Shown here piece after piece: positions 1 to 61,724 of a stretch of DNA of 61,724 bases. The translations under genes were made by a program, and so were the position numbers. Each line of letters begins with the position of its first letter. Position 1 is the stretch's first letter. The notes beneath the pieces were generated by a model that saw only the letters and a list, made by a program, of their open reading frames with translations, was not told the DNA's origin and did no database searches. This DNA is from Anaerolineae bacterium. Lineage in GTDB: Bacteria; Chloroflexota; Anaerolineae; Aggregatilineales; Phototrophicaceae. The stretch covers positions 64,001 through 125,724 of the forward strand of contig DAOTTV010000078.1 of NCBI GenBank assembly GCA_034437755.1. The letters run 5' to 3'.

Positions 1-669
1 ATCGATGACGTTCGCAGTACGGCGATGTATCGCGCTGAGATGGTGAAAGTACTTGTGGCGCGTGCCCTGCGTCATATCGCTGATGAACGCCATGACACCC
101 TACCCCATAATCCAGCAATGCTGTGGGATCACAATCGCGCGCGGGTCAATGGCAATCATCTACCGGCCCAAACCCGACACGATAACGATGCACCAATCAG
201 CACGACCATCAACGGCAAACAGGTGACCCTTAAGACAGGACAGAGCAAAACGCTGTTACACTGGTTGCGAGAAGATGCCGGTTTAACAGGCACAAAAGAA
301 GGTTGTGCCGAAGGCGAATGTGGCGCATGTACGGTTTTCCTCGATGGTGTGGCGGTGATGGCGTGCATGGTCGCGGCACCCCGCGCTCACGATGCGACAA
401 TCGTCACCGTCGAAGGCTTGCAACAAGATGAACACCTGCACCCGATTCAGGAAGCCTTCATCGATCATGCGGCGGTGCAATGTGGCTACTGCACGCCGGG
501 ATTTTTGATGTCCGGCGCGAAGCTCCTCGAAGAGCATCCACACCCGACCGACGAACAAATTCAGCAGAGCATCAGCGGGAATCTCTGTCGTTGTACGGGA
601 TATTACAAGATTATCGATGCGTTTAAGCAAGCGCGTGAACACGACGCACAAACACAAAAGGAGAGCTAA
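1..669 (+). CDS. Small subunit of a xanthine dehydrogenase / CO dehydrogenase-family enzyme, 5'-truncated by the window edge. The tail of a CoxM-like FAD-binding domain is fused to a CoxS-like [2Fe-2S] subunit.
   Basis: Frame 1 is open from nt 1. '[21 protein letters not shown]' resembles the conserved C-terminus of CoxM/XdhB FAD subunits. '[20 protein letters not shown]' and '[15 protein letters not shown]' are the two cysteine clusters of 2Fe-2S subunits. Stop TAA at 667-669. Confidence 0.8.
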
Positions 670-1074
670 ATGTCAGACAATTTTGGCGGCAAGTATCAAG
701 AGAAAAAGAAGCAACCCCTGCGTCCCTTCTTATCGGTGATCGGGCTGATTATCCTCGGTTTGGGGATTGCAGGCGCGTACTACGGATCAGAGCCGGTAGC
801 CTCATGGTTATTACAGCAAGATTTTCTGGCAGGGGCGGCACTTGATTTACAGACCTTACGCATTTTAGTCGGGGTTGTGACTGTTCTGATCACGATCAGT
901 ATCTTCGCGGCGGCGTTTGCGATTTTCCAACCAAAGACCAGTAAGCTGGTTGATGAGCAAACCCTGAAGAAAGAGAAAGAGCAAAAAGAAGCCGAAGAAC
1001 GCCGTAAGAAGAAGCGTCGTCAAGCCATGCTTGCCAAGATGCGCGATGCCAACAAAGATTTGAGCGAATTATGA
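670..1074 (+). CDS. Small membrane protein with two or three TM helices and a Lys/Glu-rich coiled C-terminus; hypothetical.
   Basis: The ATG follows the upstream TAA with no gap (TAAATG), which indicates translational coupling. There are hydrophobic stretches and a KKEKEQKEAEERRKKKRR tail. A terminator lies downstream. Confidence 0.6.
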   Translation: MSDNFGGKYQEKKKQPLRPFLSVIGLIILGLGIAGAYYGSEPVASWLLQQDFLAGAALDLQTLRILVGVVTVLITISIFAAAFAIFQPKTSKLVDEQTLKKEKEQKEAEERRKKKRRQAMLAKMRDANKDLSEL

Positions 1075-1105
1075 GAGGGCGCACACCATCGCACCGATCA
1101 CGATG

Positions 1106-1137
1106 AGGGGACGACACCGAGCGTCCCTTTGTTGTTT
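1106..1137 (+). terminator. Rho-independent terminator.
   Basis: GGGGACG-acaccgag-CGTCCCC 7-bp stem followed by TTTGTTGTTT, 32 nt after the stop of the 670-1074 gene. Confidence 0.6.
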
Positions 1138-1242
1138 AGTTCTTTCGTATCTTGCGTGGTCAAGCTCTTTTTGTCCCCTTTTTGAAAAGGCTCTTATGTC
1201 GAACGTGTGCAATAGTCATTTAGGGCTTTGCCCTAAGACCCG

Positions 1243-1262
1243 TGAGCGTTTGCAAACGCTCA
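1243..1262. promoter_or_regulatory. Perfect 20-bp palindrome TGAGCGTTTGCAAACGCTCA, a candidate regulator-binding site or hairpin.
   Basis: Exact reverse-complement symmetry is seen in the sequence. It lies inside the hairpin-rich non-coding leader at 1139-1716. Confidence 0.35.
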
Positions 1263-1340
1263 ACCAAAACTTTCACAGCTTGCTCTTTTCAACTCTATTG
1301 CGTTGAAGACAACTGGTTTCAAAAGGCTTACGCCTTTTGC

Positions 1341-1387
1341 AGGGTGTGGGACAGCGTCCCACTTTGCACAGACTTTACACATGAGCC
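1341..1387 (+). promoter_or_regulatory. Copy 1 of a conserved 47-nt cis-element (AGGGTGTGGGA-N4-GTCCCAC-N-TTGCACA-N5-TACACATGAGCC) containing the palindrome GTGGGAC-N3-GTCCCAC.
   Basis: About 40 of 47 positions are identical to a second copy at 3482-3528. Both copies are followed by AACGTCAAA. The differences fall in the hairpin loop, plus one C-to-T change in the stem that would keep G-U pairing in RNA. Confidence 0.55.
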
Positions 1388-1716
1388 TTTGAAAAAAGGG
1401 AACGTCAAAAACTTTTGCTTTTTTGAGCGTATAGCGGTAACTACTCAGCCCTCACCCTAAATCCCTCTCCCGACCGCTACTATGTGTCTAGGAGAGGGAC
1501 TTCAACCGTGCTTGTCTTGAGGGCAGAAGCTGGCGTCAATCAATTGACCGGAGTAGTTACGTATAGCGTTCAAAATGAACAAGGTCAAGGAACGACAGTT
1601 CCTTGTGGGAGTGCGGGGGCAAAGCCCCTGCAACAAAAACCACGCGAAATCCCAAAGAGCCTGTTGTTTTACAGATCGCGCTCATGCAGACGAGACATAA
1701 CGAAAGGCGGATACCC

Positions 1717-3474
1717 GTGGATAGAACAGTACCGAAGATGGGCGGCAACGAGATCCAACTGTATATGCGGACATATTACTCACTTCTACGGTCGAGTGTC
1801 ACTGTGAAGATCGAGACGCTGGTCGAGAGTCATCTGGGCATTGAATCGTCACTGCACATCAACGGTGCGGACTATGAACCGGATGTATCGGCTCTGATTT
1901 ATAGCGCCTTGCGCCTGCCCCCCTGTGTGAAAGATACCAAGACCGTCCTCATCGGGCAGACGGAACAGTCATTCATCGAGGCTGGGTATACCGATATTCC
2001 CAGTTGGCGGCGGGTTTATGCGCCGGGGCGACGGCGGCGGATACACCATGATGGGCATGATATGCTAGTGGTGTATATCGTCAGCCGCTCTGACATTGAC
2101 GATTTGATCCCGATTTTGACGGCTTATCAGATCGAATGGAACAAGTTGCACCAACTCCTGCGGGATAGTGTGGCGCGTCAATTCCTCGACGAGAGGCGCG
2201 GACAACGTGAACGCCTGAGTGACTCCGAAATCGACGAACTCGCCAGCCACTTGAAGATGCTCCCGAAGGATTTACGCCGTCTCGAAATCGTGTGGCAGGA
2301 TGATTTTGTCGATACCATGCTAGAAGTCGCCGACGAACGGCGCGATATGGGAGTCGCTTTGATCTCGGGATCACTGGCAGATTATCGACGGGCAACCGCC
2401 TCATGGTGGAGCGAGTTGCGCCGCAACGTGATGGATGCCGGCGGGCCGGATGTCGAAAAGCGCCCGCTTTACTTCGTATCTAGCAACACACATTCGATTG
2501 TCAACTTGCTGACGGGCTTCGCCCGCCGCTATGAGCAGAGTCTTGTCGAATACGTCAAGAAGTATAACTACGAATCTCTGCTTGCCGAATACGAAGACAT
2601 CCAGACGCAATCACACAAGAGCCTTGAGAATTTCTTATATTATGTGCTGGGGCGGTTTCTCAACGATGAGGAGACCAACGCGCTCGAAGAACTGCGCGAA
2701 GCAGAGCACAACGTCGGTATCTATCGCGTGCCGAATCGTCATGGCTTCGAAATTGAAGCGCAGGTGATCGAACTCAACGAGTTACAACCGGAATGGTTAG
2801 ACACCCGCTTGCCCGCTAATTTCGATCTCAACACGATTTTGACCAGTGACGCGCTCATCTTGAATATCGATTATCCTTTGGGGATGGCGGCTTACGAGAT
2901 TCTGAGCCGCATCACCGAGCGCAACAGTCGTATCCACGGCGTGTATATCATGGGCAAAGCCGCCACGCTCAACGGGCGTGTGGGCGATGTCATGATTCCC
3001 AACGTCATCCACGATGAACACTCGCAGAATACGTATCTGTTCGATAATTGCTTCCATGCCAACGATGTGAACCCTTACATCGGGTTCGGTAACGTGCTGG
3101 ATAACCAGAAGGCGATCACCGCGCTGGGAACATTTTTACAGAATAGCGATTACATGACGGTTTTCTATCGTGAGGGTTACACTGATATTGAGATGGAAGG
3201 CGGCCCCTACCTCTCGGCAGTGTACGAAGCCTTCCGTCCGAAGCGGCATCCCTACAACGAAATCGTCAATTTGTATCAAGTGCCGTTCGACATCGGCTTC
3301 CTGCATTATGCGTCTGATACGCCGATGAAGAAGGGACAGAACCTAGGTGCGGGTAGCCTGAGTTATACCGGTGTTGAACCGACATATGCGTCAGCGATTG
3401 CGATTCTGCGGCGCATCTTCAAGCAGGAGATCGGGCGTTTGCGCTCGGATGCCGTCGCCATCGCCGGTGTGTAG
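1717..3474 (+). CDS. Uncharacterised two-domain protein. The roughly 380 aa N-terminal domain has no recognisable family. The roughly 230 aa C-terminal domain has a purine/uridine-phosphorylase / MTA-nucleosidase (PNP_UDP_1) fold.
   Basis: The long ORF runs 1603-3474. The start is uncertain: GTG at 1717 is preceded by AAAGGCGGA, and ATG 1684 and ATG 1738 are alternatives. The C-terminal motifs appear in the order typical of the phosphorylase superfamily: 'YPLGMAAYEIL', 'IMGKAATLNGRVGDVMIP', and 'DIEMEGGPYLSAVYEA', which carries the E-M-E ribose-binding motif. Confidence 0.6.
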   Translation: MDRTVPKMGGNEIQLYMRTYYSLLRSSVTVKIETLVESHLGIESSLHINGADYEPDVSALIYSALRLPPCVKDTKTVLIGQTEQSFIEAGYTDIPSWRRVYAPGRRRRIHHDGHDMLVVYIVSRSDIDDLIPILTAYQIEWNKLHQLLRDSVARQFLDERRGQRERLSDSEIDELASHLKMLPKDLRRLEIVWQDDFVDTMLEVADERRDMGVALISGSLADYRRATASWWSELRRNVMDAGGPDVEKRPLYFVSSNTHSIVNLLTGFARRYEQSLVEYVKKYNYESLLAEYEDIQTQSHKSLENFLYYVLGRFLNDEETNALEELREAEHNVGIYRVPNRHGFEIEAQVIELNELQPEWLDTRLPANFDLNTILTSDALILNIDYPLGMAAYEILSRITERNSRIHGVYIMGKAATLNGRVGDVMIPNVIHDEHSQNTYLFDNCFHANDVNPYIGFGNVLDNQKAITALGTFLQNSDYMTVFYREGYTDIEMEGGPYLSAVYEAFRPKRHPYNEIVNLYQVPFDIGFLHYASDTPMKKGQNLGAGSLSYTGVEPTYASAIAILRRIFKQEIGRLRSDAVAIAGV

Positions 3475-3481
3475 CGATTTA

Positions 3482-3528
3482 GGGTGTGGGATATTGTCCC
3501 ACGTTGCACAACGCGTACACATGAGCCA
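3482..3528 (+). promoter_or_regulatory. Copy 2 of the 47-nt palindromic cis-element, ending 26 nt before the GTG start of the Mo-subunit gene.
   Basis: AGGGTGTGGGATATTGTCCCACGTTGCACAACGCGTACACATGAGCC followed by aacgtcaaacgtGAGGAAGAGAGatcGTG. It sits directly against the ribosome-binding site of the next gene. Confidence 0.55.
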
Positions 3529-3553
3529 ACGTCAAACGTGAGGAAGAGAGATC

Positions 3554-5782
3554 GTGACCCAAGAAAAAACCATCGTCGTCGGGCAATCCGTCAAGCGCAT
3601 TGATGCGCGGGGCAAAGTCACAGGGGAGACCCCCTACCCCGGCGACATCGACATTGACGACCAACTGTGGCTGAAGATCAAATTCAGCGATCATGCCCAC
3701 GCACGCATCACAGCGATCGATACCAGCCAAGCAGAAGCAATCGCGGGCGTTGTCGCTGTGTATACGGCGGCGGATATTCCCTGTAATGAATACGGACTAG
3801 TCATCAAAGATCAGCCTGTGATTTGCGGAGTCGGGAGCGATCGCGTCGGCGCGGATGTGGTGCGCTGTTACATGGATTACGTCGCCGTCGTCGTGGCAGA
3901 GACGCCAGCGATAGCCGCCGAAGCGGTGAAGCACATTCATGTTGATTATGAGGTGCTTGCGGGCGTATACGACCCTGAAGAAGCGATGCAAGCAGGCGCA
4001 CCCCAGCTTCACCCCGATACCCCGCATAATCTCGTCGCGCAGTATCGCATTCGTAAGGGCGAGATGGACGGCATCTGGGAGCAGTGTGCCGCGATTGTCG
4101 AGGATACTTATGAGACGACATGGCAGGAACACGCTTATCTACAGCCCGAAGCTGGCTTGAGCTACATTGATGATGAGGGGCGCGTGACGGTCGTTGTCGC
4201 CGGACAGTGGAATCACGAAGATCAGGAGCAAATCTATCACGCGCTGGATTTACCGCCAGAACAAGTGCGCGTGGTCTACCCCGCGATTGGCGGCGCGTTC
4301 GGCGGGCGTGAGGATATGTCGGTGCAAATCGTGCTGGCAGTGGCGGCGTACAAGCTCCGTCGTCCCGTGAAAACTGTATGGTCACGCGAAGAGTCGATTT
4401 TGAACCACCATAAACGACACCCGATCACAATCCATGCCAGATGGGGCGCAGACGCTGACGGACGGGTGCTAGCCGTCGACGCGCGGGTGATTGGCGATGC
4501 GGGTGCGTACAATTACACATCGAACAAGGTGCTGGGCAACGCACAGTTGACAGCGACCGGCGCGTATGACATCCCGAATATTCACATCGATACCTACACG
4601 GTCTACACCAACAATATTCCCTGTGGCGCATTTCGGGGCTTCGGGGCGGTGCAGGCGCTCTTCGCCGCCGAGGGACAGATGAACAAACTCGCGGACGCGC
4701 TCGGCATTGATCCGGTCGAAATCCGACGGCGCAATGTCTTTCGCGAAGGCAGTTTGCAATCAACGGGAACGCCCCTGCCTAAGGGCGTGTCGATCGCGAA
4801 AGTAGTCGAGGCCTGTGGCTTACAGAGCTACTGGCAACAGGATGCAGACGGCACGTTTGCCCTGCCACCAATGGAGCAACCAGCTGACCCCAGCAAGCGG
4901 CGCGGTATCGGCTTTGCGTGTGGCTATAAGAATGTCGGTTACAGCTTCGGCTTCCCAGAGCGCAGTTGGGCGATGATCGAACTACATGGCAGGAGAGAGA
5001 TCGAAGAAGTAGTCGTGCGGCATGGCGGCGCGGATGTCGGGCAGGGCGCGCACACAGTCATCGTGCAGATGACAGCCGAGGCGACCGGCGTTGAGATCGA
5101 CAAGGTGCGGCTAGTAACCGCCGATACCGCCGAACATGACACATCCGGCAGTGCTTCGGCATCACGTTTGACCTTCATGGCGGGCAACGCGATTCGGGGT
5201 GCGGCGGAGAAAGCGCTCGCTGCATGGCAAAACGAAGATCGTCCGGCAACGGGTGAGTTTCTGTATCGTCCGCCCAAGACGACCCCCTTCGACCCTCTAA
5301 CGGGGCGCAGTGAGCCGAACTTCGCCTACGGGTATGTGGCGCAGGCAGTCGAGGTCGAAGTCGATATCGAAACCGGACAGATCCAGGTCACACGTGTGGT
5401 CAGCGCTCATGACGTTGGCAAAGCCGTGAACCCGCAACTGATACAGGGACAGATTGAAGGCGGGGTCGTGCAAGCCCTGGGCTATGCACTGATGGAGTAT
5501 CTCGTCAGCGAACAAGGGCGCATCAAGAATCCCTATCTATCAACTTATATCATCCCGACGGTGCTGGATGTTCCGGTCGAGGTGAAATCGGTGATTTTAG
5601 AATATCCCGATCCGATCGGGCCGTGGGGGGCGCGTGGCATGGCAGAGATGCCGATGCTCCCGCTGACACCGGCAATCGCGGCGGCAGTGCATCAGGCGAC
5701 TGGTGTTTGGTTAAACGCCCAACCGTTCACGCCGGATCGGGTCGTTATGGCTCTGCGTCAACGGGGCATTGGTGTTATTTAA
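3554..5782 (+). CDS. Molybdopterin-binding large subunit of a xanthine dehydrogenase / aldehyde oxidase-family enzyme (CoxL/XdhA-like).
   Basis: 742 aa. GTG start with RBS GAGGAAGAGAG. The a/b-hammerhead N-terminus is 'VGQSVKRIDARGKVTGETPY'. 'GGAFGGRED' and 'GFRGFG' are Mo-cofactor-binding motifs. Its size fits the family. Confidence 0.9.
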   Translation: MTQEKTIVVGQSVKRIDARGKVTGETPYPGDIDIDDQLWLKIKFSDHAHARITAIDTSQAEAIAGVVAVYTAADIPCNEYGLVIKDQPVICGVGSDRVGADVVRCYMDYVAVVVAETPAIAAEAVKHIHVDYEVLAGVYDPEEAMQAGAPQLHPDTPHNLVAQYRIRKGEMDGIWEQCAAIVEDTYETTWQEHAYLQPEAGLSYIDDEGRVTVVVAGQWNHEDQEQIYHALDLPPEQVRVVYPAIGGAFGGREDMSVQIVLAVAAYKLRRPVKTVWSREESILNHHKRHPITIHARWGADADGRVLAVDARVIGDAGAYNYTSNKVLGNAQLTATGAYDIPNIHIDTYTVYTNNIPCGAFRGFGAVQALFAAEGQMNKLADALGIDPVEIRRRNVFREGSLQSTGTPLPKGVSIAKVVEACGLQSYWQQDADGTFALPPMEQPADPSKRRGIGFACGYKNVGYSFGFPERSWAMIELHGRREIEEVVVRHGGADVGQGAHTVIVQMTAEATGVEIDKVRLVTADTAEHDTSGSASASRLTFMAGNAIRGAAEKALAAWQNEDRPATGEFLYRPPKTTPFDPLTGRSEPNFAYGYVAQAVEVEVDIETGQIQVTRVVSAHDVGKAVNPQLIQGQIEGGVVQALGYALMEYLVSEQGRIKNPYLSTYIIPTVLDVPVEVKSVILEYPDPIGPWGARGMAEMPMLPLTPAIAAAVHQATGVWLNAQPFTPDRVVMALRQRGIGVI

Positions 5783-5842
5783 ACGTTATCCAAATCATGA
5801 TATGATAGGCGTAACGCACCGGATATTTTTCATGAGATAGCG

Positions 5843-7231
5843 ATGAAACTCAAACAAGCATTCGCGGTTGTTCGTGGCGATGTCGTGGCATTCGTCGGCG
5901 CAGGTGGCAAGACATCAGCGTTGATTGGCTTAGGCTATGAACTGGCAGATACAAGCTGGCGTGTGCTGGCGACGACGACCACATACCTTGATGAAGAACA
6001 ATTACAACTGATACCACACGCTGTGCGCGTACAATCCGCACCGCATATTATCTCACAAGCCCTGTCGGAGCATGGCTTCGTCTTTCTGTACGACGCTATC
6101 CGGCATGGCAAAGTATACGGCGCATCCATTGAGCAGACCAAGACCCTGCTTGATACTGTCGATAGCGATGTTCTGCTGGTCGAAGCCGATGGCGCGGACG
6201 GTCTCGATTTCAAAGCGCCCTACGCACACGAGCCGACCATCCCCAAAGAAGCCTCGCTTGTGATTCCGGTCGCGTCTTTGAGCATTCTCAATAAGCCACT
6301 CGATGAAGAACACGTCTATAACCCGCAGGCGATGATCGATAAGTACGGCTTTTATCATGGCAGTGGCGTACGCTCGCCGTGGATTGCACAGGTGTTGCGC
6401 GATGAAGAATTAGGATTGCGCGGCATCCCAGAAAAAGCCCGCGTGACTGTTTTCATCAATCAAACGCCCGACGACGGCTATTTGCGCGGTCGCGCCCGCT
6501 TGATTGCTCAGTTAACGCTCAAAACACCGCGCATTCACAGCGTCGCGCTCGGCTCAGTGCGGGCGGCTGACCCCGTGTGCGAAGTCCAGCGATCGGTCGG
6601 AGCGATTGTGCTGGCAGGCGGGCAAGCATCGCGCATGGGACAACCCAAGCAACTGCTCCCGTGGGCAGATGGCAAGACGATCATCGAGCATATCACAACG
6701 CAGTTGATACGTGCGCGCATCGGTCAGATTAACGTTGTGACGGGGTACTATGCCGATCAAGTGAAGCAGGTGGTTAAGCCACTCGGCGTGCAGGTCGTAC
6801 ATAATCGCGCTCATCGCACGGGTGATATGCTCTCATCGTTGAAAGCCGGTTTACGCGCCATGCCCGATCACGTTGCCGCGACCCTGGTCGTCCTCGGTGA
6901 CCAGCCCCGCATCCAACCCCACATCATCTACAAGGTACTGATGGCGTATGCCGAAGGCAAGGGCGACATCATCGCGCCGAGCTTCAACATGCGCCGCGGA
7001 CACCCGATCTTGATCGACCGCAAATACTGGGCAGAATTCCTCGACCTACGCAACGACAAATCACCGCGTGATGTCATCAACGCGCACAACGACGACATTT
7101 ACTATATTAACGTCGATACTGACAGCATCCTGCGCGATATTGATACGCCGGCAGACTATGAAGACGAACGCTTACGCGCCGGTCTGCGGCGCATTGATCC
7201 GCATTATCGCCAGCAATCGGACGCATCTTAG
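5843..7231 (+). CDS. Fusion protein. The N-terminus resembles YqeC, an accessory protein of selenium-dependent molybdenum hydroxylases. The C-terminus is a MocA/MobA-like molybdenum-cofactor cytidylyl/nucleotidyltransferase.
   Basis: The N-terminal 'VVAFVGAGGKTSALIGLG..RVLATTTTY' is the YqeC-type P-loop signature. The C-terminal 'AIVLAGGQASRMGQPKQLLPW..GKTII' and 'VVLGDQP' are the MobA/MocA NTP-transferase motifs. The gene follows the Mo-subunit gene after a 60-nt gap. Confidence 0.7.
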   Translation: MKLKQAFAVVRGDVVAFVGAGGKTSALIGLGYELADTSWRVLATTTTYLDEEQLQLIPHAVRVQSAPHIISQALSEHGFVFLYDAIRHGKVYGASIEQTKTLLDTVDSDVLLVEADGADGLDFKAPYAHEPTIPKEASLVIPVASLSILNKPLDEEHVYNPQAMIDKYGFYHGSGVRSPWIAQVLRDEELGLRGIPEKARVTVFINQTPDDGYLRGRARLIAQLTLKTPRIHSVALGSVRAADPVCEVQRSVGAIVLAGGQASRMGQPKQLLPWADGKTIIEHITTQLIRARIGQINVVTGYYADQVKQVVKPLGVQVVHNRAHRTGDMLSSLKAGLRAMPDHVAATLVVLGDQPRIQPHIIYKVLMAYAEGKGDIIAPSFNMRRGHPILIDRKYWAEFLDLRNDKSPRDVINAHNDDIYYINVDTDSILRDIDTPADYEDERLRAGLRRIDPHYRQQSDAS

Positions 7232-7277
7232 GCGTGGTGATCCGCTTGCACCTATCGCTGATAAGATGCCGATCGCA

Positions 7278-7514
7278 TTAGCCTTTGAACCATTTGATCA
7301 AGCGCGACACCACGCTCCGTCGATTATCGAGGCTTTGCTTATACTCGAGTTGTAATTGCTTTGTCAGATGCTCTAACTCGTTCAGTCGCATGCGTGCCCC
7401 GTTGACCACGACCCAATCACCATCGACTGCCCGTAAATCGCGGGGACGACGATTGTAGAGCTTTTCATAGGCTTCGGCGTAGTTCCGCATCAAGATCTCT
7501 GGGCTTTGCACCAT
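7278..7514 (-). CDS. Small conserved hypothetical protein (78 aa, charged, probably helical).
   Basis: Clean ORF divergent from punA, with an intergenic promoter region upstream. Confidence 0.4.
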   Translation of the reverse strand: MVQSPEILMRNYAEAYEKLYNRRPRDLRAVDGDWVVVNGARMRLNELEHLTKQLQLEYKQSLDNRRSVVSRLIKWFKG

Positions 7515-7663
7515 CGTGAGTCGTCTCCAGTTCTGATGAAAGTCATAACAGAGTATAACAGATTTTCATAATTTTGTGATAGCAGGCAACGACTTTTTTC
7601 TTGACTATTCAGGATTATTACCACTTCGATATAATTGAGCTGTACACATAAGGAGTTATCTTA

Positions 7664-8509
7664 ATGACCACGAGTTATACACGCGACGATTACCAATCCG
7701 CAGTCGATGTGATCCAGACACGTATCAGCACCGCCCCAACCATCGGCTTAGTGCTGGGGTCTGGCCTGGGCACACTCGCCGATACCCTTGCCGATCGGGT
7801 AGTAATCCCTTACAGCGATTTACCGCACTTCCCACAGTCAACCGTGCATGGGCACTCTGGCAATCTCGTCATCGGCACCTTAGAGGGACACACGGTGGTC
7901 GCACAGCAGGGGCGCGTTCACTTTTACGAAGGCTACACGATGCAACAGGTCACATTCCCGATTCGGGTGATGAGCTTGCTCGGCATCGAGACCATCATCC
8001 TCACGAATGCCGCTGGCGGTATCAATCCGGCGTATGCGGTTGGCGATTTGATGCTGTTGAACGATCACATCAACTTTTTGGGGATGGCGGGGCAACACCC
8101 GCTGATTGGTAAAAACGACGATACGCTGGGGCCGCGCTTCCTCGGCATGTCGCAGACCTATGATCGGCACTTGCGCGCGACCGCCCGCGCCATTGCCGAG
8201 GCACATGATATTCCCCTGCACGAGGGCGTATATACGTCGCTCGCCGGCCCGACCTTCGAGACACCGGCAGAAGTGCGGCTCTTACGCACCCTAGGCACGG
8301 ATGCGGTCGGCATGTCAACCGTACATGAAGTGATCGTCGCGCGCCATGCGGGTTTGCGCGTGCTGGCTTGCTCGGGCATCACCAACGTCGCCATCGACGA
8401 AATTGATAGCGATGCCGACGCTAATCACGAAGAAGTGTTAGAAGCCGGTCAGGTCATCGTCCCGCGCCTGACAACTGTCCTCAAAGGTGTTTTGCAGAGA
8501 ATGGACTAA
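7664..8509 (+). CDS. punA: Purine nucleoside phosphorylase (PNP-I family, inosine/guanosine type).
   Basis: RBS AAGGAG 7 nt upstream. 'GLVLGSGLG', 'TNAAGGINP' and 'SLAGPTFETPAE..GMSTVHEV' are canonical PunA/XapA motifs. Confidence 0.9.
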   Translation: MTTSYTRDDYQSAVDVIQTRISTAPTIGLVLGSGLGTLADTLADRVVIPYSDLPHFPQSTVHGHSGNLVIGTLEGHTVVAQQGRVHFYEGYTMQQVTFPIRVMSLLGIETIILTNAAGGINPAYAVGDLMLLNDHINFLGMAGQHPLIGKNDDTLGPRFLGMSQTYDRHLRATARAIAEAHDIPLHEGVYTSLAGPTFETPAEVRLLRTLGTDAVGMSTVHEVIVARHAGLRVLACSGITNVAIDEIDSDADANHEEVLEAGQVIVPRLTTVLKGVLQRMD

Positions 8510-8513
8510 CCTG

Positions 8514-9320
8514 ATGAATTTTATCTTCTTTGCGATTGAATGGGCGGCAATCCCGCTTCATATTCTGCTGGCAGTGATCGGTGTGTGGTACGGGTATCAG
8601 TTCATCAACGCCCGCTACGCTATCCGCTCAACGTACTTCGAACTAGAGCGCGATATTGCCCGCAACAAGCAAGCCAACGCCATCACCGCCATCATCATCT
8701 TGATCGAAATCGGCGTGTTGATCTTTGGCGTGCAAATGCGGGCTGTGCCCTATCTTGAGAGTGAGCGCGATTTCGATGAGCAAATTGCCCAGCAAGAAGC
8801 CCAACAAGTGCGCGATGGCGTTTTCGTGACAGACACGCCGCAGGCGGTCGCGCAGGGGATCGAGTTCGACGAAGGCACCCCCCTCGCAGAGAGTGAAATC
8901 GGGTTCATCCCCACACCGACACTCACCCCGACTCCGGTTGGGACGATTTTGCCCAACCCACCGCCGACACAGGGCTGTGTCGATGAAGCGGCGAATTTAC
9001 AAATTCCGGCGAACGGTATGCGCGTCTTCGCGCCGATTCCGGTGCGGGGTACTGCTTTCACCGATCAATTTTCGAGCGCGACGATTGAAATCAGCGGCCC
9101 CACGACCAACAATCAATTTTTCGTGGTCGATCGCTTGACCGCGCCCATCTTACAAACCAGCGATTTCAGCCAGTTTAATCCAGCAGGGTACGAGCCGGGA
9201 CGCTATGAATTTCGGCTGATGGTATTCGACCTGCGCGGAGATGTACTCGTCGCGTCGTGCCTCGTGAACATCTACATCAGCGCACCAGTGACCACGCCCA
9301 CACCCACACCCCGACGTTAG
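8514..9320 (+). CDS. Membrane protein with N-terminal TM helices and a Thr/Pro-rich extracytoplasmic region; hypothetical.
   Basis: Hydrophobic N-terminus with TPTLTPTP and TTPTPTPRR linkers. The start is ambiguous between GTG 8487 and ATG 8514. Confidence 0.5.
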   Translation: MNFIFFAIEWAAIPLHILLAVIGVWYGYQFINARYAIRSTYFELERDIARNKQANAITAIIILIEIGVLIFGVQMRAVPYLESERDFDEQIAQQEAQQVRDGVFVTDTPQAVAQGIEFDEGTPLAESEIGFIPTPTLTPTPVGTILPNPPPTQGCVDEAANLQIPANGMRVFAPIPVRGTAFTDQFSSATIEISGPTTNNQFFVVDRLTAPILQTSDFSQFNPAGYEPGRYEFRLMVFDLRGDVLVASCLVNIYISAPVTTPTPTPRR

Positions 9321-9416
9321 CGATGAAACTAGAAAAGCGCATGGGTACACGTTGTGCAAGGTGTGAAAGTTTTGACTGGACATGACTTTAGTCGAACAAT
9401 TCATTCAGGAAAACGT

Positions 9417-10100
9417 ATGAAACGCTACACCATTCGCGATATTCAAAAGATGAAAGACAACGGACAAGCGATTACTATACTCACCGGCTATGACGCAACC
9501 AGCGCCCGCCTCGCCGAAGCGGTCAATATCCCGCTGATTCTCGTGGGCGATACGCTAGGGATGGTCGCGCAAGGTCACGACTCGACTCTGCTGGTCACCG
9601 AGCAAGCCTTCGTCGTCGGCGATATGCCATTCATGAGTTATCACATCAGTCCCGCGCAAGCCCTCGAAAATGCGGGGCGCTTGATGCAAGAAGCCGGTGT
9701 CAGTTGTGTCAAGCTGGAAGGTGGCGCGGCGCGTGCGGAGACGATTGCACATATCGTCAACGCGGGCATCCCCGTGATGGCGCACATCGGTTTACCCCCC
9801 CAGAGCGTCCACCGCTTCGGCGGTTCTCGCGTGCAGGGCAGGCAACTCGCCTCCGCACGGCAACGCCTACGCGATGCCCGCGCCGTACAGGTCTTTCATG
9901 ATATTCTCGCGCTCTTTGACGATTTCGTACCGAAGCATACCAAACACTATGCCGAGATCGGCGAGATGATGCGCGTCGCGCTCCAACAGTATCGTGATGA
10001 CGTGCAAGCGCACCAATTCCCGACAGACGCGAATAGCTTTTCGATTCAGGATGAGATCATTGATCAGTTGAAAGCAGAGGTCACCGATGAAAGTCGTTGA
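9417..10100 (+). pseudogene. panB: 3-methyl-2-oxobutanoate hydroxymethyltransferase (PanB) homolog carrying an in-frame internal deletion of about 40 codons; probably inactive.
   Basis: The N-terminal two-thirds align with PanB ('ILTGYDATSARL..LVGDTLGMVAQGHDST..KLEGG..GLPPQSVHRFGGSRVQGR'). The segment that in E. coli and M. tuberculosis PanB holds the catalytic Glu strand ('LVLECVP') and the 'IGIGAG' loop is missing between 'RDARAVQ' and 'VFHDILALF'. The C-terminus resumes the PanB alignment at 'VPKHTKHY'. Confidence 0.6.
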
Positions 10101-10989
10101 GACGATTGCTGACCTACGCGCCGAACGACAACAGCTGACGGGTCAGGTGGGATTAGTGCCGACGATGGGCTATGTCCACGCCGGACATATGTCACTGATC
10201 GAAGCCGCACGCGAACAGTGTGATCGCGTGATTGCGACGATTTTCGTCAATCCGACGCAGTTCGCACCGGACGAAGACCTGAGTACTTATCCGCGTGATA
10301 TGCCGCGTGATCTCGCCCAATTCGAAGCCGCCGGTGTTGATCTAGTCTTCACGCCCACGCCAGAGGTCATGTACCCGCCTCGCTATCAGACCTATGTCAA
10401 CGTGGAAGACGTGACACAGGGACGCGAAGGCGGTAGCCGCCCGACACACTTTCGCGGGGTCGCAACCATCGTCAACAAGCTCTTCAACCTCACGCAGGCA
10501 GATGTCGCGTTCTTCGGGCAAAAGGACGCACAACAGGTGGTCGTCATCCGGCAGATGGTGCGTGACTTGAATATGCCGATTGCGATTGACGTATGCCCGA
10601 TCATACGTGAAGCGGACGGTCTCGCGCTCAGTTCGCGCAATGTCTATCTCAGCGCGGACGAACGACAAGCCGCACGTACCCTGCATCAAGCCCTACAGGC
10701 GACGGCTGATCTGTATGACAACGGCGAGCGCAATCCCGATCTTCTGCGCGAAACGGCTTATAATCTGCTGGCAGTCGAACCATTGGTGATAATCGACTAT
10801 GTGAGCTTAGCCGATGCGCGTACCCTGCGCGAAGTCACCCGTGCCACGGACGCGCCGGTGTTGCTCTCGCTAGCGGCACAGGTCGGCAAGTCGCGCTTGC
10901 TCGATAATTGTTTGCTCCCGCTGACGCTCAACACGCATGATGGCGCGACCGCGACTCTCGGTGCGAGCGTGCCCCATCGCGATACGTAG
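10087..10989 (+). CDS. panC: Pantoate--beta-alanine ligase.
   Basis: 'LVPTMGYVHAGHMSL' (HIGH-like), 'FGQKDAQQ' and 'LALSSRN' match PanC. It overlaps panB by 14 nt. Confidence 0.9.
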   Translation: MKVVETIADLRAERQQLTGQVGLVPTMGYVHAGHMSLIEAAREQCDRVIATIFVNPTQFAPDEDLSTYPRDMPRDLAQFEAAGVDLVFTPTPEVMYPPRYQTYVNVEDVTQGREGGSRPTHFRGVATIVNKLFNLTQADVAFFGQKDAQQVVVIRQMVRDLNMPIAIDVCPIIREADGLALSSRNVYLSADERQAARTLHQALQATADLYDNGERNPDLLRETAYNLLAVEPLVIIDYVSLADARTLREVTRATDAPVLLSLAAQVGKSRLLDNCLLPLTLNTHDGATATLGASVPHRDT

Positions 10990-11092
10990 CTAAAGCTATA
11001 AATAAGCGTTTACAAAGTTCTGACGCTTCGCTGATATTTTCTGGATATGATAAATATGTATCTAGCAAATTGAGTGACTCAGGAGTGAGACA

Positions 11093-11785
11093 ATGTTTTT
11101 CTTCGATCCGACCTATATTTTCCTCGTGATGATCCCGACGCTGATTTTGTCAGGGTTGGCGCAGATGTACTTGCGGGGTACGTACAGCACATGGTCACAA
11201 CGGGCGAATAGCAACGACCTGATGGGGCCTGACACTGCTGAACGCATCATCCGGCGCTCTGGCTTACAAAACGTGCAGCTAGAACTCGCAGACGGCGAAC
11301 TGAGCGACCATTACGACCCGACATCCCACACGGTGCGGATGTCGCCGGATGTCGCGCATACTAACAGTGTCGCCTCAATGGCGATCGTCGCGCATGAACT
11401 CGGTCATGCTCAGCAACATCAAGAAGGCTCGGCGATGATCGCGGCGCGCAGTTTCCTGTTGCCGGCGGTACAGATCAGCCCGACAGTTTCGTATTTCATG
11501 ATTATCGGTGGTCTGCTGATCGGTCTGTCAGGTCTGGCATGGTTGGGTGTTGCCGTATTCGCGATCAGCGTCGCCTTCATGCTCTTGACCCTGCCGATCG
11601 AATTCGACGCGAGCCGACGCGGGCTAAAACTGCTAGAAGAGACCGGTATGCTGGCGACTGAATCCGATCGCAATGGGGCACGTTCGGTACTGACAGCCGC
11701 GGCATTGACCTACGTTGCGGCGGCAATCGGTTCTGTTCTGCAATTGCTATACTGGGTGAGCATCGTCAGCAGTAGCCGCGAGTAA
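11093..11785 (+). CDS. Membrane-associated neutral zinc metallopeptidase (Zn_peptidase_2 family).
   Basis: HELGH zinc motif ('VAHELGHAQQ') with flanking TM segments. The length and topology fit the family. Confidence 0.75.
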   Translation: MFFFDPTYIFLVMIPTLILSGLAQMYLRGTYSTWSQRANSNDLMGPDTAERIIRRSGLQNVQLELADGELSDHYDPTSHTVRMSPDVAHTNSVASMAIVAHELGHAQQHQEGSAMIAARSFLLPAVQISPTVSYFMIIGGLLIGLSGLAWLGVAVFAISVAFMLLTLPIEFDASRRGLKLLEETGMLATESDRNGARSVLTAAALTYVAAAIGSVLQLLYWVSIVSSSRE

Positions 11786-11833
11786 ACGACCCATCAACGC
11801 ACAGGCGGGCATCTCATGCTCGCCGGTTGAGTA

Positions 11834-12199
11834 TCAGGCGAGGTATTGGTCCATCATCGAGAGCAGTTCGCGCTTGCTGACGGGTTTCGCGAGATAGTCA
11901 TCACAGCCGGCTTCAAGATACTGCTCGCGCTGTCCGAACATGGCGTTCGCTGTCAGGGCGATGATGGGGATATGCGCCACGTCGTCATCGGCTTTTAGCT
12001 GACGTGTGACATCCGTCCCATCAATATCGGGCAGGTTGATATCCACCAGAATGAGATCAGGATGTTGTGCGCGCGCAACCGCCAAGCCATCAAACCCATT
12101 GGTCGCTTCGATCATCGCATAGCCCCCGATCTTGAGCATCTTCCGCACCAGACGCATATTTTGCGGATTATCTTCGATATACAACACAACATGACTCAT
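11834..12199 (-). CDS. Single-domain response regulator (CheY-like receiver).
   Basis: Asp pocket 'IEDN..DLILVDINLPDIDG' and 'ALTANA..KP' are receiver-domain motifs. Confidence 0.85.
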   Translation of the reverse strand: MSHVVLYIEDNPQNMRLVRKMLKIGGYAMIEATNGFDGLAVARAQHPDLILVDINLPDIDGTDVTRQLKADDDVAHIPIIALTANAMFGQREQYLEAGCDDYLAKPVSKRELLSMMDQYLA

Positions 12200-12329
12200 C
12201 CTGGCTTACCTTCGTCACACGGCAGAATATAAGTCTATTATCGTATACGACGGATACGGCAAACCTTAAGGTTATTATACGCGAGTCTCGCACAATCAAC
12301 GCTCATCGGCGTACTTCTGAGCATGATCG

Positions 12330-13529
12330 TCAGATTTTATCGTCTTGATCGACACGATCGCGCAGGCGGGGGACGCGCCCTTGCTGAGGACGAAAACGCT
12401 GTAAGACGCGCCGCACTGCCCGCCGCAGATTAATCCAGCGATCGCGCAGGCGCGCCACCCAGTAGGACAGCTGGCGACGGCGACGATTGAGCATCCGCCC
12501 CTGCTGTTCGCTCGGCTCTGGCACGCCCCACTTGATGACCATCGATGCCCATGATAAGCCCCCACCGAAACCGACGAAAACCAGATGATTATCCTGCCGC
12601 ACCCGCCCCGCTTCGATCGCTTCACACAGCGCAATCGGGATCGATGCCGCTGATGTGTTGCCATAGCGTTCGACATTGCTCATGAATTTATCTTCGTCGA
12701 TTTTGAGCTTCTTCGCCGCCGATTTGAGAATACGCTGATTCGCCTGATGCGGGACGACGAGATCAATCTCATCGACATCAATGCCCGCCAGTTCTGCCGC
12801 ATCGCGGATGCTCTGATCGACGACTCGCGTCGCGAACTTGAACACTTCGCGCCCGACCATGTACATCTTCTGCACTTTGTGACCGTTCAACTCGCGCACG
12901 TTATTGGTCGGGATGCACAGCACATCAGCCCCAGCACCATCCGAGCGCAGGACGCTGGACAGCACACCGCCGACGTTCGTGCCGGCTTGCAAGACCACCG
13001 CCCCCGCCCCGTCGCCGAAGAGGATGCAGGTACTGCGATCCTGCCAATCCAGCACGCGACTCATCGTCTCTGCCCCGATGACAATTGCGGTTTGGATACT
13101 GCCGGATTTGATCGCCTGTGTTGCCATATCCAGCGCATAGACGAAACCCGAACAAGCGGCGGCGAGGTCGAACGCACCAGCGCGCTTCGCCCCCAGCCAA
13201 TTCTGGATCAAGCTCGCCGTACTCGGGAAGACATGCTCAGGCGTGGATGTCGCGACGACGATCAGATCAATATCAATCGGTAACACGTCTGCCACTTCGA
13301 GTGCGCGTTGTGCTGCCTTGTAGCCCAGCGTCGCCGTTGATTCGTGTTCGCCGGCGATACGACGTTCTTTGATCCCCGTGCGGGTTTGTATCCAATCATC
13401 GTCTGTCTCGACAATTGCCGCGAGATCGTGATTGGTCATCACGGACTCTGGCACAGCCATGCCCCACCCGACGATATGAGCGTAAATGCCCGTTGGGGAT
13501 GTCGCCACATGGTTATTATGCGTTGCCAT
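12330..13529 (-). CDS. fabH: 3-oxoacyl-ACP synthase III (FabH) with an unusual Arg-rich C-terminal extension of about 65 aa.
   Basis: 'AACSGFVYAL' (active-site Cys), 'HQANQRI' and 'GNTSAASIP' are FabH motifs. The family normally ends near 'GFGGGLSWAS', but the ORF continues into an Arg-rich tail. Confidence 0.85.
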   Translation of the reverse strand: MATHNNHVATSPTGIYAHIVGWGMAVPESVMTNHDLAAIVETDDDWIQTRTGIKERRIAGEHESTATLGYKAAQRALEVADVLPIDIDLIVVATSTPEHVFPSTASLIQNWLGAKRAGAFDLAAACSGFVYALDMATQAIKSGSIQTAIVIGAETMSRVLDWQDRSTCILFGDGAGAVVLQAGTNVGGVLSSVLRSDGAGADVLCIPTNNVRELNGHKVQKMYMVGREVFKFATRVVDQSIRDAAELAGIDVDEIDLVVPHQANQRILKSAAKKLKIDEDKFMSNVERYGNTSAASIPIALCEAIEAGRVRQDNHLVFVGFGGGLSWASMVIKWGVPEPSEQQGRMLNRRRRQLSYWVARLRDRWINLRRAVRRVLQRFRPQQGRVPRLRDRVDQDDKI

Positions 13530-14772
13530 TCTCGCTATACCGCCCCATGATTATCACTGCATTGTGGCCACCGAAGCCGAAAGCATTGCTCATTGTGTAG
13601 TGTACGTCGCGCGCGACCCCTTGTTGCGGCGTGTAATTCAGATCACACGCGGGGTCGGGTGTTTCGAGGTTAATCGTCGGTGGGATAAAATTATGTTGCA
13701 TCGCCATGATGCAAAAAATCGCTTCGATCGCCCCTGCCGCCCCCAGCAGATGACCCGTCATTGATTTAGTCGAGCTGACGTTGACGCTATAAGCATCTTC
13801 GCCCATCGCCAGCTTCATCGCGTTGGTCTCGGCACTATCGTTGAGGGGCGTGCCGGTGCCATGTGCGTTGATGTAATCAATATCTTTCGCGCTCAGCGCG
13901 GCATCTTCCAGCGCGAGCTTCATCGCCATCGCCGCCCCTGCGCCCGTCTCCATCGGCGCGGTGGGATGATAGGCATCGGACGTATGACCGTACCCACACA
14001 CTTCGCCGTAAATCGTCGCACCACGTGCTAACGCATGGTCGAGGTCTTCTAACACCAGTGTGCCCGCGCCTTCGCCAATCACAAAGCCATCGCGATCGGC
14101 ATCAAACGGACGCGAGGCTTTCTGCGGTTCGTCATTGCGCTTGCTCATGGCTTTCATGTTGTTGAAACCGGCAATCGTCAGCGGGATAACAGCGGCTTCG
14201 CTCGCGCCGGCGAGCATAACATCTGCTTGCCCGCGCCGGATAATCTCGGTCGCTTCGCCAATTGTATTGTTACCGCTGGCGCACGCCGTCGTAATGTTGA
14301 AGTTGGGGCCACGTAGACCAAACCACATCGACACTTTGCCCGCCGCGCTATCGATCAACAACTTGGGGATTGCCAGCGGACTGACGCCCCGATGCCCTTT
14401 TTGATCAAGCTCGAGCGTAGTCTCGACGAAGGTCGCCATGCCTCCGATGCCACTGCTGATAATACAGCCGATACGATAGCGATTATCATCCCTGATCTGG
14501 ATGCCGCTATCGTTCAAGGCTTCCATACAGGCGGCGAGTGCCAACTGTGTGAAGCGATCCGTACGTCGCACTTCTTTGCGCCCGATCAAATCTGCCGCGT
14601 CAAAATCTTTCACTTCCCCCGCAATGTGATTCTCAACTTGTGTGTAATCAAAGGCAGTAATCGTATCAATCCCACTATTGCCAGCCGCGATATTCTCCCA
14701 CGATTCGCTGACGCTGTTCCCAACAGGGCTAATCATACCTAAGCCTGTTATCACAACCCGTTTTTTGTTCAC
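13516..14772 (-). CDS. fabF: 3-oxoacyl-ACP synthase II (FabF).
   Basis: 'VVITGLG', 'TACASG' (active-site Cys), 'YINAHGTGTPLND' and 'GHLLGAAG' are FabF motifs. It overlaps fabH by 14 nt. Confidence 0.9.
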   Translation of the reverse strand: MNKKRVVITGLGMISPVGNSVSESWENIAAGNSGIDTITAFDYTQVENHIAGEVKDFDAADLIGRKEVRRTDRFTQLALAACMEALNDSGIQIRDDNRYRIGCIISSGIGGMATFVETTLELDQKGHRGVSPLAIPKLLIDSAAGKVSMWFGLRGPNFNITTACASGNNTIGEATEIIRRGQADVMLAGASEAAVIPLTIAGFNNMKAMSKRNDEPQKASRPFDADRDGFVIGEGAGTLVLEDLDHALARGATIYGEVCGYGHTSDAYHPTAPMETGAGAAMAMKLALEDAALSAKDIDYINAHGTGTPLNDSAETNAMKLAMGEDAYSVNVSSTKSMTGHLLGAAGAIEAIFCIMAMQHNFIPPTINLETPDPACDLNYTPQQGVARDVHYTMSNAFGFGGHNAVIIMGRYSENGNA

Positions 14773-14918
14773 CTAATACCCTCCAGTACCGAGCCATTGT
14801 GCAAGTATTCACATTATTAAACACAAGACCGGAGAATACGTTACTGATGTTCTCTCCGTCATCTGCTATAATGCCGCATTTAGTTGAACGCACAAGCGAC
14901 GAAAGTCTTACACAGATT

Positions 14919-15878
14919 ATGATTCTCATCACCGGAGCGACGGGGTTTATCGGGCGGCATGTCGTGCAGAGTCTGATGACCTTAGGCTTGCCCACCCGCT
15001 GTCTATTGCCCGACCATAAGACCGACGACCTGCCCTGGGATAGTGACCACGCCGCCGCACCTGAGATCATCATTGGCAACGTGCTCGACGAAGAAACCGT
15101 GTTCCAAGCGGTAACGGGTGTCCACACGATCATTCATCTGGCAAGCGCCCAATGGTGGGGGACAGAGCGCAATTTAGAGCGTATCGACTTATCCGGCACA
15201 CAGACGCTCATCACGGTTGCGCGCTCAGCGCGGGTCGGGCGTTTGATTTATCTGAGTCAGTTAGGCGCGTCACCATCGTCGGCGTATACCCTGCATCGCA
15301 TCAAGGGACAGGTCGAAGATGTGGTGCGTAACAGTGGCTTAGCCTATACGATCATTCGCTCGGGCGTGGTCTTCGGCGAGGGAGATGCGTTCATCAACCA
15401 TATTGCGATGATGCTCCAGAGCAATCCGCTGATTCATCTGATGCCGGGCGAAGGTGAGACTGTCTTACACCCGATTTATATTGACGATCTCGTGCGCTGT
15501 ATCACGCTCAGCCTCGAATCGCTGAATGCGGTCGATAACACACTTGAAATCGGTGGTATCGAGTATATCACATACGAAGACCTGTTGCTGACGGTGATGC
15601 GCGTGACAGGCAATCTACGCCTCATCATCCCCCTGCCGCCCTACGTGATGCGCCCGCTCTCGCGCTTCTTCAGCCTCATCTTGCCGCGCTCAATGATGAC
15701 TCCGCAGTGGCTTGATATTCTCGCGACCAATCGCACGACCAAGCTGGGCAACGTCTACGAGTATTTCGGTTTTCAACCGCGCCGCCTTGAAGATACCCTG
15801 CTGACGTACATGCCCCAGCGCAATCATTTTGTTAAACTGATGCAGAATACTTTCCGTCGTCGTCCGCGTAGCTTGTAA
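14919..15878 (+). CDS. NAD(P)H-binding SDR-family protein (NmrA / complex-I NDUFA9-like).
   Basis: 'MILITGATGFIGRHVV' is a Rossmann fold at the ATG preferred from homology. The long ORF begins at 14799. Confidence 0.7.
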   Translation: MILITGATGFIGRHVVQSLMTLGLPTRCLLPDHKTDDLPWDSDHAAAPEIIIGNVLDEETVFQAVTGVHTIIHLASAQWWGTERNLERIDLSGTQTLITVARSARVGRLIYLSQLGASPSSAYTLHRIKGQVEDVVRNSGLAYTIIRSGVVFGEGDAFINHIAMMLQSNPLIHLMPGEGETVLHPIYIDDLVRCITLSLESLNAVDNTLEIGGIEYITYEDLLLTVMRVTGNLRLIIPLPPYVMRPLSRFFSLILPRSMMTPQWLDILATNRTTKLGNVYEYFGFQPRRLEDTLLTYMPQRNHFVKLMQNTFRRRPRSL

Positions 15879-15899
15879 GTAAGGAGAAACGCAACACAC

Positions 15900-16799
15900 A
15901 TGGTAGACATCACAATTCGCCCTATTCATACCCGTGCCGAAATGGAAGCCGCCGTTGACCTGCAAAAAGTCTACTGGGGTCATGATATGTCTGATATTGT
16001 GCCCGTGCATATGCTGTTGTCGATCGCCCGTTACGGCGGGCACGTCCACGCGGCTTTCGCTGGTGAGCGCATGGTCGGCATGTTGATCGGGTTCTTGGGC
16101 GCGGATGTCGCGGTTGACGATACGCAGGATGCCTGCAAACGCCTGATGGTCATGTCGAAGCGCATGGTCGTCTTGCCAGAGTATCGGGGCAACAAAATTG
16201 GCGAGCGCCTCAAACGCACCCAGCGCGATTTCGCGCGCCAGCACAAGATCGAACTGGTCACATGGACGTTTGACCCCTTGCTCGCACGCAATGCATATCT
16301 CAACTTACACAAGTTAGCGGCAACTGGACAGCACTACGAAGAAGATTACTTCGGCGCGGGCGCGACCCACCCGACATTGAGTGCCGACCGCCTGACGGTC
16401 AACTGGTGGGTACAACATCTGAGCACGACCGAGCGTCTGAAACAGCCACAGCCACCCGCGCAAACGTTCGGCAACATCGTGAACACCGTCGTCATGACGG
16501 ATGCGGGGTTGCTCAAACCGATGCACACGTTGAACATCAGCGCGAATGCGTCTGCACAATTGCTAGAAATTCCGCTCGAATTCGTCCCGCTCAATCGTAT
16601 CGACCCCGATCTCGGCCGAGCGTGGCGCGATCATGTGCGCTATGCTTTCCGATCGTTGCTGGATGCGGGCTTCATCGCGACGGATTTTGTGCGCTTCAAG
16701 CAGACGGCGGCAATGCCCGATAGCCCCTTCGCGGATGAGCGCGACCGTGCCTGCTACATCTTCACCCGCGATGATGGCACCTATGACTTCAGCGGATGA
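15900..16799 (+). CDS. GNAT-family N-acyltransferase with a C-terminal extension.
   Basis: Motif A 'MVVLPEYRGNKIGERL' matches the acetyl/succinyl-CoA-binding Q/RxxGxG/A signature. Confidence 0.55.
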   Translation: MVDITIRPIHTRAEMEAAVDLQKVYWGHDMSDIVPVHMLLSIARYGGHVHAAFAGERMVGMLIGFLGADVAVDDTQDACKRLMVMSKRMVVLPEYRGNKIGERLKRTQRDFARQHKIELVTWTFDPLLARNAYLNLHKLAATGQHYEEDYFGAGATHPTLSADRLTVNWWVQHLSTTERLKQPQPPAQTFGNIVNTVVMTDAGLLKPMHTLNISANASAQLLEIPLEFVPLNRIDPDLGRAWRDHVRYAFRSLLDAGFIATDFVRFKQTAAMPDSPFADERDRACYIFTRDDGTYDFSG

Positions 16800-16850
16800 G
16801 CGATAATAGATTTGATTTTGATGACTCATAAACGGATAGGATGAACAGCT

Positions 16851-18029
16851 ATGCAAACACTGAAAGCGATGACGATTAAAGAGATCAAACTATACCCGAT
16901 TGCGATGCCGTTGGTCGAGCCGTTGCGGACGAGCTTCGGCATGGAGCCGTACAAAGGCGCGATCATTGTCGAAGTCCTCACGGATACCGGCGTGAGCGGT
17001 TGGGGCGAGGCATCGGTCGCGCCGGATCCGGGTTATACCGGCGAGACGATGGGCACCGCTTATCATATTCTGCGGCATTACATGGTCAGCCTGTTGCAAG
17101 GCAAGACCATCACCCACCCGACCGAAGCGCAGGCGTTACTGCGCGTAGTGCGCTATCATGAGCACGCCAAACACGGGATCGAATGTGCAGTCTGGGATGC
17201 CTTCGCCAAGACGAACGACATGCGCCTCACCGATCTGCTCGGGCAGGTGGCTGGCGAGATGGCAGAGACCGCGCCGGTTGTATCCACCAATCGCGCCACG
17301 GTCGGCGTGAGCATCGGCTTGCAGGATACGGACGAAGCCCTCTTCGAGATCATCGACAAGCGATTGGCGCAGGGGTACAAGCGCATCAAGCTGAAAATCA
17401 AACCCGGTCAAGACATCGACCTGACGCGCACGGTGCGCGCTCGCTATCCGAACATCATGATTATGGTCGATGCTAACAGCGCCTACACGCTAGCAGATGC
17501 CGACCACCTGCAACAGTTGGATGAATATGACCTGCTGATGATCGAACAACCACTGGCATACGATGACATCTACGAACACAGCCAGCTACAACCCCAGCTA
17601 CAAACGCCCATTTGCCTCGATGAGAGCATCAAAAATGCCAATGATCTGCGCCTAGCACTGGACGTAGAGGCCATTGGTATCCTGAATTTGAAGCCAGCGC
17701 GGGTGGGCGGCTTTACAGAATCGCTGGCGATTTATACGATTTGTGTGCAGAACGACCTCCCCTTGTGGATTGGTGGTATGCTGGAAGTGGGCATCGGACG
17801 GGCGGCGAACGTCGCGCTGGCGGCATTGCCAGGCGTGACACTGCCCTGCGACATCAGCGCGACTGATCGCTACTTCGACCCCGATCTGACCGAACCGCCT
17901 TTCGTGCTGAATGCCGATAGCACACTAGATGTACCGGATGGTGTGGGCATTGGCAGCGATGTCCAGCGCGACCGACTGCAAACTGCGGTGACGACCTGGT
18001 ACGACCGCAATCAATATAGTTTAGGGTAA
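16851..18029 (+). CDS. Enolase-superfamily enzyme of the o-succinylbenzoate synthase / N-acylamino-acid racemase (OSBS/NSAR) subgroup.
   Basis: KxK motif 'IKLKIKPG', metal ligands 'MVDANSAY', 'MIEQP' and 'CLDES', and 'NLKPARVGG'. Confidence 0.8.
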   Translation: MQTLKAMTIKEIKLYPIAMPLVEPLRTSFGMEPYKGAIIVEVLTDTGVSGWGEASVAPDPGYTGETMGTAYHILRHYMVSLLQGKTITHPTEAQALLRVVRYHEHAKHGIECAVWDAFAKTNDMRLTDLLGQVAGEMAETAPVVSTNRATVGVSIGLQDTDEALFEIIDKRLAQGYKRIKLKIKPGQDIDLTRTVRARYPNIMIMVDANSAYTLADADHLQQLDEYDLLMIEQPLAYDDIYEHSQLQPQLQTPICLDESIKNANDLRLALDVEAIGILNLKPARVGGFTESLAIYTICVQNDLPLWIGGMLEVGIGRAANVALAALPGVTLPCDISATDRYFDPDLTEPPFVLNADSTLDVPDGVGIGSDVQRDRLQTAVTTWYDRNQYSLG

Positions 18030-18034
18030 ATATT

Positions 18035-18856
18035 ATGTTCCAAAATTCACACGTTGCCTTCATCGGTGCTGGCGTTATGGGTGGTACGATGATGGAAGGG
18101 ATGATCGAGAATCAGTTGATCGCCGCCGAGCAAATCATCGCGGCCGACCCGCATGCCGAACGCGGGGCGCACCTCAGCCAGACGCTCGGCGTGCGATATA
18201 CGACGAGCAATGTCGAAGCCGCCGAGAAAGCCGATGTGCTGGTTTTGTCGGTTAAACCACAACATCTTGAGCGCGCCCTGCACGAAATTCGTGGGCGGGT
18301 CGATGGTCTGCCACTCGTGGTGAGCATCGTCGCCGGCAAGAAAATCCGCGATATTGCCGAAGACCTGCATAATAGCCGCATTGTACGCGCAATGCCCAAC
18401 ACGCCGGGACAAATCCGGCAGGGCATCAGCGTGTGGACAGCGACCTACGAAGTGATGGACGAGCACAAGCAAATGGCGCGGGCGATTCTACAATCCTTGG
18501 GCGATGAAATTTACGTCGATGATGAGAGCTATCTGGATATGGCGACCGCGCTCAGTGGCAGTGGGCCGGGCTTCGTCTTTATGTTCATCGAGGCGATGAT
18601 TGATGCCGGCGTACGCATGGGCTTTAGCCGTACCCATGCCGAGAAGCTGGTCTTACAGACTTTCAAGGGGTCGATCCAATACGCGATTGAATCTGAGACG
18701 CACCCGACGATTTTACGCAATCAGGTGACTAGCCCTGGGGGCACGACCGCCGCCGGTTTATTCGAAATGGAAAAGCTAGGATTTCGCACGGCAATCGCTG
18801 AGTCGGTGTGGGCGGCGTACCAACGCTCAATCGAGCTGGGCGACGATAACGACTGA
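18035..18856 (+). CDS. proC: Pyrroline-5-carboxylate reductase.
   Basis: 'VAFIGAGVMGG', 'VLVLSVKPQ' and 'TSPGGTTAAG' are ProC signatures. Confidence 0.9.
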   Translation: MFQNSHVAFIGAGVMGGTMMEGMIENQLIAAEQIIAADPHAERGAHLSQTLGVRYTTSNVEAAEKADVLVLSVKPQHLERALHEIRGRVDGLPLVVSIVAGKKIRDIAEDLHNSRIVRAMPNTPGQIRQGISVWTATYEVMDEHKQMARAILQSLGDEIYVDDESYLDMATALSGSGPGFVFMFIEAMIDAGVRMGFSRTHAEKLVLQTFKGSIQYAIESETHPTILRNQVTSPGGTTAAGLFEMEKLGFRTAIAESVWAAYQRSIELGDDND

Positions 18857-18877
18857 CAGCGCGTTGTCGTCATATGC

Positions 18878-18910
18878 GGGTGAGCCAGCGGCTATCGTGC
18901 GCTGGCTCAC
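18878..18910. terminator. Strong 12-bp hairpin between the convergent proC and P5C dehydrogenase genes. It is a likely bidirectional terminator, although the U-tract is weak.
   Basis: GGTGAGCCAGCG-gctatcgtg-CGCTGGCTCACC, 22 nt after the proC stop and 15 nt after the stop of the minus-strand gene. Confidence 0.4.
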
Positions 18911-18924
18911 CTGTGGTATCTAAC

Positions 18925-20493
18925 TTACAGTTTCTCAGCGATGCTCTTCGCCTGCGTGAACAACAACAGATAGTCTGGGCCGCCTGCTTTGCTATCGGTG
19001 CCGCTCATATTGAAGCCGCCGAAGGGATGCACGCCGACCAATGAACCGGTGCATTTGCGGTTGAAGTACAGATTGCCGACGTGGAACTCGCGCCGCGCTT
19101 GTTCGAGACGTTCGCGCTTCTTGCTGTAGACCGCACCCGTCAAGCCGTACTCGGTATCGTTAGCGATACGAATCGCATCATCGAAATTCTGCGCGCGGAT
19201 GATCGCCACGACCGGCCCGAAAATCTCCTCTTGCGAGATGCGCGCATCCGGATCAACATCGGTGAACACTGTCGGCTCAATGAAGTAGCCATTATCATCT
19301 GTCTCGATGACCTGCCCCCCCGTCGCCAGCGTTGCTTCTTCTGTGCCGATTTTGATGTAATCACGAATTTTATTGAATGCGTCTTGATCGACGACAGGCC
19401 CCATGTAAACGTCGTTGCCGGCATCCGTCGCGCCGACTGCGAGCGCCTTCGTGTGTTCGAGCACGCGCTCGACGACTGAGTCATACACATCATCGACGAT
19501 AATCGCCCGTGATCCTGCCGAGCATTTCTGCCCCTGAAAGCCGAAGGCACTGCTGACGATGCCCTGTGCCGCCGCATCTAGATCAGCCGTCTCATCAACC
19601 AGGACAGCGTCCTTGCCGCCCATCTCTAAAATCATACGCTTGAGCCAGATTTGCTCGGGCTGGACTTGTGCCGCCTTGGCGTAGATTTCTGTACCAACGG
19701 CACGCGAGCCAGTGAAGACCACGAAGCGCGTCTTGGGATGCTCGACCATGCGCCCACCAGCGACGGCCCCATCAGCGCCTGTGATGAAGTTCAACACCCC
19801 GTCCGGCAAGCCATCATCGTAGAAGAGTTGCGCGACGTGCCAGCCAATCAGCGGGCTTTGTTCAGCCGGTTTAAGGACAGCCGTATTACCGCTGACGATC
19901 GTCGCGCTGGTCATGCCGGTTAAGATCGCATTGCAGAAGTTCCACGGCGGGATCACAGCCCCTACACCTAGCGGAATGTAGCGATAGTCGAGTTGTTCTT
20001 CCAGCGGGCTTTCGTATAGCTGATGGCTACTATCGGCGATGCGTACCATCTGGCGTGCATAATATTCGAGGAAGTCGATCGCTTCGGCAGTATCGGCATC
20101 AGCTTCAACCCAGCTTTTGCCAACTTCGAGCACCATAATCGCGCTGAACTCGTGCTTGCGGCGGCGCATCTCAGCCGCGACTTTCAACAGGTAGCGCGCT
20201 CGTTCTTCGGTGGGGGTGTGTTGCCATGTCTGGAAGGCCTCATACGCCGCTTCGATCGCCATATCCGCATGGTCAGCGGTGGCATCGGCAAATGTCCCCA
20301 GCACTTCGTCGGGGCGTGCGGGATTCACGGAGTCAAAAGTATTAGGGGTGGTCACTTCTTTGCCGCCGATAATCAAGGGATAGGTGTGACCGAGATACTC
20401 ATTTTTCACTTTATCCAGCGCGGCTTTGAACTGCGCGATATTCTGCGGATCGCTAAAATCAGTCAGCGCTTCGTTACGATATTCAGTTAACAT
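18925..20493 (-). CDS. L-glutamate gamma-semialdehyde (1-pyrroline-5-carboxylate) dehydrogenase, aldehyde dehydrogenase family.
   Basis: RocA/P5CDH-type N-terminus 'MLTEYRNEALTDFSDPQN'. ALDH motifs 'ILEMGGKDA' (Glu) and 'GQKCSA' (Cys). RBS AAGGAGA 7 nt before ATG 20493. The ORF extends to 20559. Confidence 0.85.
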   Translation of the reverse strand: MLTEYRNEALTDFSDPQNIAQFKAALDKVKNEYLGHTYPLIIGGKEVTTPNTFDSVNPARPDEVLGTFADATADHADMAIEAAYEAFQTWQHTPTEERARYLLKVAAEMRRRKHEFSAIMVLEVGKSWVEADADTAEAIDFLEYYARQMVRIADSSHQLYESPLEEQLDYRYIPLGVGAVIPPWNFCNAILTGMTSATIVSGNTAVLKPAEQSPLIGWHVAQLFYDDGLPDGVLNFITGADGAVAGGRMVEHPKTRFVVFTGSRAVGTEIYAKAAQVQPEQIWLKRMILEMGGKDAVLVDETADLDAAAQGIVSSAFGFQGQKCSAGSRAIIVDDVYDSVVERVLEHTKALAVGATDAGNDVYMGPVVDQDAFNKIRDYIKIGTEEATLATGGQVIETDDNGYFIEPTVFTDVDPDARISQEEIFGPVVAIIRAQNFDDAIRIANDTEYGLTGAVYSKKRERLEQARREFHVGNLYFNRKCTGSLVGVHPFGGFNMSGTDSKAGGPDYLLLFTQAKSIAEKL

Positions 20494-20626
20494 CAAAAAT
20501 CTCCTTCGGTAAAGTCTATTTGTAGCCTCGATTGTACTGAATTCAGTTGTTTCATACAAAGGGTCTTGTGTGTTTTATATAGGTGGACACGGTGTTTCTG
20601 GTGTGGGCGATTGATGGCCGGAATCA

Positions 20627-20660
20627 AAACAGGTGTCCACGTGAGCATGGACACCTGTTT
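20627..20660 (-). terminator. Rho-independent terminator downstream of tRNA-Leu.
   Basis: On the minus strand, AAACAGGTGTCCA-tgctcacg-TGGACACCTGTTT forms a 13-bp stem running into TTTTGATT. A degenerate partial copy lies at 20581-20601. Confidence 0.6.
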
Positions 20661-20665
20661 CTTTG

Positions 20666-20750
<85 letters not shown>

Positions 20751-20771
20751 TTGGCTTTTCAACATTATATA

Positions 20772-20799
20772 ATCATACCATGATGGCGGCAGAAGTCAA
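20772..20799 (-). promoter_or_regulatory. Sigma-70-type promoter for tRNA-Leu.
   Basis: On the minus strand: TTGACT, 16-nt spacer, TATGAT. This is followed by a second TATAAT, with the mature tRNA 5' end about 20 nt downstream. Confidence 0.45.
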
Positions 20800-20922
20800 G
20801 CATGAGTCACCGAATTTTGATGGAATTAGGTCAACATCTGCATAACGATGGTTCATCCGCATCTTGCATCCTCTGCTATTCTCCGTTAGAACTACACAGT
20901 CAACTACTAAGGAGAGAAATGG

Positions 20923-22608
20923 ATGGACTCGGGTTATACAAAGATCAGTCGCAAATCACGCGGCGGTCAGCGTGGCGGTTGTTTACAATCGATCTGGAGT
21001 TTGATGCTGGTGGGCTTCATGGTCGGGATTATCCTCAGCGCGGTTATCGGCGGTGGGTTGCTTGTCAGCGGCTTGCTCCCCGGCATTGATGGCGGCCCCG
21101 CGGCGACTGTTATCGCGACGCAACTGGTCGAAGTCGAGCAGATTGTCACGTCAGATGCACAGGTGGCGGCGGTCGTCACGGCGACGACAGGCGCAACAGC
21201 AACGCCGGTGCAACCGACCCCAACGCCGACCAGCACAGCGACCGCCTTGCCAACGGCAACATCAATACCGCCCACCGCACCGCCGAGCGCGACACCCGAT
21301 TTCACGATTTCTGGCGCTGTCGAAAATGAAGTCTCGATTCGTTACGGCCCCGGCACCAATTACCCGCGCTTGGCACTGGCACAAGCCGACGAGCGTTTCC
21401 AGATTACGTCATGGCACAGCCAATTGCCGTGGATACAAATTCGCTACGATGGCTCACCGACGGGCTACGGATGGGTTTTCGATCAGTTGCTGGTCGATTT
21501 GCGCGGGGATTATCGCACGCTGACCCCGATCACAACAGCTGTGCTGAACTTGCCGACGCTCACGCCGACTCCCTCGGTGATTCAGAGTGGCGCGTCCTTT
21601 GTCGATGTGGAATTGAGTCCGGAATTTGTCGCGCTGGGGGATGAGTTATTCAACATCATGCTTGATGCCGGCTTCGACCCGGAGACGCGCTATTTCGGGT
21701 CGCTATACTTGCTCGATTTACAGACGGGCGAAGCGCTCAGCTTTGGCGAGGATATTGCATATAGCGGCACTAGCGTCAACAAGATTTCGATTTTGCTGGG
21801 TTTATATCGCTCATTGACGGCACCGCCTAATCAAACGCTCGCCAATAACATTGCTAACACAATGATCTGTAGCGAGAACAGCAACACCAATCAATTGATT
21901 TCTGTGATTGGTGGCGGCAACGAATGGCAAGGGGCCGAGCGCATCACCGAGACACTCCGCATGATCGGCATCGACGACTCGTATCTGCTCGCGCCCTATA
22001 CCGTCGATCCCGCGAACCCACCAGTGCCCCCCGCCCCGCTCGCTGTGCCAGAGACCAGCGTCAATCAAGAGCGAGCGTTCCCGGAACCCTATAATCAACT
22101 GACAGTCGAAGATGCCGGACGCATGTTGAGCAGTATCTATCAATGCGCTTATCAAGAGTCAGGCCCGCTGATCGAGAATTTTCCGGCGAACACTTACGAA
22201 CCGCGCGAGTGCCGCCAGATGATCCATGTGATGGCGAATAACGACGTTGACGGCTTACTACGGGCAGGCGCACCCGCGCAGACGCGTGTCGCGCACAAGC
22301 ACGGTTGGATTGATGCGACCCACAGCAACGCGGGGATCTTCTTCACACCGGGTGGGGATTATGTGCTGGCGATGAGCATTCATAGCAATGTCGAGGATGC
22401 GACCGGCAATCGCTATCTGTCCTTCCAGAATGCACCGATTTCGTCCTTGCCAGCCTTCGCCGAGGTCTCGCGCACCGTTTACAATTATTACAATCCACAA
22501 GCGCCCCTCACTAGCATCCGTGAAGGCTTCATCCCTGATGCCCCCAGTTGTAACTACGCCGGCACACGCCTCGTTGATGACTTGATGCAACCGGTCTGGA
22601 ATCAATAG
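20923..22608 (+). CDS. Membrane-anchored serine hydrolase with a class-A beta-lactamase-like fold, an N-terminal TM helix, a Thr/Pro linker and an SH3b-like domain.
   Basis: RBS AAGGAGAGAA. TM 'LMLVGFMVGIILSAVIGGG'. The SH3b-like segment is 'VSIRYGPGTNYPRLALAQADERFQITSW'. The hydrolase motifs are 'SVNK' (SxxK), 'SENS' (SDN-like) and 'KHGW' (KTG-like). Confidence 0.6.
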   Translation: MDSGYTKISRKSRGGQRGGCLQSIWSLMLVGFMVGIILSAVIGGGLLVSGLLPGIDGGPAATVIATQLVEVEQIVTSDAQVAAVVTATTGATATPVQPTPTPTSTATALPTATSIPPTAPPSATPDFTISGAVENEVSIRYGPGTNYPRLALAQADERFQITSWHSQLPWIQIRYDGSPTGYGWVFDQLLVDLRGDYRTLTPITTAVLNLPTLTPTPSVIQSGASFVDVELSPEFVALGDELFNIMLDAGFDPETRYFGSLYLLDLQTGEALSFGEDIAYSGTSVNKISILLGLYRSLTAPPNQTLANNIANTMICSENSNTNQLISVIGGGNEWQGAERITETLRMIGIDDSYLLAPYTVDPANPPVPPAPLAVPETSVNQERAFPEPYNQLTVEDAGRMLSSIYQCAYQESGPLIENFPANTYEPRECRQMIHVMANNDVDGLLRAGAPAQTRVAHKHGWIDATHSNAGIFFTPGGDYVLAMSIHSNVEDATGNRYLSFQNAPISSLPAFAEVSRTVYNYYNPQAPLTSIREGFIPDAPSCNYAGTRLVDDLMQPVWNQ

Positions 22609-22683
22609 CAAACAAAAGGGGGAGCGATACGCTCACCCCATGTTGATCGGTCGCAGGAAAAACCCGCATGGTAACAGCGTGGT

Positions 22684-23682
22684 TTAGCCTTTGACTGACC
22701 CGGCCGTGAGACCGCCGACAATTTGATCTTGTAGCGCGAGATAAATCATGACCACAGGCACCGCCGCTACCAGCGCACCCGCCGCAAATTTACCCCAATC
22801 ACGGTTGAAATCGGCATTGATGAAGTTATACAAGCCAACCATCAGCGTCCAGTTCTCTTTATCGCGCAGGAGTACCCGCGCCAGCACAAACTCGTTGAAT
22901 GTACCGACGAACGCCAGTACCCCCACCACCGCGAGAATCGGACGCACGAGCGGGAAAATCAACAACCAGAAGATTTGCCAGTGCGTCGCGCCGTCAACCA
23001 GTGCTGATTCGTCGATATCGCGCGGGATCGAGTCGAAGAAGCCCTTCATCAACCACGTGTTGATGCCCATCGCACCGCCGAGATAGACGAGAATGATGCC
23101 GCCGAGACTATCCAGCCCGAACAAACCGATCCAGTCCCAGTTGATGAACGCGAGGAAGGGAAGTGCCTGTGGGATGACCTCCGGCAGTTGTCCGATCTGC
23201 TGTAAGATCAGGAACAGCGCGACCATCGCCAGCAAGTTCGGAAATACTTGCAAGAGCAAGATACCGAGTAGCATCTGCCGGCGACCCCAGAAGCGAAAGC
23301 GCGAGAAGGAATACGCACTCAGCGCTGTGAACAACACGGTGAGTATCGTACTGGTTGAGGCGACGATGAAGGAGTTGAACAACCAGTTCCAATACGGGAA
23401 AGTATCCAACTCTTCGATCAAGAGCGCGTTGAAATTCGCAAACAGTTCTTCGGTACTATTAACCCCCTGCGGGATCAATCCCTGTGTCGCTAGCTGTCCG
23501 GTTGGGTTAAACGCCGATGAAGCGATGAACAGCACCGGGAACAGGGCGAATATCATCGCGATGATGATAATAAAGATACGGAGCGTGTTACCGACGATGA
23601 GATCACGACGGGAGATGACCATCCCCGACCCAGCGGGTGAGCGATCCGGTTGTTTGGATTTTTGTTTAGACATTTTCGCCAA
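22684..23682 (-). CDS. Carbohydrate ABC transporter permease (MalG-like).
   Basis: Six TM segments with an EAA-like loop. It overlaps the upstream permease gene by 17 nt. Confidence 0.8.
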   Translation of the reverse strand: MAKMSKQKSKQPDRSPAGSGMVISRRDLIVGNTLRIFIIIIAMIFALFPVLFIASSAFNPTGQLATQGLIPQGVNSTEELFANFNALLIEELDTFPYWNWLFNSFIVASTSTILTVLFTALSAYSFSRFRFWGRRQMLLGILLLQVFPNLLAMVALFLILQQIGQLPEVIPQALPFLAFINWDWIGLFGLDSLGGIILVYLGGAMGINTWLMKGFFDSIPRDIDESALVDGATHWQIFWLLIFPLVRPILAVVGVLAFVGTFNEFVLARVLLRDKENWTLMVGLYNFINADFNRDWGKFAAGALVAAVPVVMIYLALQDQIVGGLTAGSVKG

Positions 23683-25291
23683 CCTCCTCCCATGTGCGTG
23701 TAAAGCGATACTGGAGCAATGTCACACCAGCGACGAGGATGAAGTTGATGATGGTAATTGCCGATGCATAGCCATAATCAGCTCCGTTGCGATTGCCAAA
23801 GGCCAGATTATACGTATAACTGATGAGAATATCAGTATACCCCGCCGGCGTTGGTGAATTGGGTATCGGTGGATTACCCTGCGTCAAGGCTTCGATGATT
23901 AAGTAGTTATTGAAGTTAAAGACGAAGGATGCGATCAACAGGGGCCCGACAGTGACCAGCAACAATGGCAAGGTAATCTGCCAGAAGCGATCGACCGGAC
24001 TCGCGCCATCGACGGCGGCGGCTTCGTAGATGTCAGACGGAATCGCCTGTAAAGCACCGCTACAGATCAACATCATATAGGGATAGCCCAGCCACAGATT
24101 GACGACGATGATCACCACCCGCGCCCAGATCGGATCACCGAACCACGTCACGCGTGCGGCATCGCCAAAGAGCGAGATTAAGGTCTCGTTGATCAAGCCG
24201 AAGTTCTCGTTGAACAACCCTCGCCAGACCACAATCGCAATCACGCCCGGTATGGCGTAAGGAATGATGAGAATCGAGCGCACGAGTTTCTTGCCCGGTA
24301 TGACGACATCGTTCAAGATCAAGGCCATGAACAAGCCGACGACGAAGGTTGTGAAGACCGACAAGAAGGCGAACATCACTGTCCAGATGAAAATCTCAAT
24401 CAGCGGCCCGCGTAATCGTTCATCACTGAAGAAGCGCATGAAGTTAAACCAGCCTACGTTGACCCGATAACCCGGATTCAGAATTTCACCTGTCGAGCGT
24501 GCTTCAAAGTATCCTTTTTCGTCATTGGCATCATAGACGACGCCTGTCTGTTGGTTAACGAGCGCATCTTGCTCATTATCGTACAGATACAGACGTTCAA
24601 GCGGACGCGCGGCTTCGCTGAAGTTTCGCACTGCCGCAGTATCATCCTCTGTGCCGAAGGTCGTCTCTTGCAATGTGCCGAGTAAGGGTGCGAGTTCCCG
24701 CCGCGGGACTTGTGTATACCCGTTGTATGTCTCGGGCAAGTCATCCGATGACAAATCGTCGATTGTCTCAATCGGATCACCCACAGGCGCGAAAGCGTAT
24801 TCGATTGTCCCGTCATCAGCTGAACGGGTGAGTAGTAGCGCGAGGTCGTCGGCATCATCGCGATACAGCGACCAGCTATACGTCAGCGCGTCATCCGGCG
24901 CGTAGAGATACTGTCGATTGGTTTCGAGCTGTCGGATTGTTTGTTGTTTGGTAAAGAGATGCCCAGGCGAGAGACTGCCGTAGTTCGTAAAAGCCGTATA
25001 AACAGTATAAAAAATCGGATAGACAACAAGGATCGTGACAAAGAAAAGCCCCGGTGCCATCCAGCGCAGAGGATAGAGCGCCGGTACGAAAGAAATGACA
25101 TTGACTCCGACCACAGCAACCGTCAACACGATGCCGAGTCCGTAAGTTCCGTTGAAGAACAGCCCATAGATTAAGATCAGGGCGAGCGAATCAAGGAACA
25201 TGAGCAAGCCGTAACGCAGAACTGTTAAAACAGTGGAGTCCCCACCAACGGGGGACTCCACTTTCCGTTTTTCGGAAACGGTGGTAGCCAT
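23666..25291 (-). CDS. Carbohydrate ABC transporter permease (MalF-like) with a large periplasmic loop.
   Basis: 541 aa with TM segments at both ends and a long hydrophilic insert of the MalF P2-loop type. Confidence 0.8.
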   Translation of the reverse strand: MATTVSEKRKVESPVGGDSTVLTVLRYGLLMFLDSLALILIYGLFFNGTYGLGIVLTVAVVGVNVISFVPALYPLRWMAPGLFFVTILVVYPIFYTVYTAFTNYGSLSPGHLFTKQQTIRQLETNRQYLYAPDDALTYSWSLYRDDADDLALLLTRSADDGTIEYAFAPVGDPIETIDDLSSDDLPETYNGYTQVPRRELAPLLGTLQETTFGTEDDTAAVRNFSEAARPLERLYLYDNEQDALVNQQTGVVYDANDEKGYFEARSTGEILNPGYRVNVGWFNFMRFFSDERLRGPLIEIFIWTVMFAFLSVFTTFVVGLFMALILNDVVIPGKKLVRSILIIPYAIPGVIAIVVWRGLFNENFGLINETLISLFGDAARVTWFGDPIWARVVIIVVNLWLGYPYMMLICSGALQAIPSDIYEAAAVDGASPVDRFWQITLPLLLVTVGPLLIASFVFNFNNYLIIEALTQGNPPIPNSPTPAGYTDILISYTYNLAFGNRNGADYGYASAITIINFILVAGVTLLQYRFTRTWEEVGENV

Positions 25292-25295
25292 ACGT

Positions 25296-26807
25296 TTATT
25301 CCACGTCGGCGACTACTACATTCGTTTCGTCGTCGTAGGTGAAGGTCACGGTTGCATCTTCTGCCAATGATAGCGTGTAGTTCGCGCCATCAGCTTCACC
25401 CTCAACGCCGTAGTTCTCATCCCAGCCACCATTCATAGCGATCTTGTATTCATAATCGCCTGCGGGGATTTCAAGTGTGATGCTATAAGTGCCATCATCT
25501 TGTAGTGCGAGGAAGGTGGCTTCGCAAGCCGGTTGCCAGTCACCATCACAGCCGACAAGGCTTTGGAAGCTACCGGGCAGACCGATGATACGTTCTTCGG
25601 ATTGCACCAGTTGGATAGCTTCGTTGATCTGGACAACAGCGTTGTTGTAGGTCTGGGTAGCGTCTTCGCCTTGGCTGACCAGCGTCTGAGCATCACCAGC
25701 CGCGCCCCAGACAGCACCCATTTCAGGAATAGCAGGCATGGCAACGGCGGTTGTACCGGCGTTCACGAAGCCTTCTACGTTGGGGTCTAAGCTGGTATCA
25801 ACGCCGAGGAATGCCGGCGGGCGACCTGCTGAGTCGAAGATAGCTTGTTGGAATTCGAGCGTGGCGACGTATTCTTGCAAGAAGATTTCAGCCAGCAGTT
25901 GGTTATCGCTGAAGTTGCTGATCATGATACCCTGCACACCGCTGAAGGGCGATGCCACCGCTTCTTCGACTGTTGCTGATGCGGGGAAGGGATCAATGCT
26001 GTAAGGCACGCCAGCTTCCGAGATACGTTGCGAGAACCACGGGCCAGTCACGAACATTGCCAGATCGCCTTCTTCGAAGAGCGCGAACACTTCGTCACCA
26101 CCGACGTTGGGCACCATGTATTCGTTCGTATACATGGTTTCCATCCATTCAGCCGCGGCTAAGCCACCTTCGCTGTTCAAGCCGACATCAGCGGGGTTAT
26201 AGCTACCATCTTCGTTGAAGCCGAAGATGTAACCGCCGAAAGCAGTGAAGATCGGGTGGGCGTGGTAAGGATCACCAGTCTGCACGAGGAACGCATATTG
26301 CGGGCTGTCTTCGCTAGCGGCGAAGTCCTCCGCCAGTTGGGTGATTTCTTCGATGCTTTGCGGGGCTTCGGGGACGAGATCAGTATTGCGGATGAGCGCG
26401 ATATTCTCGAAGTTGGTGGGTACACCGTACAACTTACTGTTGAAGGTGAGCGCGTCCAGCGTCGAGGGGACGAAATCACCAGCTTTGTCGCCCAGTTCGA
26501 TCGGCACCAGTGCCCCGTTCGATACCAGCAGACCGAGCCAGTCGTGTGCACCAACGAGAATATCCGGGCCTTCGCCCACTGGACCCGCCACGAGCAATTG
26601 ATCGCGGATATCGTTGAAGCCGATTTCAACCACGTTGAGTTCAATACCCAGTTCTGCCTCAACGTCATCGGCAACATCGAGGAAAACGCCCGAGCGTTCG
26701 CCATCAGCCCAAACGGTCAGCACGTTGCCCTGTGCGAACGCACTGCTGATCGTACCGAGCAAAAGCGATGCGACCAATAAAACTAATAGAAGTTTATTCC
26801 GTGACAT
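25296..26807 (-). CDS. Extracellular solute-binding protein (maltose/maltodextrin MalE-like) with an extra C-terminal domain of about 100 aa that may be carbohydrate-binding.
   Basis: Signal peptide 'LLLVLLVASLLLGTISSAFA'. 'VWADGE..GPDILVGAHDW' is MalE-like. The C-terminal 'GDWQP..AGDYEYKIAMNGGWDENYG' resembles a starch-binding CBM beta-sandwich. RBS GAGAGG. Confidence 0.75.
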   Translation of the reverse strand: MSRNKLLLVLLVASLLLGTISSAFAQGNVLTVWADGERSGVFLDVADDVEAELGIELNVVEIGFNDIRDQLLVAGPVGEGPDILVGAHDWLGLLVSNGALVPIELGDKAGDFVPSTLDALTFNSKLYGVPTNFENIALIRNTDLVPEAPQSIEEITQLAEDFAASEDSPQYAFLVQTGDPYHAHPIFTAFGGYIFGFNEDGSYNPADVGLNSEGGLAAAEWMETMYTNEYMVPNVGGDEVFALFEEGDLAMFVTGPWFSQRISEAGVPYSIDPFPASATVEEAVASPFSGVQGIMISNFSDNQLLAEIFLQEYVATLEFQQAIFDSAGRPPAFLGVDTSLDPNVEGFVNAGTTAVAMPAIPEMGAVWGAAGDAQTLVSQGEDATQTYNNAVVQINEAIQLVQSEERIIGLPGSFQSLVGCDGDWQPACEATFLALQDDGTYSITLEIPAGDYEYKIAMNGGWDENYGVEGEADGANYTLSLAEDATVTFTYDDETNVVVADVE

Positions 26808-27179
26808 CTATAGAACCTCTCTAAAATATTTGTAGTATATAGAACATCTTTTGGTTGTGTCTGCTACATGAGTAGCAAATGAATTGTGGCATACAGATCA
26901 GCCCCAGCGCAAGAGATAATTACATCTTTCCCGTATGTTATGCATCGCGCAGACTGAACGTTGCCAACGCGCCTAAATATAACATTAAAATCTGCGTTTT
27001 GCATATGTTTGCTTTGTGCACTTATGACAAAGATCAGGTTTATAATCCGACATTTTGCTGTAATATCTGACGATTTTATCGTACAGCCTGTGGCAGAGTG
27101 GCACGCATTTTGTCATATATCGCTATATACGCGGGCAAGTCAAGCTATTGTGTCGGCTAGCATCCGATTGTCGCCGCGT

Positions 27180-27542
27180 TTATGTGTCAGTTTGCAGGTT
27201 ATCAGGGCAGATGTGGCGCAGATACACCCACGTATAGATGCCGGTTGCGTGTCCATCATCCCACACGGGTTGGATGGCATAATTGCCTACCGGGTTGATC
27301 GATGCCACATCATAAGACCGCGCCGGAGTCAGGTTGAGGATATTATCGGGCGCATGAGCGATCCCCATATTCTGATGCCCGCCGCGACATTCAACACAGG
27401 GGCAGGCTTCGCGCAAGTGTGACAGCGGATAATGACACACATGATCATCTGACCAGACGATTTCGAGGAACATATTTTGCTTATCTTGCTTATTGAGTGT
27501 GATCGCTTTCGGGCGGAGTTTAGTGGTCATTGGGCTTTTCAT
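27180..27542 (-). CDS. DUF971 protein (gamma-butyrobetaine hydroxylase-like N-terminal domain; Cys/His zinc site).
   Basis: 'LEIVWSDDHVCHYPLSHLREACPCVECRGGH' matches the DUF971 signature. Confidence 0.6.
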   Translation of the reverse strand: MKSPMTTKLRPKAITLNKQDKQNMFLEIVWSDDHVCHYPLSHLREACPCVECRGGHQNMGIAHAPDNILNLTPARSYDVASINPVGNYAIQPVWDDGHATGIYTWVYLRHICPDNLQTDT

Positions 27543-27583
27543 TTCGCTATGTCTATATCTAATTGGATCATCATCCTATAACG

Positions 27584-27608
27584 AAAAAGGGACGCTGACT
27601 AGCATCCC
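27584..27608 (-). terminator. Rho-independent terminator after the small membrane-protein gene.
   Basis: On the minus strand: GGGATGCT-agtc-AGCGTCCC followed by TTTTTCG. Confidence 0.5.
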
Positions 27609-27647
27609 TCAACAGTCGTTATCAATACACATGTGTTACACGCGGGG

Positions 27648-27779
27648 TTACGCCGTGACGACCATCATCGAGATCAAGAACACGCCGATCAATAAGGCCG
27701 CTACGAGTGTGACGATACACCCCATGCCGACAACTGTCCCCGTGATCAACGGGTTACACCCTTGTTGTTCTTCTTCCAT
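27648..27779 (-). CDS. Very small hydrophobic membrane protein (about 43 aa); hypothetical.
   Basis: ATG preceded by GAGG. 'CNPLITGTVVGMGCIVTLVAALLIGVFLISMMVV' forms a single TM segment. A terminator lies downstream. The ORF is short, so it could be spurious. Confidence 0.3.
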   Translation of the reverse strand: MEEEQQGCNPLITGTVVGMGCIVTLVAALLIGVFLISMMVVTA

Positions 27780-27985
27780 TTTTGTATACCTCAGCAGAAA
27801 GTCTTTTTGTTTAAACTGGCGCACATTGTAACGCAAAATTGCCATTTGTCGCATGATGAGTTTAGAAAGATCGTCTATAATCACAACACGACGGTTACAC
27901 TACGGCAGGGTCAGTCATAGCTTTATCGTCACAGCATTTGCTAGAATGACAATTATTATCTGCACGTTGGAGACAAAGACACCAC

Positions 27986-28669
27986 ATGACATTACGAGTA
28001 AGCGCGTTCTTGCTTCTCTTACTGGGCTTGACAGCCTGCTTAGGGATGCCACAACAAATTGAATACACCATCGAAGTGCCGGTCACGCGTGAGGTCACCC
28101 GCGTCGTGACAGTCGTCGTTGGCGAAAACCAGACCCTCGCTGATGACCAACCTACAGCTATTCACACGCCCACCGCCCTCCCTGTGACAGTCACCCCAGC
28201 GGCTAGCCCCTCGCCCGAGCCGTTCCCATCCCCCCAAGCGGGTCGCTTTGTCGTCGCCCAGCAACGATTCCAGAATGGAGCGATGCTCTGGTTGCAACCG
28301 ATTGACCAAATCTGGGTGCTGAGTATCGACGATGAGGATAACCAAATCTGGGAAATTTACGAAGATAATTTTGAAGAAGGAATGCCGGAGTTTGATCCTG
28401 AGATACAATCACCGCGATCCGGGTTATACCAGCCCGTGCGCGGCTTCGGCATGTTATGGCGACAAAATGAGAGCGTCCGCGATCAATTAGGCTGGGCACT
28501 GGGGGAAGAAGTTGGTTACACAGCCAATTACGAGTATCATTATGGTGGGACTGTCGAAAATGGCGAATACGTGCAAGGTCCCGGCTATCATCTGGTGCAG
28601 ACGATTTCAGGTGAGATTTACCGATTTAACGAAGGTATCATGACGTGGGAAGTTATAAATGATGGATAA
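27986..28669 (+). CDS. Lipoprotein of unknown function.
   Basis: Signal peptide with lipobox 'LLGLTAC'. A Thr/Pro/Ser linker precedes a globular domain. Confidence 0.65.
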   Translation: MTLRVSAFLLLLLGLTACLGMPQQIEYTIEVPVTREVTRVVTVVVGENQTLADDQPTAIHTPTALPVTVTPAASPSPEPFPSPQAGRFVVAQQRFQNGAMLWLQPIDQIWVLSIDDEDNQIWEIYEDNFEEGMPEFDPEIQSPRSGLYQPVRGFGMLWRQNESVRDQLGWALGEEVGYTANYEYHYGGTVENGEYVQGPGYHLVQTISGEIYRFNEGIMTWEVINDG

Positions 28670-31184
28670 TCTACGCGAATGGGACATCAGTCCCGCATCG
28701 CCCGTCGCGCTACAACTAGCGGCGGATGCGCGGTTAAACCGGACGAGCTATACGAATGACCAGACGTGGGACGTACGCATCGGGCGCGGTGACACGCCGG
28801 CAATTGCCCTGCACACCAAATACGGCTTTCGCGTGGGCTTGGCGAGCCTCGTGCCGATGTGGTTACATGACGGGCGCATCATCTACCAGGCGCAGACCTA
28901 CCACCGGCCCAGCGCCATCACGCACTTTGCGCCCAATTACATCGCCGCCAACGCGAAGATTCTGTCATCTATCCGCCTACACGCCGAGCATATCGCGCTC
29001 AGTTCACAGGCGATTGGTGGGATTTATACGTTGCACAATACGAGCGATAAAGCCGTGACCCTGCGCTTTGAACTCTTCGGGCATGTGGGGGCACGCGGCA
29101 AAGAGCAGAAGCTAGCGATTATCACGATGGCGGATGGCGGACACGCGCTCTCGATGACATCTATGCCGACCTTGAGTCCGGTTGTCTTGATGGAAGGCGG
29201 CACGGCGAGTGATCTCAGCAGTCGCTCGGCAAGTCCCAAAATCGGCACAGACATCAGCATTCCGGCGGCAGGTACAGTGACCATGCGCTGGGTACACGTC
29301 GGGCAGGGGGATGTGCGCCGGTCGTTACAAGAGGCGCGGCAATGGCTCGCACAAGATTGGACGGCGTTTCGCGCCGCGATCGACCATGCCGCGCGCGCGA
29401 TTCCACAGATACAGACCAGCAATCTCGATTGGGATTTGGCGATTGCGGCATCGTATAATTACGCCCATCAAGCCGTGCTTCGTCCGGCGGGTATCCTCCC
29501 GCATGAGACGCTCATCGCCCAGCGCACGCCAGAAGTGGGCTTCAGCCTTAAGGGGAACGGCACAGATTATCCGCGCACATGGGCGGGGCAAGACCCCTTG
29601 CTGAGCTATATGATCGCGCCGATACTGGGCGCAGAAGGCGTGATTCGCAATTATATTGCCGCTCAGCGCGATGATGGCTACATTGACCTGAAGCCGAGTC
29701 CCTCCGGTGAAAATAGCAACCTGCTCTGCCTGCCGCTTCTGGCGCGTACAGCGTGGCACATCTACTTGCGGACGGAGAATCGCGCGTTCGTCACTGATGT
29801 CTTCCCCGCCCTGCGTCGCTTCTTCGATCATTGGCTCGCGCAAGATGACGACGGCGACGGCTATCCTGAATGGCACGCCGATGCCCAGACAGGCTATGCC
29901 GCCCTGCCGACCTTCGCACCGGCGCGGGATTGGTCACAAGGAGCCGACATCACCACTGTCGAAACGCCGGATTTGCTCGTGTATCTCATCAAGGAAGCCG
30001 AGAGCCTCGCCCAGATGGCGCACCTGCTCAACGATGATGCGGGTGCGCGGCGCTTGCGCGACCAAGCCGATGCCCTGCGCGCCAAGCTAGAAGCCCTATG
30101 GCAAGGCGATCATTACGCCTATCGTGATCGTGATACTGACATCACCACCAACGGCATGATTCTGTTGGAAGAAGGCGCGGGCGATCAAACGCATGTGATC
30201 GATCAAGCCTTAGCCGTGCCCAACCGCCTCATCGTCAAAGTGATCGGCGGTATCTCGCACACACCACAGATCACACTCCACGTCGAAGGCACCGATCATG
30301 AGGGCAACACGATTAGCGAGCAAGCCAGCACCAAACAATTCACATGGATCGACGGACAAGGCGTGTATACGACACAGCGCGTCTTCAGTCATATTCACAC
30401 CATTCGCTGTGATGGTCTGAGTCGTGTCTATCATCTATATACGCGCACGATGGACACCACCGCCCGCGATATCAACGCGCTCTTGCCGTTGTGGGCCGGC
30501 ATCCCCGATGAACGCGCACAATCGCTGGTCAGCTTATTGTCGGACTCAGCGCATTTCCTGCGGGCGAACGGCATCACGATGACGGATGCCAGCGGCGCGT
30601 ACTTTGACCCCAGCAACGCCGACGGTGCCGGTGGCATCTGGCTCTACTGGAACACGATTCTCTGTGAGGGCTTGATCGACAACGGTCAGGGGGCGCTCGC
30701 CAGCGATGTGACCAAAACCATCCTCAAGATGCTGGTTGACGTGCTATCGACCGAGCATGAGTTCGGGCAATTTTATCATAGCGATGTCTCACGCGGGCTG
30801 GGCGAGAAGAATCACATGCTGGGCGTCGCCCCGCTGTTGCTCTTGAATAGACTCTTCGGCGTGCGTGTTATATCATCAGGGCGTGTATGGCTCGATAAAA
30901 CATTTGCATGGGGGCGCGGTGTCACGATTCGCCAGCACGGGGTTTACGTGCGGCGGACGAACAAGCGTATCAAGATTGTCTTTCCATCCGGCTATGAGCA
31001 AGAACTCGACCCAACGCTCGCTGAGGCGCAATATATCGATGACCCGGATGCACAGACCAGACCTACCCCGCCGATGATCGACATCACACGCGCAGACCCG
31101 CAACAGGCAGTTGACACGCGACCAGAGGAAGCAGAGCCAGCACCTGCCCCCCGCGTCATAATCGAAGTAGAATACGAAGACTGA
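28659..31184 (+). CDS. Large six-hairpin (alpha/alpha)6 glycosidase-like protein (GH63 / glycogen-debranching GDE_C-like).
   Basis: 841 aa. 'LLCLPLLARTAWHIY..FPALRRFFDHWLAQDDDGDGYPEW' and 'GIWLYWNTILCEGL' are typical of toroid glycoside hydrolases. The start overlaps the lipoprotein gene by 11 nt. Confidence 0.6.
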   Translation: MMDNLREWDISPASPVALQLAADARLNRTSYTNDQTWDVRIGRGDTPAIALHTKYGFRVGLASLVPMWLHDGRIIYQAQTYHRPSAITHFAPNYIAANAKILSSIRLHAEHIALSSQAIGGIYTLHNTSDKAVTLRFELFGHVGARGKEQKLAIITMADGGHALSMTSMPTLSPVVLMEGGTASDLSSRSASPKIGTDISIPAAGTVTMRWVHVGQGDVRRSLQEARQWLAQDWTAFRAAIDHAARAIPQIQTSNLDWDLAIAASYNYAHQAVLRPAGILPHETLIAQRTPEVGFSLKGNGTDYPRTWAGQDPLLSYMIAPILGAEGVIRNYIAAQRDDGYIDLKPSPSGENSNLLCLPLLARTAWHIYLRTENRAFVTDVFPALRRFFDHWLAQDDDGDGYPEWHADAQTGYAALPTFAPARDWSQGADITTVETPDLLVYLIKEAESLAQMAHLLNDDAGARRLRDQADALRAKLEALWQGDHYAYRDRDTDITTNGMILLEEGAGDQTHVIDQALAVPNRLIVKVIGGISHTPQITLHVEGTDHEGNTISEQASTKQFTWIDGQGVYTTQRVFSHIHTIRCDGLSRVYHLYTRTMDTTARDINALLPLWAGIPDERAQSLVSLLSDSAHFLRANGITMTDASGAYFDPSNADGAGGIWLYWNTILCEGLIDNGQGALASDVTKTILKMLVDVLSTEHEFGQFYHSDVSRGLGEKNHMLGVAPLLLLNRLFGVRVISSGRVWLDKTFAWGRGVTIRQHGVYVRRTNKRIKIVFPSGYEQELDPTLAEAQYIDDPDAQTRPTPPMIDITRADPQQAVDTRPEEAEPAPAPRVIIEVEYED

Positions 31185-31189
31185 TTATT

Positions 31190-32212
31190 ATGGATGAGAC
31201 GATCCACGCATCATTGCCCATTTACGAGTATATTTTGCGAACGACGGCGGATGGTGTCATCATCCTCGCTGATGGCATCATTCAGCATGTGAACCCGGCG
31301 GCGGCGGCGATGCTAGCGATGACGACCGAGACCTGCATCGGCGCTTATCCGCGTGATGTCGCGACGTTTCGTGATAATCCGGCACTGTTGCGGCTCGTCA
31401 CTGGCTCAGGCGAACAACGACTCGACGTTCATCTGCCCCGCAAGCGCATCGCACAGGGACTTGCCGATACACTCGATACGGGCGAGCGCATCGTCCTCCT
31501 GCAAGATGTGACCGAAAAGCGGAGCATCGAAGATCGCCGCGAGATGCTAAGCAAAGCTATCGCGCATGATTTACGCAACCCGATTTCGGCAATCGCTGGC
31601 TTTGCTGATTTAATCCAGCGTTTTGGTAGCCTCAACGCGAACCAGACCAAGTATTACAAGCGCATCAAAGAGACTACGTCCAAATTACACGAGTTGGTTA
31701 AGTCGCTGGTAGACCTCGCGTGGATCGAAGCTGGTATGCCCCTAGAACATCTGCCGATTCGCATTCACGACTTAATCCAGCGAGCTGTGCGCGATCTCAG
31801 TGATCTTGCATCCAAGCGCAACATCGGCATTCTTGTCTCTGTACAAACGCCGCTACCAATCGTCATGGGCGATCCTGATCGCCTGTATATGGTGATTCAC
31901 GCCCTCTTACACAACGCGATTATCTACTCGCCGCCAGAGAGCAACGTCGCCATCCATGCGTGGGGCGATACACATGAACTCTCGTGCAGTGTGGGCGATC
32001 GCGGTTTTGGCATCCTCGATAGCGAGATCGACCTGATTTTCGACCGTATGTATCGCTCGCGCGATGAGCGCGTGCGCGAAGTCGCCGGCGGTGGATTGGG
32101 CTTGACGCTGGCAAAGACGATCGTCACGCGACACGGCGGAGATTTATGGGTGAATAGCATCTTCGACGAAGGAAGCACCTTTATGTTCGTTCTTCCTGTG
32201 GTGGACTTGTGA
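31190..32212 (+). CDS. Cytoplasmic sensor histidine kinase (PAS, HisKA, HATPase_c).
   Basis: H-box 'AIAHDLRNPISAI', N-box 'LLHNAIIYS', and G boxes 'DRGFGI' and 'GGGLGL'. Confidence 0.85.
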   Translation: MDETIHASLPIYEYILRTTADGVIILADGIIQHVNPAAAAMLAMTTETCIGAYPRDVATFRDNPALLRLVTGSGEQRLDVHLPRKRIAQGLADTLDTGERIVLLQDVTEKRSIEDRREMLSKAIAHDLRNPISAIAGFADLIQRFGSLNANQTKYYKRIKETTSKLHELVKSLVDLAWIEAGMPLEHLPIRIHDLIQRAVRDLSDLASKRNIGILVSVQTPLPIVMGDPDRLYMVIHALLHNAIIYSPPESNVAIHAWGDTHELSCSVGDRGFGILDSEIDLIFDRMYRSRDERVREVAGGGLGLTLAKTIVTRHGGDLWVNSIFDEGSTFMFVLPVVDL

Positions 32213-32331
32213 AAAACCACAACTGACCATACCTATTCTACGTATTCATTGACAAGACATTTCACACCGACTGGCATCATCTGTGCCAGCATAACCCAAC
32301 CGAACATTTAATTGATGATAGGCATATATAT

Positions 32332-34155
32332 ATGGGATTTCGTCGCGGTAGACGCGCAAACATCAAAGAGAAAGAGCAAGATATACCCGATGTTGATATT
32401 CAGTGGACGCGCCTCGTCGCGTATTTGCGTCCGTATGTGTTACGGATGCTGGTGGCGATTGTCGCGCTGGTCATCAGCGCCAGCTTGAGCCTCGTGTTCC
32501 CGGCAGTGATTGGCGGCGTGGGCGAGATTCCCGGCGTGCTGGATACCGTGTTACAGGGCGGCAACTTACAGATACTCAATATGATCACGCTGGGCTTGTT
32601 AGTTGTATTTCTGGTGCGATCGCTGACGACCTTCATCGAAACTTACAATCTCAACTATATTGGTGAGCGCATCGTGGTTGATGTCCGTAAAGAGTTATAC
32701 GACCAATTACACAAGCTCTCGCTTGATTTTTATGCCGAGCGGCGCGTCGGCGAAATTATCAGTCGCCTCTCTAGCGATGTGACGTACATCCGCAACGTGC
32801 TAACATCGAACGTGACGACCTTGCTCCAGCAATTGCTGGTGATGATCGGGTCGGTTGCGATCATGCTGTTCATCAACTGGCGCTTGAGCGCGTTCATCAT
32901 CGTGCTGATTCCGGTGATTATGCTGGTGGCAGTCACCTTCGGGACGTATCTGCGGCGCATCACGACGCGCATTCAAGATGAAATCGCCTTCGCTAGTATT
33001 GTCGCTGAGGAATCGTTCCAGAACGTGCGCGAAGTGAAGAGCTTCGCCCGCGAGACTTTCGAAGTCAATCGCTATAACAGCGCAATCGACAAAGCCTTCA
33101 ACGCAACTATCGGTCGCTTGCGCGTGAGTGCGGCCTTCACATCGACAGTCGCGTTTCTGGGTTTCGGCGGTATCGCGCTGATTTTGTGGTTCGGCGGGCG
33201 CGAAGTGCTACAGGGACGCTTGAGCGCAGGCGAGTTAATCGCATTCTTGATCTACGGCTTGACGGTTGCCGGCAGTTTCGCCTCGCTGATTAACCTGTAT
33301 TCATCCGTACAAGAAGCATTAGGGGCGATGAAGCGCATCTTCCAGATTATGGAACTCGTGCCACAGATCAGCGATAAAGACGACGCGCAAGCACTCCCGC
33401 GTATCGACGGGCGGATTGAGTTCGACAACGTTACATTTAGCTATGACGATAAGCAGGATGTGTTGAAGCATATCCAGCTAGATATTGCCGCCGGCGAGAT
33501 TATCGCGCTGGTCGGCCCCAGTGGGGCGGGCAAGACGACCACGCTCAACCTGATTCCACGCTTCTGGGATGTGACAGCGGGGGCGCTTCGCATCGATGGC
33601 ATCGACGTGCGCGACGTGACACAATCGAGCTTACGCTCACAGGTCGGCATCGTCCCCCAAGAGACCTTGCTCTTCGGCGGTACCATCCGCGAGAATATCC
33701 TGTATGGGCGGTTAGAGGCGACCGAGGACGATCTTATTGCCGCCGCCCGCGCCGCCAACGCCCATGAGTTCATCGCGAACTTGCCCGATGGCTACGAAAC
33801 AGTCGTCGGCGAGCGCGGTATTCGTCTTAGCGGGGGGCAACGACAACGAGTCGCCATCGCGCGCGCCATCTTGAAGAACCCGCGCATCCTGCTCTTAGAC
33901 GAAGCCACCAGCAGTCTCGATAATGAGAGCGAACATCTGGTGCAAGAAGCCCTCACCCGCTTGATGCAAGACCGCACAACCTTGATTATCGCGCATCGCT
34001 TGAGTACGGTACGGATCGCGCATCGCATCGTCGTGATGAACGCGGGTGAAATTGTCGAACTCGGCACACACGAAGACTTACTCGCACGTGACGGGCTGTA
34101 CGCTAAATTATACGACATGCAATTCCGCAGAGATGATTTGATCGGCGCGGATTAG
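32332..34155 (+). CDS. ABC exporter with fused permease and ATPase (MsbA-like).
   Basis: Six N-terminal TM segments. Walker A 'GPSGAGKTT', signature 'LSGGQRQR' and Walker B 'LLLDEATS'. Confidence 0.9.
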   Translation: MGFRRGRRANIKEKEQDIPDVDIQWTRLVAYLRPYVLRMLVAIVALVISASLSLVFPAVIGGVGEIPGVLDTVLQGGNLQILNMITLGLLVVFLVRSLTTFIETYNLNYIGERIVVDVRKELYDQLHKLSLDFYAERRVGEIISRLSSDVTYIRNVLTSNVTTLLQQLLVMIGSVAIMLFINWRLSAFIIVLIPVIMLVAVTFGTYLRRITTRIQDEIAFASIVAEESFQNVREVKSFARETFEVNRYNSAIDKAFNATIGRLRVSAAFTSTVAFLGFGGIALILWFGGREVLQGRLSAGELIAFLIYGLTVAGSFASLINLYSSVQEALGAMKRIFQIMELVPQISDKDDAQALPRIDGRIEFDNVTFSYDDKQDVLKHIQLDIAAGEIIALVGPSGAGKTTTLNLIPRFWDVTAGALRIDGIDVRDVTQSSLRSQVGIVPQETLLFGGTIRENILYGRLEATEDDLIAAARAANAHEFIANLPDGYETVVGERGIRLSGGQRQRVAIARAILKNPRILLLDEATSSLDNESEHLVQEALTRLMQDRTTLIIAHRLSTVRIAHRIVVMNAGEIVELGTHEDLLARDGLYAKLYDMQFRRDDLIGAD

Positions 34156-34168
34156 TGAAGGAAATCCA

Positions 34169-35224
34169 TTGGCGAAGAAGAATCCAATTTACGTCATCAC
34201 CGATTTGATACTGGATAACACCCAGTACAGCACAGACGACAAGGTACTGATGCTCTCAGCCAAGAGCTTAGATGTGATCGAAGCAATTGCTAAGGTCGCG
34301 CAGAGCGTCGGCGTTTACGATCACAGCTATCACCAGTTGCAGAACGTCCACACGGCCGTCCGTCAGGATAACATCCAGCTTTATCAGGATGTTTATCCGC
34401 AAGATGTGCGTCCCTATGATAAGGCGCACATTATCGTACCCAAGGGGCGCGATGTCGGGCGGGCGATGCTGTGGTCAGCAATGCACGCCGTGCGCGAAGG
34501 CGGGCGGATTTACATCACTGGCGCGACCAAAGGGGGCGCGAAAACGCTGATCAAAGATGCCGAAGTTCTCTTCGGTAATGCGAGCGTCCTCGGCTACAAG
34601 CAAAGCCAACGCATCGCCCAGATTAATCACAACGGGGCGGCGGATTACCCCGCAGAATGGGGGCAACTGCCGACCGAGTTACAGCATATTACCCTCGATA
34701 CTCCACACGGGACGATCACTGTGGGGACGATGGCGGGCGTATTCAGCCATGGTGAGCTAGACGACGGCACTGAATTTTTGCTCAAGCATACGGTACTACG
34801 CGGTGAGCAGAGCGTGCTCGATCTCGGTTGTGGGTATGGCATCATCGGGGCGACACTCGCGCCGATGGTCGCGCAGGTAACGATGGTAGACGACGATTTG
34901 CTGGCTGTACGCTGTGCGCTGGCGACTGCCGAACAGCAAGGTCTGAGCAATGTCACAGTACAAGCCAGCCACATCTACAGCACCGTGCGCGATACCTACG
35001 ACCTGATCATCAGCAATCCGCCCTTTCATCAGGGGGTCGATGTCAGCACGACCGTCAGCGAGCGCATGATTCGACGTGCCCCGAACTATCTCAGTCGCGG
35101 CGGGCGCATGTTGATCGTCGCCAACGACTTCTTGAAATACGAGCCGATTTTCGATGAACACTTCGCCGATTTTCGGATTGTGGCGCGCAATAACAAATAT
35201 AAGATCATCGAAGGCATTGTCTAA
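34169..35224 (+). CDS. rRNA (guanine-N2)-methyltransferase of the RsmC/RlmG type.
   Basis: C-terminal catalytic domain 'VLDLGCGYGIIG' with the 'NPPFH' N2-G/N6-A methyltransferase motif, plus an N-terminal non-catalytic MTase-like domain. The length of about 350 aa fits RsmC. Confidence 0.7.
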   Translation: MAKKNPIYVITDLILDNTQYSTDDKVLMLSAKSLDVIEAIAKVAQSVGVYDHSYHQLQNVHTAVRQDNIQLYQDVYPQDVRPYDKAHIIVPKGRDVGRAMLWSAMHAVREGGRIYITGATKGGAKTLIKDAEVLFGNASVLGYKQSQRIAQINHNGAADYPAEWGQLPTELQHITLDTPHGTITVGTMAGVFSHGELDDGTEFLLKHTVLRGEQSVLDLGCGYGIIGATLAPMVAQVTMVDDDLLAVRCALATAEQQGLSNVTVQASHIYSTVRDTYDLIISNPPFHQGVDVSTTVSERMIRRAPNYLSRGGRMLIVANDFLKYEPIFDEHFADFRIVARNNKYKIIEGIV

Positions 35225-35225
35225 C

Positions 35226-36218
35226 ATGAGCCAGTTGAAAGACCAAGCCGCATTCGTGACCGGCACGACGGGCTTTCTCGGTGGTGCGCTGGTGCATCGT
35301 CTGGTAGCCGAAGGGATGCAGGTCAAAGCCCTCGCCCGTGACCTCACCCGCGCCGCTTACATCCGCGACCTGCCCGCAGTCGAGATTGTGCGCGGCGATA
35401 TCACCGACGTGCGGGTGATGACCGATCTCATTCGTGATGTCGATGTGGTGTTTCACGTCGCGGCGGCAACCAGCGGCCCGATGAGCCTGCAAACCCGCGT
35501 CAACGTCGATGGCACGCGCAACGTGGCACAGGCCAGCGCCACAGCAGGCGTGCAACGTCTGGTACACGTCAGCAGTATCGCCGTCTACGGTTATCAGTAT
35601 CGCGGAGTCATCACGGAAGATACGCCACATTTGCCCGGGCGCACCGCCTATAGCGTCACCAAGTCGCAGGCAGAGAGCGAAGTCCAGCGTGTCGCCGTCG
35701 AGACCAATCTCGCCTACAGTATCATCCGCCCCGGCATGATCTATGGCGAACGCAGTGGTGCATGGACAGTGAGTATGTATCGACTGGCGACAATCGACCC
35801 GACACCCTTCATCGGCGCGGGAGAGGGCACAGCATACCCAATTTACGTCGGGGATGTGGTTGATATGATGACCTTACTCGCCACACACCCCGACGCTATC
35901 GGCGAAGCCTTCAACTGTGTGATGCCCGACCTGCCGACTTTCCGCGAGTTCATCGGGTACTATCAGGCAATGGCGGGACATCAAAATTGGCTCAGTATCC
36001 CGCCGCGTGCCGTGCAGAGCATCGCGCCCCTGCTGAGACTGATCCGCCGCTTCCGTGATGATCCAGCTGATATTAGCGACCTTATGACTTACATCGAGAG
36101 TTCGGTCAGTTACAGCATGGACAAAGCCCAGCACCAACTAGATTGGCACCCGCCAACGTCGCTAGATGTCGGCATGGCGCGGAGCGCGGCTTACTTGATC
36201 GAACAAGGGCTGTTATGA
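35226..36218 (+). CDS. NAD-dependent epimerase/dehydratase family protein.
   Basis: 'AFVTGTTGFLGGALVHRL' is a Rossmann fold. 'YSVTK' is the YxxxK catalytic motif. Confidence 0.8.
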   Translation: MSQLKDQAAFVTGTTGFLGGALVHRLVAEGMQVKALARDLTRAAYIRDLPAVEIVRGDITDVRVMTDLIRDVDVVFHVAAATSGPMSLQTRVNVDGTRNVAQASATAGVQRLVHVSSIAVYGYQYRGVITEDTPHLPGRTAYSVTKSQAESEVQRVAVETNLAYSIIRPGMIYGERSGAWTVSMYRLATIDPTPFIGAGEGTAYPIYVGDVVDMMTLLATHPDAIGEAFNCVMPDLPTFREFIGYYQAMAGHQNWLSIPPRAVQSIAPLLRLIRRFRDDPADISDLMTYIESSVSYSMDKAQHQLDWHPPTSLDVGMARSAAYLIEQGLL

Positions 36219-36931
36219 CGCTGGCACTGGTGGTGCTGGGGATGATGATCGTACTTGGTGCGCTCATCTGGTGGCTAGTGTTCGAGACGGAAGGCGTCTA
36301 TCTGGGCAAACGCGCCGTCATCTGGCTCTATGATGTCTACGCGACACGCTACGATCGCATCGTCCAGCACGACGATTTTGAAGAGCATATGACGCTGGCA
36401 CAACCTTTGCTCAATCGCTGTCGTCCACACACCAACCCGCGCCTGCTCGATGTCGCTACCGGAACGGGGCGCATCCCCCTAGCTTTATGCCAACACGCAC
36501 GCTTCGACGGGCATATCACCGCGCTCGATCGCAGTCGCGGGATGCTAGCACAGGCTGAACGTAAAATCAGCGATGAACACTTTGCCGCGTTCGTCACTTT
36601 CATCTGGAGCGATGGTCAGCATCTACCTTTTTCGGATAATAGCTTCGATGTGGTGACGTGTATGGAAGCCTTAGAATTTATGCCCCAGCCCGAACAGGCA
36701 CTGGGCGAGTTAGCGCGGGTGTTGCGTCCGGGGGGGCTATTGCTGACGACCCAACGCATCAATCAACCTTTCATGCCCGATCGCATCTGGTCACAGGCAC
36801 AGATGCAAGCCCATCTGGAAACCGTTGGTTTGGTGCAAGTCTCGTTTGAGGCGTGGCAGTACGATTACACCCAAGTCTGGGCACGCAAAGCCGGGTCATC
36901 ACGCTTTATCGGCATCGGTGAAAGCGGATGA
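36215..36931 (+). CDS. Class I SAM-dependent methyltransferase (Methyltransf_11-like) with an N-terminal TM helix.
   Basis: ATGA start/stop overlap with the upstream gene. Motif I 'LDVATGTGR' and 'LRPGGLLL'. Confidence 0.75.
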   Translation: MTLALVVLGMMIVLGALIWWLVFETEGVYLGKRAVIWLYDVYATRYDRIVQHDDFEEHMTLAQPLLNRCRPHTNPRLLDVATGTGRIPLALCQHARFDGHITALDRSRGMLAQAERKISDEHFAAFVTFIWSDGQHLPFSDNSFDVVTCMEALEFMPQPEQALGELARVLRPGGLLLTTQRINQPFMPDRIWSQAQMQAHLETVGLVQVSFEAWQYDYTQVWARKAGSSRFIGIGESG

Positions 36932-37071
36932 TTCGATTGATCTTCTGGCACGAAAACCGGCTTCAGCACAATTAGCTATGGGATTATCACAAACTCCTGT
37001 TAACGGATACAGCCCCCTTTGCTACAATGCATCATCATTATCGGTCATAGTGAGTAACGAAAGCAATCATC

Positions 37072-38799
37072 GTGAAACGACTCTCAGTAGCAGTACAGCA
37101 CCTCATCATACAGGGGATAGAAAACGCGCAAGAAGCCGGCGACCTGCCCGCTTTCGCGCTTCCCGCAATCAACGTCAGCTCGCCGAAGCGTGACGATCAG
37201 GGCGATTATGCCTATCCAGCAATGCCACTGGCAAAACTAGGGAAGAAAGCCCCACGGGCAATTGCCGAAGACATCGTCAAGCACATGCCCGCGGCAGACT
37301 TCATTGAAAAGGTCGAGATTGCCGGTCCCGGCTTCATCAATCTGTACGTCTCAGAGACCTATCTCAAGCAGCAAGTCGAGACAATCATTGCTGAAGGAAG
37401 CGATGATCTCTTCACGCTTGATCTAGGCGCAGAACAGCGCGCACAGGTCGAATTCGTCAGCGCGAATCCGAGCGGGCCGGTCACGCTCGGTCATACCCGT
37501 AATGCGGTCGTTGGGGATGCGATGGCGCGCCTGCTGACAGCGGCGGGCTACGCTGTCCAGCGCGAATATTACTTCAATAACGCCGGTCAGCAGATGATTA
37601 AGCTCGGCAAGACCTTACAGGCGCGCTACCTGCAAGCGCTGGGCGAAGCAGTCGCGATCCCTGAAGATGGCTATAAGGGAACATATCTGATCGAAATCGC
37701 ACAGGATTTAGTGGCGAAACAGGGCGATGCGCTGAAGAACGACGATTGGGAGACCTTCAAAGATATCGCAGAAACGCGCATGTTCGACTGGATTAAAGAA
37801 TCGCTGACGAAGATCGACGTGGCACACGATGCCTTCTTCAACGAAGATAGCCTCTTCCAGACGAAAGCCGTATGGGAGACGCTGGATCAACTCCAGCAAA
37901 ATGGCTACATCTACGAGGATATTGTGTGGGAAGGCGCGGACGCAGACGAACGCGCTGATGCCGAAGCGAAGAATTATCAAGCGGCGAAGTGGTTTCGCTC
38001 ATCCAAGCTGGGCGATGATAAAGATCGCGTCGTCGTCAAGAGCGATGGTACGCCAACTTATACCATGCCAGATATCGCCTACCATAAGAACAAGCTCGAG
38101 CGTGGTTTCGATATAGCTGTGAATGTGCTGGGCGCTGATCATTACACACAGGCACAAGTCGTGCGGCGCGGCGTAGAGGCACTCGGTCTATCGTCCGACC
38201 CCATCAACGTGATCTTAATCCAGATGGTGAAAGCCGTGCATACCGACCCCGAAACCGGCGAGAAAGCGGAACTGAAAGAGAGCAAACGCGCAGGCACCTT
38301 CACCACGCTCGATGATCTCGTCGACCTGACGGGCGCTGACCCCATTCGTTATTACATGCTCGAGCGCAGTCCCAGTTCACAACTGACCTTCGATGTCGAT
38401 GAAGCGGTGAAGCAGAGCAATGAAAATCCGGTGTATTATATCCAGAACGCGCATGTCCGGTGCTGTGGGATTTTCCGCGAGGCAGACGAGCGCGGCTTCG
38501 ATGATGCGGGGGCTGATTTGAGCTTGCTCGGTGACGATGAACTGACGTTCATCCGTAAGACGCTCGAACTCGGTGACGTGATCGAACTGGCAGTGACAAC
38601 TTACGAACCACATAAGATCGCGCATTACGCGCAAGAACTCGCGTCGATCTTCCACCCGATTTATGACCGTGTGCGCGTTCTACACGGCGATGTCCCTGAA
38701 GACCTCGCTAAAGCCCGCCTACGCTTTTACAAAGCGGCACAGATCGTCTTTGAGCGCGTGTTACGCCTGATGGGCATGTCGGCACCGGAGCGGATGTAA
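37072..38799 (+). CDS. argS: Arginine--tRNA ligase.
   Basis: GTG start. 'VEIAGPGFINLYV', 'SANPSGPVTLGHTRNAVVGD' (HIGH region) and the C-terminal DALR anticodon-binding domain. Confidence 0.9.
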   Translation: MKRLSVAVQHLIIQGIENAQEAGDLPAFALPAINVSSPKRDDQGDYAYPAMPLAKLGKKAPRAIAEDIVKHMPAADFIEKVEIAGPGFINLYVSETYLKQQVETIIAEGSDDLFTLDLGAEQRAQVEFVSANPSGPVTLGHTRNAVVGDAMARLLTAAGYAVQREYYFNNAGQQMIKLGKTLQARYLQALGEAVAIPEDGYKGTYLIEIAQDLVAKQGDALKNDDWETFKDIAETRMFDWIKESLTKIDVAHDAFFNEDSLFQTKAVWETLDQLQQNGYIYEDIVWEGADADERADAEAKNYQAAKWFRSSKLGDDKDRVVVKSDGTPTYTMPDIAYHKNKLERGFDIAVNVLGADHYTQAQVVRRGVEALGLSSDPINVILIQMVKAVHTDPETGEKAELKESKRAGTFTTLDDLVDLTGADPIRYYMLERSPSSQLTFDVDEAVKQSNENPVYYIQNAHVRCCGIFREADERGFDDAGADLSLLGDDELTFIRKTLELGDVIELAVTTYEPHKIAHYAQELASIFHPIYDRVRVLHGDVPEDLAKARLRFYKAAQIVFERVLRLMGMSAPERM

Positions 38800-38848
38800 A
38801 CCAAAGCCACAATATTAATGAGTTAAAGACGAGACGAAGGAGAGACAT

Positions 38849-39421
38849 ATGGGCTTAAAACCGGATCACTGGATACGCGAGATGGCACAAAAGCACGGCA
38901 TGATTGACCCCTTCGTCGAAGGATTAGTTGGTGAAGGCGTGATTAGCTATGGGTTATCATCGTATGGCTACGATATGCGGATCGCGGATGAATACAAAAT
39001 CTTCACGAACGTCTATTCTGAAGTCGTTGACCCGAAGAACTTCTCCCCGAATGCCTTTGTTGATTTTCAGGGCGATGTCTGTGTGATACCGCCGAATAGC
39101 TTCGTCCTAGCACGTTCAATAGAATATTTTCGTATTCCACGCACGACCTTATGTGTATGTCTTGGGAAAAGTACCTATGCAAGAACGGGGTTAATCGTGA
39201 ATGTAACGCCTTTTGAACCGCAATTCGAGGGACATATCACGATTGAAATCAGCAATACGACACCCCTCCCCGCGAAAGTCTATTCCAACGAAGGGATTTC
39301 GCAGGTGCTATTCTTCGAAGCGGATGACGAGTGCGAGACATCCTATGCCGAGCGCAAGGGCAAATATCAGGGGCAGACAGGTGTCACGCCGCCCCGGATT
39401 TTAAAGCAAGATCACGATTAA
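38849..39421 (+). CDS. dcd: dCTP deaminase.
   Basis: '[20 protein letters not shown]' and 'SSYGYDMR' match the Dcd family. Confidence 0.85.
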
Positions 39422-41205
39422 TCGCCTGCGGCAGGGAGCGACTCGCCCATTTGCACGCGCCACAGCGTGGCATAGATCCCATCGCCCTGTGTCAGCTCAT
39501 CGTGCTTGCCCTGTTCTTTCAGGCGACCTTGCTCTAACACGAAGATGCGATCGGCGTTACGTACGGTACTCAGGCGATGCGCGATCACAATCGTCGTGCG
39601 CCCGATAGCGATGCGCTCTAGCGACCGTTGAATAGCGGCTTCGGTTTCGTTATCAACCGAGGATGTCGCTTCGTCGAAGATCAGTATCGGCGGGTCTTTG
39701 AGGACGGCACGCGCGATGCTGATGCGCTGACGCTGACCGCCGGACAACTTTTGCCCACGCTCACCGACGATCGTATCGTAGCCTTGTGGCAGTGACATGA
39801 TGAAATCGTGTGCTTCGGCGATTTGCGCGGCTTCGATGATGGCATCGTCATCCGCGTCGAACGACCCGTAAGCGATGTTCTCGCGCACTGTGCCATGAAA
39901 TAAGAACACATCCTGACTCACGAGGCCGATCGCATGGCGCAGATCGCGCATTGTCAGGTCGCGCACATCGTGCCCATCGACGGTGATCGCCCCGCTTTCG
40001 ACATCGTAGAAGCGCAGAAGCAACTTGATAATCGTACTCTTGCCCGCGCCCGTCGCGCCGACGATGGCCGCTGTCGCGCCCGCTGGAATGTGAAACGATA
40101 AGCCTTTGAGGACATCGGCCCCGTTACCGTAAGCGAAGCGTACGTCGTCGAAGCGTAAATCGCCATCGACATCCGTTGTTGGCAGGGCGCGCTCGCCATC
40201 GGTCAGCTCTGCCGGCGTATCCATCAGATCGAGAATACGCTCGGTCGATGCCATCGCCCGCTGATACTGGTCGAATGTTTCGCCGAGGCTCGTGAGGGGC
40301 CACAGCAAGCGTTGCGTCATGAAGATCAATACGCTGTAGATCGCGACTGGCAACTCGCCCGCTAGCGTCAGACGACCGCCAAAGACCATGATCGCGATGA
40401 AACCGGCGACAATCGCCATGCGAATTAAGGGGGAGAAAGCGGAACTGAGGATGATCGCCTTGCGGTTGCGCTCTTGATACTCGTTGCTCGCGTTCTGGAT
40501 GCGCTGAACTTCGTGCGTCTCAGCTGTGAAGCTCTTGATGGTGGCGATGCCGCTGAGATTATTCGACAGCTGGGTATTGAGCAGACCGACCTGCTCGCGC
40601 ACGGCGCTGTAGCGCGGGCCTAGCGTCTTCTGGAACCAGACCGACCCGTAGACGATAATCGGCATCGGCAATACTGCCATCCATGCTACGCTCGGCGCGG
40701 TGAATACGAAAATCGCCCCGATGACGAGAATCGCCGTGATCACTTGCAGGATATTATTCGCGCCGATGTCCAAAAAGCGTTCGAGCTGGTTAATATCGTC
40801 GTTGAGGATCGCCATCAAGCCGCCAGTACTGCGATCTTCAAAGTAAGCCATCTCTAAGCCCTGTACGTGTTCGTAGGCTTCGAGGCGCATCTCATGCTGT
40901 ACCGTCTGGGCGAGGTTGCGCCAGTAGATGCGGTGGGCATACTCGAACAGCGATTCCAGCACCCAGACGACAAGCGTGACCGCCGCCAGCACGTACAGTT
41001 GTTGCTCCAGGGTCGGGATACCGAGACGTGCAAAGAGCGAATTCTCCCGATTGACCACAATCTCGATCGCCGCGCCGATTAGAGCAGGCGGCGCAATATC
41101 AAAAATCTTATTGAGAATCGAAAACGCGACGGCGGCGTTCAAACGTCCGCGATGAGGTCGCATATACTCGATTAAGCGCACGATTGATGCGGGTTTATCT
41201 GCCAT
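39418..41205 (-). CDS. ABC exporter with fused permease and ATPase (MsbA-like).
   Basis: Walker A 'GATGAGKST', signature 'LSGGQRQR' and Walker B 'LIFDEATS', with an N-terminal TM domain. Confidence 0.9.
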
Positions 41206-41335
41206 AATCCCTCTCTTGTGTTGATAAAGTCATGGGGATGACGTGCGTCATCGCCCATGACGATTGTTACATGGAGCAATACTGTACTCAATCAAGATGA
41301 TAATGAGCTAAATGGTGTTAGACCATTGACGGGCA

Positions 41336-42025
41336 TCAGGTTTGTGTCCCCTGCTTGGCGAGTTCGTCGGCGACATCGTTCCACTTGACACCGGTATGAC
41401 TTTCGACCTTGTGCCAGTGGATGGTCAGGTCAATCGCACGCATGTATGCGACATATTCGCGGGCGACGGGGCTATTCGCTTTCCACTTGCCTCTTGCCCA
41501 TTGTTCAATGCCTTTGTAATCGTAATAAATATCGATCGCGGCAATATCATGCGTTTGACAGTAGGCGACGACACGCATTGTCGCCGTTAGTTCACCGCCA
41601 ATCTGCCGTGATTTTGTATGTGTGGTCACCCGTCCTGATAGGCGCGTCATTTCTTCGCCCTCATGTAGGATGACTGCGCCATAGCCGATCGTGCGCGTGT
41701 GCGCGTTATATGAGCCATCGACATAGGCTTGATAGGGCGTTTTCGGCGGCGTGACGGGTTTCGGTGCTGGCGGCGGAGCGTCTTCTAGCATTTGCCAGAG
41801 GTCGATCACATCCGGCGGCGTTTTGCCCTGCGCCACGAGCTTGAACGATTGCTTCTTCGGGCTGTAATAGAGGTTAAATGTGCCGTGGGCATCCGTCGTC
41901 AGCTTGACGTGATACTCACGCCATGAGTTTTCGTCAATCGTCGCGGTGATTGCGCGCCGAGCTTGTAATTGATCGATGAATGCCTGTGCTTTTTGTCGGA
42001 TTTGTGCGGCGTATGGCGATGACAT
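41336..42025 (-). CDS. RNase H (type 1)-family protein with an unrecognised N-terminal domain of about 110 aa.
   Basis: The C-terminal half has the DEDD catalytic residues in 'AYVDGSY', 'GGELTA', 'IYYDYKG' and 'NDVADELAKQG'. The N-terminal half is not a canonical hybrid-binding domain. Confidence 0.65.
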   Translation of the reverse strand: MSSPYAAQIRQKAQAFIDQLQARRAITATIDENSWREYHVKLTTDAHGTFNLYYSPKKQSFKLVAQGKTPPDVIDLWQMLEDAPPPAPKPVTPPKTPYQAYVDGSYNAHTRTIGYGAVILHEGEEMTRLSGRVTTHTKSRQIGGELTATMRVVAYCQTHDIAAIDIYYDYKGIEQWARGKWKANSPVAREYVAYMRAIDLTIHWHKVESHTGVKWNDVADELAKQGTQT

Positions 42026-42133
42026 GCTCGCTCCTTATTGTATTATCGAGTTGCTCAGCGTGATTCTGCATTGTACAGCACGATCGTTCGTGCGAATACG
42101 ACTCATTTTCGCAGATCCAGCAGACACATGCCC

Positions 42134-42162
42134 TTGACGCTGTTATAAAGTCGGAGTATTAT
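42134..42162 (+). promoter_or_regulatory. Sigma-70-type promoter for tRNA-Val.
   Basis: TTGACG, 17-nt spacer, TATTAT, ending 13 nt before the tRNA 5' end. Confidence 0.5.
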
Positions 42163-42174
42163 TTTCTCAGTTGA

Positions 42175-42247
42175 GGGCGGTTAGCTCAATTGGCAGAGCA
42201 TGTCGCTTACACCGACAGTGTTATAGGTTCGAGTCCTATACTGCCCA
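42175..42247 (+). tRNA. tRNA-Val (anticodon TAC).
   Basis: Acceptor GGGCGGT/ACTGCCC with one G-U pair, D-arm GCTC..GAGC, anticodon loop CTTACAC, T-arm ATAGGTTCGAGTCCTAT and discriminator A. No CCA is encoded. Confidence 0.9.
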
Positions 42248-42258
42248 CAAAAACAGAC

Positions 42259-42286
42259 GAACACTCGCAGGCGCGAGTGTTTTTTG
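42259..42286 (+). terminator. Rho-independent terminator after tRNA-Val.
   Basis: AACACTCGC-aggc-GCGAGTGTT followed by TTTTTG. Confidence 0.75.
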
Positions 42287-42411
42287 ATTCTGGTGGTTTT
42301 TTATATATCATGCCGTTATAATATTCAAACTCATCATATACTGATTGGCTAGATCAGCCATTATCGTTTACAATGATGCATATTACGACTTAGTTGCATA
42401 GGCGTTTGATT

Positions 42412-43119
42412 ATGGTAACAGCCGTAGAAGATAAAGATTTGAATATTCTCATCGTTGAAGATGATGAAGATACTGCCGAGGTGGTCTGCACACTCTTGGA
42501 GGATGCCGGTTTCCAGACGGCGGCTGTCGATACGGGGAATGATGCGATCAGCAAAATCTCGAAGAAAGCGCCTGATCTGGTGCTTCTCGATTTAAACTTG
42601 CCCGACATCAACGGCATTGATGTTCTGCGGCATGTGCGTTCACATTCATCCTTACCCTTAATCGTCCTCAGTGGCTTCGGCAAAGACCGCGATCGGGTTG
42701 TCGCGCTCGAAGCAGGCGCGGATGATTACATGGGCAAGCCCTTCTCGCCAGAGGAATTAGTCGCACGCGTCAAAGCCCTGTTACGACGTGTCGAATGGAC
42801 ACCCAAGCCCGAGACACACATCAACGTTCGTGATCTTGAGCTAGATATGCCCCGCCGTCAGGCGACGATTCGCGGTCGCAAGCTCCATCTGACACCGATC
42901 GAATACGGCATCCTCGTGTTGCTGATGCGTAATGCCGGCCATGTCGTCACCCATGCCGAGCTTCTGCGCGCGGTCTGGGGTGGGCAATACGAAGGTGATT
43001 TTTCGGTCTTGCGCGTCAATATCTCGCGCCTGCGCCAGAAGCTCGAAGAGAACCAGCGCCGCCCATCCTATATCGTGACCGCACCCGGACAGGGCTATTG
43101 GATGCCAACCAATCGCTAA
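42412..43119 (+). CDS. OmpR/PhoB-family response regulator (receiver plus winged-helix).
   Basis: 'ILIVEDDED..VLLDLNLPDINGIDV' is the receiver domain. The C-terminal 'LTPIEYGILVLLMRNAGHVVTHAELLRAVWG' is the winged helix. A TTG start at 42394 is an alternative. Confidence 0.85.
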   Translation: MVTAVEDKDLNILIVEDDEDTAEVVCTLLEDAGFQTAAVDTGNDAISKISKKAPDLVLLDLNLPDINGIDVLRHVRSHSSLPLIVLSGFGKDRDRVVALEAGADDYMGKPFSPEELVARVKALLRRVEWTPKPETHINVRDLELDMPRRQATIRGRKLHLTPIEYGILVLLMRNAGHVVTHAELLRAVWGGQYEGDFSVLRVNISRLRQKLEENQRRPSYIVTAPGQGYWMPTNR

Positions 43120-43234
43120 CGGATTATTCGCGCATTTCGTGCGTGTCTACTATCATACAGCAATAGTGATTGCCCGCTCATGAGCAGATTAAGGCGCAAT
43201 CATTCTATTACATACCAATGTAGATAGGCACGAG

Positions 43235-43987
43235 ATGGATAATGCATATCAAGTCTTAGCGTCCGTTCATGATGAATTAGGCATGGGTGATTATGGCGAG
43301 CGCATGACCCCCCAAATTTTCACGTTGGCACAACAAAATGGGTGGTTTGGTCGGCAAGTGATGGATTTAGGCTGTGGCACCGGCGCGAGCCTGACGTATC
43401 TCGCCCGCCACGGGTACATCAGCACCGGTGTTGATTACACACCAGCCATGATTGAACTCGCCCAATCGACTGTCGATGAAAACCAAGCGAGCCTGACATG
43501 GGTCGAGCAAGATATTCGTCAGCTACACGATGTCGATCAGCAGGATTTAGTGCTATCACTCGAGACGCTGTGTGAACTCAAAAGCCTGCGCGAGCTAGAG
43601 ACAGTCTTCAAAGTTGTCTATCAATACCTGCGGGCGGACAAGTGGTTCATCTTCAACTTGCACACCATCGAAGGGTTAATCCAACGCCACAACGCCGGCG
43701 ATATGCTAATCCACGATGCACCTGATCTGATGATTGTTGCCCGCAATAGCCACAGCTACGAAAAGCAAATCCAGCGCCGGACGTATACAATCTTCCGGCA
43801 AGGGACGGATGACCACTGGTCACGCCAGCGGGCGACGCGAGTGCTACGGGCGTATCCGATACAGGGGGTGACGACGCTCATCAAGCGATGCGGGTTCGAG
43901 GTTTTACACGTCTACAACGACGATCTCGCCCTCTATAAACCCGACGAATCAACCAACAGGGTACTCATCATAGCGCAAAAAAGCTAA
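43235..43987 (+). CDS. Class I SAM-dependent methyltransferase.
   Basis: Motif I 'VMDLGCGTGAS'. Confidence 0.7.
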   Translation: MDNAYQVLASVHDELGMGDYGERMTPQIFTLAQQNGWFGRQVMDLGCGTGASLTYLARHGYISTGVDYTPAMIELAQSTVDENQASLTWVEQDIRQLHDVDQQDLVLSLETLCELKSLRELETVFKVVYQYLRADKWFIFNLHTIEGLIQRHNAGDMLIHDAPDLMIVARNSHSYEKQIQRRTYTIFRQGTDDHWSRQRATRVLRAYPIQGVTTLIKRCGFEVLHVYNDDLALYKPDESTNRVLIIAQKS

Positions 43988-44129
43988 AATGCGTTCTGAT
44001 TGGTTATTCATCAAAGTTATAGATTCTTACAGCACAATCAGTTGTGATGACATACACTGAGTCCCGCAGGCGGGTATTGTTCGCTTGCGCGGGATTACAC
44101 ACCACCTTGTTGAGTAGTTAGGATTAGTC

Positions 44130-44819
44130 ATGATCGCATCAAGTAACCCCACCCCTGAAAAACGCAAAAGCGGCGAGATTACTTTCCCCGTTGATGCTGA
44201 ACACGCCGGCATCCGCGTGACGGGGTGTACATCATTCATCGCTATTTTCATCGCCAGCTTCTTGCTGATGACGATGCTCATCCAGAATATCGTCGTGCTA
44301 GCGGGCATTATCGGCGTTGTGATTGCCGGTGGCTCAGCCACGTTGATCGAACGGACGTTACGTGGGCGCTGGGCAAGTGGGCGCGAGTTACACGCCGACA
44401 CCGACGCGATTCGTATCACTGATAAAGGCGAGACCGAGCGCAAGATCGACCCGAGTCTACAGGTTAATATGCTAGCGTGGCACTTCACGACTAAACGTGC
44501 TTCACGTGTGAAGAAAGGCTGGCACGTCATCGGGCTGGCGCTAGAGCAAGATGGCGAATTCGTGCCGGCGTATACCTTTGCCGCGCCGGATACTTTCGAT
44601 GCGTGGGAATACGCCGATCTCTTCACGAAGTTGGCGAAAGACAAGAAGCGCAACGACGATAACAAATCCGTGATGAACATGCGTCATGCCGGTGAGCAAC
44701 GTCGCCTGCGAGAAGCCGAGCAGGATCGCGGTATTTTCGGCGCTGAGATGACATTCGAGCAATTCAACCGTTACATCCAATTTTTGCAAACACACTACCC
44801 TGATTGGATGAGCAAGTGA
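44130..44819 (+). CDS. Membrane protein with a TM hairpin followed by a cytoplasmic domain of about 120 aa (possibly a bacterial PH-like bPH_2 domain); hypothetical.
   Basis: Two adjacent TM helices, 'FIAIFIASFLLMTMLIQNIVVLAGIIGVVIAGG', then a soluble domain. Confidence 0.45.
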   Translation: MIASSNPTPEKRKSGEITFPVDAEHAGIRVTGCTSFIAIFIASFLLMTMLIQNIVVLAGIIGVVIAGGSATLIERTLRGRWASGRELHADTDAIRITDKGETERKIDPSLQVNMLAWHFTTKRASRVKKGWHVIGLALEQDGEFVPAYTFAAPDTFDAWEYADLFTKLAKDKKRNDDNKSVMNMRHAGEQRRLREAEQDRGIFGAEMTFEQFNRYIQFLQTHYPDWMSK

Positions 44820-44822
44820 CCG

Positions 44823-46340
44823 ATGCGCCGTCTGTTTCTGCTGTTGTGGTTGGGCTGTGTTTGTGCGTCGGGCTTCGTCGTCCAAACACAGGCGGACATC
44901 ACCCGTAACGAACCGTTCGTCAGTCAGATCACCAGCGGTGATCAGCAACGGTATCGCTTCATCGCGCAGGATGGCGAAGTGCTATCGATTGTCGCACGGG
45001 CTATCGATGGCGACGTTGATCCGGTCATTGCGATTCTCGATCTGAACGATACCCGGCTCATGGACAACGATGATGTTGCTTACCCCGACCATACCGACGC
45101 TATCATCGAAGCCTTCACTGCGCCGTACACGGGCGCTTACACGCTGGTCGTCAGCGCGTACGGCGCGACTGCTGGCGCGGTTGAAGTCACGTTGCTCCAG
45201 GGATATAGCGAAACCGCCCTGCGCGACACGTTCGAGATGGCGGGGGCGTGGGCACTCGCTGATCTCGATACGCCGAATGCGCCCCAACTGAGCCACAGCG
45301 ACGGACAACTGACCCTGGCACAGCGTGGGATCGCTCAACCGGCGCTGGCAATCGGCTTGCAAACCACCAGCGATGTCTACTACACCAGCACAACCATCAC
45401 CGGCATTGACGGGGCGCAGGGGTGGCGTGTCGGGTTGGTCTTCGCTTATCAGGACGCACAGAATTACTATCAAGTGCTGGTCAACGATCAGGGGGCATGG
45501 CGTATGAGCGCAGTAATCGACGGTGAGAGTCGTCTCCTGCGCGATTGGACACCCCACCCCGCCATCCGCGCCGGACAGACCGCCTTCACGCTCGGCGTGC
45601 TGGTCAACGGCGCAGGGTTCGACGTTTTCTATAACAATCAGTACATCGGCAAAGAACGCGATAACGCGCTCACGGGTGGCATGGTCGGGCTGATGATCAA
45701 CACAGCAAACGCGATCGGCAGTGAGGTAAGCGCCCGTTATGATCGCATCGTGGTGACGAGACCGGCGCGCATTGACGATGATTACATCTTCCCGTCGCAA
45801 ATTCTGACATCGAATCCGAACGACATCATGCGCGAACTCGAACACCGCCTGCTCTTCCCGACGGGGGGCACGCTGATTTTCAACATTGGCGAGAGCTTCG
45901 TGCAGAACATCAGCGCGGGCATCAGTCGCTTCCCAGTCGGGAGTCAACGGGCGACGAATTTCGTCGTCGGCGCGGATGTATCGTGGCAACAGACGGGTGA
46001 CACGCTCAACGGATGCGGGTTAGTCCTACGCGATGTCGGGCAGGAAGATGTCTATCTGCTAGTCTATGTCGATAGCGCCGGTGGCTATGGTATCAGCGCC
46101 CGCGAGAACGATCAATTCGTGGCGAATTACTTCAACACTCAGCTGGATCTCGGACAACCGCCCTACCGCTTAGTCGTCATTGCGGATGCGGGTCGCGTTC
46201 ATTACTACATCAACGGTCAGCATGTTCATTCGCTAGCGTATGCCGTGCGCGATGGTGACATCGGGCAGGCGATCATCAATTATCAAGAGATGAGTACCAC
46301 CTGTCAGTACAATAATTTGTGGTTATGGCGGCTTGATTGA
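44823..46340 (+). CDS. Secreted protein with a PPC-like N-terminal domain and tandem concanavalin/LamG-like (DUF1080-type) beta-sandwich domains.
   Basis: Signal peptide 'LFLLLWLGCVCASGFVVQTQA'. 'GWRVGLVFAYQD..YYQVLVND' and 'GCGLVLRD..VYLLVYVD' are repeated jelly-roll signatures. The gene starts 3 nt after the upstream gene. Confidence 0.55.
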   Translation: MRRLFLLLWLGCVCASGFVVQTQADITRNEPFVSQITSGDQQRYRFIAQDGEVLSIVARAIDGDVDPVIAILDLNDTRLMDNDDVAYPDHTDAIIEAFTAPYTGAYTLVVSAYGATAGAVEVTLLQGYSETALRDTFEMAGAWALADLDTPNAPQLSHSDGQLTLAQRGIAQPALAIGLQTTSDVYYTSTTITGIDGAQGWRVGLVFAYQDAQNYYQVLVNDQGAWRMSAVIDGESRLLRDWTPHPAIRAGQTAFTLGVLVNGAGFDVFYNNQYIGKERDNALTGGMVGLMINTANAIGSEVSARYDRIVVTRPARIDDDYIFPSQILTSNPNDIMRELEHRLLFPTGGTLIFNIGESFVQNISAGISRFPVGSQRATNFVVGADVSWQQTGDTLNGCGLVLRDVGQEDVYLLVYVDSAGGYGISARENDQFVANYFNTQLDLGQPPYRLVVIADAGRVHYYINGQHVHSLAYAVRDGDIGQAIINYQEMSTTCQYNNLWLWRLD

Positions 46341-46389
46341 CGGCGTTTCGCATATCTAAATCTAACACTCTGCATGTTAGACTTTTTAT

Positions 46390-47973
46390 ATGTTAAGTTT
46401 GCCAGATTATCCAGTTCGACAACGAGACTTTCTGCTCGAGATTTCACGCGCTATCACTTCGCGGCTCGATACGGGCGAAGTTTTACGGCGCGTCTTACGT
46501 GCATCGGTGGTGATGACCGTCGGGCGCGTGGGGTTAATCGCCCTGCGTGACGAGAAAGACGATCAATTCTATGTGCGCGCCTTCACCGGCGTTCAACGCG
46601 AGGCCATCCCACAAATTGATGCGTATCTCCATGAAATTATCGAGAGCGCGACCCCCGATAACTTTTACGAGTATCTGAATGCGAAGCTCAGCGAGATGGC
46701 AGTCGAGATTGACGACACCCTGCGACAATCGGTCGCGATGCCTTTGATCTTCGATAAGAAGCCACTCGGTTTGCTGATCGTCTTTCGCTCATACGAAGCT
46801 GAGGTCACGCAGAACGACTTACAAATCCTGCATAGCTTTGCCGATCAAGCGGCGATCGCTGTCCACAATGCCCAACTTTACGAGCGCATTGAAAACGAGC
46901 GCAAGCGGCTATCTGCCCTGTTGCAATATAGTGGCGATGGCGTGATGATTCTGGATGCACATCTGACTGTGCTACAGGTCAATAAAGCCTTTGAACATAT
47001 GACAGCGTGGTCAGGCGAGGATGTCGTCGGGTGTCACGTCACGGATGTCATTCGCTGGGATGCGCTGGTGGGCGAAGATTTGCCAGATGCGATCGATGCA
47101 GGCTGGCCCCAACCGCAGACGGACAATCGCTCCGACACGTTATACGTAGAAGGCGATCTCGCCCGTCGCGATGGTCTCGCCTTGAGCATCGGCATCACTT
47201 ACGCGCCCCTATTCGACAATGACAGTCAGCTGGCGACGATCATCGCCAATATCCGCGACATCACCAACTTTCGTAAGGCGCAGGAGATGCAAAACGTCTT
47301 CATCTCGACCATCTCGCACGAACTGCGAACACCGGTCGCGCTCATCAAGGGCTATGCCAATACGCTCAACCGCGAGGATGCTAGGTGGGATGTCAACGTC
47401 GTGCGTAACAGCCTCGGCATTATTGAAGAAGAAGCCGACCGCTTGACAGTGTTGATTGACGATCTGTTGACGGCTAGCAAAATCCAAGCCGAGCGCGATG
47501 TTCAACTGGCGCTGGATGATGTCCGCCTCGATCAGATGGCGCAACAAGCGATTGAACGCTTTCGGACGCAATCGCCCAATCATCAGTTCGTCTTCAGCTT
47601 TGTCGATCACTTCCCGGCGATTGCTGGTGATGCTAAATTACTCCGGCAAGTGCTGGATAATCTGCTGACGAACGCGATCAAATACTCGCCCGAAGGTGGC
47701 ACCGTCACCATTGGCGGGCGCTATAACGAGCAGGATGTTAAAGTATTTGTGCGTGACGAAGGCGTTGGCATCAGCGAGGCAGAACAGGCGCACGTTTTCG
47801 ACCGTTTCTATCGCGTCGATAATAACTTGACGAGCAAGACCAAAGGCACCGGTCTCGGCTTATATCTGGTCAAGGCGATTATTGAAGCGCACGGCGGCGA
47901 GATACACGTCAAAAGTCAACCCTCGCATGGTTCTACATTCTATTTTAGCCTACCACGCGATGAACCCGCATAA
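46390..47973 (+). CDS. Cytoplasmic sensor histidine kinase (GAF, PAS, HisKA, HATPase_c).
   Basis: H-box 'ISTISHELRTPVALI', N-box 'LLTNAIKYS', 'DEGVGI' and 'GTGLGL'. Confidence 0.85.
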   Translation: MLSLPDYPVRQRDFLLEISRAITSRLDTGEVLRRVLRASVVMTVGRVGLIALRDEKDDQFYVRAFTGVQREAIPQIDAYLHEIIESATPDNFYEYLNAKLSEMAVEIDDTLRQSVAMPLIFDKKPLGLLIVFRSYEAEVTQNDLQILHSFADQAAIAVHNAQLYERIENERKRLSALLQYSGDGVMILDAHLTVLQVNKAFEHMTAWSGEDVVGCHVTDVIRWDALVGEDLPDAIDAGWPQPQTDNRSDTLYVEGDLARRDGLALSIGITYAPLFDNDSQLATIIANIRDITNFRKAQEMQNVFISTISHELRTPVALIKGYANTLNREDARWDVNVVRNSLGIIEEEADRLTVLIDDLLTASKIQAERDVQLALDDVRLDQMAQQAIERFRTQSPNHQFVFSFVDHFPAIAGDAKLLRQVLDNLLTNAIKYSPEGGTVTIGGRYNEQDVKVFVRDEGVGISEAEQAHVFDRFYRVDNNLTSKTKGTGLGLYLVKAIIEAHGGEIHVKSQPSHGSTFYFSLPRDEPA

Positions 47974-47996
47974 TCAATCTAAATTTTGGAGATTCT

Positions 47997-49364
47997 ATGA
48001 TACAACCGACCCAAAGCACGCTACAATGCTCCAATTGTGGCACGCCTAACGCTGTCACTGTACGGCGTGTGATCGATGCTCAGCAAGACCCGCAGGGCAA
48101 AGCGTTATTGCTCAACGGGCAGGTCAATAGCTTTGCCTGCCAGAACTGCGGCATGAACAACAGCATTTCATCGCCCCTGCTCTACCATGATGCCGAGAAA
48201 GAATTGCTAATCGCCTTCGTGCCGATGGACGTTGCCGCTAAGACCGGCACATCCCAGAACGAAGAACAGATCGTCGGTAGCCTGATGAACGAATTGACCG
48301 GACAACTGCCGAAAGAGCAATTCAAAGCCTATATGTTCAATCCCAAGCGCGCATTGACGCTACAGGGCTTGATTGAACAGGTGCTAGAGGCAGATGGCAT
48401 CACGCAGGAGATGATCGCCGAACAGAAACAACGGGTCGCGCTCGTGCAAAAATTCGTCGAGGCACAATCGGAAGAAGCGGTGGTCGAGCTGGCGAAAGAC
48501 CATGACGACCAACTGGACGAGGGCTTCTTCCAGACGCTTTCAATGATGGCACAACGCTTGATGCAACAGGGACAACAACAAGTCGCCGGTCATATGCTGG
48601 CGATTCAACAAGTGTTGGTCGAGCATACGAGTTACGGTGCCGAACTATTGAAGACGCAGGAACGCCAGCAAGAACTCATCAACGAGATTGCGGATCGCAT
48701 CGACACATTGGGCGATGAGGCCAGTCGCGATGATTTTATTGATCTCGCAGTTGAATTCGCCGATGATGAACAAAAGCTAGAAGCCCTCGCCGGTTTGATC
48801 CGTCCAGCGCTGACCGACGAATTCTTCAACCAGTTCAATCAGCGCATCAGCCAAGCGCCCGCCGATGAGCGCGAGACGCTGGAGAGCGCGCGCGATACTC
48901 TGCGTGACCTAACAGAGATGATCGACCAGCAAACGCGCTCGATGGTGCAACAGAAGGCACAATTCTTACGCATGTTGATGACTAGCCACGATGCTGAGGC
49001 GATGATGCGCCAGAACGTCGAGATAATCGACGATAACTTCATGACAGTGCTATCGATGAATATTCAGGAAGCGCAAAAACGCTCTGATGTGCAAACATCG
49101 GCTAAATTGCAAGAGATATACGAAGTCGCGGTGAGTTTATTGCGCGAGCAGATGACACCGGAGTTACGCTTCATCAATGAACTGCTCTCGTTTGAAGATG
49201 ATGCACAGGTCAAAGCGCACATTGACGCGAATATCGACCACTATGATAGCGACCTGCTACAGGTGTTCAGCGCGGTCGAGCAGATGTTAGCGCAACAGGG
49301 GCGCAATGACATCATCGATAAAATGGCGTTCATTCGTGTCGCGCTGGAACAAGCCCTCAACTGA
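47997..49364 (+). CDS. CpXC-domain (zinc-ribbon) protein with a long helical C-terminal region.
   Basis: 'LQCSNCGTPN..FACQNCGMNNSISSPLLYHD' matches the CpXC family signature, which ends in LYHD. The gene starts 24 nt after the kinase gene. Confidence 0.55.
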   Translation: MIQPTQSTLQCSNCGTPNAVTVRRVIDAQQDPQGKALLLNGQVNSFACQNCGMNNSISSPLLYHDAEKELLIAFVPMDVAAKTGTSQNEEQIVGSLMNELTGQLPKEQFKAYMFNPKRALTLQGLIEQVLEADGITQEMIAEQKQRVALVQKFVEAQSEEAVVELAKDHDDQLDEGFFQTLSMMAQRLMQQGQQQVAGHMLAIQQVLVEHTSYGAELLKTQERQQELINEIADRIDTLGDEASRDDFIDLAVEFADDEQKLEALAGLIRPALTDEFFNQFNQRISQAPADERETLESARDTLRDLTEMIDQQTRSMVQQKAQFLRMLMTSHDAEAMMRQNVEIIDDNFMTVLSMNIQEAQKRSDVQTSAKLQEIYEVAVSLLREQMTPELRFINELLSFEDDAQVKAHIDANIDHYDSDLLQVFSAVEQMLAQQGRNDIIDKMAFIRVALEQALN

Positions 49365-49423
49365 CGCTTATCCTACGCCATTAGCATATTTAAACGAAAA
49401 ACTCTGGTAAATTTTCAGATTTA

Positions 49424-49455
49424 CGGTAGGCTTTAAGCCTACTGTAACTTTTTCC
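49424..49455 (+). terminator. Rho-independent terminator.
   Basis: ACGGTAGGC-tttaa-GCCTACTGT with one G-U pair, followed by AACTTTTTCC. Confidence 0.55.
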
Positions 49456-49486
49456 GTTTGAATTGTGACAAGAGGTTGAGAACGGT

Positions 49487-50944
49487 ATGCAAGAAAAGAC
49501 ATGGCAAAGAAACGGCTTCATCGCTGTGGCATTATTGATGATTGGCATGATGCTCTCATTGACGATTGTGCCCGCTACTCCTGTCGCCGCGCAGAATGAG
49601 GAACCGACCCCGACACCGCGTGATCCAGCTTGGCTCGGTTTTTCGACCGCACGCGAAGCCATCCAAGAAGAAGAAGGCGTTGATTTAAGCGTCGTGCGTA
49701 GTTGGGAATTTTGGCAGGATGATTGGAGCGTCGCTGAAGGCGCGCATCCGCAAAACGCCACCGGTATCGATAGCTGTGATACAGAAACCCTGATCCAGTT
49801 TGCACGACCAGTGTATTTCGGTTGGACGTATGTCATCACAGCGCTGAACGGTAACGTCTACGAAGCGCGGGTGAGCTTCGACCTGCAAGATGTCGTCTTA
49901 TGCGATATTATGACCGAAATGTCAACGCCGGCGGTTGCCACAGATGGCAGCGGTAACACGGCTGATACCGAAGATGCTGTTGTCCAAGCTGGCGCAAGCG
50001 GTGAGTTCGAACTTGGTGGTCACGCGACGGGTTTCTTCCCGGATGCGGTGCAGGCAATGCAACGCTCCAACATGACATGGGTCAAGATTCAAGTCCCGAT
50101 GTATGCTGGCGTGCAATATGGCTACGATCGCATCAACGAAGCAAAAGCCAACGGCTTCAAGATTCTGATCGGTCTGGTCGGCAATGAGGATGAGCTAGGG
50201 GCAGACTTTGAAGGGTATGTCGATGGGCTGGCGACGTATGCCGGCGCAATGGCAGAAGCCGGCGCGGATGCTATCGAAGTGTGGAACGAGCCGAATCTCG
50301 GGCGTGAATGGCCGGAAGACCAGATCAACGGCGCACGCTATACTGAGATGCTCTCAGTCGTCTACAACCGCATCAAAGAGCGTAACCCCAATACGATGGT
50401 GATTAGCGCGGCAATGGCCCCGACCGGCGCATTCGGCGAAGCAGGATGTGGCAACCTCGGCTTCGAGAGTGGGTGTAATGATGATGTCTTCATGCAACAG
50501 ATGGCGCAAGCCGGCGCGGCGAATTATGCGGATTGCATCGGCGTACACTACAACGAAGGCATCGTCAGCCCGGGCACGTTCAGCGGTGATCCGCGTGGCG
50601 AATTCCCGACCTACTACTTCGGGTCGATGACCAGTCGCGTGGCGCAATACTTCCCGAATCGCCCCATTTGTTACACCGAGTTGGGCTACCTGTCTCCTGA
50701 AGGCATGGGCGCACCCCTCGCCGGTAACTTCGCGTGGGCGGCGGATACGAGCTTGGCTGAACATGCGGCATGGTTGGGCGAAGTTGTCGATCGCGCCCAA
50801 CAACGCGGCGACATCCGTATGCTGATCGTGTGGAATGTTGATTTCGATCGCTGGGATTCAGATCCGATGGGCGGTTATGCTATCCTGCGCCCCGATGGCA
50901 GTTGTCCGGCATGTGATACGCTAGCGAACGCCAGCAGGAACTAG
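49487..50944 (+). CDS. Secreted glycoside hydrolase with a GH5-like TIM barrel and an N-terminal domain of about 120 aa.
   Basis: Signal peptide. 'EVWNEPN' is the GH5 acid/base NEP motif. 'CYTELGY' is the nucleophile Glu. RBS AGAGG. Confidence 0.7.
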   Translation: MQEKTWQRNGFIAVALLMIGMMLSLTIVPATPVAAQNEEPTPTPRDPAWLGFSTAREAIQEEEGVDLSVVRSWEFWQDDWSVAEGAHPQNATGIDSCDTETLIQFARPVYFGWTYVITALNGNVYEARVSFDLQDVVLCDIMTEMSTPAVATDGSGNTADTEDAVVQAGASGEFELGGHATGFFPDAVQAMQRSNMTWVKIQVPMYAGVQYGYDRINEAKANGFKILIGLVGNEDELGADFEGYVDGLATYAGAMAEAGADAIEVWNEPNLGREWPEDQINGARYTEMLSVVYNRIKERNPNTMVISAAMAPTGAFGEAGCGNLGFESGCNDDVFMQQMAQAGAANYADCIGVHYNEGIVSPGTFSGDPRGEFPTYYFGSMTSRVAQYFPNRPICYTELGYLSPEGMGAPLAGNFAWAADTSLAEHAAWLGEVVDRAQQRGDIRMLIVWNVDFDRWDSDPMGGYAILRPDGSCPACDTLANASRN

Positions 50945-50979
50945 CACAGCGGCGACGTGAATAAGCGAATGACAATGAG

Positions 50980-51000
50980 GGCGAGGTTATCTCGCCCTTG
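50980..51000. terminator. Hairpin between convergent genes (AGGGCGAG-gttat-CTCGCCCT); a possible bidirectional terminator.
   Basis: 8-bp perfect stem, 36 nt after the GH5 stop and 7 nt after the stop of the minus-strand gene. Confidence 0.4.
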
Positions 51001-51006
51001 TGTCTG

Positions 51007-51921
51007 TCAGAGATATGACCCGTCCCGCGTCGTGAGTGTCTCGGTCGATAAGCCGTATTTCTGTAGGCGTTGATGATAGGCACGCAGGACGAAATAGCCA
51101 TTATCATCGAAGTGACCTTTGACTTCTTGCGCGTCAATTGTCGCATCTGCTAGCGCCTGTTGCATCTGCGGCGCGAATTTGCGTTGCTTGCGGCGATATT
51201 CCCACGTCTCCAGCCAATCCCCTAGCAGGCCGCCAAGCACCCACTCTAGCACGGCTGTGAGCCAGTGCCGCTGATGCGCCGGTGTCGGTTGGCAATGCGC
51301 ATTGGGCAAGTACTGCCCCAGCCAGCGATTCTCCTGCCAGAATTGTTGATATAAATCGCCGCCAGTGATCGGCACCATCTGCGCGACTTCATGCGCGATG
51401 AAGATATCGCGCCGACGCTGACCCATGTTGTTGGCGGCAACGACGTAATTCGGGCATAGCTCGCGACCACGCCAGCGCACGACGCGCACGAGCAAAATCG
51501 CAAATGCGCGGGCTAGCCACACACGCCGCGGTTGCGTGATGAGCATGTAGTCGAAGTCGTCATCGTGTGAGGCGGGATTACGCACGGATAGCGCGCCCGT
51601 CATCGCGACCATACGGACGAAGGGTAAAGCCGCCAGCCAACGCCCGTAGCGTACCGCTTCTTGCCAGAGGTCTTGCGTCACGGCTTCGCGCCGGATGCGC
51701 TCTTGCACGTATTCTGGATGCTCGGCAAGGCAGATATAGCACTGCTCACGGTAGACACTGCGCTGTAACCACGAGGACGTATGTAAGGTCGTCTGGATTT
51801 CGTCAAAGGTCACCGGATGCGAGGTGATGAGATAGCGATGGAGTTCGTCGAATGTCAGGGCAAAACGGAACACATCGGCATAGATTAGGGTACGTAAAAT
51901 GGCGGTTTCAATCGGCTCCAT
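51007..51921 (-). CDS. Hypothetical protein; possibly a pol-beta-like nucleotidyltransferase fold.
   Basis: ATG 51921 is preceded by GGAG. 'GALSVRNPASHDDDFDYML' resembles the hG[GS]-x9-13-DhD nucleotidyltransferase motif, but the match is weak. Confidence 0.45.
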   Translation of the reverse strand: MEPIETAILRTLIYADVFRFALTFDELHRYLITSHPVTFDEIQTTLHTSSWLQRSVYREQCYICLAEHPEYVQERIRREAVTQDLWQEAVRYGRWLAALPFVRMVAMTGALSVRNPASHDDDFDYMLITQPRRVWLARAFAILLVRVVRWRGRELCPNYVVAANNMGQRRRDIFIAHEVAQMVPITGGDLYQQFWQENRWLGQYLPNAHCQPTPAHQRHWLTAVLEWVLGGLLGDWLETWEYRRKQRKFAPQMQQALADATIDAQEVKGHFDDNGYFVLRAYHQRLQKYGLSTETLTTRDGSYL

Positions 51922-52141
51922 GAGCTTGACTCCAACGTTTGTCGATCGTTTCGACATTCATTTTATCTGCGCTTACGGATTTGCGCGAACAGTTGACGCT
52001 CGTAGTGGCTCATGTTACACTATGTGTAAGCTAAAGAGGTGACGAAAAGTGGGCAAACCCCACTTTTTGTTTTATATACACACAATCAGCACCGTGTGTA
52101 GCATGAACTCCGACGAGGTCTTTTCTTGGAGAATAAATTGT

Positions 52142-54121
52142 ATGGTCAATAATCTACAATCCGCATTTAACGAGATTGCGGAATTAAGGGGCTTACCGGA
52201 AGATGTCGTACAAGAGGCGCTCCAGAGTGCGCTTGTCTCGGCATACCGTCGCTATTCTAGCGCCAGCTCGGCACAGAATATCGAAGCCCGCACCGATCCG
52301 CACACCCGCCGCTTACGCATCTACGTTGAAAAAGAAGTCAGCGAAGATGTCGTCAGCCCGAACACAGAAGTCACGCTAGAACAAGCGCGCTTCTACGAGC
52401 CAGAAGCCCAGATTGGCGATATGGTGATGGTGCAGGTCGATGATACAGCGAAGAAATTCGGGCGTATCGCGGCACAAACAGCGAAACAGGTCATCCTACA
52501 GAAAATCCGCGAGGCAGAACGTAACGCGCTCTACGACGAGTTTGCTGATAAAGAAGGCGAACTGATGATGGGCACCGTCCAGAGCCTCAATTCAAGCGTG
52601 GTGACCCTGAGCCTCAGCGATCGTGCCGAAGCGATTTTACCCCGCGCCCAGCAAATCCCCGGCGAGCGTTACCGCCCCCACGAGAAATTGCGCGTCTATA
52701 TTATGGAAGTGCGCCGCAGTAGCAAAGGACCGCAGATTGTCACCTCGCGCAGTCATCGCAATATGTTGCGCCGCTTACTGGAATACGAAGTGCCGGAGAT
52801 TTATAACGGGCAAGTCGAGATCAAGAGTATCGCACGCGAAGCTGGCTATCGCTCTAAAGTAGCCGTCGCCGCCCTGCAAGAAGGCATTGATCCCGTCGGG
52901 GCGTGTGTCGGGATGCGCGGCATCCGGATTCAAAACATCGTCAAGGAATTGCACGATGAAAAGATCGACGTGATCGAGTGGAATCCTGATTCCGAAGTTT
53001 TCATCTCCAAAGCCTTGAGTCCGGCGCGGGTGACAGGTGTTTATCTGGATGATGACGAATTTGAAGGCCGGACAGCCGTCGTCGTTGTGCCGGATGATCA
53101 GTTATCGCTGGCAATCGGGCGTGAAGGGCAAAATGCCCGCCTCGCGGCGAAGTTGACCGGTTGGCGGATTGACATTAAGAGCGCGAGCGAAACCGCTATC
53201 GGTGCGCTGGAAAATCTGGATGTGCCGCCGTTGGATGCGCTGGTCACGTCACACGCGCAACTGATCGAAGACGTGCGCGCTATCATTAATAAGAAGCAAG
53301 CCAACAAAGCTATCATGCCGGAAGACTTGAACCTGCTCGGTAAATTTGCTAACTTGGTTGAAACGCGCCTACAACGGATGCGCGAAGATATTCGCCACGA
53401 AGAGCAGCAAGAGATAGACGTTATCCGCGCAACATTGCCGGAAGCCCTCTTCGACGTGCCAGTGGACGCGCTTGGTCTGCGCGATGAGATCACCGGCGCG
53501 CTCCAATCTTTTGATACGGCTGGTGATGTGATGTTAGCGACGCTTGCCGATGAAGAGCGCCTGAATAAAGCCCTCGCGCGCGTCAATGGTGATGCGCTGA
53601 CCGAGATACAAACGGCGCTCGACGAATTGATGACGCTCGATCTGGATACGCTGGCAGAGGATGAGATCGATACCAACGAGACAGCTGACGATGATGCAGA
53701 GACCGTCGCCGACGCAAACAGCGTGCCTGATACGCCGACTGTCGCCGAAGCTGAGCCAGAATCAGCCCCATCCGCTGACCTTGCACTAGCAGACGACATA
53801 GCCGAAGCAGAACCAGCAAGCGTCACGGATGACCTCGCCGAAGAGATTGTGACGAAGCCGGAGCAACCCGCAGAAGCGATCGCTGATACCAGCGACGATG
53901 ACACCGATAGTGATAGTGATGCTGATGAAGCCATTGATTATGAAAAGTGGCTTGATCGCGATGAGAAATTCGACAGTGAAGACGATAGCGACGAACAACT
54001 GGATGATCGGCGTAAACGTCGCCGGCTCGTGTTCGACGAAGAGTCGGGCGAAGTTGTCGCGAAGAACCGCCGTACGCGTGATCGTCGCCCATCTAACTGG
54101 GAAGAAGACTACGACCTATAA
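52142..54121 (+). CDS. nusA: Transcription termination/antitermination factor NusA with a C-terminal acidic extension of about 280 aa.
   Basis: S1 and two KH domains ('QIVTSRSHRNMLRRLLEYEVPEI', 'GACVGMRGIRIQ', 'LAIGREGQNARLAAKLTGWRIDIKS'), then HhH-like acidic repeats and a poly-Asp/Glu tail. RBS GGAGA. Confidence 0.9.
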   Translation: MVNNLQSAFNEIAELRGLPEDVVQEALQSALVSAYRRYSSASSAQNIEARTDPHTRRLRIYVEKEVSEDVVSPNTEVTLEQARFYEPEAQIGDMVMVQVDDTAKKFGRIAAQTAKQVILQKIREAERNALYDEFADKEGELMMGTVQSLNSSVVTLSLSDRAEAILPRAQQIPGERYRPHEKLRVYIMEVRRSSKGPQIVTSRSHRNMLRRLLEYEVPEIYNGQVEIKSIAREAGYRSKVAVAALQEGIDPVGACVGMRGIRIQNIVKELHDEKIDVIEWNPDSEVFISKALSPARVTGVYLDDDEFEGRTAVVVVPDDQLSLAIGREGQNARLAAKLTGWRIDIKSASETAIGALENLDVPPLDALVTSHAQLIEDVRAIINKKQANKAIMPEDLNLLGKFANLVETRLQRMREDIRHEEQQEIDVIRATLPEALFDVPVDALGLRDEITGALQSFDTAGDVMLATLADEERLNKALARVNGDALTEIQTALDELMTLDLDTLAEDEIDTNETADDDAETVADANSVPDTPTVAEAEPESAPSADLALADDIAEAEPASVTDDLAEEIVTKPEQPAEAIADTSDDDTDSDSDADEAIDYEKWLDRDEKFDSEDDSDEQLDDRRKRRRLVFDEESGEVVAKNRRTRDRRPSNWEEDYDL

Positions 54122-54134
54122 GGTTGAATGAATC

Positions 54135-54485
54135 ATGGCACTGAGAAACGAATGGTTTGATGAACAACACGCGCCGCAGGGTACACTGGAGACACCACGC
54201 CCGAAAGCCGTGTTCGATGATGAATTTGACGATCAGGCGCAAGAAAAGCGGCGGCAAGAGCGTCTAAAACGTAAGAAGCAAAAGCGTCGCAACATCGTTC
54301 GCGATGATTTAGAGGGCGATCCCGCAGAACTCCTGCGGGAACAAAAACGCCGTAAACGCAAGAAGCATAAACGGCTACGCCACAAGGATCGCCAAGATAA
54401 ATACTTCGATCGATCGGTTTTAGAAGCAGAAGACGAAGATGATTATGGCGAATGGGATGAGTTTTATGATGAATGGGATGAGTAA
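54135..54485 (+). CDS. Highly charged small protein (116 aa) with alternating K/R and D/E blocks; hypothetical.
   Basis: Clean ORF between nusA and ylxR, in the slot where many bacteria encode an L7Ae-like YlxQ. Confidence 0.5.
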   Translation: MALRNEWFDEQHAPQGTLETPRPKAVFDDEFDDQAQEKRRQERLKRKKQKRRNIVRDDLEGDPAELLREQKRRKRKKHKRLRHKDRQDKYFDRSVLEAEDEDDYGEWDEFYDEWDE

Positions 54486-54491
54486 GACCTC

Positions 54492-54755
54492 ATGAGCAGA
54501 AAACAGAAGCATATCCCCAAGCGGATGTGTGTTGTCTGCCGTGACAAGATCGAAAAACGTCGTTTGACGCGCATCGTGCGAACTGCCAGCGGTCTACAGA
54601 TTGACCCCAGCGGCAAGCACGACGGACGTGGGGCGTATGTCTGTGATCAAGCGACCTGCCGTGAGCGCGTTGCAACATCCGATATTTTGAGCAAGGCGTT
54701 GCGTGTCCGTATCACTGATGCGGATCGCCAGCGCATTCGAGAACTTGCATCATGA
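54492..54755 (+). CDS. ylxR: YlxR-family (DUF448) RNA-binding protein.
   Basis: 'KHIPKRMCVVCRDKIEKRRLTRIV..GRGAYVC' matches the family, and the gene is in the conserved position before infB. Confidence 0.85.
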   Translation: MSRKQKHIPKRMCVVCRDKIEKRRLTRIVRTASGLQIDPSGKHDGRGAYVCDQATCRERVATSDILSKALRVRITDADRQRIRELAS

Positions 54756-54861
54756 ACGAGTACCAATACAACCGATGGTGGAGGTGTGATCAACGTCACT
54801 GATGAATAGTCATCTCCACTCATCGACAGACACATACAAAGTTGAGTTGGAGAATGAATTA

Positions 54862-56682
54862 ATGGCAAAAGAGAAACAGCTAATCCTCATACCTGATTAC
54901 CTCACCGTGCGTGAGTTGGCAGAAACAGTTGACGAAAGCCCGATTGACGTGATGAAGAAGCTCATCGCTAATGGGATCATGGCATCGATCAACCAGCAGA
55001 TTGATTTTGACACTGCCGCGATCATCCTTGAGGAAATGGGCTATGAGGCAAAGTCAGAGACGACTGCTGCAGAAGAAAAAGAAGAACAAAAACGTGCCGA
55101 AGTCACGACCCGTAAATGGGAGCAGATGTACAAGGGCGAAAAGCCCGAAGACCTCGTCAAACGGCCACCGGTCATCACGATCCTCGGTCACGTCGATCAC
55201 GGTAAAACAACCCTACTCGATACCATCCGCAAAGCCAACGTTGCCGAAGGCGAAGCTGGCGGCATCACACAGGCAATCGGCGCGTATCAGATCAGCTATG
55301 GCGACGAACGCCTGACCTTCATCGACACTCCCGGTCACGAAGCCTTCACAGCGATGCGCGCACGCGGCGCACAAGGGGCGGACATCGCGATTCTCGTCGT
55401 TGCGGCTGATGATGGCGTGATGCCCACCACCCGCGAGGCACTCGACCACGCACGAGCGGCAAATGTGCCGATGGTCGTTGCTATCTCGAAGGTTGATAAG
55501 AACAACGCCAATCCCGATCTCGTCAAGCAACAACTCGCCGAAAATGGCGTGATTCCTGATGAATGGGATGGCGATACGATGATGATCCCGATTGCGGCAT
55601 TACAGGGCGAAGGCATCAACGACCTGCTCGAAGCACTGACACTCGTCTCAGAGATGAATGATTTCGTCGCTAACCCGCAGGGGACAGCACGCGGGATCGT
55701 CCTCGAAGCAGAAGTTGATAAGTTCCGTGGTACGCTGACCAACGTCCTCGTGATGAACGGGACACTGGTAGTGGGCGATAGCATCGTAGCAGGCACGTCT
55801 TACGGGCGCGTCAAAGCGATGTTCGATGAAAACGGCAATAAGATCGAGCAAGCGCCACCCTCGACCCCTGTTTCTGTTCTCGGCTTAAATGAACCGCCAG
55901 CACCCGGTGACCAGTTTGAACGCGTGAAGCACGAGAAGAAGGCGCGGTCAATCGCAGAAGATCGCATTACCGAAGCCGAAGTGAACGCCCGCCAACCGGC
56001 ACAGGCGATGTCACTGGAAGACATCTTCAAACAATTCCAAGCCGGACAAGCAAAATCGCTGAACTTAATCATCAAGACCGACGTTCAGGGATCATTGCAA
56101 CCGATCCTCGACGGGCTAGAGAAAATCTCCGGTGCGAACGAAGAAGGCATCAAAGTGCGGGTGCTGGCTAGCGATGTCGGTTCCGTGACCGAAAGTGATG
56201 TGATGCTCGCCACTGCGGGCGATGCCGAAGCTGATAAAGCGATTATCATCGCGTTCAACACGACGGTATCCAATGGCGCACGATCCAAGGCGCAGGCACA
56301 AGGCGTTGAAATCCGCGATTATAACATCATCTACAACCTGTTCGAGGATGTCGAGCAGGCGCTCGAAGGGATGCTCGATCCGAAATACGAAACCCGCGTC
56401 ACCGGACATGCCGAAGTCCGCCAGCTGTTCAATATTTCGCGTGTCGGTCTGGTCGCAGGGAGTTATATGCAAGAAGGCGAAGCCAAGCGTAAAGGCAAGG
56501 CGCGTCTGTTCCGCAATAACAAGCTCGTCGCTGATGATCTGAATATCGATGCACTCAAGCGCTTCAACGAAGATGTTGCTGAGATTCGCACGGGTTTTGA
56601 ATTCGGCGTGAGCTTCGCCAATCATCAGGACATCCAAGAAGGCGACATCATCGAATTTTACATGGTGGAGCGCGTCCGCTAA
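54862..56682 (+). CDS. infB: Translation initiation factor IF-2.
   Basis: G domain 'ILGHVDHGKTTLLD', 'DTPGHEAF' and 'NKVD', followed by the C-terminal beta-barrels. ATG 54862 is preceded by GGAGA. The long ORF begins at 54802. Confidence 0.9.
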   Translation: MAKEKQLILIPDYLTVRELAETVDESPIDVMKKLIANGIMASINQQIDFDTAAIILEEMGYEAKSETTAAEEKEEQKRAEVTTRKWEQMYKGEKPEDLVKRPPVITILGHVDHGKTTLLDTIRKANVAEGEAGGITQAIGAYQISYGDERLTFIDTPGHEAFTAMRARGAQGADIAILVVAADDGVMPTTREALDHARAANVPMVVAISKVDKNNANPDLVKQQLAENGVIPDEWDGDTMMIPIAALQGEGINDLLEALTLVSEMNDFVANPQGTARGIVLEAEVDKFRGTLTNVLVMNGTLVVGDSIVAGTSYGRVKAMFDENGNKIEQAPPSTPVSVLGLNEPPAPGDQFERVKHEKKARSIAEDRITEAEVNARQPAQAMSLEDIFKQFQAGQAKSLNLIIKTDVQGSLQPILDGLEKISGANEEGIKVRVLASDVGSVTESDVMLATAGDAEADKAIIIAFNTTVSNGARSKAQAQGVEIRDYNIIYNLFEDVEQALEGMLDPKYETRVTGHAEVRQLFNISRVGLVAGSYMQEGEAKRKGKARLFRNNKLVADDLNIDALKRFNEDVAEIRTGFEFGVSFANHQDIQEGDIIEFYMVERVR

Positions 56683-56778
56683 TCGGCGTTGACGAGCAAT
56701 TGATTTATCACACAGGGGGCGATCACATCCGCGGTATCGCCCCTTTTTAAGTAGAAATAGCGATAGAGAAAGGTCACT

Positions 56779-57150
56779 ATGTCCCTGAAACAAGACCGTA
56801 TGAATGAGCGTATTCGGATGATCCTCAGCGACTTATTGCTGAAAGAGATTTCCGATCCGCGCTTGCAAGGGGTCACCGTTACCGAAGTTCAACTGGACGG
56901 CGAATTGATGTATGCCGATATCTACGTCAATGCGCTAGGCGACGAAAGCCGCCAGACGAGCGTGATGGAAGGCTTGGAGCGCGCTAAAGGATTTATTCGG
57001 CGCGAAGTCGGCAAGCGCATTCGCACGCGCAACACGCCGGAACTGCTGTTCCACTGGGATACCACGCTCGAACATGCCGAGCGCATCAACCAACTGCTGG
57101 ATAATCTCGAGATACCAGAGGATGAGGATTCAACAGACGATGAGCGATAA
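56779..57150 (+). CDS. rbfA: Ribosome-binding factor A.
   Basis: 'RMNERIRMILSDLL..DPRL..VTVTEV' matches the RbfA KH-like fold. Confidence 0.9.
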   Translation: MSLKQDRMNERIRMILSDLLLKEISDPRLQGVTVTEVQLDGELMYADIYVNALGDESRQTSVMEGLERAKGFIRREVGKRIRTRNTPELLFHWDTTLEHAERINQLLDNLEIPEDEDSTDDER

Positions 57151-58132
57151 AACACCCGACTGGCAACAAGCGAGCGCCGCCCTGCGCGATGCCGATAGCG
57201 TCCTGATCGTGACGCATCTCAACCCCGATGGCGATGCGATCGGCTCAGCATTAGGACTCGCCAACGCGATCCGTCACATGGGCAAGACCGTGACCGTCGC
57301 CGATGACGACGGCGTGCCTGATTATTTGCAATGGCTACCTCATAGCACGACAGTCGTCACAGAGATTGATGCCGAGACCTCTTTCGATCTGTGCATCTCG
57401 ACCGATGCCAGCGATGCCGAGCGCACGGGCAAGGTGGGTGCGATCGGGCAGGCCAACAGCACAACCGTGATTAATCTCGATCATCACGCGACCAACACGT
57501 ACTTCGGCGATGTGCATCTGGTGGACGCAGGCGCTGTCGCGGCAACGGAGATCGTGTTCGACTGGTGGGAATACATGGCGATTGACTGGCAAGCAGAGAT
57601 CGCCGTGCCCCTGCTGACAGGTCTCGTCACGGATACGATCGGCTTTCGCACGAGCAGTGTCACGTCGCGCACGCTGGGCATCGCGCAATCGCTGATGGAA
57701 TACGGCGCGTCGCTGACCGAGATTACGGCGCGGGTGCTGGACTCGCGCTCGTATCAGGAGATGGCGCTCTGGAAGCGCATCATGGCGACGATGGCGCTGG
57801 ATGGGCAAGTGATCCATGCCGAAGCCCGTCTGGAAGATATGGAAGCGGTCAACATGGATGCGCCATCGACGGCGGGCTTTGTCGGCTTTCTACGAAGCAC
57901 GAAAGAGGCGATGATCGCCGTGACCTTCATGGAGACAGGCGATGGCGAGATTCGCATCAGTATGCGTGCCAAGCCGGGCTATGACGTGAGCGAAGTCGCC
58001 TTCGCGCTGGGCGGCGGCGGTCATGTACAGGCGGCGGGCGCGGGTGTCGCCGGCACGCTGGAAGATGTGAAAGCGAAGGTATTGCCGATGTTGCAAGAAG
58101 CGGCACGGAAGGGTAAGCTCACCATTGTCTGA
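57140..58132 (+). CDS. nrnA: DHH-family bifunctional oligoribonuclease/pAp phosphatase (NrnA).
   Basis: 'VLIVTHLNPDGDAIGS' is DHH motif I. 'NLDHHATN' is the DHH motif. The C-terminal DHHA1 segment is 'GGGGHVQAAG'. It overlaps rbfA by 11 nt. Confidence 0.85.
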   Translation: MSDKTPDWQQASAALRDADSVLIVTHLNPDGDAIGSALGLANAIRHMGKTVTVADDDGVPDYLQWLPHSTTVVTEIDAETSFDLCISTDASDAERTGKVGAIGQANSTTVINLDHHATNTYFGDVHLVDAGAVAATEIVFDWWEYMAIDWQAEIAVPLLTGLVTDTIGFRTSSVTSRTLGIAQSLMEYGASLTEITARVLDSRSYQEMALWKRIMATMALDGQVIHAEARLEDMEAVNMDAPSTAGFVGFLRSTKEAMIAVTFMETGDGEIRISMRAKPGYDVSEVAFALGGGGHVQAAGAGVAGTLEDVKAKVLPMLQEAARKGKLTIV

Positions 58133-58139
58133 GCGCGTG

Positions 58140-59027
58140 ATGGGCTTCCTGAATATCGACAAACCTTTACAGCAGACGAGCCATGACGTGGTCGCACAAG
58201 TCCGACGCTTGACGCGACGCGAGGCTGGCATCAAGAAAGTCGGGCATGCGGGCACGCTTGACCCGCTGGCAAGCGGCGTGCTGGTGCTGTGCGTCGGGCA
58301 GGCGACCCGTCTCAGCGAATATGCGATGAGTAGCACCAAACAGTATCGCGCACAAATCGCACTCGGCGTGACGACCGATACCTATGATGCCGAAGGCACG
58401 ATCGTGACCGAACGCGACGTGAGCCACATCACACAAGCCGATGTCGAGGCGGTTCTGCCACAATTCACAGGTGCTATTGAGCAAGTCCCGCCGATGTACA
58501 GCGCGATCAAGCAGGATGGCAAGAAGCTCTACGAACTCGCCCGCGACGGCATCGACGTTGAGCGCCCGCCGCGCCCCGTGACAATCCACGAGCTATCAAT
58601 CACGGCGTGGGATGCGCCACACGTCACAATAGACGTGACCTGTAGCTCTGGCACGTATATTCGCAGTCTCGCCTATGACATCGGCACTGTGCTGGGTATC
58701 GGGGGGCATTTAGCTGGTTTGATACGCACGCGTAGCGGGAGCTTCGCGCTGGCGGACGCGATCGCACTCGACGATTTGCTCGCGGGTGGTCGTGGTTGGC
58801 AGCAGCACTTGATCGCCCCGCGCCATGCCCTGCAAGATTGGCACAGCCGCGCCCTCAGCGACGACGAAGCGCAGGACATCCAGCACGGACGCTTCATCAC
58901 ACGCACAGCAGACGACAGCGCCGACGCTTACATCATGGCGACGATGCCCGATGGACATTTATTGGCAGTGTTGGAAAACCGCGAGACACACTGGAAACCG
59001 CACAAGGTTTTTCCACCTCAAACCTGA
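58140..59027 (+). CDS. truB: tRNA pseudouridine(55) synthase.
   Basis: 'GFLNIDKP..VGHAGTLDPLASGVLVLCVG' contains the catalytic Asp. A PUA-like C-terminus follows. TTG 58125 and GTG 58137 are alternative starts. Confidence 0.85.
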   Translation: MGFLNIDKPLQQTSHDVVAQVRRLTRREAGIKKVGHAGTLDPLASGVLVLCVGQATRLSEYAMSSTKQYRAQIALGVTTDTYDAEGTIVTERDVSHITQADVEAVLPQFTGAIEQVPPMYSAIKQDGKKLYELARDGIDVERPPRPVTIHELSITAWDAPHVTIDVTCSSGTYIRSLAYDIGTVLGIGGHLAGLIRTRSGSFALADAIALDDLLAGGRGWQQHLIAPRHALQDWHSRALSDDEAQDIQHGRFITRTADDSADAYIMATMPDGHLLAVLENRETHWKPHKVFPPQT

Positions 59028-59054
59028 TAATATCTGTGAGAGATTAGAGTAGGC

Positions 59055-59981
59055 ATGCAACACATTCAACGTTTAGAAGATTGCCAACTAAAACAAGCCT
59101 CCGTCGTAACCATTGGCGTGTTCGATGGCGTACATCGCGGACACCAAGCCCTCATCAAAGAACTCGTTCAGGTCGCCCGACAAGCCGGACAACGCGCCGT
59201 CGTGATGACCTTTTTCCCCCATCCAGATATTGTCCTGCGCGGGCTATCAGGGCGCTATTATTTGACTAGCCCGACCCAACGGGCACACCTACTCGGTGAA
59301 TTAGGGGTCGATGTCGTGGTAACGCATCCCTTCAACGACGATGTTCGTAACATTCGTGCGGCAGATTTCGTCCAGAAGCTCGTAAAGCATCTACAGATGA
59401 AAGCGCTGTGGGTTGGCGAAGATTTTGCACTGGGCTACCAGCGTGAAGGTACGGTCGATTACCTGACGCAACTGGGCACAGAGCGCGGTTACACGGTCAA
59501 ACCGCTGACACTCGTCGCAGAGGGCGATAATGCGATTACCAGCACGGCGATTCGCTCACATCTCACAGCGGGGGACATCGCGACCGCCAACAACTTGTTG
59601 GGGCGCATGTATCATATACAGGGCGCAGTCGTCAAAGGCGACCAGCGCGGGCGGGTGATCGGCTTCCCGACAGCGAATATGGCGGTCTGGGATCAGCAGA
59701 TTTTGCCCCAACACGGCGTATATGCGGGTTGGGCGACACTCGGTGACGAACGCTTCATGGCAGTGGCGAATATTGGCGTGCGCCCGACGTTCGAGGGACA
59801 GACGGTGACGGTTGAACCGCACTTGCTAGATTTCGACCGCGATATTTACGGCGAGATACTGTCCTTCCAGTTTGCCAAGCGCCTCCGTGGTGAGCAAAAG
59901 TTCGATGGTTTCAGCGCACTCAAAGCACAATTGACGCGCGACATCGAAGCCGGACGGGCGTATCTCGACAGCCAAACTTAA
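59055..59981 (+). CDS. ribF: Bifunctional riboflavin kinase / FMN adenylyltransferase.
   Basis: 'VVTIGVFDGVHRGHQAL' is the adenylyltransferase domain. 'GAVVKGDQRGRVIGFPTAN' is the riboflavin kinase domain. Confidence 0.9.
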   Translation: MQHIQRLEDCQLKQASVVTIGVFDGVHRGHQALIKELVQVARQAGQRAVVMTFFPHPDIVLRGLSGRYYLTSPTQRAHLLGELGVDVVVTHPFNDDVRNIRAADFVQKLVKHLQMKALWVGEDFALGYQREGTVDYLTQLGTERGYTVKPLTLVAEGDNAITSTAIRSHLTAGDIATANNLLGRMYHIQGAVVKGDQRGRVIGFPTANMAVWDQQILPQHGVYAGWATLGDERFMAVANIGVRPTFEGQTVTVEPHLLDFDRDIYGEILSFQFAKRLRGEQKFDGFSALKAQLTRDIEAGRAYLDSQT

Positions 59982-60046
59982 GCGTTGCTCATTTTATCTT
60001 ACACAAATCCTACAGCCCGTTCATTTACCTGCGATAGCTATCCAAC

Positions 60047-60113
60047 AAACGTAACATATGCTGTAATTAAGTTCATAAAGCAATTGAGGGAGCCAGACAA
60101 CATATGTTACGTT
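60047..60113 (+). promoter_or_regulatory. Perfect 13-bp inverted repeat (AACGTAACATATG ... CATATGTTACGTT) separated by 41 nt. It encloses the RBS GAGGGAG, and its 3' arm covers the ATG of the DUF1328 gene.
   Basis: The arms are exact reverse complements at 60047-60059 and 60101-60113. In mRNA this would form a structure that sequesters the start codon. Confidence 0.4.
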
Positions 60114-60267
60114 TAGCTATTGGATTAGTCGTACTCGCATTATTCGCCGCATTTCTCGGTTTTGGAGGAGTCGCCGGTCTCGCGAAGGTGCAGAATTAGT
60201 ATTCGTCGTCTTCTTGGTGCTGGCAGTTCTCGGCGCTATCTTCGGCAGTAACAACATTACTAGATAA
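60104..60267 (+). pseudogene. UPF0391/DUF1328 (YtjA-like) small membrane protein gene interrupted by a frameshift near nt 60185.
   Basis: Frame 1 gives 'MLRLAIGLVVLALFAAFLGFGGVAGLAKVQN*'. The shifted frame starting at 60187 continues 'GAELVFVVFLVLAVLGAIFGSNNITR*'. Joined, the two match YtjA-type proteins (E. coli YtjA '[29 protein letters not shown]'). Confidence 0.5.
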
Positions 60268-60315
60268 TCGAGCGCGTATTGACCGCTATCGCAGGGGTGG
60301 CGGTCGATTTTTGAT

Positions 60316-61260
60316 TCAGTCGTCATCTGCCGGTATAAAATAGCCGACACGCTTCATGAAGGCGTCGTCACTGCGCCAATTCTTGAGGACTTTGACGTGC
60401 AAGTCAAGATAGACCGGACGACCGATCATCGCCTTGATCGCCTGCCGCGCATCCGTGCCGATGCGCTTGATCATTGCCCCACCCTTGCCGATGATGATGC
60501 CCTTCTGCGAGCTTTTTTCGACGTAGATATTGGCATAAATATCGGTGCGTTTCTCACGATCTTTATAATCAAAGACTTCGACGGCGACCGCGTGCGGTAT
60601 TTCCTGTTGCGTCAACAGCATAATCTGCTCGCGGATCAATTCAGCGACGATGAAGCGCATGTTCAAATCGCTGACTTGCTCAACCGGGTAGTAACGCGGC
60701 CCTCGCGGTAATCGCTGGAAAATATCTTGCACGAGTTGCTTAACCTCCGTGCCGCCTGCCAGCGCATTGAGACGATATGCGTTATCGTGATCGATGATCT
60801 CTAAATGCGCCGCCAAGCTCGCGCCTTCTGGCACGCGATCAATCTTATTCAGCACCAGCATCATCGGCGTTTTACCCACATATGGGCGCACCGTCGCGGC
60901 GATGTGATGATCCGCTTTTTGCGGGACTTCGCTCGCATCCATGATCCACACGATCACATCAGCATCCGTCAGCGCCGTCTCGGCAACTGTCATCATGTAT
61001 TCGCCGAGTTTGGTCTGCGGGGCGTGTAATCCGGGTGTATCCACGAACAGGATTTGCCCACCATCCATCGTATGAATCCCCAGTTGATTGCGACGGGTGG
61101 TCTGCGGTTTAGGCGTGGTGATCGCAATTTTTTGACCGAGAATGGCGTTAATCAGTGTCGATTTACCCACATTCGGGCGACCGACAACCGCGACCACCCC
61201 CGACCGATGATCGTCTGACCAATCGTCGCTAAAAACTGTATCGAGATCGTTGGTACTCAT
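60316..61260 (-). CDS. era: GTPase Era.
   Basis: 'VAVVGRPNVGKSTL', 'DTPG' and 'NKID' are the G domain, followed by the C-terminal KH domain. ATG 61260 overlaps the stop of the upstream gene (ATGA). Confidence 0.9.
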   Translation of the reverse strand: MSTNDLDTVFSDDWSDDHRSGVVAVVGRPNVGKSTLINAILGQKIAITTPKPQTTRRNQLGIHTMDGGQILFVDTPGLHAPQTKLGEYMMTVAETALTDADVIVWIMDASEVPQKADHHIAATVRPYVGKTPMMLVLNKIDRVPEGASLAAHLEIIDHDNAYRLNALAGGTEVKQLVQDIFQRLPRGPRYYPVEQVSDLNMRFIVAELIREQIMLLTQQEIPHAVAVEVFDYKDREKRTDIYANIYVEKSSQKGIIIGKGGAMIKRIGTDARQAIKAMIGRPVYLDLHVKVLKNWRSDDAFMKRVGYFIPADDD

Positions 61261-61724
61261 GATTGTGTCTGTTGCCAATCGGCTATAGTCGGGTAGCGGG
61301 TCAAATGTTGTCGCAGGCGTGCGGGCAAATCATCCGGCGCTGGTGCAATCAGCGCCGTGACCTGTGCCAGCGGCTTGGTCGCGCTCGCATCGGCGTAAAC
61401 CAGCACATGCACCGGATATTCTAAATCCAGCGACTTGATGACGACCATATCATCTTCGCCATCGTTGCGATGCCCGATCACATCACCGCGCGGATACAGA
61501 TTACTGCGCTTGAATAAGAACGTCCATGCCGGCTCGCCGGTGAGGAACTCGCCATAATCGAGCGCGATCAGCGCCGGCACGATGCTCAGGTGGGGCTTCC
61601 CCAAAAACACCACCCCGTAGCGCACGATAAGTTCGCCGTCGGCAATCGTCTTCGCATCGGTAGCGTCATCGGGGGATGCGGTCGTCAGCACATAGGTCTC
61701 ATCGTCGTATGTCAGCACAGTTCC
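61257..61724 (-). CDS. Hypothetical protein, 5'-truncated by the window edge and translationally coupled to era.
   Basis: The ORF is open to the window end, and its stop TGA overlaps the era ATG. Confidence 0.4.
   Translation of the reverse strand, partial: GTVLTYDDETYVLTTASPDDATDAKTIADGELIVRYGVVFLGKPHLSIVPALIALDYGEFLTGEPAWTFLFKRSNLYPRGDVIGHRNDGEDDMVVIKSLDLEYPVHVLVYADASATKPLAQVTALIAPAPDDLPARLRQHLTRYPTIADWQQTQS

Follow-up and report, generated by a model that had tools for sequence, protein, structure and literature searches.

A single open reading frame in a 61.7-kb stretch of Anaerolineae DNA (61,724 nucleotides; this whole stretch is called the window here) encodes a YqeC-like domain joined to a MocA-like domain, beside the gene for the Mo subunit of a molybdenum hydroxylase. 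The sequence-only reading of this locus held that the YqeC family marks hydroxylases that depend on labile selenium, and suggested that the adjacent enzyme uses the MCD cofactor and possibly a selenium ligand. We asked whether the fusion is what it was taken to be, and whether its presence makes the neighbouring enzyme selenium dependent. We know of no established mechanism for the insertion of a labile selenium ligand into molybdenum hydroxylases. The features that bear on this question are the following.

1-669, plus strand, 3' part of a fused FAD-binding and 2Fe-2S hydroxylase subunit; the frame is open from base 1 and the window edge cuts the gene
670-1074, plus strand, small ORF of 134 aa with a single hydrophobic segment and a tail rich in Lys and Glu, its position conserved in relatives
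1717-3474, plus strand, DUF6909 protein, the start being uncertain (1603, 1717, 1738 or 1804)
3554-5782, plus strand, Mo-binding large subunit of an XDH-family hydroxylase, 742 aa (Ald_Xan_dh_C, MoCoBD_1, MoCoBD_2)
5783-5842, no strand, junction of 60 bp between the Mo gene and the fusion; the yqeB slot in relatives
5843-6577, plus strand, YqeC domain of the fusion (residues 1-245), a predicted SIMIBI-class P-loop NTPase
6602-7165, plus strand, MocA-like half of the fusion, a Mo-cofactor nucleotidyltransferase domain (residues 254-441; TIGR03310, PF12804)
7664-8509, plus strand, purine nucleoside phosphorylase (PNP; NF006054, 371 bits, and TIGR01700, 342 bits, both above cutoff)

The fusion ORF (5843-7231, plus strand) runs in a clean frame from ATG to stop and encodes 462 aa. 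The motifs quoted earlier as a YqeC-family signature lie in its N-terminal half, where VVAFVGAGGKT spans residues 14-24 and RVLATTTT residues 40-47. When both halves were searched against profiles, as the sequence-only reading had proposed, we found that the N-terminal half scored well above the YqeC cutoffs. TIGR03172 matched residues 14-224 with 131 bits (E 4.9e-38; curated cutoff 73.05 bits) and the Pfam YqeC model PF19842 matched residues 15-161 with 114.8 bits (cutoff 27.6). The C-terminal half had TIGR03310 (MocA/YgfJ) as its top family by a wide margin (residues 254-440, E 2.1e-47), and its description as MocA-type was borne out, although its 161.5 bits do not reach the TIGR03310 equivalog cutoff of 186.45 bits, on which E. 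coli MocA scores 214 bits. The rival models PucB and MobA gave 61 and about 40 bits on this half, and PF12804 (MobA-like NTP transferase) matched the fusion with 124.6 bits. The E. coli proteins YqeC (b2876) and MocA/YgfJ (b2877) belong to the same two families and are 32% (E 7e-23) and 28% identical to the fusion, the latter with E 9e-17 by tblastn and 1e-19 by pairwise BLASTP. Both matches are far beyond chance. The single polypeptide that had been described as adjoining the Mo subunit is a real fusion, and it begins 60 bp 3' of the XDH-family Mo gene.

The motifs of MobA-like NTP transferases, GG-x-S-RMG and GD-x-P, are present in the fusion, and the GG-x-S-RMG, G-x-L-S-S and GDQP segments of its C-terminal half align to E. 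coli MocA. The first motif of this half reads LAGG, compared with TAAG in E. coli MocA. We take this motif and a second segment (GDMLSS vs GLLTS), which is MocA-like, to be the specificity segments reportedly defined by Neumann et al. 2011. When we searched the literature for motifs that set the specificity of MocA and MobA, unrelated papers alone came up. The half is predicted from its sequence to be specific for CTP, a specificity that is unproven because the TIGR03310 score is below cutoff and LAGG takes the place of TAAG.

We modelled fusion residues 1-250 with AlphaFold and obtained a confident model (pLDDT 85.5, pTM 0.86). The predicted fold is that of a P-loop NTPase and, on this model, the YqeC domain is of the SIMIBI class, the structural class of UreG, HypB, CooC and MeaB. 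A PDB sequence search returned no solved structure for the domain. The YqeC signature (the GxGGKT Walker A, the TTTT strand, hhhhEADG and KAPxxxEPxIP) is complete in the fusion and likewise in E. coli YqeC, and the Walker A residues G19, G21, G22, K23 and T24 and the segment E114-A115-D116 are invariant in 24 orthologues. To our knowledge, no YqeC protein has a known biochemical function.

The same architecture is common in related bacteria. Among 5.8 billion proteins the fusion had 1,203 matches (~1,200 clusters), essentially all from Chloroflexota. The best 120 of the 1,203, from Phototrophicaceae, Aggregatilineales and Anaerolineae, are 61-98% identical and all carry both PF19842 and PF12804. 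An exhaustive profile search with the YqeC domain gave 4,891 clusters at 50% identity, and the nearest 150 of these representatives comprise, among others, 68 full YqeC-MocA fusions, 15 proteins with a partial MocA and 51 stand-alone proteins. One further protein joins all three units as YqeB-YqeC-MocA (P0324), and another has two MocA units, YqeC-MocA-MocA (P0373). A scan of genome contigs with the fusion gave four loci, and an identical protein turns up in metagenomes of microbial mats and in MAG GCA_964509265.1. Such proteins already carry names, 'selenium cofactor biosynthesis protein YqeC' at NCBI and 'molybdenum cofactor cytidylyltransferase' at JGI, and our literature search found no paper that discusses the YqeC-MocA fusion. 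The architecture is ordinary and already catalogued, and the locus adds no new kind of system; as far as catalogues go, it is wrong to call the fusion little documented in Chloroflexota, in view of the named clusters and of the abundance of YqeB in Anaerolineae. Since the fusion recurs in the best matches, in the nearest YqeC representatives and in P0324 and P0373, and since the two genes are neighbours in E. coli and in C. difficile (PMC11448449), we conclude that YqeC and MocA are functionally linked. This recurrence, the triple fusion with YqeB included, also ties YqeC physically to the MCD-forming step.

We then considered the genes around the fusion, whose order is FAD/FeS subunit, 134-aa ORF, a 640-bp gap, DUF6909, Mo subunit, YqeC-MocA, PNP, a 277-aa protein, panB and panC; the other ~50 kb of the window is occupied by housekeeping genes and by others with no relation to this locus. 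The frame at the window edge starts inside CO_deh_flav_C-like sequence and carries Fer2 and Fer2_2 with XdhC/PucE-type FeS matches. Its full-length orthologue in the cultured Phototrophicus methaneseepsis is 490 aa long and contains FAD_binding_5, CO_deh_flav_C, Fer2 and Fer2_2, and in that organism an XdhC-type chaperone and a metallophosphoesterase are encoded 5' of the same operon. Together with the partner FAD and 2Fe-2S domains, the three domains of the Mo subunit place the enzyme in the XDH/aldehyde oxidase family. The best NCBIfam model for the Mo subunit is pucD (578.6 bits, cutoff 783), and every equivalog model fell below its cutoff, hence we make no substrate call. The nearest solved structure is the E. 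barkeri nicotinate dehydrogenase 3HRD (chain A 309.8 bits, chain B 166.2 bits), with bovine and Rhodobacter XDH behind it at about 210-225 bits. The E. barkeri enzyme reportedly carries selenium at Mo (Wagener et al. 2009). The closeness of the Mo subunit to it keeps the selenium reading alive and may be mere phylogeny.

The 134-aa ORF had no significant family match in profile searches, and an ORF of 131-138 aa occupies the same place in the related loci L006, L101 and L102 (36-40% identity by tblastn). A PDB sequence search found nothing for the DUF6909 protein, which is probably a divergent NP-I-type nucleosidase/phosphorylase. The 640-bp gap 5' of it gave neither a riboswitch nor another RNA in Rfam, and a MITE-like inverted repeat that we had suspected there was not supported. 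The PNP gene 3' of the fusion is conserved in L006, L090, L100 and L102. With the PNP and the probable nucleosidase, the context of the hydroxylase operon is purine salvage and catabolism. With a MocA-type half next to an XDH-family Mo subunit, the suggestion that the enzyme uses MCD is reasonable and well supported, and we regard this cofactor for the adjacent hydroxylase as highly probable.

The choice of ligand is a separate matter. TIGR03309 (YqeB) is the primary marker of selenium-dependent molybdenum hydroxylases and is restricted to selD-positive genomes (Haft & Self 2008). The selenium trait is marked only by the combination of YqeB with YqeC, and YqeC alone is no marker (Peng et al. 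2016). In C. difficile, where yqeC adjoins mocA and yqeB is unlinked to yqeC, deletion of yqeB copies the phenotype of a selD mutant and deletion of yqeC has no phenotype (PMC11448449). The premise that the YqeC family by itself marks labile-selenium dependence therefore does not hold. We found no TIGR03309 match in the 61.7-kb window, and tblastn with E. coli YqeB and four Chloroflexota YqeB sequences was negative there. SelD is absent from the same 61.7 kb, and no SelA-, SelB-, NifS-like or YedF-like selenium gene was seen in it. The window thus has yqeC without the yqeB that would complete the marker pair, and the slot that yqeB fills in relatives is empty. The Mo subunit scored 447 bits on the Se_dep_XDH model (TIGR03311), whose cutoff is 830.45. 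Taken together, the missing YqeB and SelD, the empty slot and the low Se_dep_XDH score speak against the selenium ligand in the form in which it was put forward.

Selenium markers are nonetheless frequent in this part of the phylum. Among the rows shown of Table S1 of Peng et al. 2016, SelD is present in most sequenced Chloroflexi, and Anaerolinea thermophila, Caldilinea aerophila and an oral Chloroflexi taxon are SelD+/YqeB+/YqeC+. The 'YqeB+' calls for Chloroflexi need caution because the TBLASTN query was full-length E. coli YqeB, the N-terminal half of which is XdhC-like. On E. coli YqeB, TIGR03309 covers residues 271-526 and the XdhC-like half residues 19-252; near the fusion in this lineage, matches to E. 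coli YqeB are confined to the XdhC-like half. Our independent search with the YqeB domain agrees with Peng et al. 2016 that genuine YqeB occurs in Anaerolineae. The YqeB domain of P0324 as query gave 6,840 homologues, and the best 120 of these are stand-alone proteins of ~268 aa from Anaerolineae, Anaerolineales, Ardenticatenaceae and other Chloroflexota. YqeB, the selenium-trait marker, is common in Anaerolineae, and in a set of 80 YqeB loci from metagenomes, 22 include SelD in the fetched locus. A tblastn search of PLSDB plasmids with E. coli SelD matched 176 records, with no Chloroflexota among the matches listed. Neither the paper on P. methaneseepsis nor its supplements refer to selenium, xanthine or molybdenum.

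We compared the interval between the Mo gene and the fusion across related loci. From the Mo stop to the fusion start it measures 61-162 bp, with no YqeB, in the window, L006, L010 and L013, and 799-1786 bp, with YqeB inside, in L018, L020, L023, L062, L064 and L090; L101 likewise has YqeB between the Mo gene and the fusion. Two of these loci correspond to the window operon gene for gene with yqeB in addition, and their identity to the window is 68-69% in the Mo subunit, 56-60% in DUF6909 and 48-65% in the fusion domains. In L090 the values are 56% for DUF6909, 68.5% for the Mo subunit, 52% and 48% for the fusion domains and 63% for PNP; in L101 they are 62% and 65% for the fusion domains, 68% for the Mo subunit and 60% for DUF6909. 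We place L101 inside the window's own clade because its fusion domains are 62% and 65% identical. In L015, L016, L017, L018 and L019, yqeB is directly 5' of yqeC or yqeC-mocA and frequently overlaps it. The position of yqeB between the Mo gene and the fusion in L101, L090 and L018 indicates that the ancestral operon carried yqeB, and with it the marker pair of the selenium trait. A single loss of yqeB at the base of the clade is ruled out, since L101 lies inside the clade and keeps it. Replacement of YqeB by DUF6909 is likewise ruled out, both being present in L062, L090 and L101, and the XdhC-type chaperone is no sign of sulfur, since YqeB-positive loci encode XdhC too.

Neither SelD nor a TIGR03309 domain was found in the window, and in eight of nine clade loci both were missing from the 10 kb on either side; no locus of the window's clade shows SelD. 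A metagenome scan with a Chloroflexota YqeB profile, made for a relocated yqeB of the clade, gave as its best matches only proteins 45-61% identical to outgroup YqeB. In L011 and L100 the orthologous fusion (66-68% identical) lies amid unrelated genes, away from XDH genes, and in L012 and L102 it comes directly after DUF6909, where the fetched flanks showed neither a Mo nor a FAD/FeS subunit gene. Since the fusion is kept with intact motifs at loci that lack yqeB or XDH genes, its role probably does not depend strictly on an adjacent YqeB. Orthologous fusions accordingly occur with yqeB (L101, L090), without it (the window, P. methaneseepsis) and in some cases without adjacent hydroxylase genes.

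How the fusion acts can be read in several ways. It might install labile selenium on the MCD cofactor together with YqeB and SelD encoded elsewhere, a reading that would account for the TIGR03172 score above cutoff and for the genuine YqeB right 5' of the fusion in the orthologous operons of L101, L090, L018, L020 and L062. The abundance of YqeB in Anaerolineae, often linked to SelD, the SelD entries for most sequenced Chloroflexi among the rows shown of Peng et al. 2016 Table S1, and the nicotinate dehydrogenase as nearest solved homologue of the Mo subunit point the same way. Moreover, loci of the clade are often rearranged, which makes relocation of yqeB plausible, and yqeB and yqeC are unlinked in C. 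difficile (PMC11448449). Against these stand 61.7 kb without YqeB or SelD, a yqeB slot that is empty in L006, L010 and L013 as in the window, a Se_dep_XDH score far short of its cutoff and a YqeC that is no marker alone, and we consider this reading rather unlikely. The fusion could instead be a general MCD-maturation factor for several Mo hydroxylases, its place beside the Mo subunit being historical. The loci in which it sits amid unrelated genes (L011, L100) or follows DUF6909 without Mo and FAD/FeS genes (L012, L102) would fit this reading, whereas most sampled loci, the window included, have the fusion immediately 3' of the Mo subunit and in the same orientation; we hold the general role to be doubtful.

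A further reading is that, with yqeB lost, the YqeC half is decaying and serves merely as an N-terminal extension of a working MocA. Local absence of yqeB and the silent yqeC deletion of C. difficile (PMC11448449) agree with it, but an alignment of 15 YqeC-domain sequences has 53 invariant positions, the Walker A and EAD motifs among them, and the fold is confidently predicted. Mean pairwise identity within the clade is 63.4% for the YqeC half and 64.3% for the MocA half; the two are equally constrained. We regard decay as very improbable. It is also conceivable, though we stop short of favouring it, that the clade represents a natural uncoupling of YqeC from YqeB, with YqeC as an NTPase that generally assists MocA in delivering MCD.

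Known systems resemble the locus in part. In E. coli, yqeB, yqeC and mocA are adjacent between xdhABC and xdhD, in agreement with the sequence-only reading, in a region of purine catabolism and xdh genes; there yqeC and mocA are separate, divergently transcribed genes beside yqeB, whereas the window has one polypeptide and no yqeB nearby. The Chloroflexota operons with YqeB and YqeC-MocA (L015, L016, L018, L090, L101) and P0324 have the same fusion architecture as the window; in these five operons a TIGR03309-type YqeB is right 5' of the fusion, often overlapping it, where the window has a 60-bp spacer. The accessory system of selenium-dependent Mo hydroxylases (Haft & Self 2008; E. faecalis EF2563-EF2570; C. 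difficile) shares YqeC, MocA/YgfJ and an XDH-family client with the locus, but its defining SelD and YqeB were not found in the window. By analogy, the fusion resembles MobA-MobB (bifunctional MGD synthesis protein, NF011056), in which a Moco nucleotidyltransferase is paired or fused with an accessory domain, a small P-loop NTPase. The xanthine dehydrogenase system PucABCDE of B. subtilis is also similar, with PucD the best match for the Mo subunit (578 bits), a PucA-type XdhC-like chaperone and a PucB-type MobA-like transferase. In contrast to the window, PucB has no YqeC domain and the FAD and FeS subunits, fused in the window, are separate; all scores of the window genes against this system are below equivalog cutoffs.

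Our preferred explanation, which we hold with some reserve, is that the ORF encodes a bifunctional factor for the synthesis and handling of MCD for Mo hydroxylases, and that the ligand is more likely sulfur than selenium. The MocA-type C-terminal domain would most likely transfer CMP from CTP onto Mo-molybdopterin to give MCD. The YqeC N-terminal domain would then most likely bind or hydrolyse a nucleotide as the finished cofactor is handed on, either to an XdhC-type chaperone, such as is encoded 5' in relatives, or to the apo Mo subunit. The pairing would be analogous to MobA-MobB, and the hand-off is proposed also by analogy with UreG and MeaB. The immediate client would be the adjacent FAD/FeS and Mo hydroxylase. 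We infer that an ordinary sulfido ligand is more likely in this enzyme than selenium because the yqeB of relatives is absent at the window locus. Selenium use in the source organism is possible, and we rate it as somewhat unlikely because the most specific marker is missing from a conserved slot and nothing linked to selenium lies in the window. Several observations run against the preferred explanation: the N-terminal half of the fusion passes an equivalog model that is itself named for selenium cofactor biosynthesis; in L101, L090 and L018 a genuine yqeB separates the Mo gene from the fusion; genes move in this clade, so that yqeB might be encoded at another place in the genome; the nearest solved relative of the Mo subunit is the reportedly selenium-containing E. 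barkeri enzyme; and the MocA half, with LAGG as its first motif, scores below the TIGR03310 cutoff.

Should the genomes of the yqeB-less loci truly lack both yqeB and selD, YqeC would not be specific to selenium, and 'selenium cofactor biosynthesis protein YqeC' would mislead as a database label. As a practical caution, 'selenium-dependent' should not be read from a YqeC annotation alone. The patchy occurrence of yqeB, set against the retained YqeC-MocA fusion, makes this clade a comparative and experimental route to deciding between selenium insertion and MCD handling as the role of YqeC, and the cultured P. methaneseepsis makes a direct test possible.

Genes on either side of the YqeC-MocA fusion were compared between the window and the loci of its relatives (L handles). 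Five features lie in or beside the operon:

Window 1-669 (+); L006 3687-5159: fused FAD-binding and 2Fe-2S subunit
Window 670-1074 (+): small conserved ORF whose product has a hydrophobic segment and ends in a Lys/Glu-rich tail
Window about 1075-1716, especially 1330-1633: AT-richer intergenic gap of ~640 bp upstream of DUF6909
Window 7278-7514 (-): 78-aa ORF between the fusion and PNP, on the opposite strand
Window 8487-9320 (+): protein of about 270 aa directly 3' of PNP

The domain order of the fused subunit (490 aa in Phototrophicus methaneseepsis) is FAD followed by FeS, whereas the TIGR02963 XdhA model runs from FeS to FAD; the FeS part of the subunit aligns to the N-terminus of that model. 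Wherever the FAD/FeS gene is present the small ORF always comes next. Its counterparts in relatives are 131-138 aa long, and the window copy is without a family assignment.

Behind the fusion, L001-L007 all have a call for the 78-aa ORF, and so does L100, where it is flanked by a TrkA-type gene and PNP. The ~270-aa protein, which had no match in Pfam or NCBIfam, is kept right behind PNP in the window, L006, L090 (39% identity), L100 and L102.

We found that all five independent assemblies with an identical fusion protein (L001-L005) terminate between window positions 1332 and 2522, in the gap upstream of DUF6909 or the first 800 bases of DUF6909, with four of them ending at 1332-1633. Short palindromes are abundant in this gap, which matched no Rfam family and has no repeat copy elsewhere within the window. 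Strain variation and a repeat are both candidate causes of the shared ends.

The following features bear on gene order and fusion:

Window 28659-31184 (+) with 31190-32212 (+); L011 5444-9028 (-): MGH1-like glycoside hydrolase and histidine kinase pair
L012 202-3908; L102 6896-11386: operon without Mo subunit and FAD/FeS genes
L014 123-2303: P0324, a 726-aa YqeB-YqeC-MocA triple fusion (MAG GCA_041579715.1)
P0373: 672-aa YqeC-MocA-MocA protein

The glycoside hydrolase/histidine kinase pair turns up near the fusion in L011, which suggests that local synteny blocks are shuffled within the window's clade. In L012 and L102, both of this clade, Metallophos (a metallophosphoesterase gene), the small ORF, DUF6909 and YqeC-MocA are still adjacent and the Mo and FAD/FeS genes are absent from the operon. 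Thus DUF6909 and the fusion are kept without neighboring hydroxylase genes.

The closest YqeB relatives of P0324 are from Chloroflexota. P0324 and P0373 each provide Rosetta-stone evidence that the maturation proteins YqeB, YqeC and MocA act together.

Follow-up and report, generated by a model that had tools for sequence, protein, structure and literature searches.

Gene content and context of the panB–panC locus

The window, i.e., the whole analysed stretch of 61,724 nucleotides (61.7 kb), was evaluated for its gene content around a shortened copy of panB. The rest of the window resembled ordinary chromosome, about 90% coding, and contained nusA-infB-truB-ribF, argS, ABC transporters and two tRNAs; these two were the only hits when the window was scanned for Rfam families and tRNAs, and neither was located near panB. 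The features of the locus are given below.

9321–9416, + strand: intergenic region upstream of panB, 96 nt; the PanG-like gene of relatives is missing here
9417–10100, + strand: panB ORF, a probable remnant, 227 aa, frame open; relatives 279–292 aa
10087–10989, + strand: panC (pantoate–beta-alanine ligase), 300 aa, intact, PF02569

The panB ORF matched Pfam PF02548 (ketopantoate hydroxymethyltransferase) with an E value of 2.2e-64, and the match was split into two stretches, the first of which covered profile positions 2–171 of 259. The solved PanB structures 3EZ4, 1OY0, 3VAV, 1M3U and 1O66 aligned to residues 1–160 of the window protein (E about 1e-35). These alignments restarted approximately 40 chain residues further on, after 'DARAVQ', and contained an extra gap of approximately 15 residues after 'GHDSTLLVT'. 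Moreover, the scores for the window protein were under the curated cut-offs of both NCBIfam models, with 223 bits for NF001452 (cut-off 272) and 178 bits for TIGR00222 (cut-off 207.55). A complete (βα)8 barrel was not represented in the protein, in which about 40 profile positions were skipped and α2 and β6-α6-β7 were missing. An alternative upstream GTG start at 9354 is possible; the relatives share the start 'MKRYTIRD' with the ORF beginning at 9417. A weak promoter-like site (TTGACT-17-AACAAT) was found at 9372–9400 in a promoter and terminator scan of 9200–11200. It fell in a stretch largely conserved in the closest relative (contig L001) and was not decisive. According to the database search, the identical 227-aa protein is on record in NCBI/ENA/Logan; the shortened ORF is labelled 3-methyl-2-oxobutanoate hydroxymethyltransferase by JGI, and NCBI also carries it as a protein.

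PanC was a full-length equivalog of TIGR00018, which it matched with 325 bits (cut-off 212.75). The first 14 nt of panC, from its ATG at 10087, overlapped the 3' end of panB, whose stop codon is TGA at 10098–10100, and a Shine-Dalgarno-like GAGG (10077–10080) was located 6 nt upstream of this ATG. An overlap of about 11–14 nt between the two genes was also observed in several relatives (e.g., L001, L003, L006 and L008).

The order PNP, hypothetical gene, panB, panC and Zn-peptidase was kept in ten related Anaerolineae/Phototrophicaceae-like MAGs. Hence, the window locus is the ancestral, orthologous panB locus. The best match among the GTDB representatives scanned was a Phototrophicaceae MAG with 76% identity. 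The conserved hypothetical protein just upstream of panB (8487–9320, + strand, 277 aa) had a transmembrane-like N-terminus and a Pro/Thr-rich tail. It had no Pfam or NCBIfam match and was syntenic in all ten related MAGs, with 43–57% identity.

In ten related Anaerolineae MAGs (L003:2108–3004, L004–L012), a gene encoding approximately 298 aa was located directly upstream of panB, and the same arrangement was found in more distant Dehalococcoidia. The product combined a Rossmann-like domain with DUF2520 (PF10727 and PF10728), and the gene overlapped the panB start in L003, the sole relative with ORFs listed. The ketopantoate reductase PanG belongs to the DUF2520 proteins, and the gene was regarded as encoding a putative PanG-type ketopantoate reductase on the basis of this resemblance. 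The window had only the 96-nt spacer at this position; thus, the pantoate branch would lack its reductase step at the locus as well. In L001, the 198 nt available before panB showed no trace of either the PanG-like gene or the upstream gene, and the loss of the PanG-like gene may predate the panB deletions described below. About 88 nt upstream of panB, all similarity between L001 and the window ended; this part of the L001 contig (L001:1–110) contained an inverted repeat (GGAGAAGGGGA...TCCCTCTCC), and the upstream neighbourhoods therefore differ between the two lineages.

Elsewhere in the window, a sugar ABC-transporter solute-binding protein (25296–26807, − strand), unrelated to panB, carried a C-terminal pullulanase X25 domain (PF22058) and adjoined MalF-like permeases, which suggested α-glucan uptake. 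The sole match of a 455-aa protein (47997–49364, + strand) was an N-terminal CpXC domain. Several neighbouring ORFs (44130–44819, 49487–50944 and 51007–51957) had no Pfam match, and this part of the window forms a small island of uncharacterised genes.

Two in-frame deletions in panB

The deletions were defined against P0002, the closest full-length relative (284 aa, 92% identical over the shared columns), which is encoded on contig L001. The window PanB was aligned with P0002 and six other proteins, the DNA was aligned with L001, and the junctions were taken from the boundaries of the BLAST matches. The DNA identity between the window and L001 was 91% for panB and 93% for panC. Two clean gaps were found, one of 45 nt (15 codons) and the other of 126 nt (42 codons), both of which were multiples of three; in total, 57 codons were missing.

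9594–9595, + strand: junction of deletion 1, 45 nt, P0002 residues about 59/60–73/74 ('PVTMAHMIYHASIVT'), following 'GHDSTL'
9885–9891 (GTACAGG), + strand: junction of deletion 2, 126 nt, P0002 residues about 174–215

The first-pass annotation of this DNA had described a single in-frame deletion of about 40 codons in panB. By protein and DNA alignment this deletion was exactly 42 codons long, and the description therefore stood for the larger lesion; the number of deletions had to be revised, because the 15-codon deletion at 9594–9595 had been overlooked. The statement that the reading frame is kept and that panC is intact downstream was borne out by the open panB ORF and the full-length panC.

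The matches flanking deletion 1 overlapped by 2 nt (GT), and the codon beside it was altered at an invariant residue, read as P59L or R74L depending on the alignment. The deletion-2 block in L001 was bounded by GTACAGG and GTGCAGG, in which six of seven bases match, 4 nt exactly. No repeat of more than 7 nt flanked either deletion. The secondary structure of P0002 was assigned from its AlphaFold2 model, with α2 at 62–75, α5 at 159–175, β6 at 179–183, α6 at 187–196, β7 at 201–204 and β8 at 212–215. Mapped on this model, deletion 1 took out essentially the whole of α2, and deletion 2 took out the end of α5, β6 (VVLEL), α6, β7 (TIGIGAG) and the CDGQ loop ahead of β8.

The homologue search returned about 8000 matches, and the best 120 of these, except for the window allele, were 274–292 aa in length. 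The 57 conserved residues lost by the window protein were present in 119 of 119 other homologues, namely P0002 and 118 further proteins. The number of gap columns in either deleted region was three or fewer in each of these 118; hence, the deletions are not normal variation of the family. Furthermore, the deleted columns ranked among the most conserved of the family and included 'AGAF..VLELVP', 'IPTIGIGAG' and 'CDGQ'. No other short PanB of the same architecture was found among the best 120 of the about 8000 matches.

In the 1M3U alignment, E181 of the E. coli enzyme, located in 'LVLECVP', aligned with E183 of P0002, which lies inside deletion 2; counting along the same alignment confirmed K112, E114 and H136. 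E181 is reportedly the proposed general or catalytic base of the E. coli enzyme. D46, D84, K112, E114, H136 and E181 are strictly conserved PanB pocket residues and are likely essential (2026 paper, PMC13488298). Five of the six conserved pocket residues were kept by the window PanB (D45, D69, K99, E101 and H123), and the equivalent of E181 was deleted. The alignments with full-length relatives and solved PanB structures agreed with the first-pass annotation that the catalytic segment is missing, with the equivalent of the catalytic Glu and the TIGIGAG segment both inside deletion 2.

A collapse of the region during assembly had also been suggested as the cause, in which case the true panB would be full-length and the reads collapsed or mis-joined. 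Every source of the allele was a metagenome assembly, and related samples might underlie parts of the NCBI, JGI and Logan assemblies. The short allele was traced via the one-residue variant P0121 and via PanC. Over 18.5 kb, the JGI contig (3300012009, Ga0153773_1000070, 95 kb) differed from the window by 8 mismatches and 1 gap (99.95% identity), and its version of the 227-aa protein had a single substitution, R88C. The Logan contig (run ERR2407578) began inside panB, had both junctions and differed at 2 of 3510 positions (99.94% identity). Both junctions were therefore present in three assemblies from different pipelines that are separated by a few SNPs, and none of the three contained a frameshift or premature stop over the 227 codons. 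The homologies at the junctions, 2 nt and 7 nt, were far under any assembler k-mer. Moreover, direct repeats of at least 12 nt spaced 45 or 126 nt apart were absent from the intact relative, and thus no assembler k-mer could have collapsed these regions. An artefact would also leave the excess of substitutions at conserved sites, described in the next section, without an explanation. The suggestion of a collapsed region was therefore abandoned as highly improbable, and the deletions were regarded as biological.

Substitutions, constraint and predicted fold of the shortened PanB

Amino-acid changes were polarised with outgroups to compare the window lineage with its sister, and conservation was judged on the 118 homologues. 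For PanB, 12 changes were assigned to the window lineage, whereas none was assigned to the sister (binomial p = 0.0005). The corresponding values for PanC were 5 and 2, a difference that was not significant. The residues of the window at M21I, V51A, the junction position (P59L or R74L), T142P, F152S and L165R occurred in 0 of the 118 homologues, and that at N147H occurred in 3 of 118. The consensus frequency at these six or seven sites was 88–99%. The positions of the changes outside the junction are listed below.

9477–9479, + strand: M to I, upstream substitution of the window lineage at a family-conserved site
9567–9569, + strand: V to A, upstream substitution of the window lineage at a family-conserved site
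9795–9866, + strand: substitution cluster in the β5-α5 loop and helix, with T to P (9795–9797), N to H (9810–9812), F to S (9825–9827) and L to R (9864–9866)

The sole PanB difference between the window and JGI alleles, R88C, was non-synonymous. The pairwise dN/dS against L001 was 0.14 for panB (0.08 in its C-terminal third) and 0.12–0.18 for panC. Pairwise dN/dS was rejected as a signal of relaxation, since the panB value was not above that of panC and the asymmetry appeared only after outgroup polarisation. With the synonymous changes split evenly between the two branches, dN/dS would be roughly 0.2–0.3 for the window branch vs. at most about 0.1 for the sister. These patterns suggest a recent or partial loss of constraint on the window panB; because the relaxation is visible only after polarising, it must be recent or partial. 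Judged from the sequences, panC is under purifying selection.

The structures of the intact and shortened proteins were predicted with AlphaFold2. The intact P0002 had a pLDDT of 85.9 and a pTM of 0.79, compared with 60.2 and 0.45 for the window protein; the underlying alignments were near-identical for the two proteins, and this confidence is not a measurement of stability. The confidence of the window model fell below 50 at residues 44–64 and 124–177, around both junctions. These values are consistent with a compromised fold of the window PanB, as a model-based indication and not as proof.

Status of panB, pantoate supply and comparison with known systems

The window panB was interpreted as a recently inactivated relic with its frame still open, beside a maintained panC, and a probability of about 0.8 was assigned to this reading. 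A genuine loss of function had been among the causes raised at first pass, and it gained support from the alignments, the lineage-specific changes at conserved sites and the drop in structure-prediction confidence. The population, an uncultured Chloroflexota (Anaerolineae, near Phototrophicaceae), would have inherited panB as the single ancestral locus, within a (panG-like)-panB-panC operon. Two short-homology deletions of 45 and 126 nt would then have occurred, with the frame kept by chance, and α2, α6, two of the eight barrel strands (β6 and β7) and the E181-equivalent Glu would have been lost with them. Without these elements, the (βα)8 active site is predicted not to assemble, and the product should have no ketopantoate hydroxymethyltransferase activity. 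From the time of the deletions, or thereabouts, panB would have drifted under relaxed constraint while panC stayed under purifying selection. The open frame may reflect no more than the short time elapsed, or frame-breaking alleles may be disfavoured by the overlap of the panB stop and the panC start; this overlap could be the reason why only frame-preserving panB lesions are seen.

The evidence for decay was not uniform. The loss of 57 residues and the 12 vs. 0 asymmetry confined to the window lineage both point to a relic, though the pairwise dN/dS of panB is low. Frameshifts and premature stops were absent, and the ORF is open. The chance of both deletions falling in frame is about 1/9. Furthermore, the protein still has five of the six pocket residues, and the promoter-proximal region is kept. 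These features weigh against the relic reading. It is improbable, if conceivable, that the remnant is held open by selection, either as a coupling leader for panC in a pantoate-salvaging cell or in a six-stranded non-catalytic role; if true, a frame held by selection would account for the two in-frame deletions and the low pairwise dN/dS. The chance is slimmer still that the shortened PanB remains functional or has taken a new role, e.g., as a barrel completed by oligomerisation in the decamer, as a regulatory or scaffold protein, or as a translated leader for panC. The same in-frame pair of deletions, the ORF that is open in three assemblies, the pairwise dN/dS (0.14 for the whole gene, 0.08 for its C-terminal third), and the 14-nt stop/start overlap common to relatives would fit such a role. 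However, the barrel has lost two of its eight strands along with a strictly conserved Glu of the pocket, and radical T to P, F to S and L to R changes at near-invariant sites are found in this lineage only. The low AlphaFold confidence and the lack of a similar short PanB among the best 120 matches of about 8000 also argue against it, and panC has its own GAGG site, by which coupling is not obviously required.

The supply of pantoate was considered separately from the state of the local gene. An intact second panB, or another source of ketopantoate elsewhere in the genome, could make the local copy dispensable while pantothenate is still made. This redundancy was considered a doubtful option, although one to be kept in mind: the purifying selection on panC implies a pantoate supply of some kind, and at least one MAG, the more distant Acidimicrobiia MAG MFD05442.bin.1.317 (L039 and L044), contributed two panB loci. 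On the other hand, the decaying copy occupies the conserved ancestral operon position, most related MAGs contributed a single panB locus, and the documented salvage by PanC-only genomes can explain a retained panC without any second copy. Within the 61.7-kb window, tblastn with the intact relative recovered the known locus only. One further tblastn match, with E = 0.78 and inside a xanthine-dehydrogenase-like ORF, was discarded as a chance match and not a second panB. Pfam scanning of 35 window ORFs gave no member of the PanS, PanF or PanT transporter families, and none appeared in the Pfam labels of L002. In the metagenome scan, no intermediate panB allele was found, with nothing closer than 54% identity among the matches listed. 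If redundancy were true, the local panB would still be dead and the physiological conclusion would change.

With the window panB taken as a recently inactivated relic, the cell would probably obtain pantoate or pantothenate from the community, or from a gene elsewhere in its genome; reliance on pantoate or pantothenate supplied by the community is plausible. The annotation has a practical consequence. Metabolic reconstructions based on gene presence and absence would count this population among the pantothenate prototrophs, even though its PanB is very probably dead as judged from the sequence; an annotated 'PanB' is thus no proof of prototrophy. The locus offers a clean and datable case of vitamin-pathway erosion, in which a free-living member of a community is losing panB but keeps panC, and it is in line with cross-feeding of pantoate or B5. 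The case is one of ordinary reductive evolution in a vitamin pathway and reveals no new mechanism or system.

In comparison with the PanB family (1M3U, 1OY0 and 3EZ4), the window protein shares the equivalents of E. coli D45, D84, K112, E114 and H136, as well as panC as its operon partner and the genomic position seen in related Anaerolineae. It differs in the 57 missing residues, i.e., α2 and the β6-α6-β7 block that includes E181 and the IGIGAG strand, and moreover in scores below both NCBIfam cut-offs, in radical lineage-specific substitutions and in its low predicted-fold confidence. The retention of PanC in genomes that lack pantoate synthesis is an established salvage pattern ('Apt' variants, Rodionov et al., 2019, PMC6593275). 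The window resembles such pantoate-salvage and B5-auxotroph genotypes, with which the pantoate transporter PanS of Salmonella was grouped, in its intact and constrained panC, its apparently non-functional pantoate branch and the missing PanG-like reductase gene at the locus, whereas its panB is not absent but in mid-decay, as an open and annotated ORF. Bacterial 'cryptic' pseudogenes with in-frame deletions formed by short homology are the third likeness. As in these, very short direct repeats (GT; GTACAGG/GTGCAGG) are found at the window panB, and there is no frameshift, so that gene callers and annotation still report a normal protein; the window panB differs mildly from them in having two independent deletions, both in frame.

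Follow-up and report, generated by a model that had tools for sequence, protein, structure and literature searches.

A probable young DUF1328 pseudogene behind an older, lineage-specific predicted start-codon hairpin in an Anaerolineae bacterium

We analysed a stretch of 61,724 nucleotides from an uncultured Anaerolineae bacterium, called the window below, and focused on the 334-nt spacer between ribF, the final gene of an infB-rbfA-nrnA-truB-ribF string, and the convergent era gene. The spacer holds a short gene of the DUF1328 family, which starts at ATG 60104 and is followed by its own intrinsic terminator, with a loop 10 nt shorter than that of the sister lineage described below. Coordinates of the features are summarized in Table 1. 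The G+C content of the DUF1328 cassette (41-49%) is lower than that of the flanking genes (53-64%), and a scan of the window for further DUF1328 genes found no second copy.

Table 1. Coordinates of genes, reading frames and leader elements at the ribF-era locus, numbered from the first position of the window
Feature	Position	Strand	Description
ribF (FAD synthetase / riboflavin kinase)	59055..59981	+	Pfam FAD_syn and Flavokinase; upstream neighbour
ribF-DUF1328 spacer (leader region)	59982..60103	+	
Left arm, second, outer 11-bp perfect inverted repeat	60028..60038	+	CCTGCGATAGC; pairs with 60285-60295 in the terminator
5' strand, outer 9-bp helix	60032..60040	+	Pairs with 60114-60122; in MFE and centroid structures
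Left arm, perfect 14-bp inverted repeat	60047..60060	+	AAACGTAACATATG
Shine-Dalgarno-like GAGGGAG	60086..60092	+	11 nt upstream of the ATG, in the 40-nt hairpin loop
Right arm, perfect 14-bp inverted repeat	60101..60114	+	CATATGTTACGTTT; includes ATG 60104-60106 and codons 2-4
Truncated frame-0 ORF, 31 codons	60104..60199	+	First transmembrane helix and GFGG motif, then K-V-Q-N-stop
Out-of-frame (-1) remnant, second helix	60187..60267	+	GAELVFVVFLVLAVLGAIFGSNNITR, then stop
Intrinsic terminator, DUF1328 transcription unit	60278..60313	+	13-pair stem, 5-nt loop, T run
Right arm, outer 11-bp inverted repeat	60285..60295	+	GCTATCGCAGG
era (GTPase Era)	60316..61278	-	Pfam MMR_HSR1 and KH_2; convergent, downstream

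The DUF1328 coding sequence is divided between two reading frames. Frame 0 encodes 31 residues from the ATG at 60104 (MLRLAIGLVVLALFAAFLGFGGVAGLAKVQN) and ends at a TAG stop codon (60197-60199), and the -1 frame reads (E)GAELVFVVFLVLAVLGAIFGSNNITR up to a TAA stop codon (60265-60267). The remnant is still free of internal stop codons, which carries little information in only 26 codons. Joined into one protein of 54 amino acids, the two halves score 27.2 bits against the Pfam DUF1328 model (gathering cutoff 27) and align over their full length with DUF1328 proteins at 54-61% identity (53-73% in local BLASTP segments), which bears out the proposal of a first-pass annotation of this DNA that the 5' half and the frame-shifted 3' half together rebuild a typical UPF0391 protein. 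The 31-aa product that is actually encoded remains below the same cutoff, with 19.4 bits. The one-frame, two-helix architecture (approximately 50-60 codons, with a GFGG loop) is absent from the window, where the halves lie in different frames, and a single continuous frame is found in the sister lineage only, the intact allele of which reaches 31.1 bits (cutoff 27). Because its two halves are in different frames, the window copy is classified here as a pseudogene member of DUF1328/UPF0391 (PF07043). The NCBIfam PRK13682 equivalog (YtjA-type) models all score below their cutoffs, the best of them, NF010229, giving 40.8 bits with the intact sister protein against a cutoff of 52; judged by these models, the DUF1328 protein of this locus is a member of the family and an equivalog of no named subgroup.

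The 31-aa gene is called in every assembly of the window population, and exact look-up of the 55-aa protein of the sister lineage and of the 31-aa protein in the sequence collection retrieved neither. A scan of metagenome contigs with the reconstructed protein, in which the generic peptide GFGGVAGL was used, returned at least 16 distant intact homologues, which appear Bacteroidota-like, and no close relatives among the matches listed.

The YtjA proteins of E. coli and Salmonella (PF07043; COG5487) have 53 amino acids and two transmembrane segments. The protein at our locus belongs to the same length class and shares with the YtjA family the N-terminal ML/FR-hA motif, the invariant GFGG and the second hydrophobic helix. 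In contrast to the family, the window copy is frameshifted by the loss of 4 nt and can make the first helix only; moreover, the residue after GA is E instead of the consensus K/R/Q, and the C-terminus has a single basic residue. Salmonella ytjA is listed among the small-protein genes under tight control of sigma-S (PMC5437024). Enterobacterial ytjA adjoins osmY (PMC5981175), a context unrelated to the ribF/era slot studied here.

The content of this slot varies among relatives. In those with RibF proteins of 55-69% identity, the convergent ribF and era genes are kept and the sequence between them differs: the slot is empty in L011, L013 and L042, contains a gene for a Zn-dependent phospholipase C-like protein (Zn_dep_PLPC) in L040 and L041, an unrelated ORF of approximately 140 aa in L015, and approximately 450 nt of non-coding DNA in L012 (L040-L042 are the relatives with 68-69% identical RibF). 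A RibF scan of genome contigs gave nearest species representatives with 55-66% identity, and in none of these was DUF1328 found near ribF. Since the slot content varies in this way, the DUF1328 cassette is best described as an accessory insertion specific to the lineage of the window and its sister lineage.

The sister lineage was found in a RibF protein search, which gave one close relative with 96% identity and next matches with at most 69%. The corresponding contig (L038; ENA ERZ10759711, 4.9 kb, approximately 6.6x coverage) has the same truB-ribF-X-era order as the window, and its slot is occupied by an uninterrupted gene of 55 codons, MLRLAIGLVVLALFAAFLGFGGVAGLALEGAELAFVVFLVLAVLGAIFGSNYITR. 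In the DNA alignment, CTCGC----GAAGG of the window stands against CTCGCGCTAGAAGG of the sister lineage (in the wider alignment, CTCGC----GAAGGT against CTCGCGCTAGAAGGT). Four nucleotides are thus missing from the window at the junction 60184/60185, either GCTA or CTAG, as the gap can be placed in two ways one base apart. The deletion of these 4 nt affects the loop between the helices and shifts the frame by a net -1; in the alignment of homologues, the window is short of one residue and one nucleotide in this loop. The comparison with orthologues that the first-pass annotation had proposed thereby yields an intact gene in the sister lineage and a longer loop in all 14 more distant homologues, and because of the latter the 4-nt deletion is the derived state. 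The first-pass annotation had rightly placed a frameshift near 60185; its size, given there as a slip of 1 nt, has to be corrected to a loss of 4 nt with the net effect of -1. The intact state is read from the one low-coverage sister contig, in which a spurious 4-nt insertion that happened to restore the family-typical loop would be very unlikely.

The sister lineage and the window diverge by 6-8% in truB, ribF and era (approximately 7% at the DNA level) and by 18.2% at 4-fold degenerate sites (80/439). Between their DUF1328 genes there are 4 synonymous and 2 non-synonymous changes, a pattern which suggests that purifying selection acted on the gene during most of the period after the lineages separated and that the deletion arose rather recently. 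Sequence comparison thus identifies the deletion as a genuine, evolutionarily young loss-of-function mutation: loss of 4 nt from the loop codons places the second helix in the -1 frame, and the reading frame ends after 31 residues. The 31-aa product, with its single helix, might still be synthesized and have some activity.

We located further contigs carrying the deletion by the exact 31-aa product in combination with the exact RibF protein. At least five assemblies, which derive from four or more sequencing runs (ERR2407577, ERR2407578, ERR1878617 and JGI 3300012009), have the identical junction, and it is found on four haplotypes. The carriers are ERZ922772 and ERZ922773, which are ENA assemblies of Andean microbial-mat metagenomes from project PRJEB25599 (cited by a single paper, bioRxiv 10.1101/870428), JGI 3300012009, the MAG GCA_964509265.1, and the Logan contigs of ERR1878617, ERR2407577 and ERR2407578; contigs from three pipelines (ENA MEGAHIT, JGI and Logan) have the same junction. 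The four spacer haplotypes are defined by T/C at 59994, CCC/CC at 60014-60016 and AAC/TAC/TAT at 60253-60255, and the alleles at 59994 and 60253 occur in all four combinations in the population. In the leader, positions 59994 and 60016 are polymorphic. Two SNPs (60253 and 60255) fall in one codon of the remnant, which is compatible with relaxed constraint, given the small numbers. The population of the window is nearly clonal, with approximately 12 variable sites in approximately 5.7 kb (0.2% diversity); therefore, the presence of the gene in every assembly is on its own no argument for function.

This near-clonality also bears on the idea that the truncated, single-helix peptide is a functional product, still regulated by the leader hairpin, which we regard as unlikely. 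The 5' half of the gene is without polymorphism in the population and differs from the sister lineage by one synonymous change, but at 0.2% diversity a stretch of 80 nt would be expected to show none in any case. The deletion has spared the start codon, Shine-Dalgarno sequence, leader and terminator, and it is old enough to be found on four haplotypes with every allele combination at 59994/60253; such retention is, however, indistinguishable from too little time for decay, and all DUF1328 homologues examined have two helices.

A full-length DUF1328 protein of approximately 54 aa would also result from programmed -1 ribosomal frameshifting, or from transcriptional slippage, near 60182-60190, but this is very improbable. 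Like programmed -1 sites (dnaX, IS transposases), the locus combines overlapping 0 and -1 frames with a Shine-Dalgarno-like element upstream and a predicted hairpin close by: no stop codon interrupts the -1 frame in the 5' half, and this frame runs on to a family-typical C-terminus, GGAGGAG (60164-60170) is located 14 nt upstream of the junction, and the junction is in the ascending arm of a hairpin predicted for 60165-60232 (-26.5 kcal/mol). However, GGAGGAG is explained by the coding of the invariant GFGG motif and occurs in the intact allele too, where a similar hairpin also forms. Unlike the programmed sites, the locus has no slippery X XXY YYZ heptamer in frame 0 from GFGG to the stop codon (GGT CTC GCG AAG GTG CAG AAT TAG). 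There is no homopolymer longer than T4, and none long enough for slippage of RNA polymerase; the only T4 run (60160-60163) would shift the frame ahead of the conserved GFGGVAG motif. The lesion is fixed in four of four haplotypes, but the frame change is absent from the sister lineage, which has one frame with 4 extra nt, and the shift is therefore a recent deletion and no conserved recoding site.

A sequencing or assembly artefact in a genome that is truly intact is hardly credible, for although small indels are a classic artefact and reads are not visible from sequence alone, the junction is identical across three pipelines, at least four runs and a deposited MAG, the contigs carry it on four distinct haplotype backgrounds, and its context contains no homopolymer. 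Among the three causes that the first-pass annotation had considered, sequencing error and programmed frameshifting can thus be set aside, and its remaining suggestion, a pseudogene, is supported by the derived 4-nt deletion relative to the intact sister gene.

The leader of the broken gene contains a perfect 14-bp inverted repeat, the right arm of which covers the start codon. The repeat extends to 18 nt at 94% complementarity. None of 1000 dinucleotide-shuffled versions of the 334-nt spacer contained a perfect inverted repeat of at least 14 nt, and within the window this one exceeds all other perfect repeats, which measure 12-13 bp; three of those enclose short loops like those of terminators, and in two the arms are separated by more than 200 nt. 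The first-pass annotation had reported a perfect repeat of 13 bp, with a correct right arm at 60101-60113 and a left arm (AACGTAACATATG) that was misplaced by one position and lies at 60048-60060. Because the right arm is constrained by its coding for MLRLAIG, it must be the upstream arm that acquired the complementarity.

RNA folding of 60030-60130, a check that had been suggested together with the repeat, predicts a structure of -29.6 kcal/mol, compared to -16.1 +/- 2.9 kcal/mol in shuffles (z = -4.67). In the predicted hairpin, a 13-bp inner helix with a three-pair apical extension is stacked on a 9-bp outer helix, with a 7-nt bulge (60041-60047). The 3' strand consists of the AUG and codons 2-7, and the AUG has a predicted pairing probability of 1.0 at both 37 C and 50 C and still of 0.99 at 60 C. 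The in silico fold, with the Shine-Dalgarno sequence in the loop and the AUG in the stem, supports the earlier description of a repeat that loops out the ribosome-binding site and buries the ATG. An Rfam 15 scan of 59500-60800 with E-values up to 10 gave chance-level matches only (E at least 0.9; 18.8 bits against a gathering cutoff of 58).

The second, outer repeat of 11 bp connects the leader with the terminator region. Inverted repeats of at least 11 nt are found in 2 of 1000 shuffles, and the MFE fold favours local hairpins over the pairing of 60028-60038 with 60285-60295. This repeat is probably fortuitous, since the sister lineage retains only 8 Watson-Crick pairs and 1 G-U pair.

The first-pass annotation had made its reading of the hairpin depend on conservation of the inverted repeat. 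In the sister lineage the hairpin is retained, with one U-G change and one register shift. The left arm is identical to that of the window; the right arm differs by a single synonymous change (CGT to CGG, window position 60112), which costs one A-U pair, and a shift of register allows the new G to pair with the CC of the bulge. In the outer helix, C to T at 60038 converts the 60038:60116 pair from C-G to U-G, and the loop has a C to A substitution at 60094. The fold is kept at -25.4 kcal/mol with the AUG fully paired. The consensus structure, from two sequences only, has 28 pairs, of which none shows a compensatory change and one is altered on one side (C-G to U-G). As the sister lineage carries the predicted hairpin in front of an intact gene, the hairpin predates the deletion.

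Between the lineages, 4 of the 122 leader nucleotides are substituted (3.3%), compared to 18% at 4-fold sites (binomial, 6e-7). We do not take this low divergence as specific support for the hairpin, because the only other alignable spacer between the lineages, used as a control, is equally conserved (approximately 3% divergence). The closest DUF1328 genes elsewhere (L033, L034 and L037) have a different leader without such a repeat. In 15 more distant DUF1328 loci there is no equivalent either, the best start-codon repeats being 8-9 nt long and confined to 2 loci, and predicted pairing of the AUG is heterogeneous. An equivalent repeat is thus absent from all 18 other DUF1328 loci; a family-wide start-codon hairpin is rejected, and these loci give no indication of the element outside this one genus-level lineage. 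By these comparisons, the hairpin is common to the two known lineages of one genus-level clade. Our literature search found no leader element described for the DUF1328 family.

Instead of acting in RNA, the repeat could act at the level of DNA, for example as a cruciform, as a recombination site or as two operator half-sites spaced by approximately 54 bp. It could also be the neutral product of template switching. We consider such explanations doubtful. The centre-to-centre distance of approximately 54 bp is near five helical turns, the right arm lies within a 10-bp palindrome (AACATATGTT, 60099-60108), weak promoter-like hexamers overlap the left arm, and the cassette occupies a slot that is variable among relatives; yet neither arm has another copy in the window, and neither a target-site duplication nor a recombinase gene was found nearby. 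The absence of compensatory changes gives no indication of RNA pairing, but the RNA fold tolerates both stem substitutions of the sister lineage, and with the right arm constrained by coding for MLRL it is the upstream arm that gained the complementarity. The arms are not continued by an inverted duplication (score 14 against 11.8 +/- 2.0 in shuffles), and on the same score we rejected the idea that the repeat is what remains of a longer inverted duplication covering the 5' end of the gene. An attC-like or dif-like recombination site was likewise rejected, as the core motifs misfit by eye and the window contains no further copies.

For control at the level of translation, both arms have to be present in the transcript. 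We found no terminator between ribF and the hairpin, and read-through transcripts would therefore contain both arms. A scan of the spacer revealed no convincing sigma-70 promoter. A weak candidate, TCGACA-19-CATTTT (59965-59995), would give transcripts that include both arms, and starts from the weak -10-like hexamers at 60052 and 60057 would fall inside the hairpin and omit the left arm; some transcripts possibly start there.

Translational control is the most natural reading of the hairpin, plausible but unproven. In transcripts with the left arm, the helix would occlude the initiation codon and keep translation of a small hydrophobic membrane protein low. Initiation would then take place mainly in the brief co-transcriptional interval before the 3' strand pairs or, alternatively, after the helix has been opened or cleaved. 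We identified no activating mechanism: opening of the hairpin by translation of a 43-codon leader ORF (59985-60116) was considered and rejected, because a 1-nt indel breaks this ORF in some strains (L003, L004 and L009). From the model, we infer that constitutive damping of translation would be the most economical reading. In the window itself, the hairpin would be a relic in front of a dead gene. Overall, we consider it likely that the locus is a young DUF1328 pseudogene caused by the 4-nt deletion, with a leader that bears an older, lineage-specific hairpin by which initiation at the start codon would have been damped.

Leader hairpins that occlude the start codon or the ribosome-binding site are an established means of translational repression and coupling in bacterial and phage mRNAs. 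As in these systems, the initiation region here is paired with an upstream complement, with a predicted stability far above that of shuffles. Unlike in these systems, the loop exposes the Shine-Dalgarno sequence, and pairing is confined to the AUG and early codons.

RNA thermometers (ROSE, fourU) are short imperfect helices that melt at 30-45 C. As in the element described here, the initiation region is masked by a structured leader, in our case that of a small gene from a stress-associated family; in contrast, the helix here is perfect over 13-14 bp, with 9 bp in addition. It is predicted to be 99% closed at 60 C. On this in silico prediction a thermometer is rejected, and the temperature-dependent control that had been suggested at first is unlikely.

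In type I toxin mRNAs (hok, tisB, aapA1) the initiation region is locked and the 5' and 3' ends pair. The hairpin could be an undescribed, lineage-specific translational lock, possibly in combination with pairing of 60028-60038 and 60285-60295, which would give an mRNA of similar architecture, but we regard this reading as quite unlikely. The locus shares with the toxin mRNAs a small hydrophobic ORF, a very stable leader structure at the initiation region and a 5'-3' complementarity, here of 11 bp with the terminator region; unlike in the toxin mRNAs, this complementarity shrinks in the sister lineage to the few pairs given above. To our knowledge, DUF1328 is no toxin family, and around the gene we identified neither an antisense promoter/terminator pair nor an antisense RNA gene. 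If the hairpin were nevertheless a lock, one could suspect that the protein does harm when its expression is unregulated, and that this is why the 4-nt deletion was tolerated or favoured.

A helix-occluded start codon is a long-known kind of control, and frameshifted accessory genes are common. In annotation, the 31-aa ORF is to be treated as a DUF1328 pseudogene frameshifted by a 4-nt deletion, and neither as a sequencing error nor as a recoding site, and the ribF/era slot as a small hot spot for accessory genes within this Anaerolineae clade. The DUF1328/YtjA family is widespread and functionally uncharacterised, so that any regulatory handle on it, for which the leader hairpin of the intact sister allele is a candidate, would be mildly useful.

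The entire DUF1328 cassette, the frameshifted small-membrane-protein gene in the 334-nt spacer that separates ribF from the convergent era gene, is flanked by an outer inverted repeat, the right arm of which lies within the terminator hairpin. An inverted repeat of at least 11 nt was found in 2 of 1000 shuffles. In the sister lineage (contig L038), the repeat is reduced to 8 Watson-Crick pairs and one G-U pair, because the terminator loop of the window is shortened by a 10-nt deletion, at a point where the sister lineage has CTGTTTGGGT. Both strands of the terminator stem and the T run are retained in the window and in L038. The outer repeat is probably fortuitous. Elsewhere in the window, three perfect inverted repeats look like ordinary terminator hairpins.

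The leader of the cassette also contains a 43-codon open reading frame, which spans the entire leader hairpin (the inverted repeat that holds the DUF1328 AUG in its stem) and ends 10 nt beyond the ATG. The window and L038 both have this frame uninterrupted, but a 1-nt indel disrupts it in strains L003, L004 and L009, which rules it out as a conserved coding region.

Features of the cassette, the rest of the window and the spacer past its right end (window coordinates unless a contig is named)
Feature	Position	Counterpart in L038	Strand	Description
Outer inverted repeat	60028-60038 / 60285-60295			11 bp, perfect; CCTGCGATAGC / GCTATCGCAGG
Terminator with 10-nt loop indel	60278-60308	2218-2258
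Leader ORF	59985-60116		+	43 codons, TTG start, begins 4 nt past the ribF stop
Polymorphic sites in the DUF1328 spacer	59994, 60016, 60253, 60255
Other inverted repeats	20627-20660; 18879-18911; 25232-25262			12-13 bp, perfect, loops of 7-9 nt
Extra DNA	L001:6120-6313	4014-4150		~194 nt, in the window lineage
Small hairpin	L001:6081-6099

Within the near-clonal population, the DUF1328 spacer holds 4 of the approximately 12 polymorphic sites found in ~5.7 kb. The alleles at 59994 and 60253 occur in all four combinations, which suggests recombination within the population.

Just past the right end of the window, reached by contig L001 of the same lineage, the spacer between a 100-aa gene and a His_Phos_1 gene contains extra DNA relative to the sister lineage, with flanks that are ~97% identical between L001 and L038. 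A small hairpin in this spacer differs between the two lineages by a compensatory double change: one lineage has GCTGTCATTTCTACAGC and the other GCCGTCATTTCTACGGC. The pairing of this hairpin is therefore under selection. Unlike this hairpin, the DUF1328 leader hairpin shows no compensatory change between the window lineage and the sister lineage.

Two neighboring genes differ in their called lengths. The era gene (60316-61278, minus strand) comprises 320 aa when read mechanically from a TTG start, versus 314 aa according to the gene callers on the matching contigs, and the downstream gene of 158 aa is given a length of 172 aa both in one strain and in the sister lineage. Such differences are start-codon ambiguities only.

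Among related Anaerolineae (L011, L012, L013, L015, L040, L041 and L042), the content of the slot between ribF and era differs: it may be empty, or be occupied by a Zn_dep_PLPC gene, an ORF of ~140 aa or ~450 nt of non-coding DNA. Across these relatives, the gap between the two convergent genes is a site of variable content.
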